Origin: Naegleria gruberi
Taxonomy: Eukaryota
Assembly: GCA_000004985.1 (NCBI GenBank)
Contig: GG738884.1
Length of the DNA stretch: 64,000 nt
Strand: one strand, 5' to 3'
The position numbers and the translations under genes are program-made. The first letter of the stretch is position 1, and each line of letters begins with the position of its first letter. Under the pieces are notes generated by a model that was not told the origin of the DNA, searched no databases, and saw nothing but the letters and a program-made list of their open reading frames with translations. Below, one piece after another: positions 1 to 64,000 of the stretch.

Positions 1-2418
1 ACACTACCAAGTTGGAGACTACAATCTCACTTTCATTATCAAATGTTTGGAATTCCAACAAAGATGTTGTACTATCATTTTCAACTTTAAATACAGACAG
101 CTTAATAGGAATACTCTCACTAAGGAGGAGCCTAAAGCCCAAGTTGGCCTTCTCACCAGAATCAACTCTATACCTAAATAACTCTCGTTCCTGATTTGTG
201 AAATATCTTCCCTGAAGTGGTAAAGCTTGTAAAGAGAGTGACTTGGCTACATCTAAATCGAAAACATCATTCTCTGATATTGTTTCTAAGGAGTAAGTGG
301 TTGCTTCTAGATCTCTGTTAGGGCAAGCATAGCAGATTAGAGAATATTGCTGAGGACTTGGGAACAGTTTCACAGGGAAGATTCTACCATTGATTGATTT
401 CACAACAGCTGTAGTCTCATTGTTAACAAGCATTAGATGAGTGAAGGGAAGAATGGAGATATCATCCACCAGTAATCGAGCACTAAATACTCCTTCCTTA
501 TCAATTATTAATTGGTGGCTAGAAAGGTTTTGATAAATAAAAATAGTACATTATTCAATACTTACATGCTCCAAACTTTCCACTCGTTATTTTTGTGAGT
601 CGGAGATGATAAGGCACCAGTTCTTTGTATGGATTGACTGAGTTTTGTTGTATAAATATCTTCTTGTTTACCAAAAGTTAATGGCTTTTCGCTAATAAAT
701 TCGACATATTGATTCTCAATATTCGTAAATCTTATTTCGAAAATGTCAAAATCATCTTTACATGGAAGAGTTACAGGGAGGATGCTATCAAACCCAGAAA
801 TTGTAAAGTCATAAATTAGTTTGCTAGGAGTTAGTTTCTTCCAATTACTGGCCTTTTGAATAGACACTTTTGGCTTTACTTCATCCTTGATTCCCATTAC
901 CCGTACGAATAACCTAGATGTTTCTGTTACATAGAAAACAATTGGGCTAGTGGTGGTCACATGTTTTCCAAGGAAGGCAACTGTTTTAAATTGTGTAATT
1001 TCATGTGCAACATATACGCAGTCAAAGTAGTCTTGCAGTTCTTCCAAGTCAATCCAAAAATCTTTCATTCTTTTTTCAATTCTTCTATCTTGATAACAGA
1101 ATCCAATTTCAATTTCAAAATCTGCTGTCCAAATAGAAGAATTCTTGTAAGAGTATTTTCCACCCCAAGCAACATCATTTGAAATAATTCTTAGTAAAGT
1201 ATGACCTTTGAATACAGAAATATCCTCAATTCTGAATAAATTATCTTTTTTAAGTCCTTGTGATTCTATATCTACATCTTTTTTACATTTTAAAAACATT
1301 AGTTTTCTCTTAGTTTGATCGCAATCCATTGGTGCCCTACAAAGATATTTAACTAAACTGAAGGTAGATTTCCATTCCTTGTGTGATTGAAGGGAAAGTG
1401 TCAGAGGAGAGATTACATCTAGAATACTTTCACATGAAACTGGTTGCATGGAAAAGTCAGAAAATAGGCAAGAGAAGCACCACAGAGGATCTGTAAATGC
1501 CAAATGTTCTTCTCCATTTGAAAGAGCAATAATTCCTTTCAAAATTATTGAAGGCCAGAATTCATCATAGGGAGAAATTGGAAACATTATTTTACCATTT
1601 GCATCATGTGGGAGCTTATCATCTACTATTACAATTCTTTCTTTTCCTTTGTAACGAAGTTTAATGTAGTATCTTCCCCATGGTGAGATATCAGGTAATA
1701 CATCACTACCTGGTCGTTTTGGCCATATTCTTTCCCAAAGATAGGATCCAAAAGGAATCATTTCTTTGCATTCCTCAATTTGGTAAAGAGCTGAAACGAA
1801 TGCCTTGGTCCACCCTCCTTTGTTAGAAATGTCAAGAACTTTGGTGTATTTTTCAAAGTCTTCCACAACAATTTCTTCTTCATCACAATCCAAAGTCAAT
1901 TCTTGTTGAACAGGAACTGGTTCCTTTTCTTCAACTTTTTTAGTTTTTGATTTAGTTTCGGGAACTGAAGATTTTGGCGGTTCTTTTGCTTTTATCCTCT
2001 CGTAGTAAGGATGGGCTGGGAAGAGATCTCTAGATATCCTTGGTTCCCATTTTGATTTGATTGATTTCCATTCCTTGACTTGAGAAGAAAATTCCGAACA
2101 TTTTTCGTTGAACACTATTTCACTAGAATCCTTTGCAATAACATCTTTAAATGCATCCTCTGTTGTAGACCCTTTTTTCTTACTATTTGATGGAGGTCTC
2201 TTATTTGTTTGAGCAGATACTTCTTCAGGATCTCCCAATAATTGTTTATCCCTCTCCATTAATTGTTTTAAAACTTCCTCATTCCACTCTGGAAATACTT
2301 TTTCCTCATATTCACTACTGGAGTATATCGTATCGGAGAGAAGAGTGATCTCAACTTTGTCATTCTTTTTCCCTCCTTTGGATGGTGCTTTCTTTGAGAG
2401 TGAGGGTGATTTCGACAT
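1..2418 (-). CDS. Calpain-like cysteine-protease-domain protein, probably catalytically inactive. Partial: it runs off the 5' edge of the window. Exons 566..2418 and <1..518, intron 519..565.
   Basis: ATG at 2416-2418 (MSKSPSL...). The calpain domain II signature is present: ...IVIVDDKLP..EFWPSIILKGIIAL (compare VIDDxLP..EFWSALLEKAYAKL), a His motif FKGHTLLRI (compare GHAYSV), and a SND..WGG region. The expected QGxLGDCW active-site block reads NKGGWTKAFVSAL, so the nucleophilic Cys is absent. A GTAAGT donor overlaps the ORF-track stop at 562-566, and a ttctag acceptor at 519-524 leads into an open frame that continues to position 1. Confidence 0.6.
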
Positions 2419-2794
2419 TTTTTTATAATCTTATTTAAAAAAAATCGTAAAGCGTTTATAATTTTAGGCGCCAAAAAAACTTTCTTCATTTGATGCCCCA
2501 TAGATGCTTTGTTTTTATTTTATATTAACAATGTGAATATTGGAATGGAAGAAATGCTTTCTTAGCTGCAAGATGCTTGTGGTTTTACATTATCATAGCG
2601 GTTATGTTGTATGTGGATTCGGCTTGAGTCACAGTTCAAACCTCTGCTGCCCTCGTTGTCTATTCTCTTCTCACCCTTCCTATTTTGATAAACACAAGGC
2701 TAAACGATTACAGAGATTTTACATTACCCGAATACGAACAGATGCATAATGGTACCATTTCAGTTCATGATTGTTTATTCTTTCACATTAAAAA

Positions 2795-4237
2795 ATGTCT
2801 GCAACAATAACATCAGCAGGCAATCATTCCCTTCAGATCACCATTCCCTCCTATCAGGTGAGGAATGATTATATAGTCTATCAACTTGTCCTCTCTCTAT
2901 TCAATTCTACAACTTTAGCCGTAACAAAAGAAATAACATGCAAGAAACGATATTCCGAGCTCAGAGATTTTCATACCGATGTTGTTTGCTCTCTTTTACC
3001 AAAAGATAAACAAGCAATTCTCAAGTTTCCTGCAAAAATTATGTTCGGAAATATGAAGAAGGAAACTATAGAGAAGAGACTAATGCTTCTCGAACAATAC
3101 TTTTCATCATTATTGTCTGTTTTAAATTGGGATGCAGATAAATATTCAGAGTTGAGAAATGCTATCGTAAAATTATTCGAATCTACTGGGACGCCCTATG
3201 TGAGCAAACAAACAAATAGTTTGATGGATAATTCTTTTGAAGAAAAATGTTATAAGGAATTAACTCATCTTCAATTATTGTTAAATGATTCCGAGTGTTA
3301 TTGGCTTCCTTTTTGTTCACCTTTTAAATATGCTAGGTCAACTATGAGTGTAACAACAAACATTTGTAAATTAGAACAACAAGCTGAAAAGGTGATACAG
3401 AAACTTTACAGTGCAATGGATGAAAAAAGCCTTCTTTTAAAAGCTCAGAAATTTGTAACTAATTTTGTGAGCAAAATGCATGAACTGACACTTAGCACTG
3501 CAACTCTCTTCAAGGTTCTACTCAATATGGAAGAAGCACAGGATCAGGAAAATTGCATTAATGACATAATTAATCAAGGAATACAACATTTGGAGGAAGC
3601 AACCAGAATGAAGAATGTGTTGAATAGAGATTATTTTGAACCAATGTGGAAACAAATTACAAAGGGAGATCTCAGCAAGGAAATCGTAATGGATTTTTAT
3701 TTAACTTTGGTATTGCTTGGAGTAAATCCAAAATATAGATCGAGCGATGTTCTACTTGCGGCCATTGATTTAGATGAAGAATTTTCAAAGGAAGCATTAG
3801 AATATAACAATAATTTCATGAATAGACAAGCTGGATTTGAGGATGAATTTAGCTATCTCAGTTTTGCACTTGATACTGATTCACAATCTACCTATGATGA
3901 ACCTGCCAGCAAATATCATCAAGTGGTTTCGAATATTTGGAATCAACTCGATATTAGAGTGGAAACAAGTTCGCTAGACAAGTTAAAAGACAGATTCGAA
4001 ATAGCAACAGAGGAATGTGAGAAAAAGACTTCTTTTTACATTGGATTATCACAAGCTCTCATCAAGGTATCAAAAACCATGTTGGAAATGAGAGGGAAAT
4101 TATCACAGACAGCTCTTCTTAATGTAATTCCTGAAATCAAATCAAGTTTAGAGGAAGTGCAAATAGCTCTTATTAGAATCCAGAAAAAGTGTGATGGATT
4201 TATTGAGCAACAAGATTTACGAAGTAATGGCAAGTAA
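2795..4237 (+). CDS. PX-domain protein (sorting-nexin-like), single exon
   Basis: ATG at 2795. PX motifs are present: KKRYSELRDFH (consensus RRYSDFxxL) and LLPKDKQAILKFPAKIMFG...IEKRLMLLEQYFSSLL. The C-terminal half is helical and BAR-like. Confidence 0.6.
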   Translation: MSATITSAGNHSLQITIPSYQVRNDYIVYQLVLSLFNSTTLAVTKEITCKKRYSELRDFHTDVVCSLLPKDKQAILKFPAKIMFGNMKKETIEKRLMLLEQYFSSLLSVLNWDADKYSELRNAIVKLFESTGTPYVSKQTNSLMDNSFEEKCYKELTHLQLLLNDSECYWLPFCSPFKYARSTMSVTTNICKLEQQAEKVIQKLYSAMDEKSLLLKAQKFVTNFVSKMHELTLSTATLFKVLLNMEEAQDQENCINDIINQGIQHLEEATRMKNVLNRDYFEPMWKQITKGDLSKEIVMDFYLTLVLLGVNPKYRSSDVLLAAIDLDEEFSKEALEYNNNFMNRQAGFEDEFSYLSFALDTDSQSTYDEPASKYHQVVSNIWNQLDIRVETSSLDKLKDRFEIATEECEKKTSFYIGLSQALIKVSKTMLEMRGKLSQTALLNVIPEIKSSLEEVQIALIRIQKKCDGFIEQQDLRSNGK

Positions 4238-4264
4238 AAACTCCGATTTTCATTATGATAAAAA

Positions 4265-7200
4265 ATGAAAGGTGGCAATCTCTCAGTATCTAAATTGGAT
4301 AATGACAGATACACTCAGCCACCAACAACACGATCACAACACACCATCTATTCAAGATCATCAACTCTTTTCATCATCATTCTAATAATTATTTTATTAA
4401 TTTCTTCCTTCTCGAGTCTATTCGTTCTCTCTCAATCGAACTATTGTAAAGATAAAACCTATCGATTCATCAGTGTTGTTCCTGATGAAGGTGATGCAAC
4501 CAATTCATTCAGTGGTGATAAATTAAAAACCTCCATCTCTATTGGCATTGATTATTTACGGGCTCAGGGAATTTTACCAACAGGAGTTTCCATTGAAAAT
4601 GTTTTTGTTGTTACAAAGAATGATTTATCGGGTGCTATTGAAAAGATGAGGAATTTAATTATGGTCAATGGAACAAAGGATGAAAGATATGTGGGAATTA
4701 TTGGAGCGTAAGTTTTTAAAGATGATTAATATTGATGATTATTAATGATGAATTTGTAATCGGAATTAAATGATTATATTCATTGATAATGATAACATCA
4801 TGTGGAGAATAGTTACTACAGCTATGAATCTTTGACGATTGCTTATGAAATTGCCTACGAATATCAAATTCCAATGATTTCGTATGGTTCTTCTACGTCT
4901 GTACTTTCGTATAACAGATGGTTTTATAGAGTGTAAGTTTTAGGAAGAATCAGAGATTATAATTGATTAATAGTATTCCATCTTCGTTAGCCATGACATC
5001 TGCAATGGTGGAATTTTTATATTCTTTGGAGTGGTCAACTATTTCAGTTTTGGCATCAAATGAGGTTTATGGAGTTGATTGTGCAAGGAATATTCAAGCA
5101 ACAGCTAAAGAAATTGGTATGACCATTGATAATGTATATTATTTCAAGGTTGGTGATCACCAAGAATTAGCAGATCGAGTTACAAAAATCAAAGAATCTG
5201 GAACCAAGGTGATTGTGACAATTATGACTTCAGATACTGATGCCACTTTTCTATTGGGAAAAATTAAGGAAATGCAACTCAACACTGAGGGATATATTTG
5301 GATGTTTGATGAAACTTTTGCCTATCAGCCTGGTATTTCTGCAAAGAATGTTTCACTCACATCTGATTCACAGGGAATGTTCTTTGTGGAATTGAATTCT
5401 GGGTTGTGGTCTAGTGATTTGTACTTTGTTGGAAAGTTTATGCAACAATATAATTATTCGAGTGTGGAAGAGACCTATTCACAAATTCAAGCTTTTGATG
5501 TAAGTATTATTAATGAAAATATAGAGTGATGTTAACGAATTACAGAGATTTGCATTCGACTCTGCTTTGAGTTTTGGTTATACTATTCGTGATATGTGTC
5601 AAAGTGGATTGGATCCAACTCATGGTGTTGCGATGGTTTCCTCTATTGATCAAGTATCATTTATTGGAGCTAGTGGAAAAGTTTCGTTTGACTCTTATGG
5701 AGATCGTTTGGGAGTTTATTATTCTGTAAATAATGTGGATGGAAACGAGGCCACCATTGTTGCTAAATGGAGCCAACGTGAATCTATAGTTTGGGACGAA
5801 TTTTTCTATGTAAATAGAACTCTCAGAGTGCCTTGGGGTAAAATCACAAATGTTCAAATCTTTTTGAATTCACCCCTTACAGGAAACAGATGGTTTTCAA
5901 TTCCATCAGTCAATCAGGTACCACCAGAACGTCACAGTCATACCATGTCTCTAGGAATTACAACAAATAGACTATATTTATTTGGAGGTAATTCTCAATC
6001 TAAACTTAATTTTGACATGTATTCTGATTTGTGGAAGTATGATTTTATCAGTGGACAATGGTCTAAAATGGAGGCTCTCGATGGATACTCTCCAAAGGGT
6101 AGAGAGGGCCACATAATGTGGACTGTTCAAGCTGGTGTCTATAGCACGGATGAAAGAATCATTATATTTGGAGGAAAGTCAGGTTCTTACACAGATGACA
6201 TGCTCGAATATTCTACTCTCAGATCTCAGTGGAGAACAATTTCTCCAAATTCATACAAGCCATTTGCGAGATACTCAGCCAAGATTGCTCAGTACAAAAA
6301 CAAAGTCTACATGTTTGGAGGTTTGACCTATAATGGTGTAAGAGATGATATGTGGATATGGAATAATGAGAATTATCAATGGAGTAAGGTTAACCAGACA
6401 TCCTCGGCTGTTTGGCCTTATGGTAGATATTCTCACTGTATGTCTGTTTATACATACAATGGAAATCCGTATATTTTACTTTTTGGAGGAAAAGGTCCAG
6501 CTGGTGAACCTTTATCTGACATGTGGCGTTTTGACATGACTCAAGAAACTTGGGCTCAAATAAGTCAAACAGGAGATGTTCAAGGAGCTGTGTTTGATTC
6601 TACATGTGTAGCCACTGATAAGTATTTATATGTATTACATGGAAAGACTGTAAAAGGAAGTCAACAAATTATGTTCAAGAAGGTAATGAGAGCTGACTTG
6701 CCGTTCACACAAACATCAGTCAAATGGAAAGTGACAGAGTCCAATCTCAGCGATCCTAGGTCAAATGTTGCTTCTGTTTTCTTTTCCAATTATATTATTT
6801 GGTTTGGTGGTCTAGGTCTAGATTATGACTTTAATGATTTTTATTCATTGAATGTCATTAATCAAAAGATTGTTAAAGTGAATAAGAACTTTTTTGCTCC
6901 TAGCCCTGTAGTAGCTCACACCATGTCTACCTTAGGTGCATCCCTTTACTTATTTGGAGGATATATTGGTGATGACATTCCTTCCAATCTACTCTACAAA
7001 TATTCTATTGCATCCGAAACGTGGTCTATTGTCGATACTCAAACTAAACCATCACAAAGATCATATCACACCCAAGTGACACTTGGTGATCGTATTTGGG
7101 TGTTCGGTGGTATTGAGTCTTCATCAAAAGTTTATTCTGATATTTGGACCTTTTCTGCCAGTGCTGATTCATGGACTCTTGTTGAGCCTAGAACATCTGC

Positions 7201-9848
7201 AGTACCTATAGCAAGATATAAGCATGCAATGACAAGAAATGAAACCCATTTGTTTGTAATTGGTGGTAGAACTCAAACAACTCAATTGACAGATATTTGG
7301 GCTTTTGATACAGAAACGAAAACTTGGTCGAAATTCAAGCAAATTATTACCTACGCCTATACAATAGATTGCTCTGCAAAATGGTTCTCTGCAGAAGAAA
7401 CAGGATCATACCCTGCTATTTTACTATTTGGTTGTCATGATTTTTCAGGTACGCCAACAGCTAATTATTACAAGGTTGAGATAACTGACGTTAACAATGA
7501 CCAGTTCAGGCTATCATACAGTACATTGTTTAGAGAAATAGAACCTAGGTCAGGGTTGGTAGCTGTCAAGTTATCAGGATTCAAATCAATGATATTTGGA
7601 GGTAGAATGGATCAAGAATTGTTTAATACCTTATTGCTTGTTGAGGGATCTACTGGAAACACAAGTGTGATTCTTCCTCCATTGACTGAGCATGAACTAC
7701 CTTCTGCTAGAGCCTACCTTTCCTATTCATTTATTGGAAATTCAATTTACATATTTGGTGGTGTTGGTGCACCAGAAGGAACTGAATTCATTTTACCATC
7801 TCTTAGAAATGGTGACATGTGGAAATATAATATTGGCAATGTTTGTAAAGGCAAAGATTCTACCAATTGTTACAAATGTGGACCAGGAACTTATGAAACC
7901 TATGGAATGTGCGAATTTTGTCAGCCAGGGTCATATAATGAGCAGTATGGAGCCATTGATTCATGTACAGCATGTCCAAAAGGATTTTACAGTGATGTAT
8001 ATGGAGCAAATCATGCTCAGTTTTGCCTTCCTTGTGAGTATGGTACCTATTCTGATAAGCCAGGAAGTACCTATTGCTTACCTTGTCCAGATGGAGCTGT
8101 TTGTCAACTTGGTGCTATCCAACCAGTCTATAACTATACAAAGATTGCTTACAGAAAATCAAATCAACCAGATGCCTACTTTTCCAAAGAAGTGGAGAAC
8201 AGTAATGCTATCAAAATTGAAGCTGGTATTATTGCATCAATTGCTGGCTCTCTTATTCTGATAGTGTTTTTCTGTTGGAAAGTTTTTAATATTCCAAAAG
8301 AAAACTGGATCAAGAGAATGGACTTTTTCTTTACTGAGAGACACAATAGATTAATGGGTACAATGATCAAAAGAAGATCAATTGTTGGAGCTTGTTACAG
8401 TTTTATTGTTTTGGTAGCGTTCTTGGCCTACATTATTGCACTTGTTGTCCCTTACTAGTAAGTACAATTATTTCGAATATTTTATTAGAAAATTTTATTT
8501 TAGCAATTACGGAAATTATGTGGAAAACAGAAGCTTGGTTCCAAACCTTGCTTTGGATGACGAATTCAAATCAGATGCAGTGATTAGCCTAAAAATTCTA
8601 GGTTTTAACGGTCGGTGCACTGAGGGAAATCAAACAATTATTGACAAGCCAATGAAATGTCAAGAGAAGCTGTCCATATTCCTGGAATCAATTGATTATG
8701 ACAATTCCACGAAAGGTAGTAATTTCGAATATGATTGTCAAATTGACGATGATGGAGCTGGTTCGAGAAGTTGTATTGTTTCTATGAGATTTACTAATTG
8801 TGCATTTGCCAAAGATAGAAAAACAGCAACTATTGGTATTAAGGTTGGTGGTAGTAATGCATTTGCCAATGGATATGAGTATCAAGTAGATTTTGCTTCT
8901 GCCTACATTGATGTTTATATGCCTGAAAAATTACCACAGAGATCAGTAATTAATGGCACAATTTACTCTGATGATAACACCTTCTTTAGAGGAACCAAAA
9001 CTCCAACCCAGGTCAATTTCCAATTAATTCAAAACAGATACACAATTCCATCTAAAAATATTAAGCAAACAGGCTATGTCATTGATTTCCAAGATCAGTC
9101 ACAGGGAGACGTTGTTGAATCTCTATCATTTAGTCACGAAAATGGCCTTTATTTTGTGTTGAGTTTTGAAAAGCTATCCACAACACTTGAATTAGTTCTC
9201 TCTGAGAAGAAGGTTATCTTTGTCTTTTTAACTGACATGCTTGCTTCACTTTCAGGTATTTTCTCATTGACAGCATTGACCATGTCAATAACTGAATTTT
9301 TCATTTTCCACTATAAGAGAATTAGAGCTAATTTGATTGCCTATAGAAAGAAACATGCCAGTATGGATACCAACTATTTATTGGACGAAGTAGTACTTCA
9401 GGGAACTGAATATCAAGCAATGAAGAAAAATCTCAATAGACAAGACGAAGCATTCTACGATGACATTACAATAGCCAAAATTTATCACAAGAAGGGAATG
9501 AGAAGAAATGTTGTGTACATTCCTTCCAATGCTCTAGAGGATGAAGAACTCATCGATGCTAACCAACATGAACTAGTCACTGAAAAACCACCCTCAACAG
9601 AAACCTACATGGAAATGCACGAGAATGCAGACGAATATGCACCACCAGTTTTAGCCAACAACCGATCTGTCTCAATTTTCTCCAAACGAAAGAAGAAGAA
9701 TTCAAAGTCTGAACTTGCAGAACCATTCATTACCGAAGAGGAAATGGATTTGGATGATCTTGTCAATGAGCAAGACAATAATTTCTCACTCAATGACATC
9801 AAAGGACCACTCACATCTTCAACCACAGCAGTACCTTACTACAAATAA
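4265..9848 (+). CDS. Large membrane receptor-like protein of about 1781 aa: N-terminal TM anchor, ANF-receptor/periplasmic-binding-protein (Venus flytrap) ligand-binding domain, Kelch beta-propeller repeats, GCC2_GCC3/ephrin-receptor-like Cys-rich repeats, multiple TM helices and a cytoplasmic tail. Exons 4265..4707, 4813..4932, 4974..5499, 5546..8457, 8504..9848.
   Basis: ATG at 4265 followed by a hydrophobic LFIIILIIILLISSF segment. The PBP1/ANF_receptor motif YGSSTSVLSYNRWFYRV is split across exons 2 and 3. More than 10 Kelch-like blades with recurring LYLFGG/IIFGG/VYMFGG/LLFGG/WVFGG motifs lie between 5900 and 7800. A Cys/Tyr-rich block CYKCGPGTYETYGMCEFCQPGSYNEQYG..CTACPKGFYSD..CLPCEYGTYSD..CLPCPDG follows, then TM IIASIAGSLILIVFFCW and TM ACYSFIVLVAFLAYIIALVV. 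Introns have GTAAGT donors and TAG/CAG acceptors, and all phases check. The last donor (GTAAGT at 8458-8463) overlaps the in-frame TAG at 8456-8458. Splicing to the acceptor at 8503 continues an open 448-codon frame that contains a further TM (LASLSGIFSLTALTMSI) and an acidic tail. Confidence 0.55.
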
Positions 9849-9960
9849 AAGACTTCAATTAGTATACTGCATCGTGCAGGTTCAATCTCAATATACTAAT
9901 TGAGAATCAACTGCACTTTACAATGAGTATTTAAATTATTAATTTAGAAATTTAAAAAAA

Positions 9961-11228
9961 ATGTCATCGTCAACCTCTGCTGTTGATGCCAAGCAAAATT
10001 CAAAGGCATCCGAAGAAGAACGACATGATCAAGTTTCCCTCGGAGAGTATTTTGTTGTGTTTACCTTTATGGCTTTCTCTCTATTGATACATTTGTACTT
10101 ACCATTCCCAAGTACCTATGTTTTCAAAGCCTACTTTATTTATTTTGTTTTCCAATATGCACTGGCTAGATTCTTACCTGGTACTATAGTAAAGGGTCTG
10201 CCTTTGGAGGATGGTACTGTGTTGGAGTATAATTGTAATGGACTGCAAGCTTACTTGATTACGTTATCTTTGTTTTTGGCTGGTGGACATGTTGGTTGGT
10301 GGAAGTACTCAATTGTCTATGATCACTTGTTGGAATTTGTGGCTGTTACTAGTATTTTCCATTGGTGTTATTGGTCAATTGTTTTTATCAAAGGAAGAAT
10401 GTTAAAGAAGAGAGAATATAATGATGGATTAATTAGAGAAGTTTGGTTGGGTGCTGAAAGAAATCCAAGAATTCTTGGAGTTGATTGTAAATTATTCTTT
10501 GATGGAAGACCAAGTTTACTCACATGGGTTGTTGTTGCATTCTCATATGCATCAGTTCAATATGAAAAGTATGGTGCCTTCAGTACTCCAATGCTTATTT
10601 ATTTAATCTTTTCATTCTTGTACATGTTGGATTTCTTTGTAACTGAGAATCAATTCATTACTGGATTCGAAATTTATCAAGAAAGATTTGGATTTATGTT
10701 ATCTTGGGGTAACTTTGTTTGGTAAGTAGTGACTATCTCAATACTCAATTGACCAAATTATTTAGGATGCCATTTGTCTGTACTGCTCAAGCTTATTATC
10801 TTATTGAGTGGAGTGAACTTCCAACATGGGGAAGCATTGCTGTTTGTCTTTTGTGGTTATTTGGTTATGTTGTTGCTAGACTTTCAAATGCTCAAAAGGA
10901 TAAATTCAAGAGAGAACCAAATGCTCCATTCTTGGGTATCAAGTCAAGGTATATTGAAACTCCTGAAGGAAAGAAGGTTCTTACAAGTGGATTCTGGGCA
11001 TTGTCTCGTCATCCAAATTATTTTGGTGAATTGGCAAACTCACTTTCATTCGGATTGATGTGTGGATTTGATAAGGGCATTTTCCCTTACGCTTACAGCA
11101 TTTTCATTTGGACCTTGTTGTTTACAAGATACGAAAGAGACCACAGAAAGATGGCTGTCAAGTATGGTGCCTCATTTGACAAGTACTGTAAAGAAGTCAA
11201 GTACAAGATCATTCCATATTTATACTAA
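9961..11228 (+). CDS. Sterol reductase of the ERG4/ERG24 family (delta14-sterol reductase / 7-dehydrocholesterol reductase-like). Exons 9961..10721 and 10766..11228.
   Basis: Family signature 2 is a perfect match: VLTSGFWALSRHPNYFGE. The protein is multi-TM throughout, and the C-terminal MAVKYGASFDKYCKEVKYKIIPYLY resembles the family C-terminus. One phase-2 intron, GTAAGT...ttatttag, was verified. Confidence 0.75.
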
Positions 11229-11375
11229 ATTCAATCAACTTGGGTTAAATTGATTCGTAAAATATTTTTGTTGAAATTTATTGCACCATATCTCCTCACA
11301 AATGGACAAATGGTGACTTGGCTCTACTGGGATACTTCCAATTTTGTTTAAACTTTTCACCAAAGCAAATTACGT

Positions 11376-12353
11376 TCACTCACAAAACAAGTTCAATTCA
11401 CCCAATTCATCATATTCTACTTCAGTTTCTTCACAGACCACTCTTGGCTTTGGATTCATAAAGTTTTCGTATTTTTCAATGAAAGAAAGTAGTCCGTTGA
11501 TATTCGAAACCGGTTCACCCCAAAGTTTAATCTCTTGCTTATTCGTTTCCTCATATGAAATTGAATATTTCCTTCTGAAAACCATTCTCCCAGCAAATAT
11601 TCTTTCATACATAAAACTTCTACTCCAACTCCTTGTTCTGCAAACATGTTGAGCAGTTAAAAATCTTTGAATAAGGTTTACAATTCCAAAGTCATCTCTC
11701 ATGTTGTTGTATACATAATTCCTCACAAATACAATGCTCTTTGGATTTTGTATAAGGGCTGTTTTTACGAGATCCTTAGTTAGAATGCTTGAATTGACGT
11801 ATTTGAGGGATTTTCCGTTTTGTTTGACAGCTGCCAAGGCTATTTTATAATCACTCTGTAATCTATGTGAAGCATCTCTCAAGTTTAATCCATTCAATTT
11901 AACACATTTCTTTACAAAATCCCCATTATCCCTTAGTACATCATCCCCAAATCCAAGAATGGCTAACTTTCTAATAGAACATTCAACTGCCACCTCCAAA
12001 ACTTCTATTTCCTTATCCAATGATGATAAATACAAAACCTCTCCTCTCGTCTTCTTCATTATACTCTTGAACAATTCTTGATTCTTACTAAACAATTGCT
12101 TTACAATAATTGCAGTGTCATACGAGCATCGATAGAAAACACTTCGTGTTCTCTTTTTCTTCCGAAAACAATCATCAATATCTCTGAAGAATTTTACAAC
12201 CTTTTCCATTCCCCAATTTTTGTATTCAACAACTTGATGTGATTCTTCTTTGAAATTGTTTTTCATTAATTGAAAATATTTGTGATGATGATAAAATTCT
12301 ATCAATCCAAGTGATTGAGAATCGAGTAGGCATACAACTGGTATTGCTGACAT
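11376..12353 (-). CDS. DUF4116-repeat protein (hypothetical)
   Basis: ATG at 12351-12353. Tandem repeats of the form LRDASHRLQSDYKIALAAVKQNGKSLKYVNSSILTKDLVKTAL match the DUF4116 repeat pattern (..AvkqnG.aLkya...l..d.e.v..A). Confidence 0.5.
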   Translation of the reverse strand: MSAIPVVCLLDSQSLGLIEFYHHHKYFQLMKNNFKEESHQVVEYKNWGMEKVVKFFRDIDDCFRKKKRTRSVFYRCSYDTAIIVKQLFSKNQELFKSIMKKTRGEVLYLSSLDKEIEVLEVAVECSIRKLAILGFGDDVLRDNGDFVKKCVKLNGLNLRDASHRLQSDYKIALAAVKQNGKSLKYVNSSILTKDLVKTALIQNPKSIVFVRNYVYNNMRDDFGIVNLIQRFLTAQHVCRTRSWSRSFMYERIFAGRMVFRRKYSISYEETNKQEIKLWGEPVSNINGLLSFIEKYENFMNPKPRVVCEETEVEYDELGELNLFCE

Positions 12354-12816
12354 TTTTTTTAAAGAACTTAAAGTTCATATTTCATTACAACAAGTTTACA
12401 ATGAATATAATCATTCTTGGGGGCCAAAGACTTCGGAAGGACATGGTTTCCTGAACTGTTTGCATAAATGTCATACGACACGATTCCTGATACTTGTCAT
12501 TTATGAAATAATCAAGAAGGCTACTGAATATTGGCCACAATTGCAAATGATTATTGCCATACTTGTATGTAATGCAACCAGAAATATCTCTCCAATAAAT
12601 ATGTCAATGTATTGGGAACTGAATCGAATACCAAGCTCAATTTGGCCATTTTTAGAGCCAAAGTCCTGTTTGTATTTGTACTAAATAATGGCGGGCCTCT
12701 TGCATAATTCCAAATACACATTAGCACTCTTTTAAGGTAATGAATATTCGATTCATCATTGCCCTTTTCTTTAAACGCATCATATGGAAAGATAAACAAA
12801 CAACAACTTGAAAAGA

Positions 12817-13494
12817 ATGCAACAAGAATATCAACCAACTACCACCAACAGCACTACTCAAACAAAAGACGAGAAAATCGTCAACAACACTACTAACCCA
12901 CCACTTCAAAGTGCGCAATCTCCAACTTTCATTAGTACTAGTTTAAAATCTTCATCATCGGTGGAACAATCAAATAGTAGAAGAAGTTCTGTGGATTATC
13001 TGCGTGAGGTAGCTGAAGTGGGTCAACAAGATTTAAATGAAAATGCCAGCCGTCAAACTGATGCCAACACTCTTATTCAAACATTTATAGACATGGTAAA
13101 CATGGAGGATGAAAATTGGAAGAAGAGGAAGAGAGACCCAAGCAATAATAGTGAAGAAGCAACTACATGCAATGTTGACCAACATGAGCATGCATGTTAT
13201 GACCAGCATGCTATTTGGGATATTATACCTCAAAAGTTTGCACATGTAAAATTGCATGCACATGAATTACCTTCAACTGAGTTTTGTAAGATAATGTTTC
13301 TGTATGGATGGGCCTATTCAAAGTATTTGGTGCATACAAGAGAAATGAATGCTGGAATCACCCAAAGCAAGGTATCCTCGCCTACCTCACCAGTTCTATC
13401 GCAGGATGGGTCCAGTGACGATTCAACTTCAAATATTGTTGAGCCTCCACAAAAGAAACTAGCTCGCAATCCCAACACAAGTAAGCTGGAATAA
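12817..13494 (+). CDS. Hypothetical Ser/Thr/Asn-rich protein
   Basis: The ORF-track start at 12808 is TTG; the first ATG is at 12817. The sequence is low complexity and I recognised no domain. Confidence 0.3.
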   Translation: MQQEYQPTTTNSTTQTKDEKIVNNTTNPPLQSAQSPTFISTSLKSSSSVEQSNSRRSSVDYLREVAEVGQQDLNENASRQTDANTLIQTFIDMVNMEDENWKKRKRDPSNNSEEATTCNVDQHEHACYDQHAIWDIIPQKFAHVKLHAHELPSTEFCKIMFLYGWAYSKYLVHTREMNAGITQSKVSSPTSPVLSQDGSSDDSTSNIVEPPQKKLARNPNTSKLE

Positions 13495-13529
13495 ACCTAG
13501 ACCAAAAATTTTCAACAAAGTAAAACAGT

Positions 13530-13602
13530 TGCTGACGGACGGGATCGAACCGGCGACCAATGGCTTATTAGACCAACGCTCTACCGACTGAGCTACGCCA
13601 GC
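13530..13602 (-). tRNA. tRNA-Ile (anticodon AAT)
   Basis: The minus-strand sequence is GCTGGCG TA GCTC AGTCGGTA GAGC G TTGGT CTAATAA GCCAT TGGTC GCCGG TTCGATC CCGTC CGTCAGC A. The acceptor stem is 7 bp with one G-U pair. The D-arm GCTC/GAGC and a T-loop TTCGATC are present. The anticodon loop CTAATAA gives anticodon AAT. There is one mismatch each at positions 27-43 and 50-64. It is close to the canonical eukaryotic tRNA-Ile(AAU). Confidence 0.8.
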
Positions 13603-13961
13603 TGCACGAGTCTTACTTTACTTAATGATTCCTTATATATTATCACAATTTAACAGGTAAAAAAAAATTGAATTAATTTGAATTTATAATAAATTAATTG
13701 AAGTAAAATATTTCAGAACAGTTAACGATCGTATGGAATGACCAAAGTTTGGTATCATCTCCAGCACGTTTTTCTAGAAATATTTCTTCTTCCCTTATTA
13801 GCTGTTGTGCTCCCACTATTAAGGAATGCATAGAACCTAAATAAAACCCCAACCAATTCTCAACAGCTAGCCGTTTTCACTATTAATAAATATTCTATTA
13901 TAATTTGCATAATATTTGAAAATAAAAAAACACTGTGGTAATTGCACACTCACCTCCAATT

Positions 13962-15197
13962 ATGGGCTCAAATACCTCAATGACAAGTGCAATGGCCAAG
14001 TCCATCATTGCTGGTGAGACTAGTATTAGCACAATAATTAATAACAATGCTAATCAAGAAGAAGAACACCATCAACACTCAGATAAATCACTGAGCAAAG
14101 AATCTCAATGGAGTAAGTCTTCTCCTGCTCTCAAACCACCAAGGCCCTATCGTTCCAGTATGAAAAGGTCTTCAAGGTCCGTGCCCAATAAGATGGATGC
14201 AGAATTTCAAAAGGTCAAGCAAGATCAACAAAAACAACAAAAGCAAAAAACTACTCCCTCATCTTCGAATGATTCAAGTCCTAGCACCATTTCATCATCA
14301 CCTTCATCATCTTCAAGTGCAACACCAACCACCTCAACTGTTGGTGAAGTTCAAATTCTGGAAGACCAAAATGCCAGCACTAGCAAACAAACCAATGTGA
14401 AATCAAAGAACAGACCAAATGCAATAACCTATGCAAACTTTCTGAATCATTCACATACACTCACACTAACAGATGAATCCATACAGGATAGATATTTTGA
14501 TAGATATTACCCACCTCTGCCAGCAGATGTTGAGGAAAAACTCAAAGTTGTTGATAAGAAAGCACGTCCAAAAACTGCCAATGCATACGTTAAGGCAAAA
14601 TCTGCGAGTAATCTGAAAATTTCTGCTCCCTCTTCTTCCTCAAACATATCCTTAATAACCATAACAGAATCCTCCTCTCCACAAAACCATGATAACAATA
14701 TTAATAACAACAATAATGGTAATAACACTCCTCTAGTGGCCAAGCCAATGTCTCCAATAGTCTCACTCTACAGCAAAACCTCATCTAACAATCAAAGTGC
14801 ACCAAGATCACTAGCAAGAAGCAGTTCTCATTCATTTGGCTTAACAAGCTATCCATCATCAACAACAAGAACAGTTTCCCCATCCGCCAACAATAATAAC
14901 ACCAGCAGCTCAACCCTTCACCCACATCATCATGCTCCTTTGCAAAGAAGTTCATCCCATTCAATTGGACTCTCACACAATAATGCTACCAAATCACCAA
15001 CACATTCGCCTTCCATTTCTCCACACAATAATTCTCTCCAACCACATCATCATACCTTTCAGAGAAGCAATTCTCAATCAAGTGGCATGTTAACTCGATC
15101 CAATCTTCAGCAACAAAAATCACCAAGTAGTGCTATCCCACATATGCCTCAAACATTCCACAAATTACCAACTGAAGGAACAACAATGGTTGGATAA
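13962..15197 (+). CDS. Hypothetical low-complexity Ser/Asn-rich protein with an N-myristoylation-type N-terminus
   Basis: The ORF-track start at 13935 is GTG; the first ATG at 13962 gives MGSNTSM, which fits the MGxxxS/T myristoylation consensus. The protein has long Ser/Thr/Asn/His-rich tracts. Confidence 0.35.
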   Translation: MGSNTSMTSAMAKSIIAGETSISTIINNNANQEEEHHQHSDKSLSKESQWSKSSPALKPPRPYRSSMKRSSRSVPNKMDAEFQKVKQDQQKQQKQKTTPSSSNDSSPSTISSSPSSSSSATPTTSTVGEVQILEDQNASTSKQTNVKSKNRPNAITYANFLNHSHTLTLTDESIQDRYFDRYYPPLPADVEEKLKVVDKKARPKTANAYVKAKSASNLKISAPSSSSNISLITITESSSPQNHDNNINNNNNGNNTPLVAKPMSPIVSLYSKTSSNNQSAPRSLARSSSHSFGLTSYPSSTTRTVSPSANNNNTSSSTLHPHHHAPLQRSSSHSIGLSHNNATKSPTHSPSISPHNNSLQPHHHTFQRSNSQSSGMLTRSNLQQQKSPSSAIPHMPQTFHKLPTEGTTMVG

Positions 15198-15208
15198 GTT
15201 TTGGGTGT

Positions 15209-17597
15209 TTATTGTTTTTCTTTTGCCTCTTTCACTCTCTTGTAAAGAATTTTGAGAGCATTTCTTGCAGTGATTGGAATGGATGATCCTGATTTGCCCA
15301 ATAAGAAGCCAATAATTTCAACTGCGATGGAGAGTGTGGAACTAGCACTCTTATTTTGCTTTTGTTGGATTTGTTGGGTGATTTTCTCTTGTGTGAATTC
15401 ATCTGACATTAAGGCTGCAATGTCAACTTTATCCAAAGTCAACATTCTGTAAATAGCAGCCCCTAGGAAACTAATAGGAGGAATTTTACTCTTCGATACA
15501 ATCCACCAATCTTGAAAAATTAATAATCAAAATAAACAGTATAAACTTACCAGCAATACGAACACGAATAGTTCCTGAAGATAGTTCCAATGTCTCTATT
15601 AAAATATTTTCCTCCTTAATATTTCCGTATTCGAAACGAGCCTCTTCCAATGAATTAAATCCTTCCAAGGTGTATTTCAGTAAGGAGAGAATCATTCTAG
15701 TGCTAAGTGATATTTTCTCTTTCATAATAGTTGCAACGCTGCCATGGCTATAATATGGCAGAGTGAATGCTAAATGGTGAACCTTTTTAACTTTTTGCTT
15801 GTTGATTGCCTCTGGTTTTAAAATCTCATAAATTGGGACAAGATTCGATTTTTCAAATTCCTTCACCCTTTTCAAAGTCAAAATGCTTTCAGACAAATTT
15901 CCTTCTGCCTTATTACCTTTAAAGTTCAAGTATTTGATGGCAATCTTTCTAGTTTCCTTATTAAGTTGCTTTTCTTCAGCTAGAAATGTCATAGAAATCA
16001 ATTCAGCTGATTGCTCCTTATCAGATTTAAGTTGTCTTGAAATTTTATAGTGGTCAATGCTTGATATTAAACTAGATTCGTTGATTTCTTGCTTTTCCAC
16101 TCTTTCCATCATCTTGATTTTAATTGGATTGGACATTTTGTGGAAATCATGCTCAGATGGATCGAGCTCAACATAATCTCTGCAGTCTGTATCAAAGACA
16201 TTAATCAGCACATCATTCTTATTAATAGAAAACTTTTCCTCAAGCAATAATAGGAAATCAGAATATCCACACTTATCTAACATTGACATTTTCTTTTTTG
16301 TGCCATTGAAATCAACAATGAAAACAATATTATTATTCGATGTCTTCTCAAGTGTTTTCATATAAATTGAAATTGGAGAGGAGTTAGTTCCAGTGAGGAG
16401 GAGTTCTATCTCGTTTTGAACTTTGAAAAATTGTTTTTGTAAACCGATCGAGTTGAATTGAAAAGTACTAAACTCCTCAATAGCACTTGCATGCATGATT
16501 GCAAACTCCTTTTCCTGTCTGTTAATAATCTGTGAGATACAATCAAGTACCAGAAGTGTGCTTTTCTCCTTTTGCTTTTCATCATTTTCACTCGATTGGA
16601 TAACAGAAATTCGTGAAATCAAATACCTAAATACAATACCAGTAGCATAGCTAGAGAGAATGAACAGATAATGTGACCAGTAGGAACAGAACTTTGAGGC
16701 ATCGATGAATAAATTTCTCTTTGTAAAGAAAGAATCATAATACACAGAGTAAAATTTTTGTGGAACTCTTTCCACAATACCTTTCAAATAGCTCAGAAAG
16801 GAAGCCTTTGTTAAATCATGTACAGAGGTGTCTATGACCATGTCCAAAAACCTTTCCATTAAATCACGTGGGAAAACCTCAAAAAATTCCTCAATACCAA
16901 ACTCTTCAAAATTATTAAAAACAGAAAAGGTTATGACATATAAACGTGATAACTCGTTAGTAGTGTTCCCTAGCTCTTTTAACAACAATTCAAAAAGTAT
17001 TTTAGTTCTAATAACCAGTTCAACCTTGAGCTCTTGTATGGCGTATATTCTTTGTGATTTGATACCACATTCATAACAGGCCTCTTGAAAATCTAATCCC
17101 CTCTGCATATGTTTGTAAATATTTAACATGTTCAACACTATCATAAATACTACCTCTATATTATCTCTCAAATCTAGTATGTACTCAATTTCTTCTTGAC
17201 ATTTCTCTCTTTTCTCTAATGAATTGTTGAGATTGAGTTGAATTTCAAGTAAATCTGAAACTATTTCCTCCAATGATAAGTGATAACAGAAAGTTAGATC
17301 AAGTACAGTGTCAGTACCAAATCTACATTTCCACAGCATGTTAACTCTTGTTTGAGTTTCAACAAAAGGTGAGGCGTATTGTGATTTGTAATATGTCAAA
17401 ACTTCATTCCTGGCCATGTGGTGAACAATTTCCGTTCCTTCAATTCCATCAATTTGTTTTTCTTCATCTGGAACATCGTACAAGTTCACAAACCTATCAA
17501 TATTGATAGCAGTAGAATTATTAGTGGTGGATGATCCGATCTCGACTGAACTAGATACATATGTTCGAGGAACAACATGTCGTCCATTATACAGCAT
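15209..17597 (-). CDS. Hypothetical ~783-aa protein with a degenerate protein-kinase-like C-terminal region. Exons 15551..17597 and 15209..15510, intron 15511..15550.
   Basis: ATG at 17595-17597. The terminal intron (GTAAGT...ttttcaag) joins RVRIAG to DWWIVSKS..MLTLDKVDIAAL in frame. The C-terminal region VHHLAFTLPYYSHGSVATIMKEK...EYGNIKEENILIETLELSSGTIRVRIAGDWW resembles the kinase hinge, HRDLKPENILI and DFG segments, but the catalytic Asp is missing (the YGNIKEEN stretch in the alignment). The N-terminal ~550 aa is helical with no recognised domain. Confidence 0.45.
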
Positions 17598-17654
17598 TTT
17601 TTTATGATTGAATAGTTATAATTAGTTTAAATCAATGATGATGGTGAACTTCTA

Positions 17655-17760
17655 TGCAAATGGTGGGGTTAGTATTAAAAATTTGACAATAAAGTTTGGA
17701 AATGATGGGGTTAGTATTAAAATTGGTGCAAGTTAATATTGGTGGGGCACCGAGTGATGA
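17655..17760. promoter_or_regulatory. Direct repeats (GGTGGGGTTAGTATTAAAA x2 plus a related TTGGTGGGGCACC) in the divergent intergenic region between the 17597 (minus) and 18454 (plus) starts
   Basis: aatggtggggttagtattaaaaatttgacaataaagtttggaaatgatggggttagtattaaaattggtgcaagttaatattggtggggcaccgag. This is a possible shared cis element; inference only. Confidence 0.25.
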
Positions 17761-18453
17761 AAATTGTTGTTTTTTTGTGAAATGATAAGTGATGAAGTGA
17801 CGAATATCGAAAAGATCCAGTGAATTTCCAAAGAACTTTGCAGAACAAACATGGGCTATGATTTCAATAATCAAAAGGTGTTGCATTTGGCAAATCAACC
17901 CACATTGCATTACAACAACTGCCTTTCGAACAAGAAGGAAGTTATTGGAAATGGAGAGGAAATTCAAGGAATGCATGAAAATGAATTATGTATCAAATAA
18001 GATTAAATTATCAAATAAATTTTCCAATCGATTCATTCTGGCATAATCCATTACAAATCTGATAGTCTTAGCAAGGTAAACCATACAATAATTGTAGAAC
18101 TCCACAACAGAGGAATGTGGAGTTTTGGCTTCCTTAGTAAAATCTTAGAATAATTCTGTATTCAATTGAAACTGGTTGAATGTTGTGCATGAATGGTGTT
18201 GATGATTAAATCTTCACCTTGCACCATCTGGCAGATTAAAGTTGCAAATTAAAAATAGCATTGTTGAATATGATAGATAAAAAGAGATGATCTCGAAGAA
18301 TCTTGTATTATCATAACAACAAAAAAGATCGCCAATATCCTTCTCTTTCAAAAGGAAAGATTGTTTTAATAATAATATTGAAAGGATAACAATTTAATAT
18401 TTGATAGAAACATCCATCAATAACAATTTTAAAAATTTAAATTTGAAAAAAAA

Positions 18454-21400
18454 ATGAGCAAACAAAACACCAAGAAAAAGACCGAACTTGAGAAGGTCAC
18501 CTTCACAAATTCTACACCACTGGGTGAAAAGAAGGACGTTCAATCCATTGAAATGCCTGCTCAATACCATCCAGAATTTGTAGAAATGGCTTGGTACGAG
18601 TATTGGCATAAGAAGGGATACTTTACTGCTGATGCCAACGATACAACAAAGGAAACATTTACTATTGCTTTACCTCCACCAAACGTTACAGGATCTCTCC
18701 ATATTGGACATGCTCTTACTGTAGCTGTTCAAGATGCCATCTGTAGATATCACAGAATGAACGGAAAGAATGTCTTATATATTCCTGGTGTTGACCATGC
18801 TGGTATTGCCACACAAGTTGTTGTAGAAAAACAATTAGCCAAGCAAGATCCTCCAGTTTCAAGACACGAAATCGGAAGAGAAAAATTCGTAGAAAAAGTC
18901 TTTGAATGGAAGGAAGAATATGGTCAAAAAATTATGAACCAACTTAAGAGAATTGGTGCTTCTTTGGATTGGACTAGAGAATGCTTCACTATGGACGAAA
19001 CACTGAGCGTTGCTGTCAAGGAAGCTTTCATCAAAATGTACGAACAAGGAATTATTTATCGTAAGAATAGATTGGTAAATTGGAGTTGTGTTTTGAAATC
19101 AGCTATTAGTAACATTGAAGTCGACAGTGATGAGGTTGAAGGAAATAAGCTCTTTATTCCAGGCCATCCTGAAAATAAGAAATACGAATTTGGTAAAATG
19201 TGGTCTTTTGCTTACAAATTTGAAGATCAAGAATTTGCCAATGATGAAATTATTATTTCCACAACTCGTCCAGAAACAATGTTGGGAGACGTTGCTGTAG
19301 CTGTCCACCCAGACGATCCAAGATATAAGAAATTCCACGGAAAGACTTTGATTCACCCATTCCTTGAAAGAAAATTGGTTGTTATCACTGATAAGGAATT
19401 GGTTGATATGAATTTTGGTACTGGTGCTGTCAAAATCACTCCAGCTCACGATCCAAACGATTTTGAATGTGGTCTCAGACATAATTTGGAAATGATCTGT
19501 GTTTTCACTGATGATGGTAAGATCAATGAAAATGGTGGTGAATTCAAGGGTATGATGAGATTTGATGCTCGTTATGCTGTCATTGAAGAATTGAAGAAGA
19601 AGGGTCTCTACAGAGATGAAAAGGTCCACAAGCTCGCTCTTAAGAAGTGTTCTCGTTCAAAGGATGTTATTGAACCAATGCTCAAGCCTCAATGGTATGT
19701 CAAGATGGATGATTTGGCCAGACAAGCTTGCGAAGCTGTTCAAAATGGTACTTTGAAGATTGTTCCAGAAAGAGAAAAGACTACTTGGTTCCACTTTTTG
19801 GGTGCTGAAAACGTTCAAGATTGGTGTATCTCAAGACAATTATGGTGGGGTCACAGAATTCCAGCCTATCTTGTCAAGATTGCTGGTAAGGAACATTTGA
19901 GTGCTGATGATGAAAAATGGTGGATTGTTGCTCATGATGAACAAGAAGCTAGAGCTAAGGCTATGGAAAAGTTCAAGGATTTGGTTACTTCTGAAAGTGA
20001 TATCATTTTACAACAAGACGAAGATGTTTTGGATACTTGGTTCTCATCTGGTTTGTTCCCATTCTCTCCTTTGGGTTGGCCAAATACTGAATCTGCTGAT
20101 TTCAAGAGATTCTTCCCAACTCAAATGCTCGAAACTGGTTTGGATATCTTGTTCTTCTGGGTTTCTAAGATGGTTATGATGAGTTTGAGTCTTACTGGTG
20201 AACTTCCATTCACTGAAGTTTTGCTTCACGCTATGGTTAGAGATAAGGAAAATAGAAAGATGTCTAAGAGTTTGGGTAACGTTATTGATCCAATTGACGT
20301 CATTGAAGGTATTACCCTCCAAGAAATGAATGACAAGCTCAAGCAAGGTAACTTGTCAAGCAGGGAAATTGAAAAGGCTGCTCTTGGTCAAAAGAAGCAA
20401 TTCCCTGAAGGTATCCCTGAATGTGGTACTGACGCTTTGAGATTCACTTTGTTGAACTATACTGCTCAAGGTCGTGACATTGCTTTGGATATTTTGCGTG
20501 TCTTTGGTTATCGTACTTTCTGTAACAAGATGTGGCAAACTACCAAGTTTGCTTTGATGAACTGGACTGATTTCAAGTCGGAAGGTATTGAAAACTATCC
20601 AACTGATCTTTCTAACTTGACTTTCAATGACAAGTGGATTCTCAGTAGATTGAACAAGACCATTAAGGCCTGTAACGCTTCATTCGAAAAGGGCAATTAT
20701 GACTTTATGACATATACTCAATCTTGTTATGATTTCTGGTTGAAGGATTTGTGTGACCAATATTTGGAAATGATTAAGAATGATATCAAGTCTGAAGATT
20801 TGAACAGACGTAGAACTACTCAATTGGTTTTGTACACTTGTATTGAACAATGTTTGAGATTGTTGCACCCAACTATGCCTTTCATTACTGAAGAATTGTG
20901 GCAAAGACTTCCAGGTCACTCTGCTTTCCCATCCAACAGAGAATCCATTATGATTTGCCCATATCCTGCACCAGTTGCTGCTTGGGAAAATGATAACGTT
21001 GAAACTGAAATGAAATTCGTTATGGAAGTTGTTCACGCTATTAGATCACTTAAGGGTGCTTACAAGTTGACTCCAAAGCAAACTCCTGAAGTTTATATTA
21101 TTACAAGCTCTCAAAATGATCTCTTGAAGAGTGTTAAGGCTTATATTGAAATGTTGGCCTTATCAGGAAATCTTTACTTTGATGTTGAAGTTAAGGATAT
21201 TCCAGCTGGTTGTGGTGTTGAAGTTGTTAACCAATATTGCGAAATTCACATGATGCTTAAGGGACTCATTGATATTGACCAAGAAGTCAAGAAGCAAGAA
21301 AAGAATAAGGAAAAGCTTGTTAAGGTTCGTGACTCGCTCATTGAAAGAACTCAAACAGAAAAGTACAAGACCAACACTCCAGAAGAAGTTAAGAATAATG

Positions 21401-21477
21401 ACCAAATCAAATTGGAAGGTTATAACCTTGAACTTGCCAAGATTGACGAAACCATTGAACGTTTGAAGAAAATGTAA
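18454..21477 (+). CDS. VARS: Valyl-tRNA synthetase (class I aaRS), single exon
   Basis: ATG at 18454. HIGH motif PPPNVTGSLHIGHALT and KMSKS motif RKMSKSLGNVIDP are both present. The editing/CP1 region and the C-terminal coiled coil, and the full length of 1007 aa, are typical of eukaryotic ValRS. Confidence 0.95.
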   Translation: MSKQNTKKKTELEKVTFTNSTPLGEKKDVQSIEMPAQYHPEFVEMAWYEYWHKKGYFTADANDTTKETFTIALPPPNVTGSLHIGHALTVAVQDAICRYHRMNGKNVLYIPGVDHAGIATQVVVEKQLAKQDPPVSRHEIGREKFVEKVFEWKEEYGQKIMNQLKRIGASLDWTRECFTMDETLSVAVKEAFIKMYEQGIIYRKNRLVNWSCVLKSAISNIEVDSDEVEGNKLFIPGHPENKKYEFGKMWSFAYKFEDQEFANDEIIISTTRPETMLGDVAVAVHPDDPRYKKFHGKTLIHPFLERKLVVITDKELVDMNFGTGAVKITPAHDPNDFECGLRHNLEMICVFTDDGKINENGGEFKGMMRFDARYAVIEELKKKGLYRDEKVHKLALKKCSRSKDVIEPMLKPQWYVKMDDLARQACEAVQNGTLKIVPEREKTTWFHFLGAENVQDWCISRQLWWGHRIPAYLVKIAGKEHLSADDEKWWIVAHDEQEARAKAMEKFKDLVTSESDIILQQDEDVLDTWFSSGLFPFSPLGWPNTESADFKRFFPTQMLETGLDILFFWVSKMVMMSLSLTGELPFTEVLLHAMVRDKENRKMSKSLGNVIDPIDVIEGITLQEMNDKLKQGNLSSREIEKAALGQKKQFPEGIPECGTDALRFTLLNYTAQGRDIALDILRVFGYRTFCNKMWQTTKFALMNWTDFKSEGIENYPTDLSNLTFNDKWILSRLNKTIKACNASFEKGNYDFMTYTQSCYDFWLKDLCDQYLEMIKNDIKSEDLNRRRTTQLVLYTCIEQCLRLLHPTMPFITEELWQRLPGHSAFPSNRESIMICPYPAPVAAWENDNVETEMKFVMEVVHAIRSLKGAYKLTPKQTPEVYIITSSQNDLLKSVKAYIEMLALSGNLYFDVEVKDIPAGCGVEVVNQYCEIHMMLKGLIDIDQEVKKQEKNKEKLVKVRDSLIERTQTEKYKTNTPEEVKNNDQIKLEGYNLELAKIDETIERLKKM

Positions 21478-21762
21478 AATCTTTTAAGTTATTAAATCAA
21501 AAAATTCATATATCTCCGTAATTACATGTATTGAATTGCAATTTGGAATTTTTGGATAACAATTAATTGTTGGAAACAATATATTTCCATTTTTATTTGA
21601 CGCTCTATTTTGGTATTCGGATTCAATCAAAATGTGAAGAACAGATTGAATTTTCTACAACTCGCAATAATAGAAGCGTACAAATTTGTCCTTACATGCA
21701 GCCGAAGCGATATTAATACATTTCTCCAACATTACTTGCTTGATTAATTCAACACACAAAAA

Positions 21763-22098
21763 ATGTCTAATTGTGAAATCATCAAATCTCTCGTATCGGA
21801 ATGCCAACAAAACAACAAGGAAGAACCAACTAAGTGTGCATGGGCTGTTAAAGCTTTGGATTTGTGCACAAACAAGACAACAATAGAACATGAATTGTCT
21901 GCTATTGAAAAAAGTTTGGAAGAAGGACCAAGAGTACCACAAAAGAAGATTTGTTGCTCTTGTCCCGATATCAAAAAGATTAGAGATAGTTGTTTAATTA
22001 CACACGGAGAAGAAAATGTTGAATGTAAATATTTAATTAGTGCTTATAGACTTTGTCTGAGGGATCTCGGATTTACTAGAGAGCAAGTTAAATTGTAA
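21763..22098 (+). CDS. COX17: Cytochrome c oxidase copper chaperone COX17, with an N-terminal extension
   Basis: The C-terminal 50 aa, KKICCSCPDIKKIRDSCLITHGEENVECKYLISAYRLCLRDLGFT, aligns with COX17 [38 protein letters not shown] (the twin-Cx9C/CCxC copper site). Confidence 0.75.
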   Translation: MSNCEIIKSLVSECQQNNKEEPTKCAWAVKALDLCTNKTTIEHELSAIEKSLEEGPRVPQKKICCSCPDIKKIRDSCLITHGEENVECKYLISAYRLCLRDLGFTREQVKL

Positions 22099-22167
22099 AT
22101 AAATAATCGAGTATAAATACAACATGATTTTCAAATTTTCTGATTTATTATATACAATTAGAGTGAT

Positions 22168-22485
22168 TATCCTGATTTGAACAGAAGAATGGCAACTTGC
22201 CCTAAGTAAAAGTAGATAAAATGTTTAGCTAAACAGATTTGAGTTTACAATAATTCGAATCAAATACTTACTTTCATGTGTGACATAACTTCCAAAGTTT
22301 CTTCCAACAATACAATGCCATGTAGGGTTATATTTCTTATCGAATTCCTTCTTTATGTGAGCAGCAATATCCTTTTCAATATTGAATTTATCCAAGGCTT
22401 GAGAGGCAACATCAACAGCTTCACGTTGCATGTTTTCTTCCATATCAGCGTTTTTAATGACAGCCTTCTTACTTTCTGATGACAT
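22168..22485 (-). CDS. DYNLL: Dynein light chain LC8 (DYNLL). Exons 22273..22485 and 22168..22229.
   Basis: The sequence [65 protein letters not shown] is near-identical to LC8. A GTAAGT donor follows ...THE, a ctgtttag acceptor precedes exon 2, and exon 2 encodes [20 protein letters not shown], the canonical LC8 C-terminus. Confidence 0.9.
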
Positions 22486-22744
22486 CTTTGTTAGTATATT
22501 GAGTTAGTTGTTGTTGTATTTTTTTCTTTGTTGTTTGTATTGAAAATTATTGTAGTTGTCTCAGTTTAATATATTTCAGAATTGGCGCCACTTTGTAGTT
22601 GACAAATGCAAAATTACTTTCGGAAATGAGTAAAACAGATTGTTGGCGCCAAACTACTAGTCATACAAAATCAAACCTTATTCAAAATTATTAGATTCCG
22701 TAATAAAATTCGAATGTTGGTTATTATCTACAATTAAAGTTGTA

Positions 22745-23716
22745 TTATTGAATGAGACATTTCTTCTTAACACTTCTTTCTAGTGCTTCCATTAAATCTT
22801 CTCTCTTAACGCAGACATCATTGAGACATGCCTCCTGTGTAAACTCGCTGTGAAATGGTAACATTGTTGGGCTAGGTTCTGATGTGAGATTGAATACTTT
22901 GTAAAATGAAAATCCAATATCTTTGAGTGATTGCTCAATTCTCTCTTGAGAAACGAGATGTGGACCACTTCCTAAGGAATTTAATATTACAAGGCAGGGA
23001 AATTTGTAGGTCTTTTTAAGTTCCAAACAGTATTTCAACCCATTAATCATGTATTGGAATGATTCCTCATTATCTGATCTACAAATGGAAAGTGCACTTT
23101 TAAATTTAGGTGTTTGGGGTGGATCAGCATTTAAATAATCTTTTAAGGTGTTAACTTTAATTTCCTTAATAGAAAAAGTCATGAAAAAGTCAACACACAC
23201 TTCGGTACGAGTATCGACAATGTCTGAATCAGGATTAGTGCTGGGTGTGGAGCTACCTTCAATCATTGAAACAATCTTGTGTTTTTCACAACCATCGTCT
23301 GAAATCAATCCACAGTCATAATAGGTCATTATTGAGGCAACAATAGAAGATAATATTGGTCTATAACTAGCTCTCTTCTCCTTTACAGCCTTTTTAAGGA
23401 GAGAATTGTTGGCATGACAAAGACCAGCAAATAAACTTTTCATATTTCCTTTGAAATGTTCATCAATAAAGTTCTGATAATCCTTCATCCACTGATCATC
23501 CAAATTAAATATTTGTTTGATTGCCATCCTCCAAAATCTATTCAGCAAATTCGTCATCTGTTTGTTTTTGCAATAAACCAATTCCAATTTACAAGCCATT
23601 CCGATATCATTGGTCAATAGGTGCTTCCTCCAATTATCTTGAAACACATCACAAAGTAGGAAATCAACAATAGACAAATGAATATCTTCTGGCAGATCAA
23701 AGAAAGTCTTTTCCAT
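22745..23716 (-). CDS. Hypothetical protein with an F-box-like N-terminus
   Basis: ATG at 23714-23716. LPEDIHLSIVDFLLCDVF fits the F-box LPxEIlxxIlxxL pattern. I recognised nothing in the rest of the protein. Confidence 0.35.
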   Translation of the reverse strand: MEKTFFDLPEDIHLSIVDFLLCDVFQDNWRKHLLTNDIGMACKLELVYCKNKQMTNLLNRFWRMAIKQIFNLDDQWMKDYQNFIDEHFKGNMKSLFAGLCHANNSLLKKAVKEKRASYRPILSSIVASIMTYYDCGLISDDGCEKHKIVSMIEGSSTPSTNPDSDIVDTRTEVCVDFFMTFSIKEIKVNTLKDYLNADPPQTPKFKSALSICRSDNEESFQYMINGLKYCLELKKTYKFPCLVILNSLGSGPHLVSQERIEQSLKDIGFSFYKVFNLTSEPSPTMLPFHSEFTQEACLNDVCVKREDLMEALERSVKKKCLIQ

Positions 23717-24282
23717 TATTTTTTTATTGTGATGATGAACTTTGATTGTTTAGTGCGATAATAGGGATTGTGTTCATCCAACATGATCAATCTAATAACC
23801 CAAGCAACAATATCAACTAAAATTTTCGTTTCTCAAATCTTGATAGATTATGCATAATCTCTATTCATTTGGGATGATGAGGTGGCCTAACAAGTTGAAC
23901 AAAACAAAGACGAACATACAGCAAACAAGTTGGAAATGATCAGAAAAGGTAAAAAAAAAACTCTTGCTGTACAGAGAGTGCACAAAGCCTTTATTTTGTC
24001 GGTTGCATCAACTTGTAAAACTTCATCATCAACATCACAACAATATTGTGTGTTCTCTCGTTCAACAAATTATTACGACCATCATTCTTTTAGAACAGTT
24101 TTAGTGGTGCTATCAATATATTCCAAACTCACCATTGAATAATTTCACTCACAAACCGCCGTTTTTTCCTTCCGTTAAATTTTTCAAATTTAATTTAATT
24201 GCAAACGGAAAAGTAATAAGAAAAGGCATTTTCTCTCTTTGATCATCTTCATCATTTTAGTAGTAATAAATATTACTTGAGA

Positions 24283-25971
24283 ATGAGTGCCTCATCAACA
24301 ACAACACCACATCTAATGTATGATGCTGTACCAGTTTTTACTCCAACTATGGAGGAGATGATGGATTTTACTGGATACATTGAACGAGTTGTGGATCCTG
24401 CCTGTATGTATGGTGGTATTTGCAAAGTAATTCCTCCAAAGGAATGGAAAGCCAATAGTTATAATATGGAAGATATTGATTTTGAAATTGCAACACCTAT
24501 CAGACAATATGCAGACGGAGCAAAAGGTGTCTTTCAATTATATTTAGAAGAAAGTAAACAAACAACATTTAAAAGATGGTACAAGTCTGTTACCGAACGT
24601 GCTCCTCCAATACCAGATAATATAACAGATTTAGAAGAACAAGTCGATTTTATGGAGAGAAAGATTTGGAAGAATATTGCATTCCGTGCTCCTCTCTATG
24701 GAAGTGATTTATATGGTTCATTGTTTGATGACCCAAAGACTCCTTGGAATTTAAATTATCTCGATTCATGTCTTTCTAAAGTATTAAAAAGACAAGGAAG
24801 TATACTACCAGGTATCAATGCACCATATCTATATGTAGGAAGTTATAAATCTTGCTTTGCTTGGCATTGTGAAGATTTGGATTTGTACAGTATTAATTAT
24901 ATGCACATTGGAAGTCCAAAGGTTTGGTACACAATTCCCTTCCCATATAAGAAACAATTTGAAGAATTAGCCAAAAAGTACTTCCCAGAGCCATTTAAGG
25001 GTTGTTCACAATTTCTCAGACACAAAACTACAGTAATTTCACCATTCACATTGAGAGAGGTTGGTATTAGAACAACTCGTGTGACTCAATTGCCTGGTGA
25101 GTTCATTATTACACTTCCTGGATCATATCACCAAGGGTTTAATTGGGATATTAATGTTAATGAGGCTGTAAACTTTGCTACTAGGAGATGGATTGATATT
25201 GGAAGAAATTGTTTAAGATGTACTTGTGATCCTGACACTGTGAGAATTAATTTGGATGGTATTGAGGAATATCTTGATGCAGAAGAGTCTCTACATGTAC
25301 ATGCTGATCATGCCAGTATACTGCCTCATGAACCAACAGATATTCTCGATTGTGATCCATCAACACTCCAATACTATGACCCTCAATTTGCTATGGATCC
25401 TACAGATCCATCTTATCCACTCTTTTTAGCAAATGCAGGGCTAGATATTGCTCCTGTTCCACATCAAATGCCAAATCCAGGAATGATTTCAAAATACTAT
25501 GACGAAATGAATGCATCCTACAGTTATCCATATAATATCCCAACTAAAGTTTTTAATCATGAAATTGATATGCCAATGCTTTCCAATATTAAGAGTGAGT
25601 TTGATGATTTTCCAATTACAGAATATAAGGTAGTCTCAAATGATGAAAAGTGTATCAAGATTAAAATCACAACTAATGGAGCTTTGGAGGGAGTAGAAGA
25701 ACAAGAAGAGGAAGAGGTTGAGGAAGAGGATGAAGAAGAATATGTACCAACAAAGAAAAAGAGATCATCGAGAAAGAAGGTTAAGAAGGAAAAGAAATCA
25801 TCCATTTCGAAACAATATAAAACTAGGAAGTCAACTACTACCACAACTGCAACTGCTGTTGCAACAATTACCACCACTGTAACTCCTCTTACTTGCTCCA
25901 CCATTTCGAAATCTCATCACCATCCTCTCTTTGCTAGGTTTTTCTCTAGGTCCAGACTTTTACGAAAATAA
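24283..25971 (+). CDS. JmjN/JmjC histone lysine demethylase of the KDM4/JHDM3 type
   Basis: The ORF-track start at 24277 is TTG; the ATG is at 24283. JmjN motif: VPVFTPTMEEMMDFTGYIERV. JmjC motif: YLYVGSYKSCFAWHCEDLDLYSINYMHIGSPKVWYTIP, with the Fe(II)-binding HxE and later H. The C-terminus is an acidic/basic low-complexity tail. Confidence 0.8.
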   Translation: MSASSTTTPHLMYDAVPVFTPTMEEMMDFTGYIERVVDPACMYGGICKVIPPKEWKANSYNMEDIDFEIATPIRQYADGAKGVFQLYLEESKQTTFKRWYKSVTERAPPIPDNITDLEEQVDFMERKIWKNIAFRAPLYGSDLYGSLFDDPKTPWNLNYLDSCLSKVLKRQGSILPGINAPYLYVGSYKSCFAWHCEDLDLYSINYMHIGSPKVWYTIPFPYKKQFEELAKKYFPEPFKGCSQFLRHKTTVISPFTLREVGIRTTRVTQLPGEFIITLPGSYHQGFNWDINVNEAVNFATRRWIDIGRNCLRCTCDPDTVRINLDGIEEYLDAEESLHVHADHASILPHEPTDILDCDPSTLQYYDPQFAMDPTDPSYPLFLANAGLDIAPVPHQMPNPGMISKYYDEMNASYSYPYNIPTKVFNHEIDMPMLSNIKSEFDDFPITEYKVVSNDEKCIKIKITTNGALEGVEEQEEEEVEEEDEEEYVPTKKKRSSRKKVKKEKKSSISKQYKTRKSTTTTTATAVATITTTVTPLTCSTISKSHHHPLFARFFSRSRLLRK

Positions 25972-25979
25972 ATTTAGTT

Positions 25980-27363
25980 TTACTCAACCAGATTTATTTG
26001 AATATTTTGCAAGAGTGGATGCTTAATAATAATGGTATCTGTCTCTAACTTAAAATTAATATTATTGGATGAAAGTTGGTACTGGACTTGATCTAAACTT
26101 TCCACTTCCAAAACCATTCTACTCAAACCATAAACTCTATTTGTTTCACACACTTCACTTCTATCACGACAAATTACTCTCAATTTTGGAGGTAATATTG
26201 ATGTGTTTGGAGCTATCATCTTGGAGAAATCCCACAAGTAATGTCTATAAGGCTCTATGACTTCCACATTTTGGGATCCAAATAATTTGATAAATGTTTT
26301 CAATCCTTCCACATCTTCTCTGACTGCTGTTGTTTGGAATTCAATTTCCCTACAAGACTTGATTTTGAGGTTTCCTAATGGGAAGTTTTTCAATTGCCAC
26401 ATATTTCTATTATTTCTTACGTATTTTACATTTTTTTCGGTAACCAATTTCATTACTAATTCAAAGAATGGATGATAATTAATGGTATATATTCCATGAT
26501 TCTTAAATGGTTCATTTCTGTAAATATACTTTCTGTAAAATTCCCACATGGTTCCAAATAAAAATGTTTGTTTAAATCCTATTATCTTTTTGTCTTCCAA
26601 TTTCAGTTTTGATAGCATCGACTTAGTCATGTAAAATTCATGATAATTCTTGAACTGGCTTGTGCAAATAATTCCTCTAGATTTAAGTATTTTCCTATCG
26701 GAATCTCCCGAAGCTGATGGAAAAAGTGAGACTCCCAATAATCCAAATGTGTGAACACTTCCAAAACTTGTGAGTAATGAGGCAATTCCATCAAGAGAGA
26801 GTAGATTGCGTTGTACAGATTGTTCCTCTTGCTTTTTTGCACCAACAACTCTCTCACCAAACAGTACAGTAAAGATATGACTAATATATCCTCTTATTTT
26901 GTTCAATCCAGGTTGTTCCACACATTGAATCTTGAAATTATTAAGAGAAACACATCCCATACGAGTTGATTGATCGATAGGGTAATTTTCCTTCTGAGAA
27001 AATGGTTGAAAACCATAAACAATCGGAAGCTTTAAATCCTTTGCAAAGAATTTAAATAATGCCTCAGCTTGATTTGAATAAAAAGTAACTTGTTCCAATG
27101 ATTTCACAATAGAATGCAAATTAGGATTATCACTACCACGTCGGAGCATACTATCAATTTGTTTATAAACATAATGTTCCTCCTCTTTAGAAAAATTGGC
27201 GGCAAATTGTTCTCTCATACCCAAGACTGTCTTTTTGAGAGTTTGAAATCCCAACCGATAGGCAAGCAATATTTGATTCACGAAAAACAAGCCTCCTCCG
27301 ATCAAGCCATTCCTCGACGAGGCTGCGTGGGAAGAATTTTCCAAATTTTGTTGTTGATTCATT
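25980..27363 (-). CDS. Hypothetical protein, possibly with C-terminal LRR-like repeats
   Basis: The ORF-track first codon is TTG; the first in-frame ATG is at 27361-27363 (MNQQQNLENSS...). I recognised no confident domain. Confidence 0.3.
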
Positions 27364-27967
27364 TTTTTTAATATAATTTTAATTTTTTCAATCAATTTCC
27401 ATTTCTGAAGAATTTACATAGAGAAAAATTGTTTTTTTAAATGCAATGATCAATGATGAGGATTTGGAAGGAAGGGAATGATTTGGAGTTGGTACTTATT
27501 TTGATTCGAGTCATTTCAATGTAAATAAACCATTTCTTTATTGGACATGTTTTAAGATTTTCAATGCTCATGATGAATTGCTGTTTATCTGAGAGATATA
27601 GAGATACTTCAGCAGCTTCAATTTTGATGACATTTCTTACTAATAATCGTACCAACACTCTTGCTACGCTTCACTCTTAAAGAGATCTTTGACAACACAT
27701 ACTAAAAAAATGGATTTCTCGATTTTGAAAAAAAATAGTAAAAAGTTCTAGTTAGAAGAACCTTAATACAACTCATTAATCGGTAATCTTACCAAAATCC
27801 CTCTAAATTCCCTCACTGAGAGTCAAAATCATCACCATTGCTCGGATGTTTGATGACCTTCTATTCACTAATTTTTAAACAATTACCTAGCCAGCACTGA
27901 AGATTTAACTAAGAGCAACGCTATTACTCAGTAAATGAAATAGATCTTAAAACGGACGAGTTTACAT

Positions 27968-30900
27968 TTATTTGGAGTTCTCCTCCTTTGAATCATCTTG
28001 TTTTTGGGGTTGGCTGGTTTCCTCAATGTCCTCAATTTCCAAATCATCTTCCTTATGTCTTGGAGAAGCTTCAACAGACTCATCAGAAGTGAACATATCA
28101 TACTCACCCTTAAAGTAAGACATGGATTTCTCTGTTAGTTTCATAGGGAATCTGTTTTCAAATTGGAATCTTGGATGAGGTACATTGAATTTGTTCTTTA
28201 GGTTGGTGTCTTTCTTCAGCTCTTCAATTCCTTGCTCAACATAATTTACCAAAACATCGGCAGTCATTTCCCTCCTGAATATTTCCCTGTTTGTATCATT
28301 CTCAAACACAGCACAAATAAGGGTTGGGAATAATATTTGCTTGTTTTGGTTGTCCGAAAAATATTGGTCTGGTAATGAAATTAATCTCTGTAGAATGGTT
28401 GGGTTCCTTCCATTGTGATAGTGGAGCATATCTTGATTGGATTGATTTTCCAAGCAGAAATATCCAATGAGAAGAATAATTTCATTCAAGAGGTCTGGAA
28501 TGTGAATTTTAAGATTGGATGCAATAGCAGAATCATATACAATCAGTGTTGGATCATAGTTGACGGATTCTATAAAACTCAAAAGGAATCCAATTATGTG
28601 GAACAATTCTGTTTGGAAAGTATCTCCCAGAATTTTCTGGATGAAATCAAGATCAATGCATGCCAAGTTGTTTAAAATTCTAAATGCTAGGAATGTTATT
28701 CTGAGGGCAAGGTCATTGAGTTCTGGTTTGTTTTTACCTCTCAAAGGTCCACTAGCAAGAACAATAGTTGATAATACAGGTAGGACGTCAATAACATTAA
28801 TTGATTGGAATTTAGCGATGAGGTTTTCAATTTCTGGTCCCTTTTTTTGAACATAGACAGGTAAATGTCTAAGTTTGGCATACGTGAATGTTGTCATCAC
28901 TCTGATAAGCTCCAAAGATTTAAGAATGAAAGAAGATCTTTCTTGTAATTGGAATTCATCAACATAGATTACATGTGATTTGATAATATCCAATAGTTTG
29001 GTACTGACAATAAAGTCAATCAAGTAGTCTTTAAACATTACTTCCACTTCAACAATCTCAGCAGAAGGTGTTTGCAATAGTTTGGTAATAATTACCACCA
29101 TCATTTCCAATTCAGCAAGTGATGTGGGTTGATTACCTAGCTCAATAGTTGCTTGTAAAACTGAGCAAATTAGGTTGTTAGTATTAATGTAAATTAGATT
29201 ATCCTTAAGCTTGCAGAGAGAATTGAGTGCCTGAATGTAGGCAGATCTTTCGTCTGCATCCTTGGCAAGTGCCATTTGAGAACACACACAATCCAAGGCG
29301 CCTTCATCTCTGAGAGATTCCAAAATATCAGATCTACTAATTCTAGATAAAGACAAAAGTGCTTGGATGAGTACATCAGATTTAGGTTGATTCTTGATGT
29401 TTTGTACTGTCTTTTTGAAAAGATTTGATTTCGGTTTGGCTTTTGGTTTGATTTGAATGAGCTTTTTCTCCATAGCTTCAAAGGCTTTGGTGAATTTTTG
29501 TTTGGCTCTTTTGAATTTCTTACTCGATTTCTTATTTTCGTTAGTGCTATCCTCTTCAGCAGCAACGATTGGAGATGGTGAGACAACATTATATTCGACT
29601 TTTGGTGGGGATAGAGCTCTCTTTCTAGCTTCTTCAACTTTCTTCAAGTCAATGGATGCCTTTGCCTTCTTAGTTTCTATAGTTTTAGTCTTTCTATCCT
29701 CAGCAGCTTCAAGCTTTTTCTCTAATTTTTCTGACAAGTGTTGTGTAGAGAGCTCGGTTTCCTTCTTGGTCTTTTGGATCTTTTTTTCATATTCGACCTT
29801 TTTGCTGATTCTTTCAGCAGATTCCTTCTCTTTTTGCTCTTTAATGAGTTCGACTTTCTTCTCTTTAGCCTTAATACTTTCAAGGAAAGTTTGTTGGCGT
29901 TCAATTTCTAATTGTTGTCTTCTCATCTTGGCTGCTCTCTCCTTTTCTAGATCCTTAGTGCATTTGACTTTGATTTTATGTTGCTCTCTTTCTCTTCTTT
30001 CTTGGGAGGCTGTTAATTTTTGATCGAGTTGGAACTTGTTCTTTTCTTCTTCGAGAGATTTAATAAATTTGACTTCTTCAACCTTTTCGCTTTCTTTTCT
30101 GGCCTCTTCCATAACTTTCTTGATGTGTATTTGGTTATTCTTTCTTGCTCTTTCGTGCTTTTCTTCTTGTTTCTTTTTAGTTTCTTCCAGTTCCTTTTCT
30201 CGTTTTTTCAAAACTTCCTTTTGTTTTTCTGCCTCCTTTAAGAATTTGACCTCTTGTTGAATTTGTTTTGTTTGTCTATTCCATGCTGATTTGGCCATCT
30301 TTTCCTCTTGTCTTCTTCTAATGTCCTCTGGTGACAACCTCTTTCTGTTTGGGGATGAAAGTCTTTCCCTTACAGACATCATATCAGGAGAACTGGGAGG
30401 AGAGTTTTCTGGGCTTGATACAACATCTGCCCAAGCTCTTCCCTGAGTTCCAAATGAAGGACTATTGAACAAATCTTCAAATGAGGTACTGATATTGATC
30501 TGGCTAGTTGAATTAGATGGTGTTGTATCGCTCAATAATGAAGAATTAACATCATTGACAGTTTGTTTTGATAATAATTCAGAAAAATCTTTGACAGCTG
30601 ACTGAAATATATTACAAATTTCAGAAGTAAATTCACTTCCATTTTGCTCGCATTCTTTAAATAAATCCTCAATTATTCTTTTGGAAAATTAAATTAGTAT
30701 AACAAAATAAAATACTACACAAACCTTCTTACTTCATCAGTTGTCAATTTAGTTTCCTCAACAGGTGAAATGACTGGAACAAGCATCTTTTTAGGAACTA
30801 TTTGTTTCTTTGGACTCCTGGTGATAGAAGCATTTCCAACTCTAAATGAATGAAGATTTTTCTGAGATAATGTTTTTGGAGTAATGATAGACTCCTTTTG

Positions 30901-30999
30901 TTTTGGAGACAAGATCTCATGATGTGCATTACTCATAAAATGTAAATTTAAATGTGGAGGTGATTTCCAAACACTATTCGAAGCAATACTATTGTCCAT
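27968..30999 (-). CDS. Long coiled-coil protein with a Lys/Glu-rich central region and an armadillo/HEAT-like helical C-terminal region. At least 2 exons: 30733..30999 and 27968..30667.
   Basis: The ORF-track start at 30535 is TTG and the frame is open upstream to an acceptor at 30667. A GTAAGA donor after ...TKLTTDE joins in frame to DLFKECEQNG...; ATG at 30997-30999. Residues 100-330 of the main exon are an EKxxKxLEE coiled coil. Confidence 0.4.
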
Positions 31000-31528
31000 A
31001 AATTGATTATGATGGTCGGAAGTTGCAACACTCCATTTAATGAATTTGTAGTTGCAGCAGCATAACTCGATATTGTTGTTGTTGATGATGAAGATGTATT
31101 ATTATTGTTTAGTGATGATGCAGACGGTACTTGTGTTGCAGCAGGTGAAGATGAGCCACCGCTTGGCAACTTGTCCATTTTTTTTATTGTGAAGAATACA
31201 TCAGCATATTGAAAATGGAAGCCTTTTCAAGCGATTGGCGCTCAAATAATCTACAGTAATCCTTATGATTGAAATACAAAGAAAATATTTCGAGTTCCCT
31301 TAAGACTGTGCAAAAATTGTAATGAACGGAAGGCTTCGGTAAGGATTGAGGTTGATGGACCATCTCTTGTGGGAAGAATGAACATTAAGGAATGAAGAAT
31401 TGATTAAATTTGGAATTTTTAATTGTTGATCATATTGTATACAATGGATCATCAATACTTTTGTTTTCGAACTGTGACTCCTATTTTTACAAATATATTA
31501 GAAACAATTTAAAATTATTAGTTAAAAA

Positions 31529-32702
31529 ATGTCAATTCTTTCGTATGATCCCGAAAATCGGATTGAAAAGATAATTTCAAATTCTACCTATTTATTTGAT
31601 AATACTTACGGATTTCAATTTATCAGCATGGCTAGTTCCTTTCGTGTGGTATGTGATAAATTCTTACAAAATAGGAAGATAATATTTTCAGTTGCACCTC
31701 TTTGGAGTCAACAATTATGCTTGTTTCGTCGGAAAAGAATTAGAGGGTGAGCAAGATTTATACTTTATCAATGTAATGGAAGAGGAAATCATTGGAACAT
31801 CTGCCAATATCAACTCTGTAGTTTTGCTTGTCCAACACAAAAAGTCAAAGAGAACCAGAATTTTTATTAGAGAACCGAAAAACCATCTTTCTAAAGTTTA
31901 TAATACACACAACATTGATGGAATTGAGTGGAGAGAAGTTTTGGATTTGGAAACTCTGTTATTGGATGGTGAATGGATAATTACTTGTTCATGCTCTTGG
32001 GCTACAGTAGCATTTGTTACGAGCTTTGGAAGAATTTTAACAATAGGATCCAATCATAAAGGAGAGCTAGGTAGACCTTCCACCAAGTTTGATAATGCAG
32101 GAGAATGTGAAATAGTTTCTAAAACTTCAAGTAACAAACCATTTTTTGTAAAAACAAAAAGTGGAGAATATGATTTATTGGCTCTTACAAAAGATGGAAA
32201 AGTTTATAGATGTGGATATTCTCTTGGACTTGATGGAACATTAGAAAGACTTACTGAATTCGATTCACAAATATTGGACGAGGATGAAGTTTATGAAGAT
32301 ATTGCCTTTACTGCTCGAAGAGGTTTTGCATTGACAAGTAAGTGAGCTTCTCATCGTTTTTAACTTTTTAAAGGCAAGAAAAGAATATTTTGTTTGAATA
32401 ATTGTCAAGAAATAATAATCCCTCTCTCACCAATTCATTCTGTAACATTGCACGGTTTCCAGTTTTTGAGAGTAATTGTTAATGATAAGAAGTGCTACAT
32501 TATGAAGAATAATGAATTGGTTATAGAATATGAAGCCACAGTACCTCGATTAGAAGAGCTGTATTTTTGTGGAACTTCTTACTATTCAGTTTACTATTGG
32601 CGCAAATCAAAGGAGAGTTATTATTGTATAACTTTCAAACAGAACCTTATTAACTTGACAAAGCATGAGAGGTTGACTGATATTGCAATTTACTTTCTTT
32701 GA
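31529..32702 (+). CDS. RCC1-like beta-propeller repeat protein (hypothetical). Exons 31529..31648, 31692..32337 and 32374..32702.
   Basis: RCC1-type blade motifs are present: FGRILTIGSNHKGELGRP and GKVYRCGYSLGLDG. The two introns (GTATGT...tcag and GTAAGT...aaag) were checked for phase. Confidence 0.4.
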
Positions 32703-34580
32703 ACTGGGCTTCTGTAAATTCCAAAGAATGCACAAGGCATTTTGTTTGCTTCTGAAAAGGTGGAATCTCCATTTCTACAAGTAGCATCAGAGTGATTAAT
32801 TGCTGCATTATAGAGCGAACTTGTATAATTACCAACAAAACTCGATGCAGGAGTAGTCATGAAACAGCTAGAAACAGGAACAAGCCCATCGTTTGGCTCT
32901 CCGTATTGAACCATTTGAGAAAAAATTTCCAGAGCTACACCATAATAACTCACCAAACCAAAAGGTGAACTACCACACAATCTGGCACTAATCTTTGGTT
33001 CAGAATATGAGAATATAGGATCACCCAAACACATAGGCTTCTTACCATGATAATTGGTAGTATTTGGATCACAATAATTTGGAAGTAAAGTTGCATCAGC
33101 GAGGTCTGGATTATCACCATCACAATTTCCTGTAACTTCTGCAACAAAATCTATAATTTTCTGAAGCTCATGAGGAGCTGTTTTGTGGACATATTGATAG
33201 CAGAGTGTTTTGAGATAGACTGCTGCTGGACTTCCATTAAATGGAGCTGATAAGCTTACCCATGTCGAGGTGGTCAGATCTAAGCTGCAATACCCCTTAT
33301 ACATAGCTGTTGGGAAAATCATATTTGCCATGGAGTGCGTGAACACTATTGTGTTGCTAATCACCTTTGAGTTGGTCTTATTCTTGTTTCCAATAAGGGC
33401 CAATTCACAATAAGATGTTTGTAAATGCTCTGAAGTCCATCCATTCTCTTTGGTATTTCTACGAATGAACCATCTCTCTGAACACAAGTCTTCAGTGTAT
33501 GAATTTACTTGACCCCAATAGTGTGGCCAATCATTGAGAGGAACACCCTAGAATAATAATTACAATAAGAACAATCCCAATCTGAAAACTTACCTCATTT
33601 TTCACACCAGCTCCATGAAGGAATACACAAATTTTCTTGGTTCCATTATTTTTCAAATTAAGCTTGTATAGTTCTTTGAGAAGAGAATTATTCGACTCTT
33701 CCTTAAACCAAACTAACTTCTTATTTGCTGTTGGTACATCTTTTTGATATTGCTTTTGAGGAGTAACAGTATGCTTGACACAAGTTTGAGAAAGTATCTT
33801 GACCTTTTCAAATAATTTAGAGTCTTGATCGTTGACAGAACTAATTTCAATCATGACATTACTAGATCTAATTCTGTACGGTGTTTTCTTTTCATTCACA
33901 CAAGCAATTAATGCTTCATTCGAATATTCTTGATTTAACAAATTCACAAACACTCTATCTCCTGAGTTACAACCTGCCAATCCAGACAATTGCATGTCAA
34001 AACTCTCCTTCCAATTTTCCAATTTAACAGCAGGTACAATCAGTTTGGAATACAGAACTGCCAAAGTTTTTTGAATTCCACTAACAAATCTATCACCCAT
34101 TCCAATAGCCCCATACTCCAACTGAATACAGCTCTTATTATGTGGAATTATCATGAATGTTTTCTCACTTTCCAATAAGATTGAAAGTGGTGATTCCAAA
34201 CTCTGAGCAAATATCTTTACCGAATCAACAAGAGCACTCTTGTCATTGAATAGTTGGAAGATTCCTCTCCATTCCATTTCATGGCGTTGGTTCAATCCAA
34301 AGTTAGAACCAGCAAAACCTTCATCATTACCACCAACAATCTTATTTGATGAAACTTGAGAAAATCTGAACGATCCCGATCTTGGAAATTGGAATGCAAC
34401 ATCCTCAGATGTATCTACAGACAATGCTCCAACAGCAAACTGCAGCAAGATGTGCAAGACTAACACGAGCAGGGCGATCTTCATTGAATAATTTGTAGAC
34501 ATTTTTTTCTTGTTGATAATCTTAAATTGTTGAGGATTCTTGAGACGAATCATCATCGTTTGGTAAGGGTATTGAGCCAT
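32690..34580 (-). CDS. Secreted alpha/beta-hydrolase, lipase-like (PGAP1/DUF676-type). Exons 33594..34580 and 32690..33547.
   Basis: Signal-peptide-like MKIALLVLVLHILLQFAVGALS. An oxyanion-type VFLHGAG sits at the end of exon 1. Exon 2 has a nucleophile-elbow variant VFTHSMAN and an acid motif NDGLVPVSS. The intron GTAAGT...ttctag (33548..33593) is in frame. Confidence 0.45.
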
Positions 34581-34840
34581 CCTTTACAATGAGTTACTTG
34601 ATGATGGTTATTATAAATTATCCGTTGCTAGAAGAATTATTGTTGGTGAAGAGGAAAAATTCGGTCAACTCCCCACCATGAATTTTCAATTTATATTTGT
34701 TTAGGAAATTGAAAATAATCCTTCATCCCAGTGCTGTTTGTGTAAAACTTTTACAATAACAATTTAACATTTCACTTTCGTCAACCAAAGGAGAACTTGG
34801 GTGAACAAAAACTTCAACTCTTTTACAAAACCAGAAAAAA

Positions 34841-35302
34841 ATGCAACAATTATGTTGGGATGAATTGATTAACATTTCCTCTTTTCTTCCTCTTGGTGAT
34901 TTGCTGAATTCCTTCCGTTTGGTAAATAGGGAATTTCTCTCTCTTTTCCGAGAGTTGGAATTGAGTAGGAATTTTTGGATGAACCTATACAAGAGTTTCA
35001 TCTCATCCCGAATTGATTTATATAATGATTTAATTAATGAGAGTTTGGAAATGAGGGGGAGAATACTGCATTCATGTAAGGAAAAAAGGAATGGAGGGAA
35101 AGGCTTGGGAATTTTCATATCAAATCAAAAACTTGCTAATGGAATTATGAGAGAAATGTTGCATAGTTATGATTCTTATCATAATGGATGGAAATGGTGT
35201 ACTGATAATAGAGATTGGTGCTATGGAAAACCATTCATCCCCAGATTTTTCCTTTCAGTCCTTTATTTCTCAACAATCATCATAATCAGCATACCAATTT
35301 GA
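34841..35302 (+). CDS. Small F-box-like hypothetical protein
   Basis: ATG at 34841. MQQLCWDELINISSFLPLGDLLNSFRLVNREFLSLF is F-box-like. Confidence 0.3.
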   Translation: MQQLCWDELINISSFLPLGDLLNSFRLVNREFLSLFRELELSRNFWMNLYKSFISSRIDLYNDLINESLEMRGRILHSCKEKRNGGKGLGIFISNQKLANGIMREMLHSYDSYHNGWKWCTDNRDWCYGKPFIPRFFLSVLYFSTIIIISIPI

Positions 35303-35526
35303 ACATGCTTATTATCAAAATAATAAGATGAATTGTCACTAGTTATTCGAAACAGAGCAACCAGCTCATTAGATCTTGAAAATTAATGATCTGGCCAATT
35401 AATACAAAAGGAAGTAAAAGTAGCTTTCTTTGTTGATTGAAGAAACCACAAAAGAGCGCAATTCTCTATCTTTATACCTGTCATTTCGATCAAATGTCGT
35501 AACGGTAATAATTTTCACAATAAAAA

Positions 35527-37465
35527 ATGAAACTAACTGTTTCCATCATTGAGTGCAAGAATCTAATAGTTGGGGACCTAATAACCAACCTTGCCGATCC
35601 CTATGTAGTACGTTAATTTCTTTTATTGTTATTCGAAAGTAGTTTACGGAAACATTTCTAACGAACGCAAATCATCCCAACACCTTTTTTCTTCCATTAA
35701 ATTATTACCATCATCATCAAATCGTCAACTTTCTAATAATCATTATCGGATTCTAATAGATTTGTACCATCAATGCTCCAGCACAAGAAATTAGAGAAGA
35801 AGAAAAAGTTCTACCATCACCCTCAGCAGTCATTTCCACTCACAAAACACTCGCCGATAAAGAAGGTGGAGTTATTGGTTCTGCCTATGGTTCATTCGCA
35901 AGTTTACAACATTTAAATACTTTACAAAATCCTTTACTAAGTAATACAGTGGAGAATATAAATCAATCACCAACTACTCCAAGAAAAAAGTCACTATGTA
36001 TTACTAGTAGTTTACATCAATCGAATGAATTGGCTAAATACTATTCACCTCCGACAACTATTACTCCGACAACTCCTAGATCTTCACGGAAATTCTCAAG
36101 TAATGATTTGGCCAAAAAGAGAGCCTCTACTAGAACTATCAATAGTTCAAGTAGTGGAGGAAATACATCAAGTATTTCTGAAGATATCCATAGTGGTAGT
36201 AATGGAATTGGACACATTGTCAATGGACACAGATCTTCCTCTTCATCAGATTCCAATGATAAAAACTCTGCAGTTACAATGGACTCGCCAGTCTATGAAT
36301 ACGAGAATAGGAGACCTTGTGAATTTAAAAACAGAAAAATCATTGCACAGAAAAAGACTGAAATCATTTACAATAATTTGAATCCAATATTTACGGATGA
36401 ACATTTGGTTGTGGAGGGAATTAAGGATGAATCAGTTGTGAAAAATTGGATAATTACATTGGAAGTGTTTGATTATGATTATATGAAATATGATGATTGT
36501 AGGTTTTTTATTTGTTTATTGGAATTGAAAGTTTTATTGTAAAAAATGTCAAGATTTGGGAAGTGTTGAAATTTCATTTGAAAAGTATCAAATTCAAGTT
36601 TTGCAACCAATGGTTTTGACAGTGCCACTTGAAGGTGTTCCAAATGGAGAAATTACAATTGATATTAATCTAGGTGAAGAATCGAAGGTTTTTGGTTTGG
36701 AATTGGAAAAGATCATGTCACGTCATCGTGAAAAGATTCATGGACTTGGCTTACCAAAATGTGTTCATGATATGTTTGTCTTTTTGTCTGATGAGATATC
36801 TATATGTGAAGAGGGTATATTCAGGTAGGTTGTTTACAATGAAGAGTTCAATATATATTTACCTTAACGTGTGTGAAATTTCATTATACATGTGAAAATA
36901 ATGTAGAATTCCTGGAAAGTCAGATCTCATTACAGCAATCAAGAAACAATACGATCAAAATGAGGATAAAGAGATTAAGAATTACATTCTTGATCAGGAG
37001 AAGGTCTTTTTAACAGATCCAGAACAGAAAAGATCACCTGCCATGGTTAAGATAACAGCTTCTCTATTGAAAGATTTTATCAGATCCTTACCAACACCCC
37101 TTCTAACCTATCAACTCTATGATGAATTTGTGGATTTAAAGAATGATGACAAGACAATTTTAGAACTCATTCAAAAATTACCACCTCTCCATCAACACTT
37201 GCTGTATTGGTTACTTGCTTTGATTTCAATGATTGAATCTAAATCACAACTCAACAAAATGTCAGCCTCCAGCTTGGCAAGCGTGATTGCTATCAATTTA
37301 TTAAGAAAAAAGGATGAAAACAAGTCAGCCAATTCCCTAGAATCTCTCAGAATGGAAACTGATAGGGTTATCAAATGTGTAGAACTTCTCATTAACAAGT
37401 ATCAAACCGTTCTCAAACCATACTTTGAAAAGACTTACAGTTTTTTCAAACAACAAGAGTTGTAA
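35527..37465 (+). CDS. C2-domain + RhoGAP-domain protein. Exons 35527..35607, 35760..36498, 36554..36824 and 36907..37465.
   Basis: Exon 1 encodes the C2 start MKLTVSIIECKNLIVGDLITNLADPYV. Exon 2 carries a long Ser/Thr-rich insert, then C2 beta-strands RKIIAQKKTEIIYNNLNPIFTDE...ITLEVFDYDYMKYDD. The RhoGAP domain is GLELEKIMSRHREKIHGLGLPKCVHDMFVFL...EGIFRIPGKSDLITAIK...ASLLKDFIRSLPTPLLTYQLYDEF, with the arginine finger in GIFR|IPG split by an intron. Donors are GTACGT, GTAGGT and GTAGGT, and all phases were verified. Confidence 0.7.
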
Positions 37466-37659
37466 TTTAATATAAATTTTGCTTCAAATATTCAAATCAA
37501 TAAATAAATTAAAATACTAATAATTTAGATTTTCAAAATAGGAAATTAATTTTTAAATAAATTTTGTTTTTTATTGACCTACAAGCAATGTCCCTGTTGG
37601 TGATTTTTTTGTTTGTGTGTATGTTACTGTGTGTGATTGTGACCATCTATCTATTGGAT

Positions 37660-38868
37660 TTATTCGTTCATCTTCAAAACGACCTTTCTTTCTTGACCAT
37701 CTTCGAAACTCTTTTCCAAAGCATAATTAAATTCAGAGAATTTGTGTGTTTCGACCAAAGCCAACAACTTCTTGTCAATAACGAGTTTGGACAATTCGTC
37801 AATCATCTTTTGTCTTTCTTCCTTTGAGTGAGTTTCGACCCATCTAGTCATCCAAAAACCTTTAAGAGTAATGTTGTTGAAAATGAATGGGCTCGTTGGG
37901 ACAGTGATACCTTGTCTAGACATACCACCATATGTCACCATAACACCATCTTCAGCCAAATACTTGGTAACAATACGAGCAGCATCACCACCAACACAGT
38001 TCAAGGCCAATTTTGGCTTTGGTAAATCCGATAATAAACGAGACATCTTAGTATTATTGCTAGCGAAAGAATAATCCATAACAATATCAGCTCCTAATTG
38101 CTTCATTCTTTGCACTGTTAAATCGTGATTTTGTCTTTGTCTAATCAAGTTAATAGTTTGAATACCACGTAATTTGGCCAATTGGATAACCATCAAACCA
38201 ACCATGGAATTAGCACCGTTTTGAATAATGACATCACCTGGCTTCAATTCAGCAAAGTCAGAAAGAAGTCTATAAGCAGTACAAGGGTTAACGGAAAGAA
38301 TTGAAGCATATTCAACTGGCAATTCCTTTGGTACAGTTGTAACATCTTCAGCTTTACAAACGAGGTGAGTTCTCCAAGTACCCAAACCACCATTGCTTGG
38401 AATGACATGATCACCCTTCTTAAGACCGGTAACACCAGAACCAACTTCTTCAACAATACCAACACCTTCATTACCAGGAACAGCTGGGAAAGACTTTGGA
38501 CTCTTTCCGTACACTCCTTGAATTGTATTAATATCGGCTGGGTTGATTGGTGCTGCTAACATTTTAATGACAACTTCATCATTCTTAACAGAGGTATCAA
38601 TATCAACATTTTCAACTCTAAATAGAAAATTAACGTTCAAAGTTATTGTTCATCATTATCATATTTCCAATAAAAAGATAATAAAATTTCATATTTTTTT
38701 AGTTTCAATCCACATCATCGCTTTATACACTTACTTCAAAACTTCCAATGGATTACCGAACTTTTCATAACGAACAGCCTTTGATTGGACTGTAGCATAG
38801 AAACAATTTCTTGGAGCAAAGGAAAGGGTATTGTTAATACGGGCAAGAGATTGGATGGATTTTCTCAT
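37660..38868 (-). CDS. MECR: Mitochondrial trans-2-enoyl-CoA reductase (MECR/ETR1, MDR superfamily). Exons 38735..38868 and 37660..38617.
   Basis: Exon 1 (MRKSIQSLARINNTLSFAPRNCFYATVQSKAVRYEKFGNPLEVL) is presequence-like. Exon 2 carries the MECR signature KMLAAPINPADINTIQGVYGKSPKSFPAVPGNEGVGIV and the NADPH-binding GANSMVGLMVIQLAK. The intron GTAAGT...atttag (38618..38734) is in frame. Confidence 0.8.
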
Positions 38869-38912
38869 TTTTTTTCTTTCTTTACAAAAAATATTTTTTA
38901 ATTTTTTTAAAA
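38869..38912. promoter_or_regulatory. 44-bp AT-rich divergent (head-to-head) intergenic spacer between the MECR gene (minus strand) and the 38913 gene (plus strand)
   Basis: The sequence tttttttctttctttacaaaaaatattttttaatttttttaaaa lies between two start codons. It is a putative bidirectional core promoter. This is inference from geometry only. Confidence 0.35.
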
Positions 38913-39845
38913 ATGCGTTCGTTGTTATGTGGGAAAGTCATCAATAGAAACTTTTCAATTCCTTCATCTGCAGCATCTTGTGGAGTTGGTCTTCTTCTTG
39001 GTAGGAAATTGTTAACTACAACAATACCTCATCAAGTAATATTGTCAAATTGTTCATCTTGTTTGAAACAAGTATCATTGATAAATCCGAATGAGAATCA
39101 TCACAGACAATTCTTTTTTAAAAAATCATCAAATAGTATCATTCCGAAGGATGGAGAAAAGGAGGAGGATTATAACAAATTTACTTCTTCATTCTATGTG
39201 AAGGCTTTGGCTCCTTTGATTGCTGCTTTAGTTTATTGGTATTTGAAGGATTGGGAGAGTAAGAAGGTAAAGGTTGATTTTGATGCTTTGAAAAAGTATT
39301 TGGAAACTTATCAAGATCAAATTAGAGAACAGGCTTTCTTGGCTGCTCTCGAATCACTTTCTCATCAAGAACATCGTGAATTGATGAATGATGTCATTTC
39401 TCAATCCTCAGAGAATGGAAAATATTTGGTTGGTGTTTCGAATTCAGAAAATATTAATCATTTTGATTTGGAAATTCAAGTTATGAGTGATATGAAAACT
39501 TATAAACCACACACTCTTGTGGATGGACAGGTCAAGTATGCTTTATTTGGAGAATTGTGGCACGTGGAAGAAAAGAATCCATCAACACTTCAAGCTTATG
39601 GAAAGAAATGTTTCGATTCTAGAGATATTACTTTGAATATTCATTGTCCTGTTAGAATTTTGGCAAAGCCAGCAAATGGAGCTGTCTTGGGTCATTTGGG
39701 CGATAAACCATTGTGCTATTTGGTTGCTAATATTCAAATGAAATGTGTTGAAAAGGATTTTATACCAGCCAAGAGGCCAGAGTTGACCATTTCAAAAATT
39801 TCTATTGCTCCAATTACATCACACTTTTCAACAATACTGGTTTGA
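38913..39845 (+). CDS. Hypothetical protein with an N-terminus resembling a mitochondrial presequence
   Basis: ATG at 38913. The N-terminus MRSLLCGKVINRNFSIPSSAASCGVGLLLGRKLL is Arg/Ser-rich and amphipathic. I recognised no domain. Confidence 0.35.
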   Translation: MRSLLCGKVINRNFSIPSSAASCGVGLLLGRKLLTTTIPHQVILSNCSSCLKQVSLINPNENHHRQFFFKKSSNSIIPKDGEKEEDYNKFTSSFYVKALAPLIAALVYWYLKDWESKKVKVDFDALKKYLETYQDQIREQAFLAALESLSHQEHRELMNDVISQSSENGKYLVGVSNSENINHFDLEIQVMSDMKTYKPHTLVDGQVKYALFGELWHVEEKNPSTLQAYGKKCFDSRDITLNIHCPVRILAKPANGAVLGHLGDKPLCYLVANIQMKCVEKDFIPAKRPELTISKISIAPITSHFSTILV

Positions 39846-40330
39846 AGGAACAAAGATTATTTGAAGAAATAGAAGTTGAAAAAGCCCTTGCACCAAATGG
39901 TGTTCACCATGCAGCAGATGGTCTTCATAACCAATCCTTCTCTTGGAAATTCTTCAATTAGAGATTGAATGACACTCATTAAGGTTGGATTTTAGTGTCG
40001 AGTTATTTGAATTATGAGACTTGAGTTTATACTGTATTGCTCGAAATACACATTTGTGTGAGAAACAATTTCACAGTTTAATATATTTTCAATTATGAAA
40101 TATCGTCTAATTTATTATTTATCTATTAATCCACATGGTGACACAGTGTTCCAAGCACTTGCCAGAACAAAGTTGAATTTGAAATTCTATTTTTAACTTG
40201 ATTCTCAATTTCAAACATGAAAAAACCATAAATCCTTCAAATTCAACATTCACTTCGAGAAAACAAATCGAAACAACAAAAAAAAAACAATCCAACAACC
40301 AATCCTATAGCCGAGCTATTGCTAATCATC

Positions 40331-40975
40331 ATGTCCGTAACAACTCTCCCTGTAAATAATAACACTACCACCACTAACTCAACAACAACCTTCTCTAAGA
40401 ATCAACTCATTGCTCAAGAAGAAGCAGAGTGGACAAAGAAGAAGGATCGTTTTCTAACTTGTAAAGAAGCACTGAATAGAATCATGTGGGATTCTGATTT
40501 AAATGATGCCTATCTTCACTTGTCAATGATTTACAAAGACAGATTTGAAGGTGACACTTTTATTTCATATGAAGAATTCTTAAATAGTGATTTGGCAGAA
40601 GAACTTCCACAGCACAGAATTCAACAATTGATCTACAGAGATGAATACGTATTCTGGGATAAGAATAACAGAATTGATTTGTTATCAAATGGTCAATTAA
40701 GAGAATTGATTTTGAAATTCCAAAGAGAAGAAGAGGAAAGAATTGCTAGAGAACAAGCTGAATTCACAACTGTTTTGCAACCAACTCCAACTCCTGAAAC
40801 CTCAACAAGTTCAAAAAAGAAGAACAAGAAGAATAAGAAAATCATGAAGGAATTTGTTAGAAATCAAGAAACAGTTCAACAATATAATTCTTCATCTTCA
40901 TCTGAGGAAGAAGATGATTATGATCAATATATGGAAGAATATGATGAACAATATTCAAGATATTTGAATCATTAA
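40331..40975 (+). CDS. MJ1316/DUF504-domain protein (RNA 2',3'-cyclic-end recognition domain family) with an acidic C-terminal tail
   Basis: The ORF-track start at 40319 is TTG; the ATG is at 40331. ALNRIMWDSDL..YLHLSMIYKDRFEG..ISYEEF...ELPQHRIQQLIYRDEYVFWDKNNRIDLL matches the conserved MJ1316 blocks (nRi.WD ... DR ... iP.HRI ... vWdR..r.D.l). Confidence 0.55.
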   Translation: MSVTTLPVNNNTTTTNSTTTFSKNQLIAQEEAEWTKKKDRFLTCKEALNRIMWDSDLNDAYLHLSMIYKDRFEGDTFISYEEFLNSDLAEELPQHRIQQLIYRDEYVFWDKNNRIDLLSNGQLRELILKFQREEEERIAREQAEFTTVLQPTPTPETSTSSKKKNKKNKKIMKEFVRNQETVQQYNSSSSSEEEDDYDQYMEEYDEQYSRYLNH

Positions 40976-41050
40976 ATGAAAAATAATTATTTTGTTAACT
41001 TTCTCTTTATTTTGAGAAGATGAATTTATTGGAATATAATAGAAACCTAA

Positions 41051-43534
41051 CTAATTACGTTTCTTAAATAATGGATGGACAGTTTTAGCGACCTTTTTCT
41101 TCTTTTTTGAGGAATTGCTTGCTTCAAAGGTATGATAATACACTTCATTGGCACCTCCTGATAGCAATGCCAAACTAGTATCACCACTATGGCTGCCACT
41201 TTGAAAGTCATCATTGGGAATATCTTCCAATTTTCCATTAACATCTTTAGCATTCTTGACAAGTTTTAGAAATTCCAATTCATCCTCTTTTGTTTTCATA
41301 AATTTGGTCTCCACTCTATTACTCGAGTAGTACTTTTGAATGTCAGCCAAAACTCTGAAACTGTATCCTTGATTGGTAAGGAATTGTTGTCTCTTGGTTG
41401 CAAAGAACATTTCCTTTGTGTCTTGTGAGACGAGTGAGTAAAAGTAAGCTTGCTTATTGGTTCCATTCTTTGGACGAAGGATACGACCCAATCTCTGAGC
41501 TTCTTGTCTTCTGCTGCCGAAATGGGACGAAATTTGAATAATTACAGTTGCCTCAGGAATATCAATGGCTGTATCACCAACCTTACTAAGGAAAACAGTG
41601 TTAAAATTACCACTCTTGAATCGATTCAAGACATCCAAACGCTCAGACTCCCTGGTTTTACCATAAATGTAAGGAAGTTTCAATTTGATGGCATACTGTT
41701 CCAGAGTGAAGGTATTATCACTGAAAACAATTATCTTATCTCCATGCTTTTCATGATATCTAATGAGAAATTCACAAGCCCTAAACTTATTTGGATTCAT
41801 CACATAGTACAAACTCTGTTTGGCATAATTTGAGGAAAGATACTCGGCATAGAATTCTGCAGTCATTGGACACCAAACTTCGACACATTGTACATTGGCA
41901 AGATGTCCCTTCTTTTGTAAATCCAACCAATTGGCTTCGTAGAGTTTTGGTCCAATGAGGAAATTTAAATCCTCCTGCTTGTTATCCTCACGTAATAGAG
42001 TTGCAGTCAATCCCAATTTACAATGAGCTTTCAAATGGGATGCTCTGAATGAATCAGCAGGGTATACTTGAACTTCATCGAACATTAGCAATCCCCACTC
42101 TCTATTTTCAATGTACTCCATCATTTGTTTGGATTCTTCACTTCTCCTTCCCTTAAATGAAATCATACTATAGGTGGTGATTAACACAACGGCCTTATTT
42201 GGATCTTTTGGAAGAGTGGCCTTCTGTTGTGAGGTATGAACTAGAATACTATCATCGTCAATGGTACTCCACAATCTGAATTGATTCTTCCACTGAAAGA
42301 CACTCACTGTATTGATACATAGTACTAGGGTGTGTTTCTTGATTGTGCTGGCAGCTGTCACTCCAACTAAGGTCTTTCCTGCACCACATGGTAGAACAAT
42401 GATCCCACTTCGAGCTCTTCCATTGCTGAACATTTTGTTGAGTGATTTTTCTTGATAGGAACGAATGGTGGTGGTTGGTTTGAGGTCAATTACGAGTGAA
42501 CTATTCCTCTTATCATTTCTAAAATCATATTCATCCAAAGTTGGGTGTCCAATTACAATACATTGCTTTTTGACAGATTCAATAGATTTGGATGAAATTT
42601 CGAATGAATAGAGAGTTTCATGTGGTTCACTATCCAAATCGTTATCATCTTCATATTCTTCTTCATAATTCGAATGATTGATTGCTCCAATCATTTCCTT
42701 TTGAACATGGTGTTGTTCATTCATAGTATTGGAAAGAGAATTTGAATTTGTTGAAATTAGAGTTTGTTTTTGAAAAGCCTCAACTTGATTAGACTTTGAT
42801 TTGATAATGAAACGCTTACTCGAATCCAAATATTCGAATTCATTTGGATTTGGTATCAGAGCAGCTTTGCCAATAACTGAATCATTTCTCAACTTTTCTA
42901 TAATTTGTAAAATAGGAGATTCCAGAAAGAATCGATTCTTCTGTAAGACGAATTTCACACTTCCATATTTAGAAGTGGTCTTTCTAATAAAATCAATCAA
43001 GTCTGTTGGTAATTTAACCTTACTCAACTTGTCCAAAACTTGAATAATATAATCACAAGTCAATCCAATACTAACAGCTCCATAAAGTGAGAATTCTTTC
43101 AATTGATATTCATGTAAATTTTCCATACGTGAGATTGGTTCTGCAATGGCCACAAGAAAATCATAAGCCTGCTGATAAACTGGTGTGTTAGTTTCCATGA
43201 AAATGTGATAATCTCCATTATCACCACTACACACCCAAATTGGACGTGATTCGTGGTCTGATTTCAGATCCATTGAAGAATGATCGAATTGAATTCCTTC
43301 CTTTTGTTTGAAAATGTCAGTTGCCAACTTTTCTGCTTGTTTGGAGATTTGACTGTCTGTATCATTTTCAATATTGTCATATTTTGTCTTTTTGTTTTTT
43401 GATTTAGTTTCTGATTTTCTTCTCTTTTTTTCATTCTTTTCATTGGTTGGATTTGGGTTATTCGAATGTTGAGTTTGATTCGTTTCTTCTTGTTGGCTAT
43501 TATTCATGTTGATGCTGGTATTACTTGAGAGCAT
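41051..43534 (-). CDS. ERCC3: TFIIH helicase subunit XPB (ERCC3/SSL2/RAD25), single exon
   Basis: ATG at 43532-43534. Walker A: IVLPCGAGKTLVGVTAAS. DEVQ box: MFDEVQVYPADSFR. Helicase motifs III-VI and the XPB-specific RED/thumb-like regions are present. Length 827 aa. Confidence 0.9.
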   Translation of the reverse strand: MLSSNTSINMNNSQQEETNQTQHSNNPNPTNEKNEKKRRKSETKSKNKKTKYDNIENDTDSQISKQAEKLATDIFKQKEGIQFDHSSMDLKSDHESRPIWVCSGDNGDYHIFMETNTPVYQQAYDFLVAIAEPISRMENLHEYQLKEFSLYGAVSIGLTCDYIIQVLDKLSKVKLPTDLIDFIRKTTSKYGSVKFVLQKNRFFLESPILQIIEKLRNDSVIGKAALIPNPNEFEYLDSSKRFIIKSKSNQVEAFQKQTLISTNSNSLSNTMNEQHHVQKEMIGAINHSNYEEEYEDDNDLDSEPHETLYSFEISSKSIESVKKQCIVIGHPTLDEYDFRNDKRNSSLVIDLKPTTTIRSYQEKSLNKMFSNGRARSGIIVLPCGAGKTLVGVTAASTIKKHTLVLCINTVSVFQWKNQFRLWSTIDDDSILVHTSQQKATLPKDPNKAVVLITTYSMISFKGRRSEESKQMMEYIENREWGLLMFDEVQVYPADSFRASHLKAHCKLGLTATLLREDNKQEDLNFLIGPKLYEANWLDLQKKGHLANVQCVEVWCPMTAEFYAEYLSSNYAKQSLYYVMNPNKFRACEFLIRYHEKHGDKIIVFSDNTFTLEQYAIKLKLPYIYGKTRESERLDVLNRFKSGNFNTVFLSKVGDTAIDIPEATVIIQISSHFGSRRQEAQRLGRILRPKNGTNKQAYFYSLVSQDTKEMFFATKRQQFLTNQGYSFRVLADIQKYYSSNRVETKFMKTKEDELEFLKLVKNAKDVNGKLEDIPNDDFQSGSHSGDTSLALLSGGANEVYYHTFEASNSSKKKKKVAKTVHPLFKKRN

Positions 43535-43791
43535 AATAGGTGATTTGGTGTCGATGTATTTTTTTAGAAAATTCTATTGATTATTTATAGACTGTCGTCC
43601 TATTTTTTTCAAAATTTTAATTCACAAATTTCACTTCTATTATTAGCACGATCATCAATATTTGGAAATGAATCTGAGAAAAATTTATCATCATCACGGT
43701 CTAATTCCATCAAATGATTTGGATTGTTAATTAACACGTATTTAAATAACAAATTAATTATTAATAAAATTAAAGTTTTAATACTAAAAAA

Positions 43792-44823
43792 ATGAAGAAA
43801 TCAAAGTCCTTCTCCAACTTTCTCGGAAATGAAGAACAAATTCAAGGCCTTTTTGAATTATCGGAGGAAGAAAAAAGGATGATCCAAAGGAGGAAACAAG
43901 TGGAGAATTGTAAAGAGGAAATTACAAAATTAAAACAAGCAATTGAAGAAATTAGAGATTATAAAAATCAATGGGTTTGGGTTAAATATTCAAGAAAAGT
44001 AGTCATGATTGCACATTTAATTACAGCAGTTTATATTATTGCCGAAAAAACAATGAGAGTTTTGAATACTTCACTCTACAGAACAGTTTCTCATCAGTTA
44101 TCATTTAGTCAGCTGATGAAATCATGGATGCAGAGTAAATTCAAGAATAGCTCGTTGAAAAATTTAAAGGAGTTTATGAAGGGATATCACGAAAATATTT
44201 CCAGACAATATCAAGATCAAAAACTTAAAAAGAAGGAACATTTACAATTTTTATCTCAAACTGATTTTTCTCCATTTACATTTGATATGAATTCTGGTGG
44301 AATTATGAATATTGTTGGAAATATTGCAGGATTTTTTGGAGCAGCAAAGCAATCTACAGATAGAATCTTGAAAATTATTGATCCTTCTGATAGCTTATAT
44401 TTTGGAAATGATGGAGTCATGTCACCAATGATTGATCAAATACCTGATAGCAGCCATGCTGCATTTCAAAACCCAGATTATCTCAAGGGAGATGCATCTA
44501 TTAGAGAATTATTACAATCAAGAGGTTTCAAATCACTTGTTAAATTATTTGGAAAAGAAACCTTACAGAGTGGATCATTGATATTTCTTGTTTATTGGTT
44601 TGGAAAACACAATATTAAGAAGAGAGTATTTGCAACCATTCTACTTTTCCTTTTCAATGTTTACATGCTGGTATTTGATACAAACACAACAAGAGATCGT
44701 TTTGGCTCAATCATTCACTGGAACATTATATTTAATCTGCTTTCCCTCACTCTATTCCTTTTATTCAAACAACATTTGAATGTAACCACAGGTTACAGTG
44801 AACAACGTTTCTTAGATGATTGA
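43792..44823 (+). CDS. Hypothetical membrane protein (N-terminal coiled coil, C-terminal TM helices)
   Basis: ATG at 43792. The C-terminal segments SLIFLVYWFG, ATILLFLFNVYMLVF and IFNLLSLTLFLLF are hydrophobic. No domain recognised. Confidence 0.3.
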   Translation: MKKSKSFSNFLGNEEQIQGLFELSEEEKRMIQRRKQVENCKEEITKLKQAIEEIRDYKNQWVWVKYSRKVVMIAHLITAVYIIAEKTMRVLNTSLYRTVSHQLSFSQLMKSWMQSKFKNSSLKNLKEFMKGYHENISRQYQDQKLKKKEHLQFLSQTDFSPFTFDMNSGGIMNIVGNIAGFFGAAKQSTDRILKIIDPSDSLYFGNDGVMSPMIDQIPDSSHAAFQNPDYLKGDASIRELLQSRGFKSLVKLFGKETLQSGSLIFLVYWFGKHNIKKRVFATILLFLFNVYMLVFDTNTTRDRFGSIIHWNIIFNLLSLTLFLLFKQHLNVTTGYSEQRFLDD

Positions 44824-44944
44824 AATTGTATCAAAAGTAAGACATATTTACTTGTTAGCCAACAAGATGTACATTACCCAAAACAAAAAAACAGGCTTTT
44901 GATTGTTGGCGCCAATTTTATTTCACCAAGCAGTGGAAAAAAAA

Positions 44945-47273
44945 ATGTTATCATCAAACAACGTTGGTTCCTCTTCGAGTGGCGATGAGAAGTCATCATT
45001 AAAAAAGCACACAATGCATCATCACAGAGAAGAAATCGATTCATCATCGGCGCTCACAGAAACTTTAGATATTGAAGTTGTTGATGAAGAACATGAAAAG
45101 GATTTAGTGAAGGAGGAAGAAAGTGTTGCGGAATTAATTAAAGATGAAAATGTTGATGAGGAAAAGATTGATGGTGATTTACCAGATCAAGAAGAAGTAG
45201 AAGATGAATCATCTGCCCCAAAGGCTGTTAAAGAAAATTTTGATAAATTAAACGAACTTTTGCAAAAGACCGAAACCTACTCTCGTTTTATTCATGAACA
45301 TGTTGTCGGTGAAGAAGAAGATGATGTAAAAGAAGAAGAACAAGAAGAAGAGGAAGCAAGCGAAGGAGAGGAAGAAGAATCAAACGGAAAAAGAAAAAGA
45401 AAGGGTAGAAAGGCAACAACCACTGACGAATCAGCTCAAAAAAAGTTGAAATCTGTTTTCAGCAAATCCAAGACATTACAAACAGCTAATCAAGCTGCTT
45501 TAAAGTATTCTCAACCAAAATATTTGTCCGGAACAACACTTAGAGATTATCAATTGAAGGGTGTTAACTGGTTGATTAGTTTGTATGAAAATGGTGTCAA
45601 CGGTATTTTGGCAGAGTAAGTTTTCTTTATTTGGAATGTGTTATTTACTAATTATTTCAAGTGAAATGGGTCTCGGAAAAACTATTCAAACTATTGGATT
45701 ATTTTGTCATCTTTATGAAAAGGGAATTAAAGGACCATTCCTTGTTGTTGCACCATTGTCAACTGTATCAAATTGGGTAAATGAGATTGATAAATGGGCT
45801 CCTGATATTGGGTGTGTACTTTATCATGGTAATAAGGATGATAGAGCTATTATAAGAGCAAAGAATTTTTCAAAGGTAAAGAAGGGACAAATTGCTGTAG
45901 TAGTTTCATCATATGAAATTGTTATGAGAGACAAGAAATTCTTGGCAAACAAATTTAATTGGAAGTATATTGTAGTAGATGAAGCCCACAGATTGAAAAA
46001 TTTCAATTGTAGATTAACTAGAGAATTGAAGACTTACTCGAGTGAAAATAGATTGCTTCTTACAGGTACACCATTACAAAATAATTTATCTGAACTTTGG
46101 TCATTACTCAACTTTTTATTACCATCAATTTTTGACGACTTGAGTGCTTTTAACAAGTGGTTTGATTTTACAAAGAAGGAAAAGAATGATTATATTACAA
46201 ATGAAAAGACACAACTCATAAGCAAGCTTCATAACATTCTTCGTCCTTTCTTATTAAGAAGATTGAAGAGTGATGTAGATATTGGTATTCCAAAGAAACG
46301 AGAATTTTTAATTTATACACACATGACAGATATGCAAAAGGAATATTATAATGCTGTAAAAAGTAAGGATCTCTTACCAATTTTCAAAGATCAAAAGAGA
46401 GCAAATAGCACAACTCTTTTGAATTTACTTATGCAAATGAGAAAGATTTGTAACCATCCATTCTTGCTTAGGTATGTTTCGAGATTATTTTACATTTTTT
46501 TAATAATTTTATTTAGAGAATTTGAAACAAAAGACAGTGAATCTGAATCTGCTTCAAACAAGAGATTCTTGAAGGAATGTACACAAAATTCTGGTAAATT
46601 TGGATTACTTGTAAAAATGTTGGAAAATTTGAAAAAGAATGGTCACAAAGTTTTAATCTTCTCTTTAATGACAAGATTTTTGGATGTACTTGAAGATTAT
46701 CTTGAATGTAGAGGTGACATGAAATATTGTAGAATAGATGGTTCCATTGCTCAAACTGAGAGAGAACAAAAAATCAAAGAATTTAATCAAGATGAAGATG
46801 TATTTTGCTTTTTACTTTCCACTCGTGCTGGTGGTTTGGGTATTAACTTGACAGCTGCTGACACTGTTATTATTTACGACAGTGATTGGAATCCTCAAAT
46901 TGATTTACAAGCTCAAGATCGTTGTCACAGAATTGGTCAAAAACGTAGTGTTAGAATTTTCAGATTACTTACGTTAGGAACTGTAGAAAAGAAAGTTCTT
47001 CAAACAGCAACAAAGAAACTCAAATTGGAAAGACTTATCATCCACAAAGGAAACTTTAAAGGCAACACTCAACAACAAAGCAAGATGACTATCACAGCAC
47101 AAAATTTGATGGAAATTTTGGATGATACTCAAGTCAATAATGACAGCAAACATGATGAAGGAATTAATGACGATATCTTGGACAGACTTATCAATGAAAG
47201 AGGAGATGATTCAACTCTTCCAGCTGCAGGTGTTGGATATGAAGAAGCACACATCTTCCAACAAGACTTTTAG
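44945..47273 (+). CDS. SNF2-family chromatin-remodelling ATPase of the HELLS/LSH/DDM1 type. Exons 44945..45615, 45662..46471 and 46517..47273.
   Basis: The ORF-track start is TTG; the first ATG at 44945 is the approximate start. Motif I, DEMGLGKT, is split by intron 1 (GILA|E..MGLGKTIQ). Also present: [34 protein letters not shown], and the C-terminal helicase motifs [43 protein letters not shown]...[14 protein letters not shown], which are closest to HELLS/DDM1. Donors are GTAAGT and GTATGT, and phases were verified. Confidence 0.8.
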
Positions 47274-48210
47274 TTCACTCTCGATAATAATTTGCCTTTT
47301 TGGTGTTGTCAACAATTAACCAACCTTCCATTAAAGCTCTATTTATTTAAATATCCATATTTTCAATTAAGGATGCACAACCACCCTTGATTGGAAATGA
47401 TTTGGCTATGGCTAACTACGAGATTTTTCATCTTGTTGAACTTTTTATCGTTACAAGTGAGCTCAATCATGGAGAAATACACCACAACAACTCTCAACTG
47501 TATAAATTAGTAAGGTAGATATACAACCACATCACCAACTACATTTTTATCATTCTAATGAATCTTTGCAATGAATCTTTTTCAAAGAATGCGCAAGAGA
47601 AGCCCAGCAAGAGCTACTATTAATTCTGTTCTTTTTCTCAACTTGAACACAGCGACCAATCTGCGAAGTGGCAATTTTATATCTGCCTGCTCTGTGATGC
47701 AACCTGGCATTTTTCATTTTTGAATTGCTTATTGCTCATGCCTGCAATTGGTGCAATCTCACGTTGGGAGATTGTATGCAAGCACTTCCTCACCTTTTTC
47801 AAATCAACAAAGTCCATCATCACACTCTAGACAACAAGATAAAACAAATAACGTTAAACAACAGTCAAGTGTGATTGTTATTGATTTCAAGAAATTCCTA
47901 TTTATTGCAAGACAACCGAATCTTGCATATTTAATACCAAGATGTACTCTAACAACAACATTCACAATAACACACCTCCCAATCCTTACAATAATACCAC
48001 TCCCAATAATATCCGTGATGAACAACAGCAGCACAATTTTCATCATCATCAACAACAATATCCAACAATGTTTTAATCAAAACTCACCAATCTGTAATAC
48101 AGGAAGTTAATGATCATCCTCACTGTACAGTTAATCCTACACCACTGCTTCCCAATATTTCCAGTTTTAATTATTTTCATCATGAATATGCCAAGCCATT
48201 AACCTCAGAT

Positions 48211-49446
48211 TTGAGATCATTCTCTGCCACTCCTTTTTCCCAACAACAACAACAACTCAACAATTGCGCAACCCGAGCCACCTTGAATACCAATCTTGAT
48301 CATAATTCCTCCACTGAATCGTCTTCCAATAATGATTCTTCATCCAGTGGAAACATATCTGAAAAGCCACTTTCGAGACATTCACGAGAGAGTCTTGGCA
48401 CTATATACAATGAAGATTCATGTCAATCGAATACCAATCCTGAGAATACCAATAATTCTTCTGCTAGTGGAGTTGGTGGCCTTTCGTCCTTTGATTCCTC
48501 TTTCCAACATGCTCTCACCACTCAGGAAAACCTCAATGAACCAAATCGATCAAAGAAACTAGATGTTCTCTCAGCTGATCAGATACGACAATACTTTTGC
48601 TATACTCAACAAGATGCTGCTCGTCTATTGGGTGTCTCTGTATCGACATTGAAGAGACGTTTCTATGAGCTCAAGTTGGGAAAGAGATGGCCCTACAAGA
48701 GAACTAAGCAAACACCACGAAAGAGAAAGGATAAGCAGACAATGAGTGAGGAGAGACAACTCATTGATCAGGGTATTAAGGCATGCTCAAATGTTATGAT
48801 TCTCACTCCCATGAAACAATCACCAGTAGTACTACTGATGGCCACAAGTAAGGGAAGCAATAATGGATCTGCAATTCTCAACCTTTCGAATGGTTTCTCT
48901 AATAATGTAGAAGTTTCGGTAAGACAGCAAACACCACCATCTGCTACAAGTAATATGAGTCAACAACAATCAGTTTTCGATAAGAGAAACTTGAAGAATA
49001 ATCAATCATCCTATTCGAGTGGTATTGAAAAGCAACACAAGATGAATTCACCCTCTTCCAATAAGGTACTTTCACCAATCAAGAATATATTACTCCAACA
49101 ACATTCCAATAATTCTGAATTCTTAAGTATTGTAAATAGATCTAGATCCTCTTCCAATCATTCCATGAGCAGTTCCTCAGTTTCTTCCACCAATCCAAAT
49201 AATCAGCATCATTCCTCATCCAATCACTCATTACAAGATGAAAAGGGAGCTCTTTCCACACAACCATATCCACAACTAAATCACAATTCTTATCATCCAT
49301 CCTCGTCCCCCCTCAATATGACGAGAAACGAAAATTCATGCAAGAGAGAAACATCTATGGAGCAATCCAGAAAGAAACTTTCTCTCAGTTATATATTGAA
49401 TCATTCCGATTGTAACAATTCGATATCATCCGAGCAAACTTCATGA
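48211..49446 (+). CDS. RWP-RK-domain transcription-factor-like protein. The 5' end is unresolved and an upstream exon is likely.
   Basis: RWP-RK motif: LSADQIRQYFCYTQQDAARLLGVSVSTLKRRFYELKLGKRWPYKR. The frame is open from 48211 (TTG) but has no in-frame ATG before the domain. The upstream ORF at 47748..48110 is Asn-rich and lies in another frame, so an unresolved 5' intron is probable. Confidence 0.55.
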   Translation: MRSFSATPFSQQQQQLNNCATRATLNTNLDHNSSTESSSNNDSSSSGNISEKPLSRHSRESLGTIYNEDSCQSNTNPENTNNSSASGVGGLSSFDSSFQHALTTQENLNEPNRSKKLDVLSADQIRQYFCYTQQDAARLLGVSVSTLKRRFYELKLGKRWPYKRTKQTPRKRKDKQTMSEERQLIDQGIKACSNVMILTPMKQSPVVLLMATSKGSNNGSAILNLSNGFSNNVEVSVRQQTPPSATSNMSQQQSVFDKRNLKNNQSSYSSGIEKQHKMNSPSSNKVLSPIKNILLQQHSNNSEFLSIVNRSRSSSNHSMSSSSVSSTNPNNQHHSSSNHSLQDEKGALSTQPYPQLNHNSYHPSSSPLNMTRNENSCKRETSMEQSRKKLSLSYILNHSDCNNSISSEQTS

Positions 49447-49727
49447 GAAATTTATAGAGACAATCTTCTTGAGAATGTGAATGTTCTTGTGCAGCTCTAA
49501 TCAAGTACTTGATTTCAACCAATCTGGTACAGAATTACTCATCAATTAAGCTTAATAAATGACATTTTATGATGATAAAAACGATATTCCATAACTTTCG
49601 AACTTGATAGAAGTTATTAGAATCTCTAAATTACAGAACGAATCACCTTTATTTTAATCAGACTTTCATCTTTATAAGAAAAGTTAGCCAATTGTCTCTG
49701 ATTCCGAATTAGAGCTCTAGTGAAGTG

Positions 49728-50108
49728 TCATTCTACAAGCACAACCCCAAAAAGAAGAACCAAGCAAATAAAAACTAAACAAAATAATGCCAGCATGACA
49801 TAGAGAAGTGGGCCAAATATGCCATTGTAGTATTGATATTCATCATATTTGGGATTTCCAGGTTTTTTATACATTGTCTTCGTCCATGTAATTTGAGAAC
49901 TTGTGGATGGTGTTGTGTTCACTTCAATGTAGAGAGAAATAATCTTACCCTCTCGTAATGTTGAAAGATTGGATGTGGAAATGCTTGTTGCTCTCATAAT
50001 TGTGTTATTGTTGTTTGGGTTTGCATTTTCTATTTGTCCAATGTTTCGCTCTTGCATAGGTTGCACAATTATTGAAAACAGTGACAATTTTGGCTGTAAT
50101 CTCAACAT
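49728..50108 (-). CDS. Small hypothetical tail-anchored membrane protein
   Basis: The frame MLRLQPKLS...NGIFGPLLYVMLALFCLVFICLVLLFGVVLVE* has a single C-terminal TM. It overlaps a second small ORF (50005..50226) in another frame, and I could not resolve the gene structure. Confidence 0.25.
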   Translation of the reverse strand: MLRLQPKLSLFSIIVQPMQERNIGQIENANPNNNNTIMRATSISTSNLSTLREGKIISLYIEVNTTPSTSSQITWTKTMYKKPGNPKYDEYQYYNGIFGPLLYVMLALFCLVFICLVLLFGVVLVE

Positions 50109-50599
50109 TGACAATGTCCATGAATTCGTACTGTGCTTTACTGGCTACTGAACTGACAACTGCTGAAGCAATGAGGAAAGAGCAGGCTCCAAGAAAAGTG
50201 GCGCAGAATAACGAAATGACGACCACAATGATGCTAATGATAAGTAGTTTGAACAGTTTTTTTTAATACATTGGTGAAAATTACATTTATCACTCTATAT
50301 TGGCCAATATAACTATTTATTAGTTATTTCACTAAAAAGGAAGGCAAAAACAATTGTAATGTGGTCGTACCTAGCTATTAATATTAAACATGTTTGAAAC
50401 TATTTAGAATAAACTCATTGTAAACAACAAGTCAGACCACAACTTTGGTATTGAATACATATTTAGTCAATCTCATTCAACTGTTCATTGTTCTTGGTTT
50501 TTTTATAACTTGAAAAAGATTCGAAATAACTTTTTCAAATTACAAAACACAAAAAAAAATATTTTAATCAAAAAACCACACGAGGCCTCGCTAACTTGC

Positions 50600-52513
50600 A
50601 TGCTTCAATCCAACAATCAAACAACAATTTCTCAGAACAATAACCAAAATGCCTCCTCTCTCGTGATGAATTCCGGAGAGAGTGGTATGATGAATCTTGT
50701 AGAAGAGGTTGAACTCTCCATTTCATGTAATAATTTACCGAATTTAGACTTGTTGAGTCTTACTGATGCACAGGTGCATATCTTTTCCAGCTCTACGTCG
50801 AGTAATCAAAACAATTGGGTATTTGTTGGAAAGACTGAAATTATTTGGGATAATTTATATCCGAAAGTATGTAATTGTGATTGATTATTTATTTATTTAT
50901 TTAATTGTGTGTGATGATGAATTAGTTTGTTACCAAATTCTTACTCAAGTACTATTTCGAAACTAATCAATATTTGAAATTCATTGTTGTTGATATTGAC
51001 AATGATAGTCAAAAATTGGAAGATCAAGAATTAGTTGGTGAAATGTATTGTACATTGGGTGAAATTGTTGGTTCAAAGGGAGGTCGATTGGTGAAACCTC
51101 TTCTCCTTCCAAACAAACCAAATGCCAATAGAGGTTTCATTGCAATTCGTTATGAAAAAGTTAATGGTTCAGGATCTGGAGGTCAAGAACTTGTGAATTT
51201 CAAGATTTCTGCCTCTAATTTGGATTCAAAGAATTTCTTCTTTGGTAAATCTGATCCATTCTTGGTGATTAATAGAGTTGATATTGAAGCTAATGAATAT
51301 TCTCCAGTTTACAAATCGGAATATTATAAGAAAACTTTGGAATGCTCATGGAAACCTTTCCAATTGACTACTCAAACTTTGTGTAATGATGATAAAATTA
51401 GAGGACTAAGATTAGAAGTTTATGATTGGAACAAGTCAGGTAAACATGAATTGATTGGTCACTTTGATACCAATTTGGAAGAATTATTGAAGGAAGGAAA
51501 GAATAAGACCTACTTGTTAATTAATCCAGAATTGAAGAAGAAAAAGAAGAATTATATTGGAAGTGGTAACATTAAGATTGAACATATTGATCTCATCAAA
51601 ATTCCTCCAAAACCAACCTTTTTAGATTATATTAGAGGTGGTCACCAAATCAGTTTAATGGTTGCTATTGATTTTACCATTTCAAATGTTGAGGCATGGA
51701 AGGAAATTTCTTTGCACTACATGAAAGAAGGGCATGAGAATGATTACCAACGTGCCATTAGAACAGTTGGTGATATTTTGAATTATTATGACAGTGGTAA
51801 GTGTTAAATTGTCATTTTTCATCTTATTCGAATTATTTTATCATGTTTTCATGATGCTTTTTCAAATGAAATCAGACAAAAAGTACCCAGTTTATGGATT
51901 TGGAGGTAAACTTCCTAACAACAAAACATCTTACTGTTTTGCAGCTAATTTAGATGAAAATAATCCAGAAGTTTATGGAGTTAATGGTATCTTGGAAGCT
52001 TACAAACATGCCATCGAGAATGTTCAATTGTCAGCTCCTACAAACTTTAAACAAATTATTCGTAAGGCAGCTGATTTATCAGAAGAGAGCAAGCTGACTA
52101 ATTATTACATCCTACTCATTTTGACAGATGGTGGTATTACAGATCTACAAGAAACCATTGATGAAATTGTTCGTGCCACCAACTTGCCACTCTCCATCAT
52201 TATAGTTGGTATTGGTAAGGATAGCTTTGGTAATATGGACATTTTAGATGCTGATGAGAAACCATTAGTCTCATCTAAGGGAGTCAAAATGGTTCGTGAC
52301 ATTGTTCAATTCGTTCCATTTAGGGACTTTAAGAATGCTGATCCTTCTGTCCTTGCAAAGGAGGTTCTTCAGGAAGTGCCATTGCAATTCCTTTCCTACA
52401 TGGCTACCAATAACATTATGCCTCAACCTCCAATCAAAGCAGAGTCATTCTATGGAAGTGTTAACAGTAACAGCAATAATAGCTTAATACCCACCCCAAC
52501 TACAAATCAATAA
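50600..52513 (+). CDS. Copine (two C2 domains + vWA domain). Exons ~50600..50866, 50926..51796 and 51876..52513.
   Basis: C2A: VELSISCNNLPNLDLL...KTEIIWDNLYPK|FVTKF. C2B: KSDPFLVINRVD...LEVYDWNKSGKHELIG. The vWA (copine) domain is split by intron 2 (YYDS|DKKYPVYGFGGKLP...NYYILLILTDGGITD...IIVGIGKDSFGNMDILDAD). Donors are GTATGT and GTAAGT. The ORF-track start at 50510 is TTG; the first ATG is at 50600. Confidence 0.85.
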
Positions 52514-52759
52514 CTTGAACACCTTTTTTAGTTATTTACTCCACACTACAATTATGTGAGATATGTAAATAAATACAATCACATGCCAAATTGAAATGAA
52601 TGTGTATTGTAAAGGCAGAAAATTAAAATTCCAGATCCAACTCCCCTACTTTTTAAGCAATCTTCTTTAAATGAATAAATCAGCCAGCATTGAGATCATC
52701 ATCCTCAGTAAGCGCAGAAAGGAAATTATTTAGAAGAAGAAAAAATAAAAAGCACAGCC

Positions 52760-54393
52760 ATGCCGACGATGAACAACATCAATGTTGAACCAAGTAATCC
52801 GCTGAAGGGATTCAGAACTGGCTTATTGGAAAAATTGTTCGTGGACACTTCGCCAACAGCTTTGAGGCGAAATTCTATTCACAATACCACATCACCAACA
52901 TCATCTTCTGCAACAGTACTATTAAATAGTAGTGTGGATGGAAAAGAGATAATGGATGAGGGTAGTAGTAGAATTTGCTCTGCACCATCTGGCCTTCCAA
53001 ATCAGTCATCATCAACTAATGGAAAAACAAGTCCTTCATTGCTAACACATTCCCGAATGATGAAGAGATGTTCCAAGCAACAATTGTTAAGCATGCTACC
53101 AAAGAAACCATATTTAAGAATTCAATATGCATCTCACTGTTGCTCTGGGGTTATATCCGATCAATTACAAGAGGAAATTCTTAAAGTTGCCCAACGAGAG
53201 AATGAACTGAGAGGCATAACTGGTGTTTTAATTTGTGTTCAGGACATGTTTTTTCAAATCATTGAGGGTCACACGGAACAAGTAGATAGATTATATCACA
53301 ATATTTTGAAGGATAAGAGACATTATGATGTGGTGTGTGTTGACAAGACATACTTTAGTTTAGATGAGGAGAGATATTTTCCAACTTGGTGCATGCAGGC
53401 ATTGGACATACAGAGCTTATTTGATCATTGTCTCGATCCAGCTCATTCAACAGCTGTTGGGGCTGCATTTAGGGCTTTTAAAACATTACTAGGTATGTTT
53501 CTTTATAATCAACGCCAATAATTATCATTTTTGGATTTTACTGATTCTATCTTTGAATTCAATCATGCATCTTATAAAATATAACCGCTTTGCTAACCTA
53601 TCAATTCAACAGGTTCACTTTTAAATACACAACAAGTGTTTAGAAATTATGCTCAACCTGCCATTTCAAAATATTTGAGTGAAGGGGAGAACCCAATGAT
53701 TAAGGAATCAGTAGAGACTGATAAGGTTATATTATTCATTGATCTTGTAAATTATACGAGTATCACCGAGAAGGTTTCAAAAACAAGGAAACCATCACAA
53801 GTGGTAAATATTTTGAATACATTCTTTGGAGTTGTTATGGAAACAGTTGAGGAATATTCTGGAGAGATAACTAAATTAATTGGTGATTGTGTAATGGTCT
53901 ATTTTGATGGAAACGAATGTCAACAGGCTGTTGATTGTTCCATTGATATTTTGGAGAGACTTGAAACTTTAAGGCAAACATCTGATGATCCTTGCATTAA
54001 GATGATTTATTGTACCATTGGTATCAGCAGAGTAAGTTTTACATCTTGAAAAAAGCTCAAAAATCTTTTTAATAGGGATTGGTTATATTTGGAAATGTTG
54101 GTTCTGTGGGAAGGAAACTTGATTTTACAGTAATTGGAGACTCTGTGAATACAGCATCTAGATTACAATCATTTGCTTCCATTTCTCCACATTTTCTAAT
54201 ATTCGATGAGAGTGTTAGAGAGAGACTAGAAGACACAACAGAACAATGTATCGTTGAAGTTGGGGCAATAGAACTAAAAGGAAAAGAAAGGTCTGTTAAA
54301 ACTTACACAATCGATCACGAACTCAATTACAAACCTTCCAAAAAAGAGATGGACCGCATAATGTCTCTATCAGCCCTCACAGAATATTGTTGA
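52760..54393 (+). CDS. BLUF-domain + class III adenylyl-cyclase protein (photoactivated adenylyl cyclase-like), copy 1. Exons 52760..53492, 53613..54031 and 54076..54393.
   Basis: ATG at 52760. BLUF: LRIQYASHCCSG...ITGVLICVQDMFFQIIEGHTEQVDRLYHNILKDKRHYDVVCVD, with the conserved Tyr and Gln. Cyclase: ILFIDLVNYTSITEK...KLIGDCVMVYF...GLVIFGNVGSVGRKLDFTVIGDSVNTASRLQS. Introns GTATGT...caacag and GTAAGT...taatag were verified for phase. Confidence 0.85.
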
Positions 54394-54777
54394 GAGAACC
54401 ACGAGTGGATTCATAGAGATCTATAAGGAATTTTAAATTTGGATTATGGTGTTGTTGGCAGGTTGTATTTAATTCAATGAAAAGCTGTATGGTTTTCCAT
54501 ATATATAATTCACAGAGATATCAAGGAGGCAATGGTATATTTATATTTTTTGTAACCATCTTAATGGGAGAATATTTGAATAAGAAATAGTTAGCCCATT
54601 TTCCTTATTTATAATAATTGGAGACCATATTAAGGATTTGAGATTATAATCTTCATCTTTGTCTCCAACACTTCAAGGTAAAAGGGTGCCTATCCTCGAA
54701 CAACACAACTCAAAAAAAAAAAAAGAACAACTCAACATCAACACCAATCATATTTTTCATCTCCAAATCACCACCAC

Positions 54778-55950
54778 ATGTCCTCCATTCAAGAACAATC
54801 TCCACAATATACTCGTGTGCAATATGTATCCCTCTCAACGCAGGGAGTCATTACAGAAAAGATAAAGTCCCAGATATTAGCCTCATCCAACAAGAACAAT
54901 TCCAAGCGTCATATTACCGGCTGTTTGATATGTGTGAAGGATATGTTCTTTCAAATTATTGAGGGAAAGACAGATGATGTTGAAAATTTATATACAACTA
55001 TTGTCAAGGATAAAAGACACAACAATGTTGTCTGTGTTGACAAGTCTCAGTTTTTTAATGAAGAAGAGAGAATGTTTCCTTCATGGGATATGAAATCGCT
55101 TGATGTTGACAGTTTATTCTCAGCAAAGAAGGAAGTTTTGATTTGTGGGGAGAATTGTAATCCACTGGATCCAGCACATAAACGAGTCATTGAGACTGCA
55201 TTCTCTGCTTTCACAACCTTGATGGGTAGTTTGTTTAGAGCTCAACAAGTTTTCAAGAATTATGCTCAACCGAGTGTCAGCAGGTTTGTCAGAGAAGGAT
55301 TGAATCCACTCTGTATTCAATCAGTTGAAACTGAAAAGATTGTACTTTTTGTTGACCTTGTAAATTATACCACCTTAACAGAAATCATTTCCCAATCGAG
55401 AAGTGCATCAGAAATTGTAAGAATACTCAATGTTTTCTTCACAATTGTTATGGAAATTGTTGAAGAATATGGAGGAGACATTACAAAATTGATTGGTGAC
55501 TGTGTAATGTGTCACTTTGATGGCCATGATTCACAGAAAGCAATAGATTGCTCATTGAAAATCCTCCAACAACTAGAACTTCTCAGAAATGAAACAACCG
55601 ATCCATTCGAAAAACTCATCTTTTGTACAATAGGCATATCTAAAGGAAAGGTCATTTTGGGAAATGTTGGTACAGTGGGTCGTAAATTAGACTATACTGT
55701 CATTGGTGATTCAGTTAACACATCGGCAAGATTGCAATCATTCGCTTCCTCGACTCAATATTATCTCATTTTCGATGAGAATGTAAAGAATGATTTGGAG
55801 AGTGGTGATTCAGTTATTTTCTGTGGTTCGATAGAATTGAAAGGAAAAAGAAATACTGTAAACGCCTACACAATAGAAAATGAATATAATAGAAGATTGT
55901 TGAAAGAAGATTTGAAAGCTCTCTACTGTAGTGTATCACTAGAAATGTAA
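54778..55950 (+). CDS. BLUF-domain + class III adenylyl-cyclase protein (photoactivated adenylyl cyclase-like), copy 2, intronless
   Basis: ATG at 54778. BLUF: YTRVQYVSLST...ITGCLICVKDMFFQIIEGKTDDVENLYTTIVKDKRHNNVVCVD. Cyclase: VLFVDLVNYTTLTE...KLIGDCVMCHFDG...GKVILGNVGTVGRKLDYTVIGDSVNTSARLQSFAS. It is roughly 55-60% identical to copy 1 and collinear with it. Confidence 0.9.
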   Translation: MSSIQEQSPQYTRVQYVSLSTQGVITEKIKSQILASSNKNNSKRHITGCLICVKDMFFQIIEGKTDDVENLYTTIVKDKRHNNVVCVDKSQFFNEEERMFPSWDMKSLDVDSLFSAKKEVLICGENCNPLDPAHKRVIETAFSAFTTLMGSLFRAQQVFKNYAQPSVSRFVREGLNPLCIQSVETEKIVLFVDLVNYTTLTEIISQSRSASEIVRILNVFFTIVMEIVEEYGGDITKLIGDCVMCHFDGHDSQKAIDCSLKILQQLELLRNETTDPFEKLIFCTIGISKGKVILGNVGTVGRKLDYTVIGDSVNTSARLQSFASSTQYYLIFDENVKNDLESGDSVIFCGSIELKGKRNTVNAYTIENEYNRRLLKEDLKALYCSVSLEM

Positions 55951-56048
55951 ATAAAATCAATACCTTATTAACTCTATGACTTGACGAGTTGTGCGATAGT
56001 TGATTCTCCTTTACTTTGTCACTGACACTAAATTGTTGATTAGTAACA

Positions 56049-56801
56049 ATGTATCGACATTGTTCTGAATATGATCCTTTAAAAAAAATGTCATCACTGT
56101 TGGACCTCTTTGTTGAATATTGGCCATTTGTAACATTGATCGTTGGTAGTATTGGTTTACTACTCACTCTTCCTTCAATTGTTGGTAAATCTTCTGTTTT
56201 TCACTATTGGTATCTTCCATTATTCTTGTATCTGATTCACATGTTTGAAGAGCATGGAATTGATTTGTTGGGAAGAAGATTTGCTTTTCAAGCAGGGTTG
56301 TGTGCAATTTTGAAGAAGGTCTCCGGAAGTGATAGTTGTGCAGCAACTGAGCTTGTAATTTGTGTTGTGAATTGTGGAACTGTTGTCATTTTGACAACTT
56401 GTGCTGGATTGTGGAGACACACTGATAAATTTACTGGAGTAAAAGCAGGAGCAATTGGTGGAATTTTAATTAATGGACTTTCTCATATTCTCAAAGCTTT
56501 TGAAACCAAGTATGATCCAGGATTGTTGACAGCTGTCTTGTTTTTTATTCCATGCTCAGTTTGGCTCATGATTATTGAATCAAGAAAGAATGGAATTGTT
56601 AAGGTTGTCCTATTCAGTTTATTGATGGGAATTATTCTTCATGCTGTGTTGATTTCTTCACTCATTCTCTCAATGAAAGGTTTAATTGATACTTCTCTAT
56701 TACCAACCATTCAAATCATTAATGGTTTCCTTCCTCTCATGATTACAATATTACAGGGTGAGGCATCATCAATTTCTGAAAGAAAAACCAAAACTAATTA
56801 G
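56049..56801 (+). CDS. HXXEE-domain multi-pass membrane protein (hypothetical)
   Basis: ATG at 56049. It has 6-7 hydrophobic helices, and the conserved HXXEE motif appears as LIHMFEEHG. Confidence 0.45.
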   Translation: MYRHCSEYDPLKKMSSLLDLFVEYWPFVTLIVGSIGLLLTLPSIVGKSSVFHYWYLPLFLYLIHMFEEHGIDLLGRRFAFQAGLCAILKKVSGSDSCAATELVICVVNCGTVVILTTCAGLWRHTDKFTGVKAGAIGGILINGLSHILKAFETKYDPGLLTAVLFFIPCSVWLMIIESRKNGIVKVVLFSLLMGIILHAVLISSLILSMKGLIDTSLLPTIQIINGFLPLMITILQGEASSISERKTKTN

Positions 56802-56978
56802 TTCTCAAACTATTTTACAGTTTTTATTTACAAATAAAACTAAACTATTGGAATAATCCATTATCTATTTACAACATGTGAATCGTAATTTTTGTCATAA
56901 GTTGAATTGTTTGGGTTATTATTTTACAACCAGAGAGAACAAAAGCTTATTGTTGAATAACGTTGATTGGTGGTGATT

Positions 56979-58232
56979 TTACAATTCGAGGTATTCTTTT
57001 AATCTAGCTAACCTATTATCTTCAATATTTACATCTAACAATTTCAATAAATCCTCAAGAATCAATTTTTTGTATACGTCTTTGAATAGAGGATGATGAA
57101 CAGAGACAGAATAGTTATAAGCTAAACCTGTTGGAGATTTACAGGTACAAAAGTACCACTTGTTCTGAAGCTCATTCCAATCAGACCACTGAATTTTCTC
57201 CTCTTTCAAGTGTTGTTTGAGATTCTTCAAACAATGTTGACACTTAATAAATTCACCTCCAAAATGAACTCCATGGAATTCTACAAGTGTGTAAGCACCA
57301 ATTTGAATTTTTTGGCATTGACAAGATTGTAAACAACCACCTGATGATCCATTCATAACACTCTCATTTGAAATAATAAAGTTGGAGTTTTCTGTCGTTA
57401 ATACCAAATCATCATGTTCAACCCATTCAATTTTGCCATTTTGAACTTTTTCAGTGTAAGGTGCAAGTACTTTTCCTGTAGAAACACATAACCTCCCAAA
57501 ATTGTGAAACACGTTTCTAGCCATATCATCACAAGGTGCCCATTCTTGGTATTCCTGATGCTGTGAAACGGAGGTTGAAAATTTAGTTCCTTCAATGCCT
57601 GGAAAATGTGTTGTGAAAATATCATCGTCAATTTGGAGTACAGTTGGACATGGAATGAATAAAACCTTTGGCCATTCATGCGATACTTTACAAGTCAATT
57701 TATGGATTGAAATATCCAAATAATTGAAATTGCCTATTGAGCTGGATATTGGGTCTTGATATTCCTGTTGAAACGATGGAAAAAGTTCTTCTTGTTTTTG
57801 CATGAGTTTCCACCCCTTTTCTCTAATTAGAGAAGCACCTGTATATATAACACTCTCCTCTTTTGGAAGTGTAAAATTGGTTGTTGCTTTTGCAAGTTGT
57901 CCAGTGAAAAATGTAGGTGGAGATGGATAGGATATGTGTTGATTTGTAATTACTTGTTGAGGAAGAATGTAGAAACCTGTACCAACAGCCGAAACAGTTA
58001 GAACCCTTGTCATACTCTTTTTTGTTAGTAATATCAACTCCTTAATAGAGTTTAATTTGTCAAGCCTTGAGTGAGAATATTTCAAATTGGTTGGTGGTAT
58101 AATTTGAGCATCTTCATCTACCAAGAAAACGTTCCAGTAAACATCGTGAAAATGCTCCTTTGTTGAAACTGCAACATCACCTTGTTCCGATTGAGGCACC
58201 ACAACTTCCAACACTTGCCTTACAAACCGCAT
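56979..58232 (-). CDS. Trypsin-like serine-peptidase-domain protein (Trypsin_2/S1-like) with a C-terminal Cys-rich extension
   Basis: The His motif VGTGFYILPQQVITNQHIS matches GsGfvi..iLTnaHVv, and the Ser motif MNGSSGGCL matches GnSGGPl. The Asp is not confidently placed. Confidence 0.4.
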   Translation of the reverse strand: MRFVRQVLEVVVPQSEQGDVAVSTKEHFHDVYWNVFLVDEDAQIIPPTNLKYSHSRLDKLNSIKELILLTKKSMTRVLTVSAVGTGFYILPQQVITNQHISYPSPPTFFTGQLAKATTNFTLPKEESVIYTGASLIREKGWKLMQKQEELFPSFQQEYQDPISSSIGNFNYLDISIHKLTCKVSHEWPKVLFIPCPTVLQIDDDIFTTHFPGIEGTKFSTSVSQHQEYQEWAPCDDMARNVFHNFGRLCVSTGKVLAPYTEKVQNGKIEWVEHDDLVLTTENSNFIISNESVMNGSSGGCLQSCQCQKIQIGAYTLVEFHGVHFGGEFIKCQHCLKNLKQHLKEEKIQWSDWNELQNKWYFCTCKSPTGLAYNYSVSVHHPLFKDVYKKLILEDLLKLLDVNIEDNRLARLKEYLEL

Positions 58233-58449
58233 TTTTTTTGGAAGTTTTCTTTAAGTTAAAACTTCTTAGTCCCTAGGCCAATTAAATAGTGATGATTTTA
58301 ATGAAAATTTTTAACCTCTCCATATTTAAATGACTGATTTCTGCAAACACTATGATTTTTTTTGGATTTTATTAACTATTTACAATATTTATTTACAAAT
58401 AAACTATTGGCATTATCTATTTACACAACATTAACAAGGATTGATACAT

Positions 58450-58920
58450 TTACAAGGTAAAGATTTGCTTCTCGAGTTGCTTATTCATACTAGCACATTC
58501 ATCAGCCAATTCACAGTCAAGGACTCTTAAAAATCTATTATCATATTCTTGTTTGCGATCACCAGCATTTCTCAAATACTGTTGAACTCTAAGATTACAT
58601 TCAAATATTCTGTGAGCTGTTTCCTTTTCCATTTGAATGGAATAGCTTTCTAAATCGTTTCTGTATTGACCAATGATACTCTTTAATTGTGGATCCAAAT
58701 CAGAGAGTTTGATCAATCTGGCAAATAAACTATTAGCTTTGGAATCCCTTGTATCACATGTTGTATTTTCAAGATCAGCAGTTACAGATACTTCTTGTTC
58801 AACAAAACTCTCTTGTTGTTGTAATCTAAACATTGATTGTTGGTGATACCTCTTCATAACCATCAGCGATGGGATAGGAAAATTCTTCTTAATACTTCTT
58901 CTCATTAATGTGCTTAACAT
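58450..58920 (-). CDS. Small hypothetical protein (156 aa) with a basic N-terminus
   Basis: The ORF is clear and sits in a gene-dense context. No domain recognised. Confidence 0.3.
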   Translation of the reverse strand: MLSTLMRRSIKKNFPIPSLMVMKRYHQQSMFRLQQQESFVEQEVSVTADLENTTCDTRDSKANSLFARLIKLSDLDPQLKSIIGQYRNDLESYSIQMEKETAHRIFECNLRVQQYLRNAGDRKQEYDNRFLRVLDCELADECASMNKQLEKQIFTL

Positions 58921-59286
58921 CTTAGTTTTTGATTTTAATATTGTTTTGTTTTTTTCTTGTTGTAAATTAATTGATCACACTGAGAATGAGGCGAATATTT
59001 ATAGCTTAGTTGATCACAAGAGAGATTGGTTCTTGTATGGAACAGCTTTTAAACTCATCTCTTGGTGTGATTCACATGGCGAAAAAAGCCTTTGAGATCA
59101 ACTCTCTTACTTGTGATGGAGATAAACTTTGGATAATTTTTTTGAATAAGCCGAGAGCTAGTTATTAATGGCGGGAAAGGAATTGAAGTTCATACTCAAC
59201 ATTGATCCACTTGGAGTTTGAATGAAATTTTGAATTTGAATGTTTGCCGCCAAAATTTAAACCATGTTATCCAAGCTATAAATAAA

Positions 59287-60345
59287 ATGATAAAACAAAA
59301 TATCATCACACAATCAGCGTTTCATCTTTTGAAACAGCACAACAAATATCATTATTTTAATAATTTATTATTCGGAATGAGTCAGCAGGCGAACAACAAA
59401 TTTTATAGTGTAAAATCGGAACAAGTTTATACAACAAATAGGATCAAGAGATTTGAAAGGACTCTGACGGAACCGAATCAATTTTCTGTTTACTCACAGA
59501 ATTTGTTGGCCGGGTATTGGACCGATTTGGATAGATATTATTTTGTGGAGGAACCTAAGGAGGAACATTATGAATGGAGTGGGAGAGTAAAGAAACTTTT
59601 GAGAGATTTCACCATTCATCAACCTGACATTTTATGTCTGCAAGAAGTAGAATTGGCTTGTTTTGAAAAGGACGTTTTGGAACCTTTGCAGAAAGTAGAC
59701 GAAAGTTATAGAGGTGTAGCACAGAAAAAACTTGGAGATTTCCCAGTCGGAGTTGGGTGTATCTTTAAAGAAAGCGTTTTTGAATTGGTAGAAGTTTTTG
59801 AAAGAAGTTCTGTAATTATTTTGGTATTGAAATTTAAAGCAAATGATACACTGATATATGTGTCATCTTGCCATTTGATGGGAGATCCACGAAAACCTCA
59901 AACACGTATCAACCAACTCAAATCTTATTTCAAACATCTCAAAAATTATCAGAAGGGAAAGGATCATCCTGTAATTGTAGCTGGGGACTTTAACACAGAA
60001 CCAAACTCTGCTACGTATGATTATGTAGTGAATGGATTCCTCAAAGGTAAATCTGAGGAGAATGATGTTATCGCAACTGATACTGATATCAAGCACACAT
60101 TCAAATTAAAAAGTGCATATAAGGAAATTAATGGCAAGGAACCTGAAATGACATTGAGAACAATTAACAGCTCACTAACCTGTGATTATCTTTTCTACAC
60201 TAATGAATCTCTAAAGCTCAATAATGTAATGTCTCTTTACGAAAATGGAGATAAGACACACATGGAACGTTTAGGCTTGCCAAACTCAAAATATGGATCA
60301 GACCACTTGGGATTACAAGCACATTTTACGATTACAAAGCAATAA
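59287..60345 (+). CDS. Endonuclease/exonuclease/phosphatase (EEP)-family protein of the CCR4/nocturnin/PDE12 type
   Basis: EEP motifs are present: DILCLQEVE, VIVAGDFNTEPNSATYDYV, and C-terminal SDHLGLQAHF (the catalytic His). The ORF-track start at 59218 is TTG; the first in-frame ATG is at 59287. Confidence 0.7.
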   Translation: MIKQNIITQSAFHLLKQHNKYHYFNNLLFGMSQQANNKFYSVKSEQVYTTNRIKRFERTLTEPNQFSVYSQNLLAGYWTDLDRYYFVEEPKEEHYEWSGRVKKLLRDFTIHQPDILCLQEVELACFEKDVLEPLQKVDESYRGVAQKKLGDFPVGVGCIFKESVFELVEVFERSSVIILVLKFKANDTLIYVSSCHLMGDPRKPQTRINQLKSYFKHLKNYQKGKDHPVIVAGDFNTEPNSATYDYVVNGFLKGKSEENDVIATDTDIKHTFKLKSAYKEINGKEPEMTLRTINSSLTCDYLFYTNESLKLNNVMSLYENGDKTHMERLGLPNSKYGSDHLGLQAHFTITKQ

Positions 60346-60589
60346 TAAATTGTAATTTGAGGAAAATTGGCAACAAATGAATGAAACCTCCTAAAATCTG
60401 TAACACAGTGTAGTTGAGTAACAACCTTTGTGAAGTAGAAGTTCACATTAGTGTTCGCCAAGTTTCGGTTAACACTCCAAACAAACATCAATCGGAGAGT
60501 GCAAGCAAAGATGATATGATTGGTTCAATAGTAAACTACCTCCCAAAAAGTACACAAAAACAATTTAAATCCCATTGATTCACACCAAC

Positions 60590-63500
60590 ATGATCCGAAC
60601 TCAAAAAAAAACACAAAAGATGACAGGCCAGCAGGTCTGTATTGGAAGAAGTCTTTCCTCTGAAGGCTACTTGATGTTGTTGACATTGATGGTAGCTATA
60701 GTTTGTCTCTCTCAAATCTCTTCAGTTTCTGGAATTACATTCTACGCCAGTATCGATTGTGGTCCTCATGGAAATTGTAGTGGCTACGCATGCCAATGTG
60801 AAAGTGGTTATATTGGCCCTCATTGTGAATATCAATGTAATGATACGGAATGTAATGGTCATGGAAAGTGCAACCCATCTTATAGTGGTTCATATGGTAG
60901 TAGTTTTTGTAAGTTTCACACATGTGCTTTTTTACAATAATATAATTACATGCGTAATTTGTTCTTTTTTTACAATAATATGATTACATATATGTAATTT
61001 GTTCATGATACAGGTAATTGTGATAAGGGTTATGGTGGCGTGAATTGTTCACAAAAGTTCGATTGTTCTTCATTGAATAATTGCTCAGCTCATGGTTATT
61101 GTTCCTACGACAATTATTGTACATGTGACTATGAGTGGACTGCTGCCAATTGTTCCCTTCCAATCACTTGTAATAAGGTCAATAATTGCTCAGGTCATGG
61201 TTATTGTTCTGGTTATCAAGCTTGTAGTTGCTCTCAAGGATGGACTGGTGCTGATTGTAATTCCGTTTACAATTGTTCACTTCTTAATAATTGCAATGGA
61301 AGAGGTATTTGTTCTGCTGATAATTATTGCTATTGTAATTCCCAAAGTGGTTATTATGGTGTCGATTGTACTACACCATACAATTGTTCAGCTTTGAATA
61401 ATTGTTCAAGTCATGGTGTCTGTACAAATAACGACTATTGTACTTGTAGTGCTGGTTATTATGGAACTAATTGTTCATTGAAATATGAGTGTGTATCCAA
61501 TGATGAATGTGGATTTCCAAATGGTAATTGTATGATGGGCTCTTGTTCTTGTGTTTTTGGTTGGGGAGGTGAAAAATGTCAAAAGATGATTTGTCCAAAC
61601 AATTGTAATAATCATGGCAATTGTTCTTCACCTGGTTCCTGTACTTGTGATAATGGATGGCTTGGTTCTGAATGTTCTTACTCATGTTCTGGTATTGGAG
61701 GTTGTGGTATTAATGGATATTGTGCCAATAATAATTCCTGCGTTTGTTATCCAGGTTGGCAAGGTGTCAATTGTAATATTGCAAAATCTCCAAATTGTAC
61801 TGCTTTTAATAATTGTTCAGGAAATGGTGATTGCATAAGTAGTTATGGAGGAGATGATTACTGCTCATGCTACCAAACTTATTATGGAGACAAGTGTGAT
61901 CTCAAGTACAATTGTAGCTCTTTAAATAATTGCTCAGGTCATGGTGTCTGTACAAATATCAACTATTGTACATGTGAAGCTGGTTTTGGTGGAAAGGACT
62001 GTTCTTCAAAGCCAAACTGTACTTCTTTGAATAACTGCAGTGGTCATGGCGTGTGTACTTATGATGACTATTGTATTTGTAATCTTAATTATGGAAATGC
62101 TGATTGCTCAGTTTACAATCCTCCAATTTGTCCAAATAATTGCTCTGGTAATGGTACATGCAATCAATATAGCTCTTGTGATTGTAAGGAAGGATATTGG
62201 GGATATGATTGCACAATTACTTGTCCAAAAACAAAGAATTGTAACAGTCATGGTTTTTGTTATGCTCAAGACCAATGCTCTTGTAATGTTGGTTGGATGG
62301 GAGAAGATTGCTCAGTTCCAGAACCAAATTGCAATGCTGTTAAGAATTGTTCCTATCATGGTGTTTGTATAGAAAACAATGTTTGTGCATGCTATACTGG
62401 TTATGATGGTTTAACTTGTGCTGACTATTCATGTAGAAACGTTTCAAATTGTAATGGGCATGGCTCATGCGTTGGGGTTGATACTTGCCAGTGTAAGAGT
62501 GGTTGGAGAGGAAACTCAGATTGTTCTGCCTTCTCTTGTGAAGCTGTTAATAATTGTACTGGATTGGGAAGCTGCATTGGTCAAAATCAATGTTCAGGAA
62601 ATCCATCAATCAAGTGTTATGGAGTTGTTTCAACCAGTGGTTCTGTATGTAGTGGTAAGGGTACTTGTGTTGGAACTGATAGTTGTCAATGTGTTAGTGG
62701 AGCTTTTGGATCTAATTGTAATTCATTTGCTAGAATTCCATCTAGCCAATTGGTTATTAACTCTGTCAATTTCGAGTCTGTCATTTCAATTCCAGTAACT
62801 TTGACTGGTCCAAGTACCTACACATTCAAATGGAAACAAGTTGGTGGATCTCCTTCATTGCAACTCTCTACAATTGCTGTGGGAGGTATTGTCAATGGAC
62901 CTGGTTTGTACATTAACGCAAATTCTGAAACATTCAACAATGGAATGGTTGCTGGTGAAACTTACACCTTCCAAGTTAATATTACTAGAGCTGATGGATA
63001 CTCTACCGTTTTGGAATCAAGCGTTCAAGTTGGTTTGAGTCCAGTGTTGAAAGCCACAATAGTCAATCCATCTGATAACTCACAAACTGGTGTTGCTGTT
63101 ACTACCAAATTTACTGCTACTATTCAAGAATCCTATGATCCAAATGATTCTGAAGCTACATTAATGTACGGATATGGTTTCTACACTGAAAGTGGTTTGA
63201 AGGTTGTCTCTGTTTATTCTTCATCCAAGCAAACTAATTTAACGCTCCCATATCAAACTGGTGGCTCCGTTACTGCCTTTGTATACGTCATCAATGCACA
63301 AACTGGTAATCAAAAGGAACTCAAGTTCTCAATGAATGTTTCAAATCCAACAAGTGGAAAGTCAGCCTCAGAAGTCAATTCATTTGTTCAAAATCTTGTT
63401 ACTTCAGATGCTTCGGTTTCTCAATTGTCCATAGCTGTTCAATTGTTGACCACCTCACCATCCAGTGATCCAACTGTTGTTCAACAACGTACCGATATCA

Positions 63501-64000
63501 AGCAACAAGTTATTACAACTCTCGTTTCTAAACCAGTAACAACTAGTGCTGAAAGAGACACTTTGTTGACAGTTCTTGTTTCAACTACTCAATCAGCCAA
63601 CGAAGTATCAACTACATCAGTTACAAAGACTTTGGATTTCTTAGTTTCCCAACCATCATTGGCTCAAAACTTCAATCCATCCCAACTTGGTCAACTTGCC
63701 TCTCAAATTTTGTCAACAGCTGTTTTTAATTCGACCAGTATCTCAACTTCCACCACAAGTAAACAAGTTAGAACCATCATCGATGCTGCCATGACTGCCA
63801 CAGCCTCAAACTTGGCTGCTGGACAAAGTGCTGTCAAGACATTTGGTAACATTGTTGCTGTCGTTTCAAGTAATACTCTTGATAATTTACAACCAACAAT
63901 CCCAACTAATTCAATTAGCTCAGTGGGTATTAAATCAATTTCTCTCCCAACTGCTAGTTTACAAAGTTTATTCACCAACTCTGGTCTTCCATCAAGCACT
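60590..64000 (+). CDS. Giant secreted/membrane protein with 25+ tandem EGF-like (tenascin-type) repeats followed by a Ser/Thr-rich REJ-like region. Partial: it runs off the 3' edge. Exons 60590..60908 and 61014..>64000.
   Basis: Signal-peptide-like MLLTLMVAIVCLSQISSVSG. Exon 1 has EGF-like Cys patterns. The intron is GTAAGT (60909) ... atacag (61013), phase 1. Exon 2 is an uninterrupted frame of repeats NCSxHGxCxxxxxCxCxxGWxGxDC (about 61014-62700), then a ~430-aa Ser/Thr-rich beta-rich region with no stop to 64000. The ORF track does not show this frame because it lacks an in-window stop. Confidence 0.65.
60927..61005. repeat. Imperfect ~38-bp tandem duplication inside the intron of the EGF-repeat gene
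   Basis: The sequence ttttttacaataatataattacatgcgtaatttgttc is followed immediately by tttttttacaataatatgattacatatatgtaatttgttc. Confidence 0.5.

What the first reader, a model, noticed from the sequence alone, without database searches (positions are those of the whole stretch)
60590..64000. Partial giant EGF-repeat protein with a REJ-like Ser/Thr-rich module, possibly a polycystin-1/PKD-REJ-type receptor, missed by the ORF track
More than 1,000 codons of uninterrupted reading frame (61014 to 64000) encode about 25 tenascin-type EGF repeats (NCSGHGxC...CxCxxGWxGxDC). These are followed by a Thr/Ser/Val-rich beta-region (..TAFVYVINAQTGNQKELKFSMNVSNPTSG..SQLSIAVQLLTTSPSSD..) whose composition and periodicity resemble the REJ module that precedes GPS/PLAT/11-TM in polycystin-1-like proteins. 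The frame is not listed in the ORF track because it has no stop within the window. The first exon (signal peptide plus the first EGF) is joined by a 105-nt intron that itself contains a 38-bp tandem duplication. Everything beyond the EGF repeats is inference.
Basis: partly seen in the sequence, partly recalled or inferred. Interest (0 to 1): 0.5.

Follow-up and report, generated by a model that had tools for sequence, protein, structure and literature searches.

The report
Amoeba EGF-repeat surface protein, REJ/GAIN-type
This is the first ~88% of a real gene from a Naegleria-like amoeba for a large cell-surface glycoprotein: about 18 EGF repeats, then a module distantly related to the REJ/GAIN region of polycystin-1, but its full-length relatives end in a simple membrane anchor rather than a polycystin channel.

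Summary
A two-exon gene (exon 1 60590-60908, 105-nt GT..AG intron, exon 2 61014 to the window end) encodes 1102 stop-free residues. It has about 18 teneurin-type EGF repeats, not 25 (Pfam EGF_TEN E 8e-84). Codons are in register with 61016, not 61014.

The tail is not simply a Ser/Thr beta region. It is two FN3/PKD-like beta-sandwiches followed by a helical bundle. Pfam REJ does not match it. An exhaustive search links it to Naegleria gruberi and Willaertia magna proteins (E 1e-26 to 1e-17), and more weakly to proteins whose matching stretch lies inside a Pfam REJ match.

Five full-length relatives continue for about 150-175 residues. Four of them (P0002-P0004, P0006) carry a clear beta subdomain with a GPS-like motif (C..VKCRVYHL|TDF); P0005 is degenerate there. 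Profiles of this region hit latrophilin-3 GAIN/GPS first in the PDB. A predicted model hits BAI3, CELSR1 and CD97 GAIN domains. All five then stop after a terminal hydrophobic anchor, with no PLAT, 7-TM or 11-TM.

So "REJ-like, GPS probably downstream" is supported, and "polycystin-1-type receptor" is not. The nearest known architecture is sea-urchin suREJ1. The downstream DNA could not be retrieved.

The parts
60590..60908 (+). Exon 1. In-frame ATGs lie at 60590, 60620 and 60674. The signal-peptide-like hydrophobic core is aa 29-48 (60674-60733). Exon 1 also carries the first five-Cys EGF-like unit and the first part of EGF unit 1. It ends in phase 1.
   Evidence: The upstream in-frame stop is at 60566. 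MLLTLMVAIVCLSQISSVSG read from M29 looks like a signal peptide (my reading; no predictor was run).
60909..61013 (+). Intron of 105 nt, GTAAGT...ACAG, with in-frame stops at 60938 and 60995.
   Evidence: Removing it restores Cys107 (T|GT) and a canonical six-Cys EGF, aa 83-118. No RNA evidence is available.
60928..60989 (+). Imperfect tandem duplication inside the intron, with copies 38 nt apart.
   Evidence: 60928-60951 and 60966-60989, 24 nt, 96% identical. Not reported by Tandem Repeats Finder.
61014..64000 (+). Exon 2, open to the end of the window. Codons are in register with 61016.
60758..62719 (+). Array of about 18 teneurin/tenascin-type EGF repeats (aa 57-675, interrupted by the intron), rich in N-x-S/T sequons.
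   Evidence: EGF_TEN 7.9e-84; EGF_Teneurin 16 stretches; EGF_2 13. (16 full units plus 2 partial; 28 sequons in the whole product).
62747..63034 (+). Beta-sandwich 1 (aa 685-780), FN3/PKD-like, with the conserved YKW.Q..G and GETYtF motifs of the family.
63044..63343 (+). Beta-sandwich 2 (aa 784-883). This is the part that aligns with the C-terminal third of Pfam REJ matches in other proteins (motifs DP..., LxYxYGFY, LP..G...FV.V.D).
   Evidence: (block pLDDT 75-92).
63365..63976 (+). Ser/Thr-rich helical region (aa 891-1094), the counterpart of the helical bundle that precedes the GPS-bearing beta subdomain in relatives. It is inferred to be GAIN subdomain A. The window ends (64000) just where subdomain B starts in relatives.
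   Evidence: aligned to the end with P0002-P0006. (10-11 helices, pLDDT falling from about 88 to about 45). for the relatives.

Best explanation
The region holds the 5' ~88% of a nuclear gene from a heterolobosean amoeba (a Naegleria/Willaertia relative). The gene encodes a large, heavily N-glycosylated cell-surface protein.

Shown. The order of parts is: a signal-peptide-like N-terminus; about 18 teneurin-type EGF repeats; two REJ-related FN3/PKD-like beta-sandwiches; and a conserved helical bundle.

Inferred from five full-length relatives. The missing 150-175 codons encode a beta subdomain that completes a GAIN domain. It carries a two-cysteine GPS motif (C..x..C.x.HL|TDF), which from memory looks like that of polycystin-1. 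A short Ser/Thr linker and a terminal hydrophobic segment (GPI-attachment signal or tail anchor) follow. There is no PLAT, 7-TM or 11-TM part.

Proposed working (inference). The EGF rod projects a binding surface away from the membrane, for substrate, prey or cell contact. The REJ-GAIN module sits next to the membrane. Where HL|T is intact, it may self-cleave yet hold the two halves together through the last beta-strand. Pulling force could then release the ectodomain. Nothing here points to channel or G-protein coupling.
For: Gene model and open frame.

EGF.

Eukaryotic, heterolobosean context: the neighbours are copine, BLUF-cyclases, XPB and SNF2 genes with few introns, and the only relatives come from N. 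gruberi and W. magna.

Family: tail vs P0002 1e-26, P0003 1.4e-21, P0004 6.7e-19, P0005 1.1e-16. These align over the whole tail up to the last window residue.

REJ link: P0006 (REJ 1.2e-18) and P0008 (REJ 8e-62) match the tail inside their REJ stretches.

Ending: all five relatives stop right after a 15-22 aa hydrophobic tail. The W. magna gene ends in TAA followed by AT-rich DNA with no long ORF.
Against: The decisive C-terminal part of this gene lies outside the window and could not be retrieved.

Pfam REJ and GPS models do not reach threshold on the window tail, nor does GPS on the relatives.

Identity to relatives is only 26-31% (20% to P0006), so they are probably paralogues rather than orthologues and could differ at the C-terminus.

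Two relatives lack HL|T (P0004 YQLGDF, P0005 VLRGNV), so cleavage is not universal.

The adhesion and force-release function is inference only. GPI anchor versus transmembrane tail anchor is undecided.
Confidence: 0.7

Rival explanations
1. One reading: a polycystin-1/PKD-REJ-type receptor, in which the EGF array and REJ module are followed downstream by GPS, PLAT/LH2 and an 11-TM polycystin domain.
For: The tail is remotely related to REJ-bearing proteins. From memory, the GPS motif of the relatives (CQ[YF][YF]N...G.....C.x.HLTDF, two Cys) resembles polycystin-1's GPS more than the four-Cys adhesion-GPCR type. The window ends before the decisive part.
Against: All five full-length relatives end in GPS plus one terminal hydrophobic stretch. 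No PLAT or PKD_channel Pfam hit appears in any of them. The W. magna locus has a TAA and no ORF of >=100 aa on that strand in 6 kb downstream. The tail aligns collinearly with these relatives to its last residue.
Confidence: 0.07
2. An adhesion-GPCR-like receptor: EGF repeats plus a GAIN domain followed by a 7-TM domain, as in EMR/CD97 or CELSR.
For: The best PDB sequence and fold matches of the relatives' C-terminal module are adhesion-GPCR GAIN domains. EGF plus GAIN is the CD97/EMR layout.
Against: No relative has a 7-TM region. They terminate after one hydrophobic segment.
Confidence: 0.05
3. A secreted or matrix EGF-repeat protein whose C-terminus differs from the relatives: no GAIN subdomain B, no anchor, or a lineage-specific extension.
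For: Relatives are only 26-31% identical and have very different N-termini (NHL propeller, CAP domain, other EGF types). This shows that the family shuffles domains. The C-terminus of this gene was not seen.
Against: In this family the variable part is N-terminal. The sandwich-sandwich-helix-GPS-anchor module is constant in five of five relatives (P0005 with a degenerate GPS). The window protein matches it up to the exact point where the window ends.
Confidence: 0.13
4. The Ser/Thr-rich tail is just a mucin-like, disordered, O-glycosylated stalk with no REJ/GAIN relationship, and the similarities are compositional.
For: S+T+V make up 40% of the tail. Low complexity swamped the word-indexed searches. 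pLDDT drops below 60 in the last 100 residues.
Against: The two sandwiches are modelled mostly at pLDDT 75-92, with position-specific conserved motifs: W73, G114, Y117, Y185, G188, L211 and P212 are invariant in A1. The helices are aligned and predicted in both models. The exhaustive HMMER search returned only 8 hits in 1.8 billion proteins, all architecture-consistent, which is not the flood that compositional bias would give.
Confidence: 0.05

Closest known systems
Uncharacterised heterolobosean proteins: N. gruberi XP_002671152 (P0003/P0009), XP_002674870 (P0004), XP_002670245 (P0010); W. magna KAL9646279 (P0002), KAL9645869 (P0006)
   Same: They share a collinear module after teneurin-type EGFs: two beta-sandwiches and a helical bundle. 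E-values are 1e-26 to 2e-8, with 20-31% identity over about 400 aa.
   Different: The N-termini differ: NHL propeller, CAP domain, other EGF types, or a full-length REJ in P0006. None has an 18-EGF array. They are annotated only as 'predicted' or 'hypothetical' protein. The window protein's C-terminus is unseen.
Sea urchin sperm receptor for egg jelly, suREJ1 (Moy et al. 1996, PMC2120838)
   Same: It is a modular surface glycoprotein with an EGF module followed by a REJ module (abstract read). From memory, a GPS and a single C-terminal membrane segment follow, rather than 11 TM. This is the same overall logic as the heterolobosean family.
   Different: suREJ1 has one EGF, two C-type lectin modules and a 700-aa REJ module. 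Here there are about 18 EGFs, no lectin module and only a short (two-sandwich) REJ-related part below Pfam threshold. The lineage is far outside animals.
Polycystin-1 / PKDREJ / PKD1L family
   Same: REJ-related FN3-like sandwiches lie upstream of a GAIN/GPS (REJ is built of FNIII-like domains and is needed for GPS cleavage: PMC3677617). The relatives have a two-Cys GPS with HL|T.
   Different: The relatives have no PLAT/LH2, no 11-TM and no channel-like domain. There are no PKD-repeat arrays, LRR or C-type lectin.
Adhesion GPCR GAIN domain (latrophilin, BAI3, CELSR1, CD97; Arac et al. 2012, PMC3321182)
   Same: In the relatives, a helical subdomain plus a beta subdomain ends in ..C.x.HL|T.F immediately before a membrane segment. 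GAIN domains are already known outside animals, in Dictyostelium and Tetrahymena.
   Different: There is no 7-TM. There are two rather than four GPS cysteines and no conserved Trp pair. The Pfam GPS model does not match.
Teneurin/tenascin EGF arrays
   Same: The best Pfam models for the repeats are EGF_TEN 7.9e-84 and EGF_Teneurin. The spacing is NCSGHGxC...CxCxxGWxGxxC.
   Different: There is no teneurin YD-shell, NHL or Tox-GHH, and no tenascin FN3/fibrinogen parts. The resemblance is at repeat level only.

Membership tests
EGF-like repeats, teneurin/tenascin type (Pfam EGF_TEN PF25024, EGF_Teneurin PF23106, EGF_2 PF07974) | Score above the curated Pfam cut-off | tested here: met
   EGF_TEN 281 bits (cut-off 65); EGF_Teneurin 187 bits (24.3), 16 stretches; EGF_2 120 bits (22.1), 13 stretches.
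EGF-like repeats, teneurin/tenascin type | Six-cysteine pattern C-x-C-x-C-x-CxC-x-C, repeated | tested here: met
   16 complete units plus 2 partial units found by pattern; 105 Cys in aa 57-675.
REJ domain (Pfam PF02010) | Match to the REJ profile at or above the gathering score (25 bits) | tested here: not met
   No REJ hit for the window tail at E<=1, and none for P0002-P0005 at E<=0.01.
REJ domain (Pfam PF02010) | Significant sequence similarity to the REJ region of bona fide REJ proteins | tested here: met
   The tail finds P0006 1023-1232 (E 1.9e-8; its REJ match is 838-1202) and P0008 544-718 (E 8.4e-4 library-wide, 32.6 bits; its REJ match is 287-706). Only the C-terminal third of the REJ model is covered.
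REJ domain (Pfam PF02010) | Built of FN3/PKD-like beta-sandwiches | tested here: met
GAIN domain with GPS | N-terminal helical subdomain A (about 6 helices) | tested here: inconclusive
GAIN domain with GPS | Beta-sandwich subdomain B ending in the GPS motif ...C.x.HL|(T/S).F | not testable with these tools
   It lies beyond base 64000, and retrieval failed. It is present in relatives P0002, P0003, P0006, P0020 and P0021 (HLTDF) and degenerate in P0004 and P0005. It is supported by PDB profile hits to ADGRL3 and by fold hits.
GAIN domain with GPS | Autoproteolysis at HL|T | not testable with these tools
   This needs biochemistry.
GAIN domain with GPS | Lies immediately before a membrane segment (Arac 2012) | not testable with these tools
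   For relatives the feature is met, with 25-90 residues between the GPS and the terminal hydrophobic stretch. For the window gene this part is unseen.
Polycystin-1 / PKDREJ family | PLAT/LH2 domain after the first TM | not testable with these tools
   Outside the window. Absent from all five full-length relatives.
Polycystin-1 / PKDREJ family | 11 transmembrane helices / polycystin channel-like C-terminus | not testable with these tools
   Outside the window. The relatives have a single terminal hydrophobic stretch. At the W. magna locus a TAA stop is followed by no ORF of >=100 aa on that strand in 6 kb.
Adhesion GPCR | 7-TM domain after the GAIN | not testable with these tools
   Outside the window. 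Absent in relatives.

The most novel reading that the evidence does not exclude
Heterolobosean amoebae carry a family in which a REJ-GAIN module with an intact HL|T autoproteolysis motif is tied to the membrane only by a GPI anchor or tail anchor. There is no 7-TM or 11-TM partner in the same chain. If these proteins self-cleave, the GAIN domain would work here as a stand-alone, force-releasable latch for an adhesive EGF rod. That would suggest ectodomain shedding, not tethered-agonist signalling, as an old or ancestral job of GAIN/REJ modules outside animals.
Probability: 0.25. Interest if true: 0.6.

Novelty: new member of a known kind. Interest (0 to 1): 0.35.

Why it matters
REJ and GAIN/GPS modules are mostly discussed as parts of animal polycystins and adhesion GPCRs, where cleavage and mechanical release control signalling and disease.

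A family in free-living (and pathogen-related) heterolobosean amoebae joins teneurin-type EGF rods to a REJ-GAIN module with only a simple anchor. This widens the known taxonomic and architectural range of these modules. It also offers a simpler system for asking what a GAIN domain does without a receptor attached.

For annotation, it shows that these 'predicted proteins' in Naegleria and Willaertia can be given a domain description. I found no paper linking GAIN or REJ domains to Naegleria.

For this window alone the gain is modest: a truncated, uncharacterised surface-protein gene.

Tried and rejected
(1) Translating from 61014 as given yields stops. The phase was corrected to 61016.

(2) Pfam on the tail gave no REJ or GPS hit. 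The only matches were PKD_2 at 0.085 and DUF2922 at 0.063, both noise level.

(3) phmmer of the tail against PDB sequences gave nothing at E<=10.

(4) The word-indexed homologue search with the tail returned only a 238-aa Logan fragment, P0001. Its contig L001 is 97% identical to window 62024-63539 and does not reach past the window end.

(5) The same search with the module alignment A1 returned nothing, because Ser/Thr-rich candidates swamped it. With the GPS-region alignment A2 it returned only two W. magna fragments, and no fragment of the missing C-terminus.

(6) A metagenome scan for the tail found 436 pattern matches, none confirmed.

(7) tblastn of the tail and the EGF array against the rest of the window found no paralogue.

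(8) The afdb50 fold library was unavailable.

(10) The look-up of encoding contigs for N. gruberi P0004 found the gene not on record.

(11) Literature searches for ERR1078381, 'GAIN domain'+Naegleria and 'REJ domain'+Naegleria gave 0 papers.

(12) The organism could not be named to species. The evidence says only a heterolobosean related to Naegleria/Willaertia.
Full report
**Observation**

The sequence at 60590-64000 was read and translated.

- The coding frame is in register with 60590 and 61016. In that frame the only stops between 60569 and 64000 are at 60938 and 60995, and both lie inside the proposed intron.
- Exon 1 (60590-60908) ends in phase 1. The intron (60909-61013, 105 nt) starts GTAAGT and ends ACAG. 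Bases 61014-61015 complete a Cys codon (T|GT).
- The spliced product is 1102 residues with no stop.
- The splice rebuilds a canonical six-cysteine EGF unit across the junction (aa 83-118). This is good internal evidence for the intron, although no RNA data exist.
- The other five frames of 61016-64000 contain 26-106 stops. The chance of 995 stop-free codons at this base composition is about 1e-29.
- The duplication inside the intron is real: 60928-60951 and 60966-60989, 96% identical, 38 nt apart. Tandem Repeats Finder does not list it.

**EGF array**

Pfam gives EGF_TEN 7.9e-84, EGF_Teneurin in 16 stretches and EGF_2 in 13 stretches. A cysteine-pattern count gives 16 complete units, a five-Cys N-terminal unit and one truncated unit. 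That is about 18 repeats, not about 25. The product carries 28 N-x-S/T sequons. Possible starts are M1 (60590), M11 (60620) and M29 (60674). From M29 the N-terminus reads MLLTLMVAIVCLSQISSVSG, a typical signal peptide by eye (no predictor was run).

**Context and organism**

The window is eukaryotic nuclear DNA. It is about 35% GC and gene-dense, with long ORFs. The genes include copine, two BLUF-cyclase genes, an EEP nuclease, XPB, an SNF2 helicase, a class I aminoacyl-tRNA synthetase, a JmjC protein and kelch proteins. From my own knowledge, BLUF-cyclases are typical of Naegleria among such eukaryotes. The only relatives of the tail come from Naegleria gruberi and Willaertia magna. The organism is therefore a heterolobosean amoeba, but the species was not determined.

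**The tail (aa 679-1102)**

Pfam finds no REJ, GPS or other domain at E<=1, only noise-level PKD_2 and DUF2922. PDB sequences give nothing. The word-indexed search found only a 238-aa fragment from a sequencing run, 97% identical at DNA level, and it does not extend downstream.

The exhaustive HMMER search of 1.8 billion representatives returned just eight proteins:

| Protein | Source | E-value |
|---|---|---|
| P0001 | the fragment above | 1e-126 |
| P0002 | W. magna | 1e-26 |
| P0003 | N. gruberi | 1.4e-21 |
| P0004 | N. gruberi | 6.7e-19 |
| P0005 | N. gruberi; part of the 1363-aa P0010 | 1.1e-16 |
| P0006 | W. magna | 1.9e-8 |
| P0007 | W. magna fragment | 2.0e-8 |
| P0008 | same cluster as a cnidarian (Hydractinia) protein | 8.4e-4 |

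P0006 and P0008 have Pfam REJ matches (1.2e-18 and 8.3e-62), and the stretch aligned to the window tail lies within those matches. The pairwise alignment shows shared motifs: GETYtF, LxYxYGFY and LP..G..FV.V.D. The tail is thus remotely REJ-related, over roughly the last third of the REJ model.

**Structure of the tail**

**What follows in relatives**

The alignment is collinear up to the last window residue. After that point the five full-length relatives run on for another 150-175 residues. Four of them (P0002, P0003, P0004, P0006) show a beta-rich segment ending in C(W/Q/R)(Y/F)(Y/F/L)(N/D)E...DG(V/M)..........V(K/E)C(R/S)(V/T)xHL|TDF. P0004 reads QLGDF there, and P0005 is degenerate. In all five, a short Ser/Thr/Pro linker and a 15-22-residue hydrophobic C-terminus with no cytoplasmic tail follow.

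- A profile of this region hits the GAIN/GPS of latrophilin-3 as the best PDB sequence (E 0.0043). It puts CrvyHLtDF exactly on CSCNHLTNFAVL. ADGRG1 also appears.
- The whole-module profile aligns with ADGRL3 626-831 (E 0.0019).
- The AF2 model of the P0003 module (pLDDT 72) has two sandwiches, seven helices, a beta subdomain whose last strand is HLTDFAIS, and a terminal helix.
- Foldseek ranks BAI3 GAIN (1e-6) and CELSR1 GAIN (2.7e-6) first.
- These values are moderate, and generic folds score similarly. Sequence profile, motif position and fold nonetheless agree.
- No relative has a PLAT, PKD_channel or 7-TM Pfam hit.
- In the W. magna locus the module lies on one exon and ends in TAA right after the hydrophobic tail. 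AT-rich DNA follows, with no ORF of >=100 aa on that strand in 6 kb.

**Interpretation**

The best-supported reading is a cell-surface glycoprotein with this order of parts: signal peptide, about 18 EGF repeats, two REJ-type sandwiches, a GAIN domain (its helical half is seen; its GPS-bearing half is predicted) and a simple anchor (GPI signal or tail anchor). I put this at about 0.7.

The polycystin-1 reading (PLAT plus 11 TM) gets about 0.07, and an adhesion-GPCR reading about 0.05. A different or absent C-terminal module gets about 0.13, and a purely mucin-like tail about 0.05.

The function is inference. It rests on what EGF rods and GAIN domains do elsewhere (PMC3321182; PMC3677617). The proposal is adhesion or contact sensing, with possible self-cleavage and force-dependent release.

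**Comparison with known systems**

- GAIN domains are already known in Dictyostelium and Tetrahymena, always directly before a membrane helix.
- REJ modules are built of FNIII-like domains and are needed for GPS cleavage in polycystin-1.
- The closest known architecture is sea-urchin suREJ1, with EGF, lectin modules and a REJ module (abstract). From memory, it has a GPS and one membrane segment.
- I found no paper linking GAIN or REJ domains with Naegleria. The relatives are annotated only as predicted or hypothetical proteins.
- This is therefore a new member of a known kind in an under-described lineage, not a new kind of system.

**Limits**

- The C-terminus of this gene was not seen.
- The family alignment is shallow (6-7 sequences).
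- No expression data were available.
- GPI anchor versus TM anchor and actual cleavage cannot be decided by computation here.

Noticed in passing
window 52760-55950 (+): Two neighbouring BLUF-domain genes. 54778-55950 encodes BLUF plus an adenylate/guanylate cyclase domain in one ORF. 52760-53521 encodes BLUF, and the two halves of a cyclase domain lie in separate downstream ORFs (53636-54049, 54079-54393). It is therefore probably one gene with two short introns or frame breaks. This is a tandem pair of photoactivated-cyclase-like genes.
   Followed up: partly
L001 (Logan ERR1078381 contig, 1523 nt) vs window 62024-63539: The contig is a 97.2% identical copy of part of this gene from a public sequencing run. 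There is a length difference (1500 vs 1516 nt aligned), and gene calls are broken into three pieces. It may be another strain or allele, a paralogue, or assembly errors. It is the only trace of this organism's gene in the protein collections.
   Followed up: partly
L002 (W. magna JBEGDK010000132.1) 6001-11477: The P0002 gene has its whole REJ/GAIN module on one exon (9753-11474). This follows a gap of about 1.5 kb that contains a second copy of the 21 residues at the exon junction (8734-8796). The neighbouring annotated genes ABK040_009961 and 009962 (P0020, P0007) are near-identical fragments of the same kind of protein. This suggests a tandem duplication or a split or mis-annotated paralogue.
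   Followed up: partly
relatives P0004 and P0005 (N. gruberi): Two family members lack the HL|T cleavage triad at the GPS position (YQLGDF and VLRGNV), while P0002, P0003, P0006, P0020 and P0021 keep HLTDF. If the module self-cleaves, only some paralogues would do so.
   Followed up: no
window 5567-8458 (+): A 963-aa ORF with a large kelch/attractin-type beta-propeller followed by an ephrin-receptor-like cysteine-rich repeat. It is another probable extracellular or surface protein in the same window.
   Followed up: no
window 56979-58232 (-), 8436-9848 (+), 27968-30535 (-): Long ORFs (417, 470 and 855 aa) with no Pfam match at the thresholds used. They may be lineage-specific genes.
   Followed up: no
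searches with alignments A1 and A2: The word-indexed protein search returned none of the query alignment's own member proteins (P0002-P0004), although they are in the collection. With A1 it returned nothing at all. Ser/Thr-rich queries seem to defeat its candidate step, so its negatives for this family should not be trusted (against 29 and 32).
   Followed up: no
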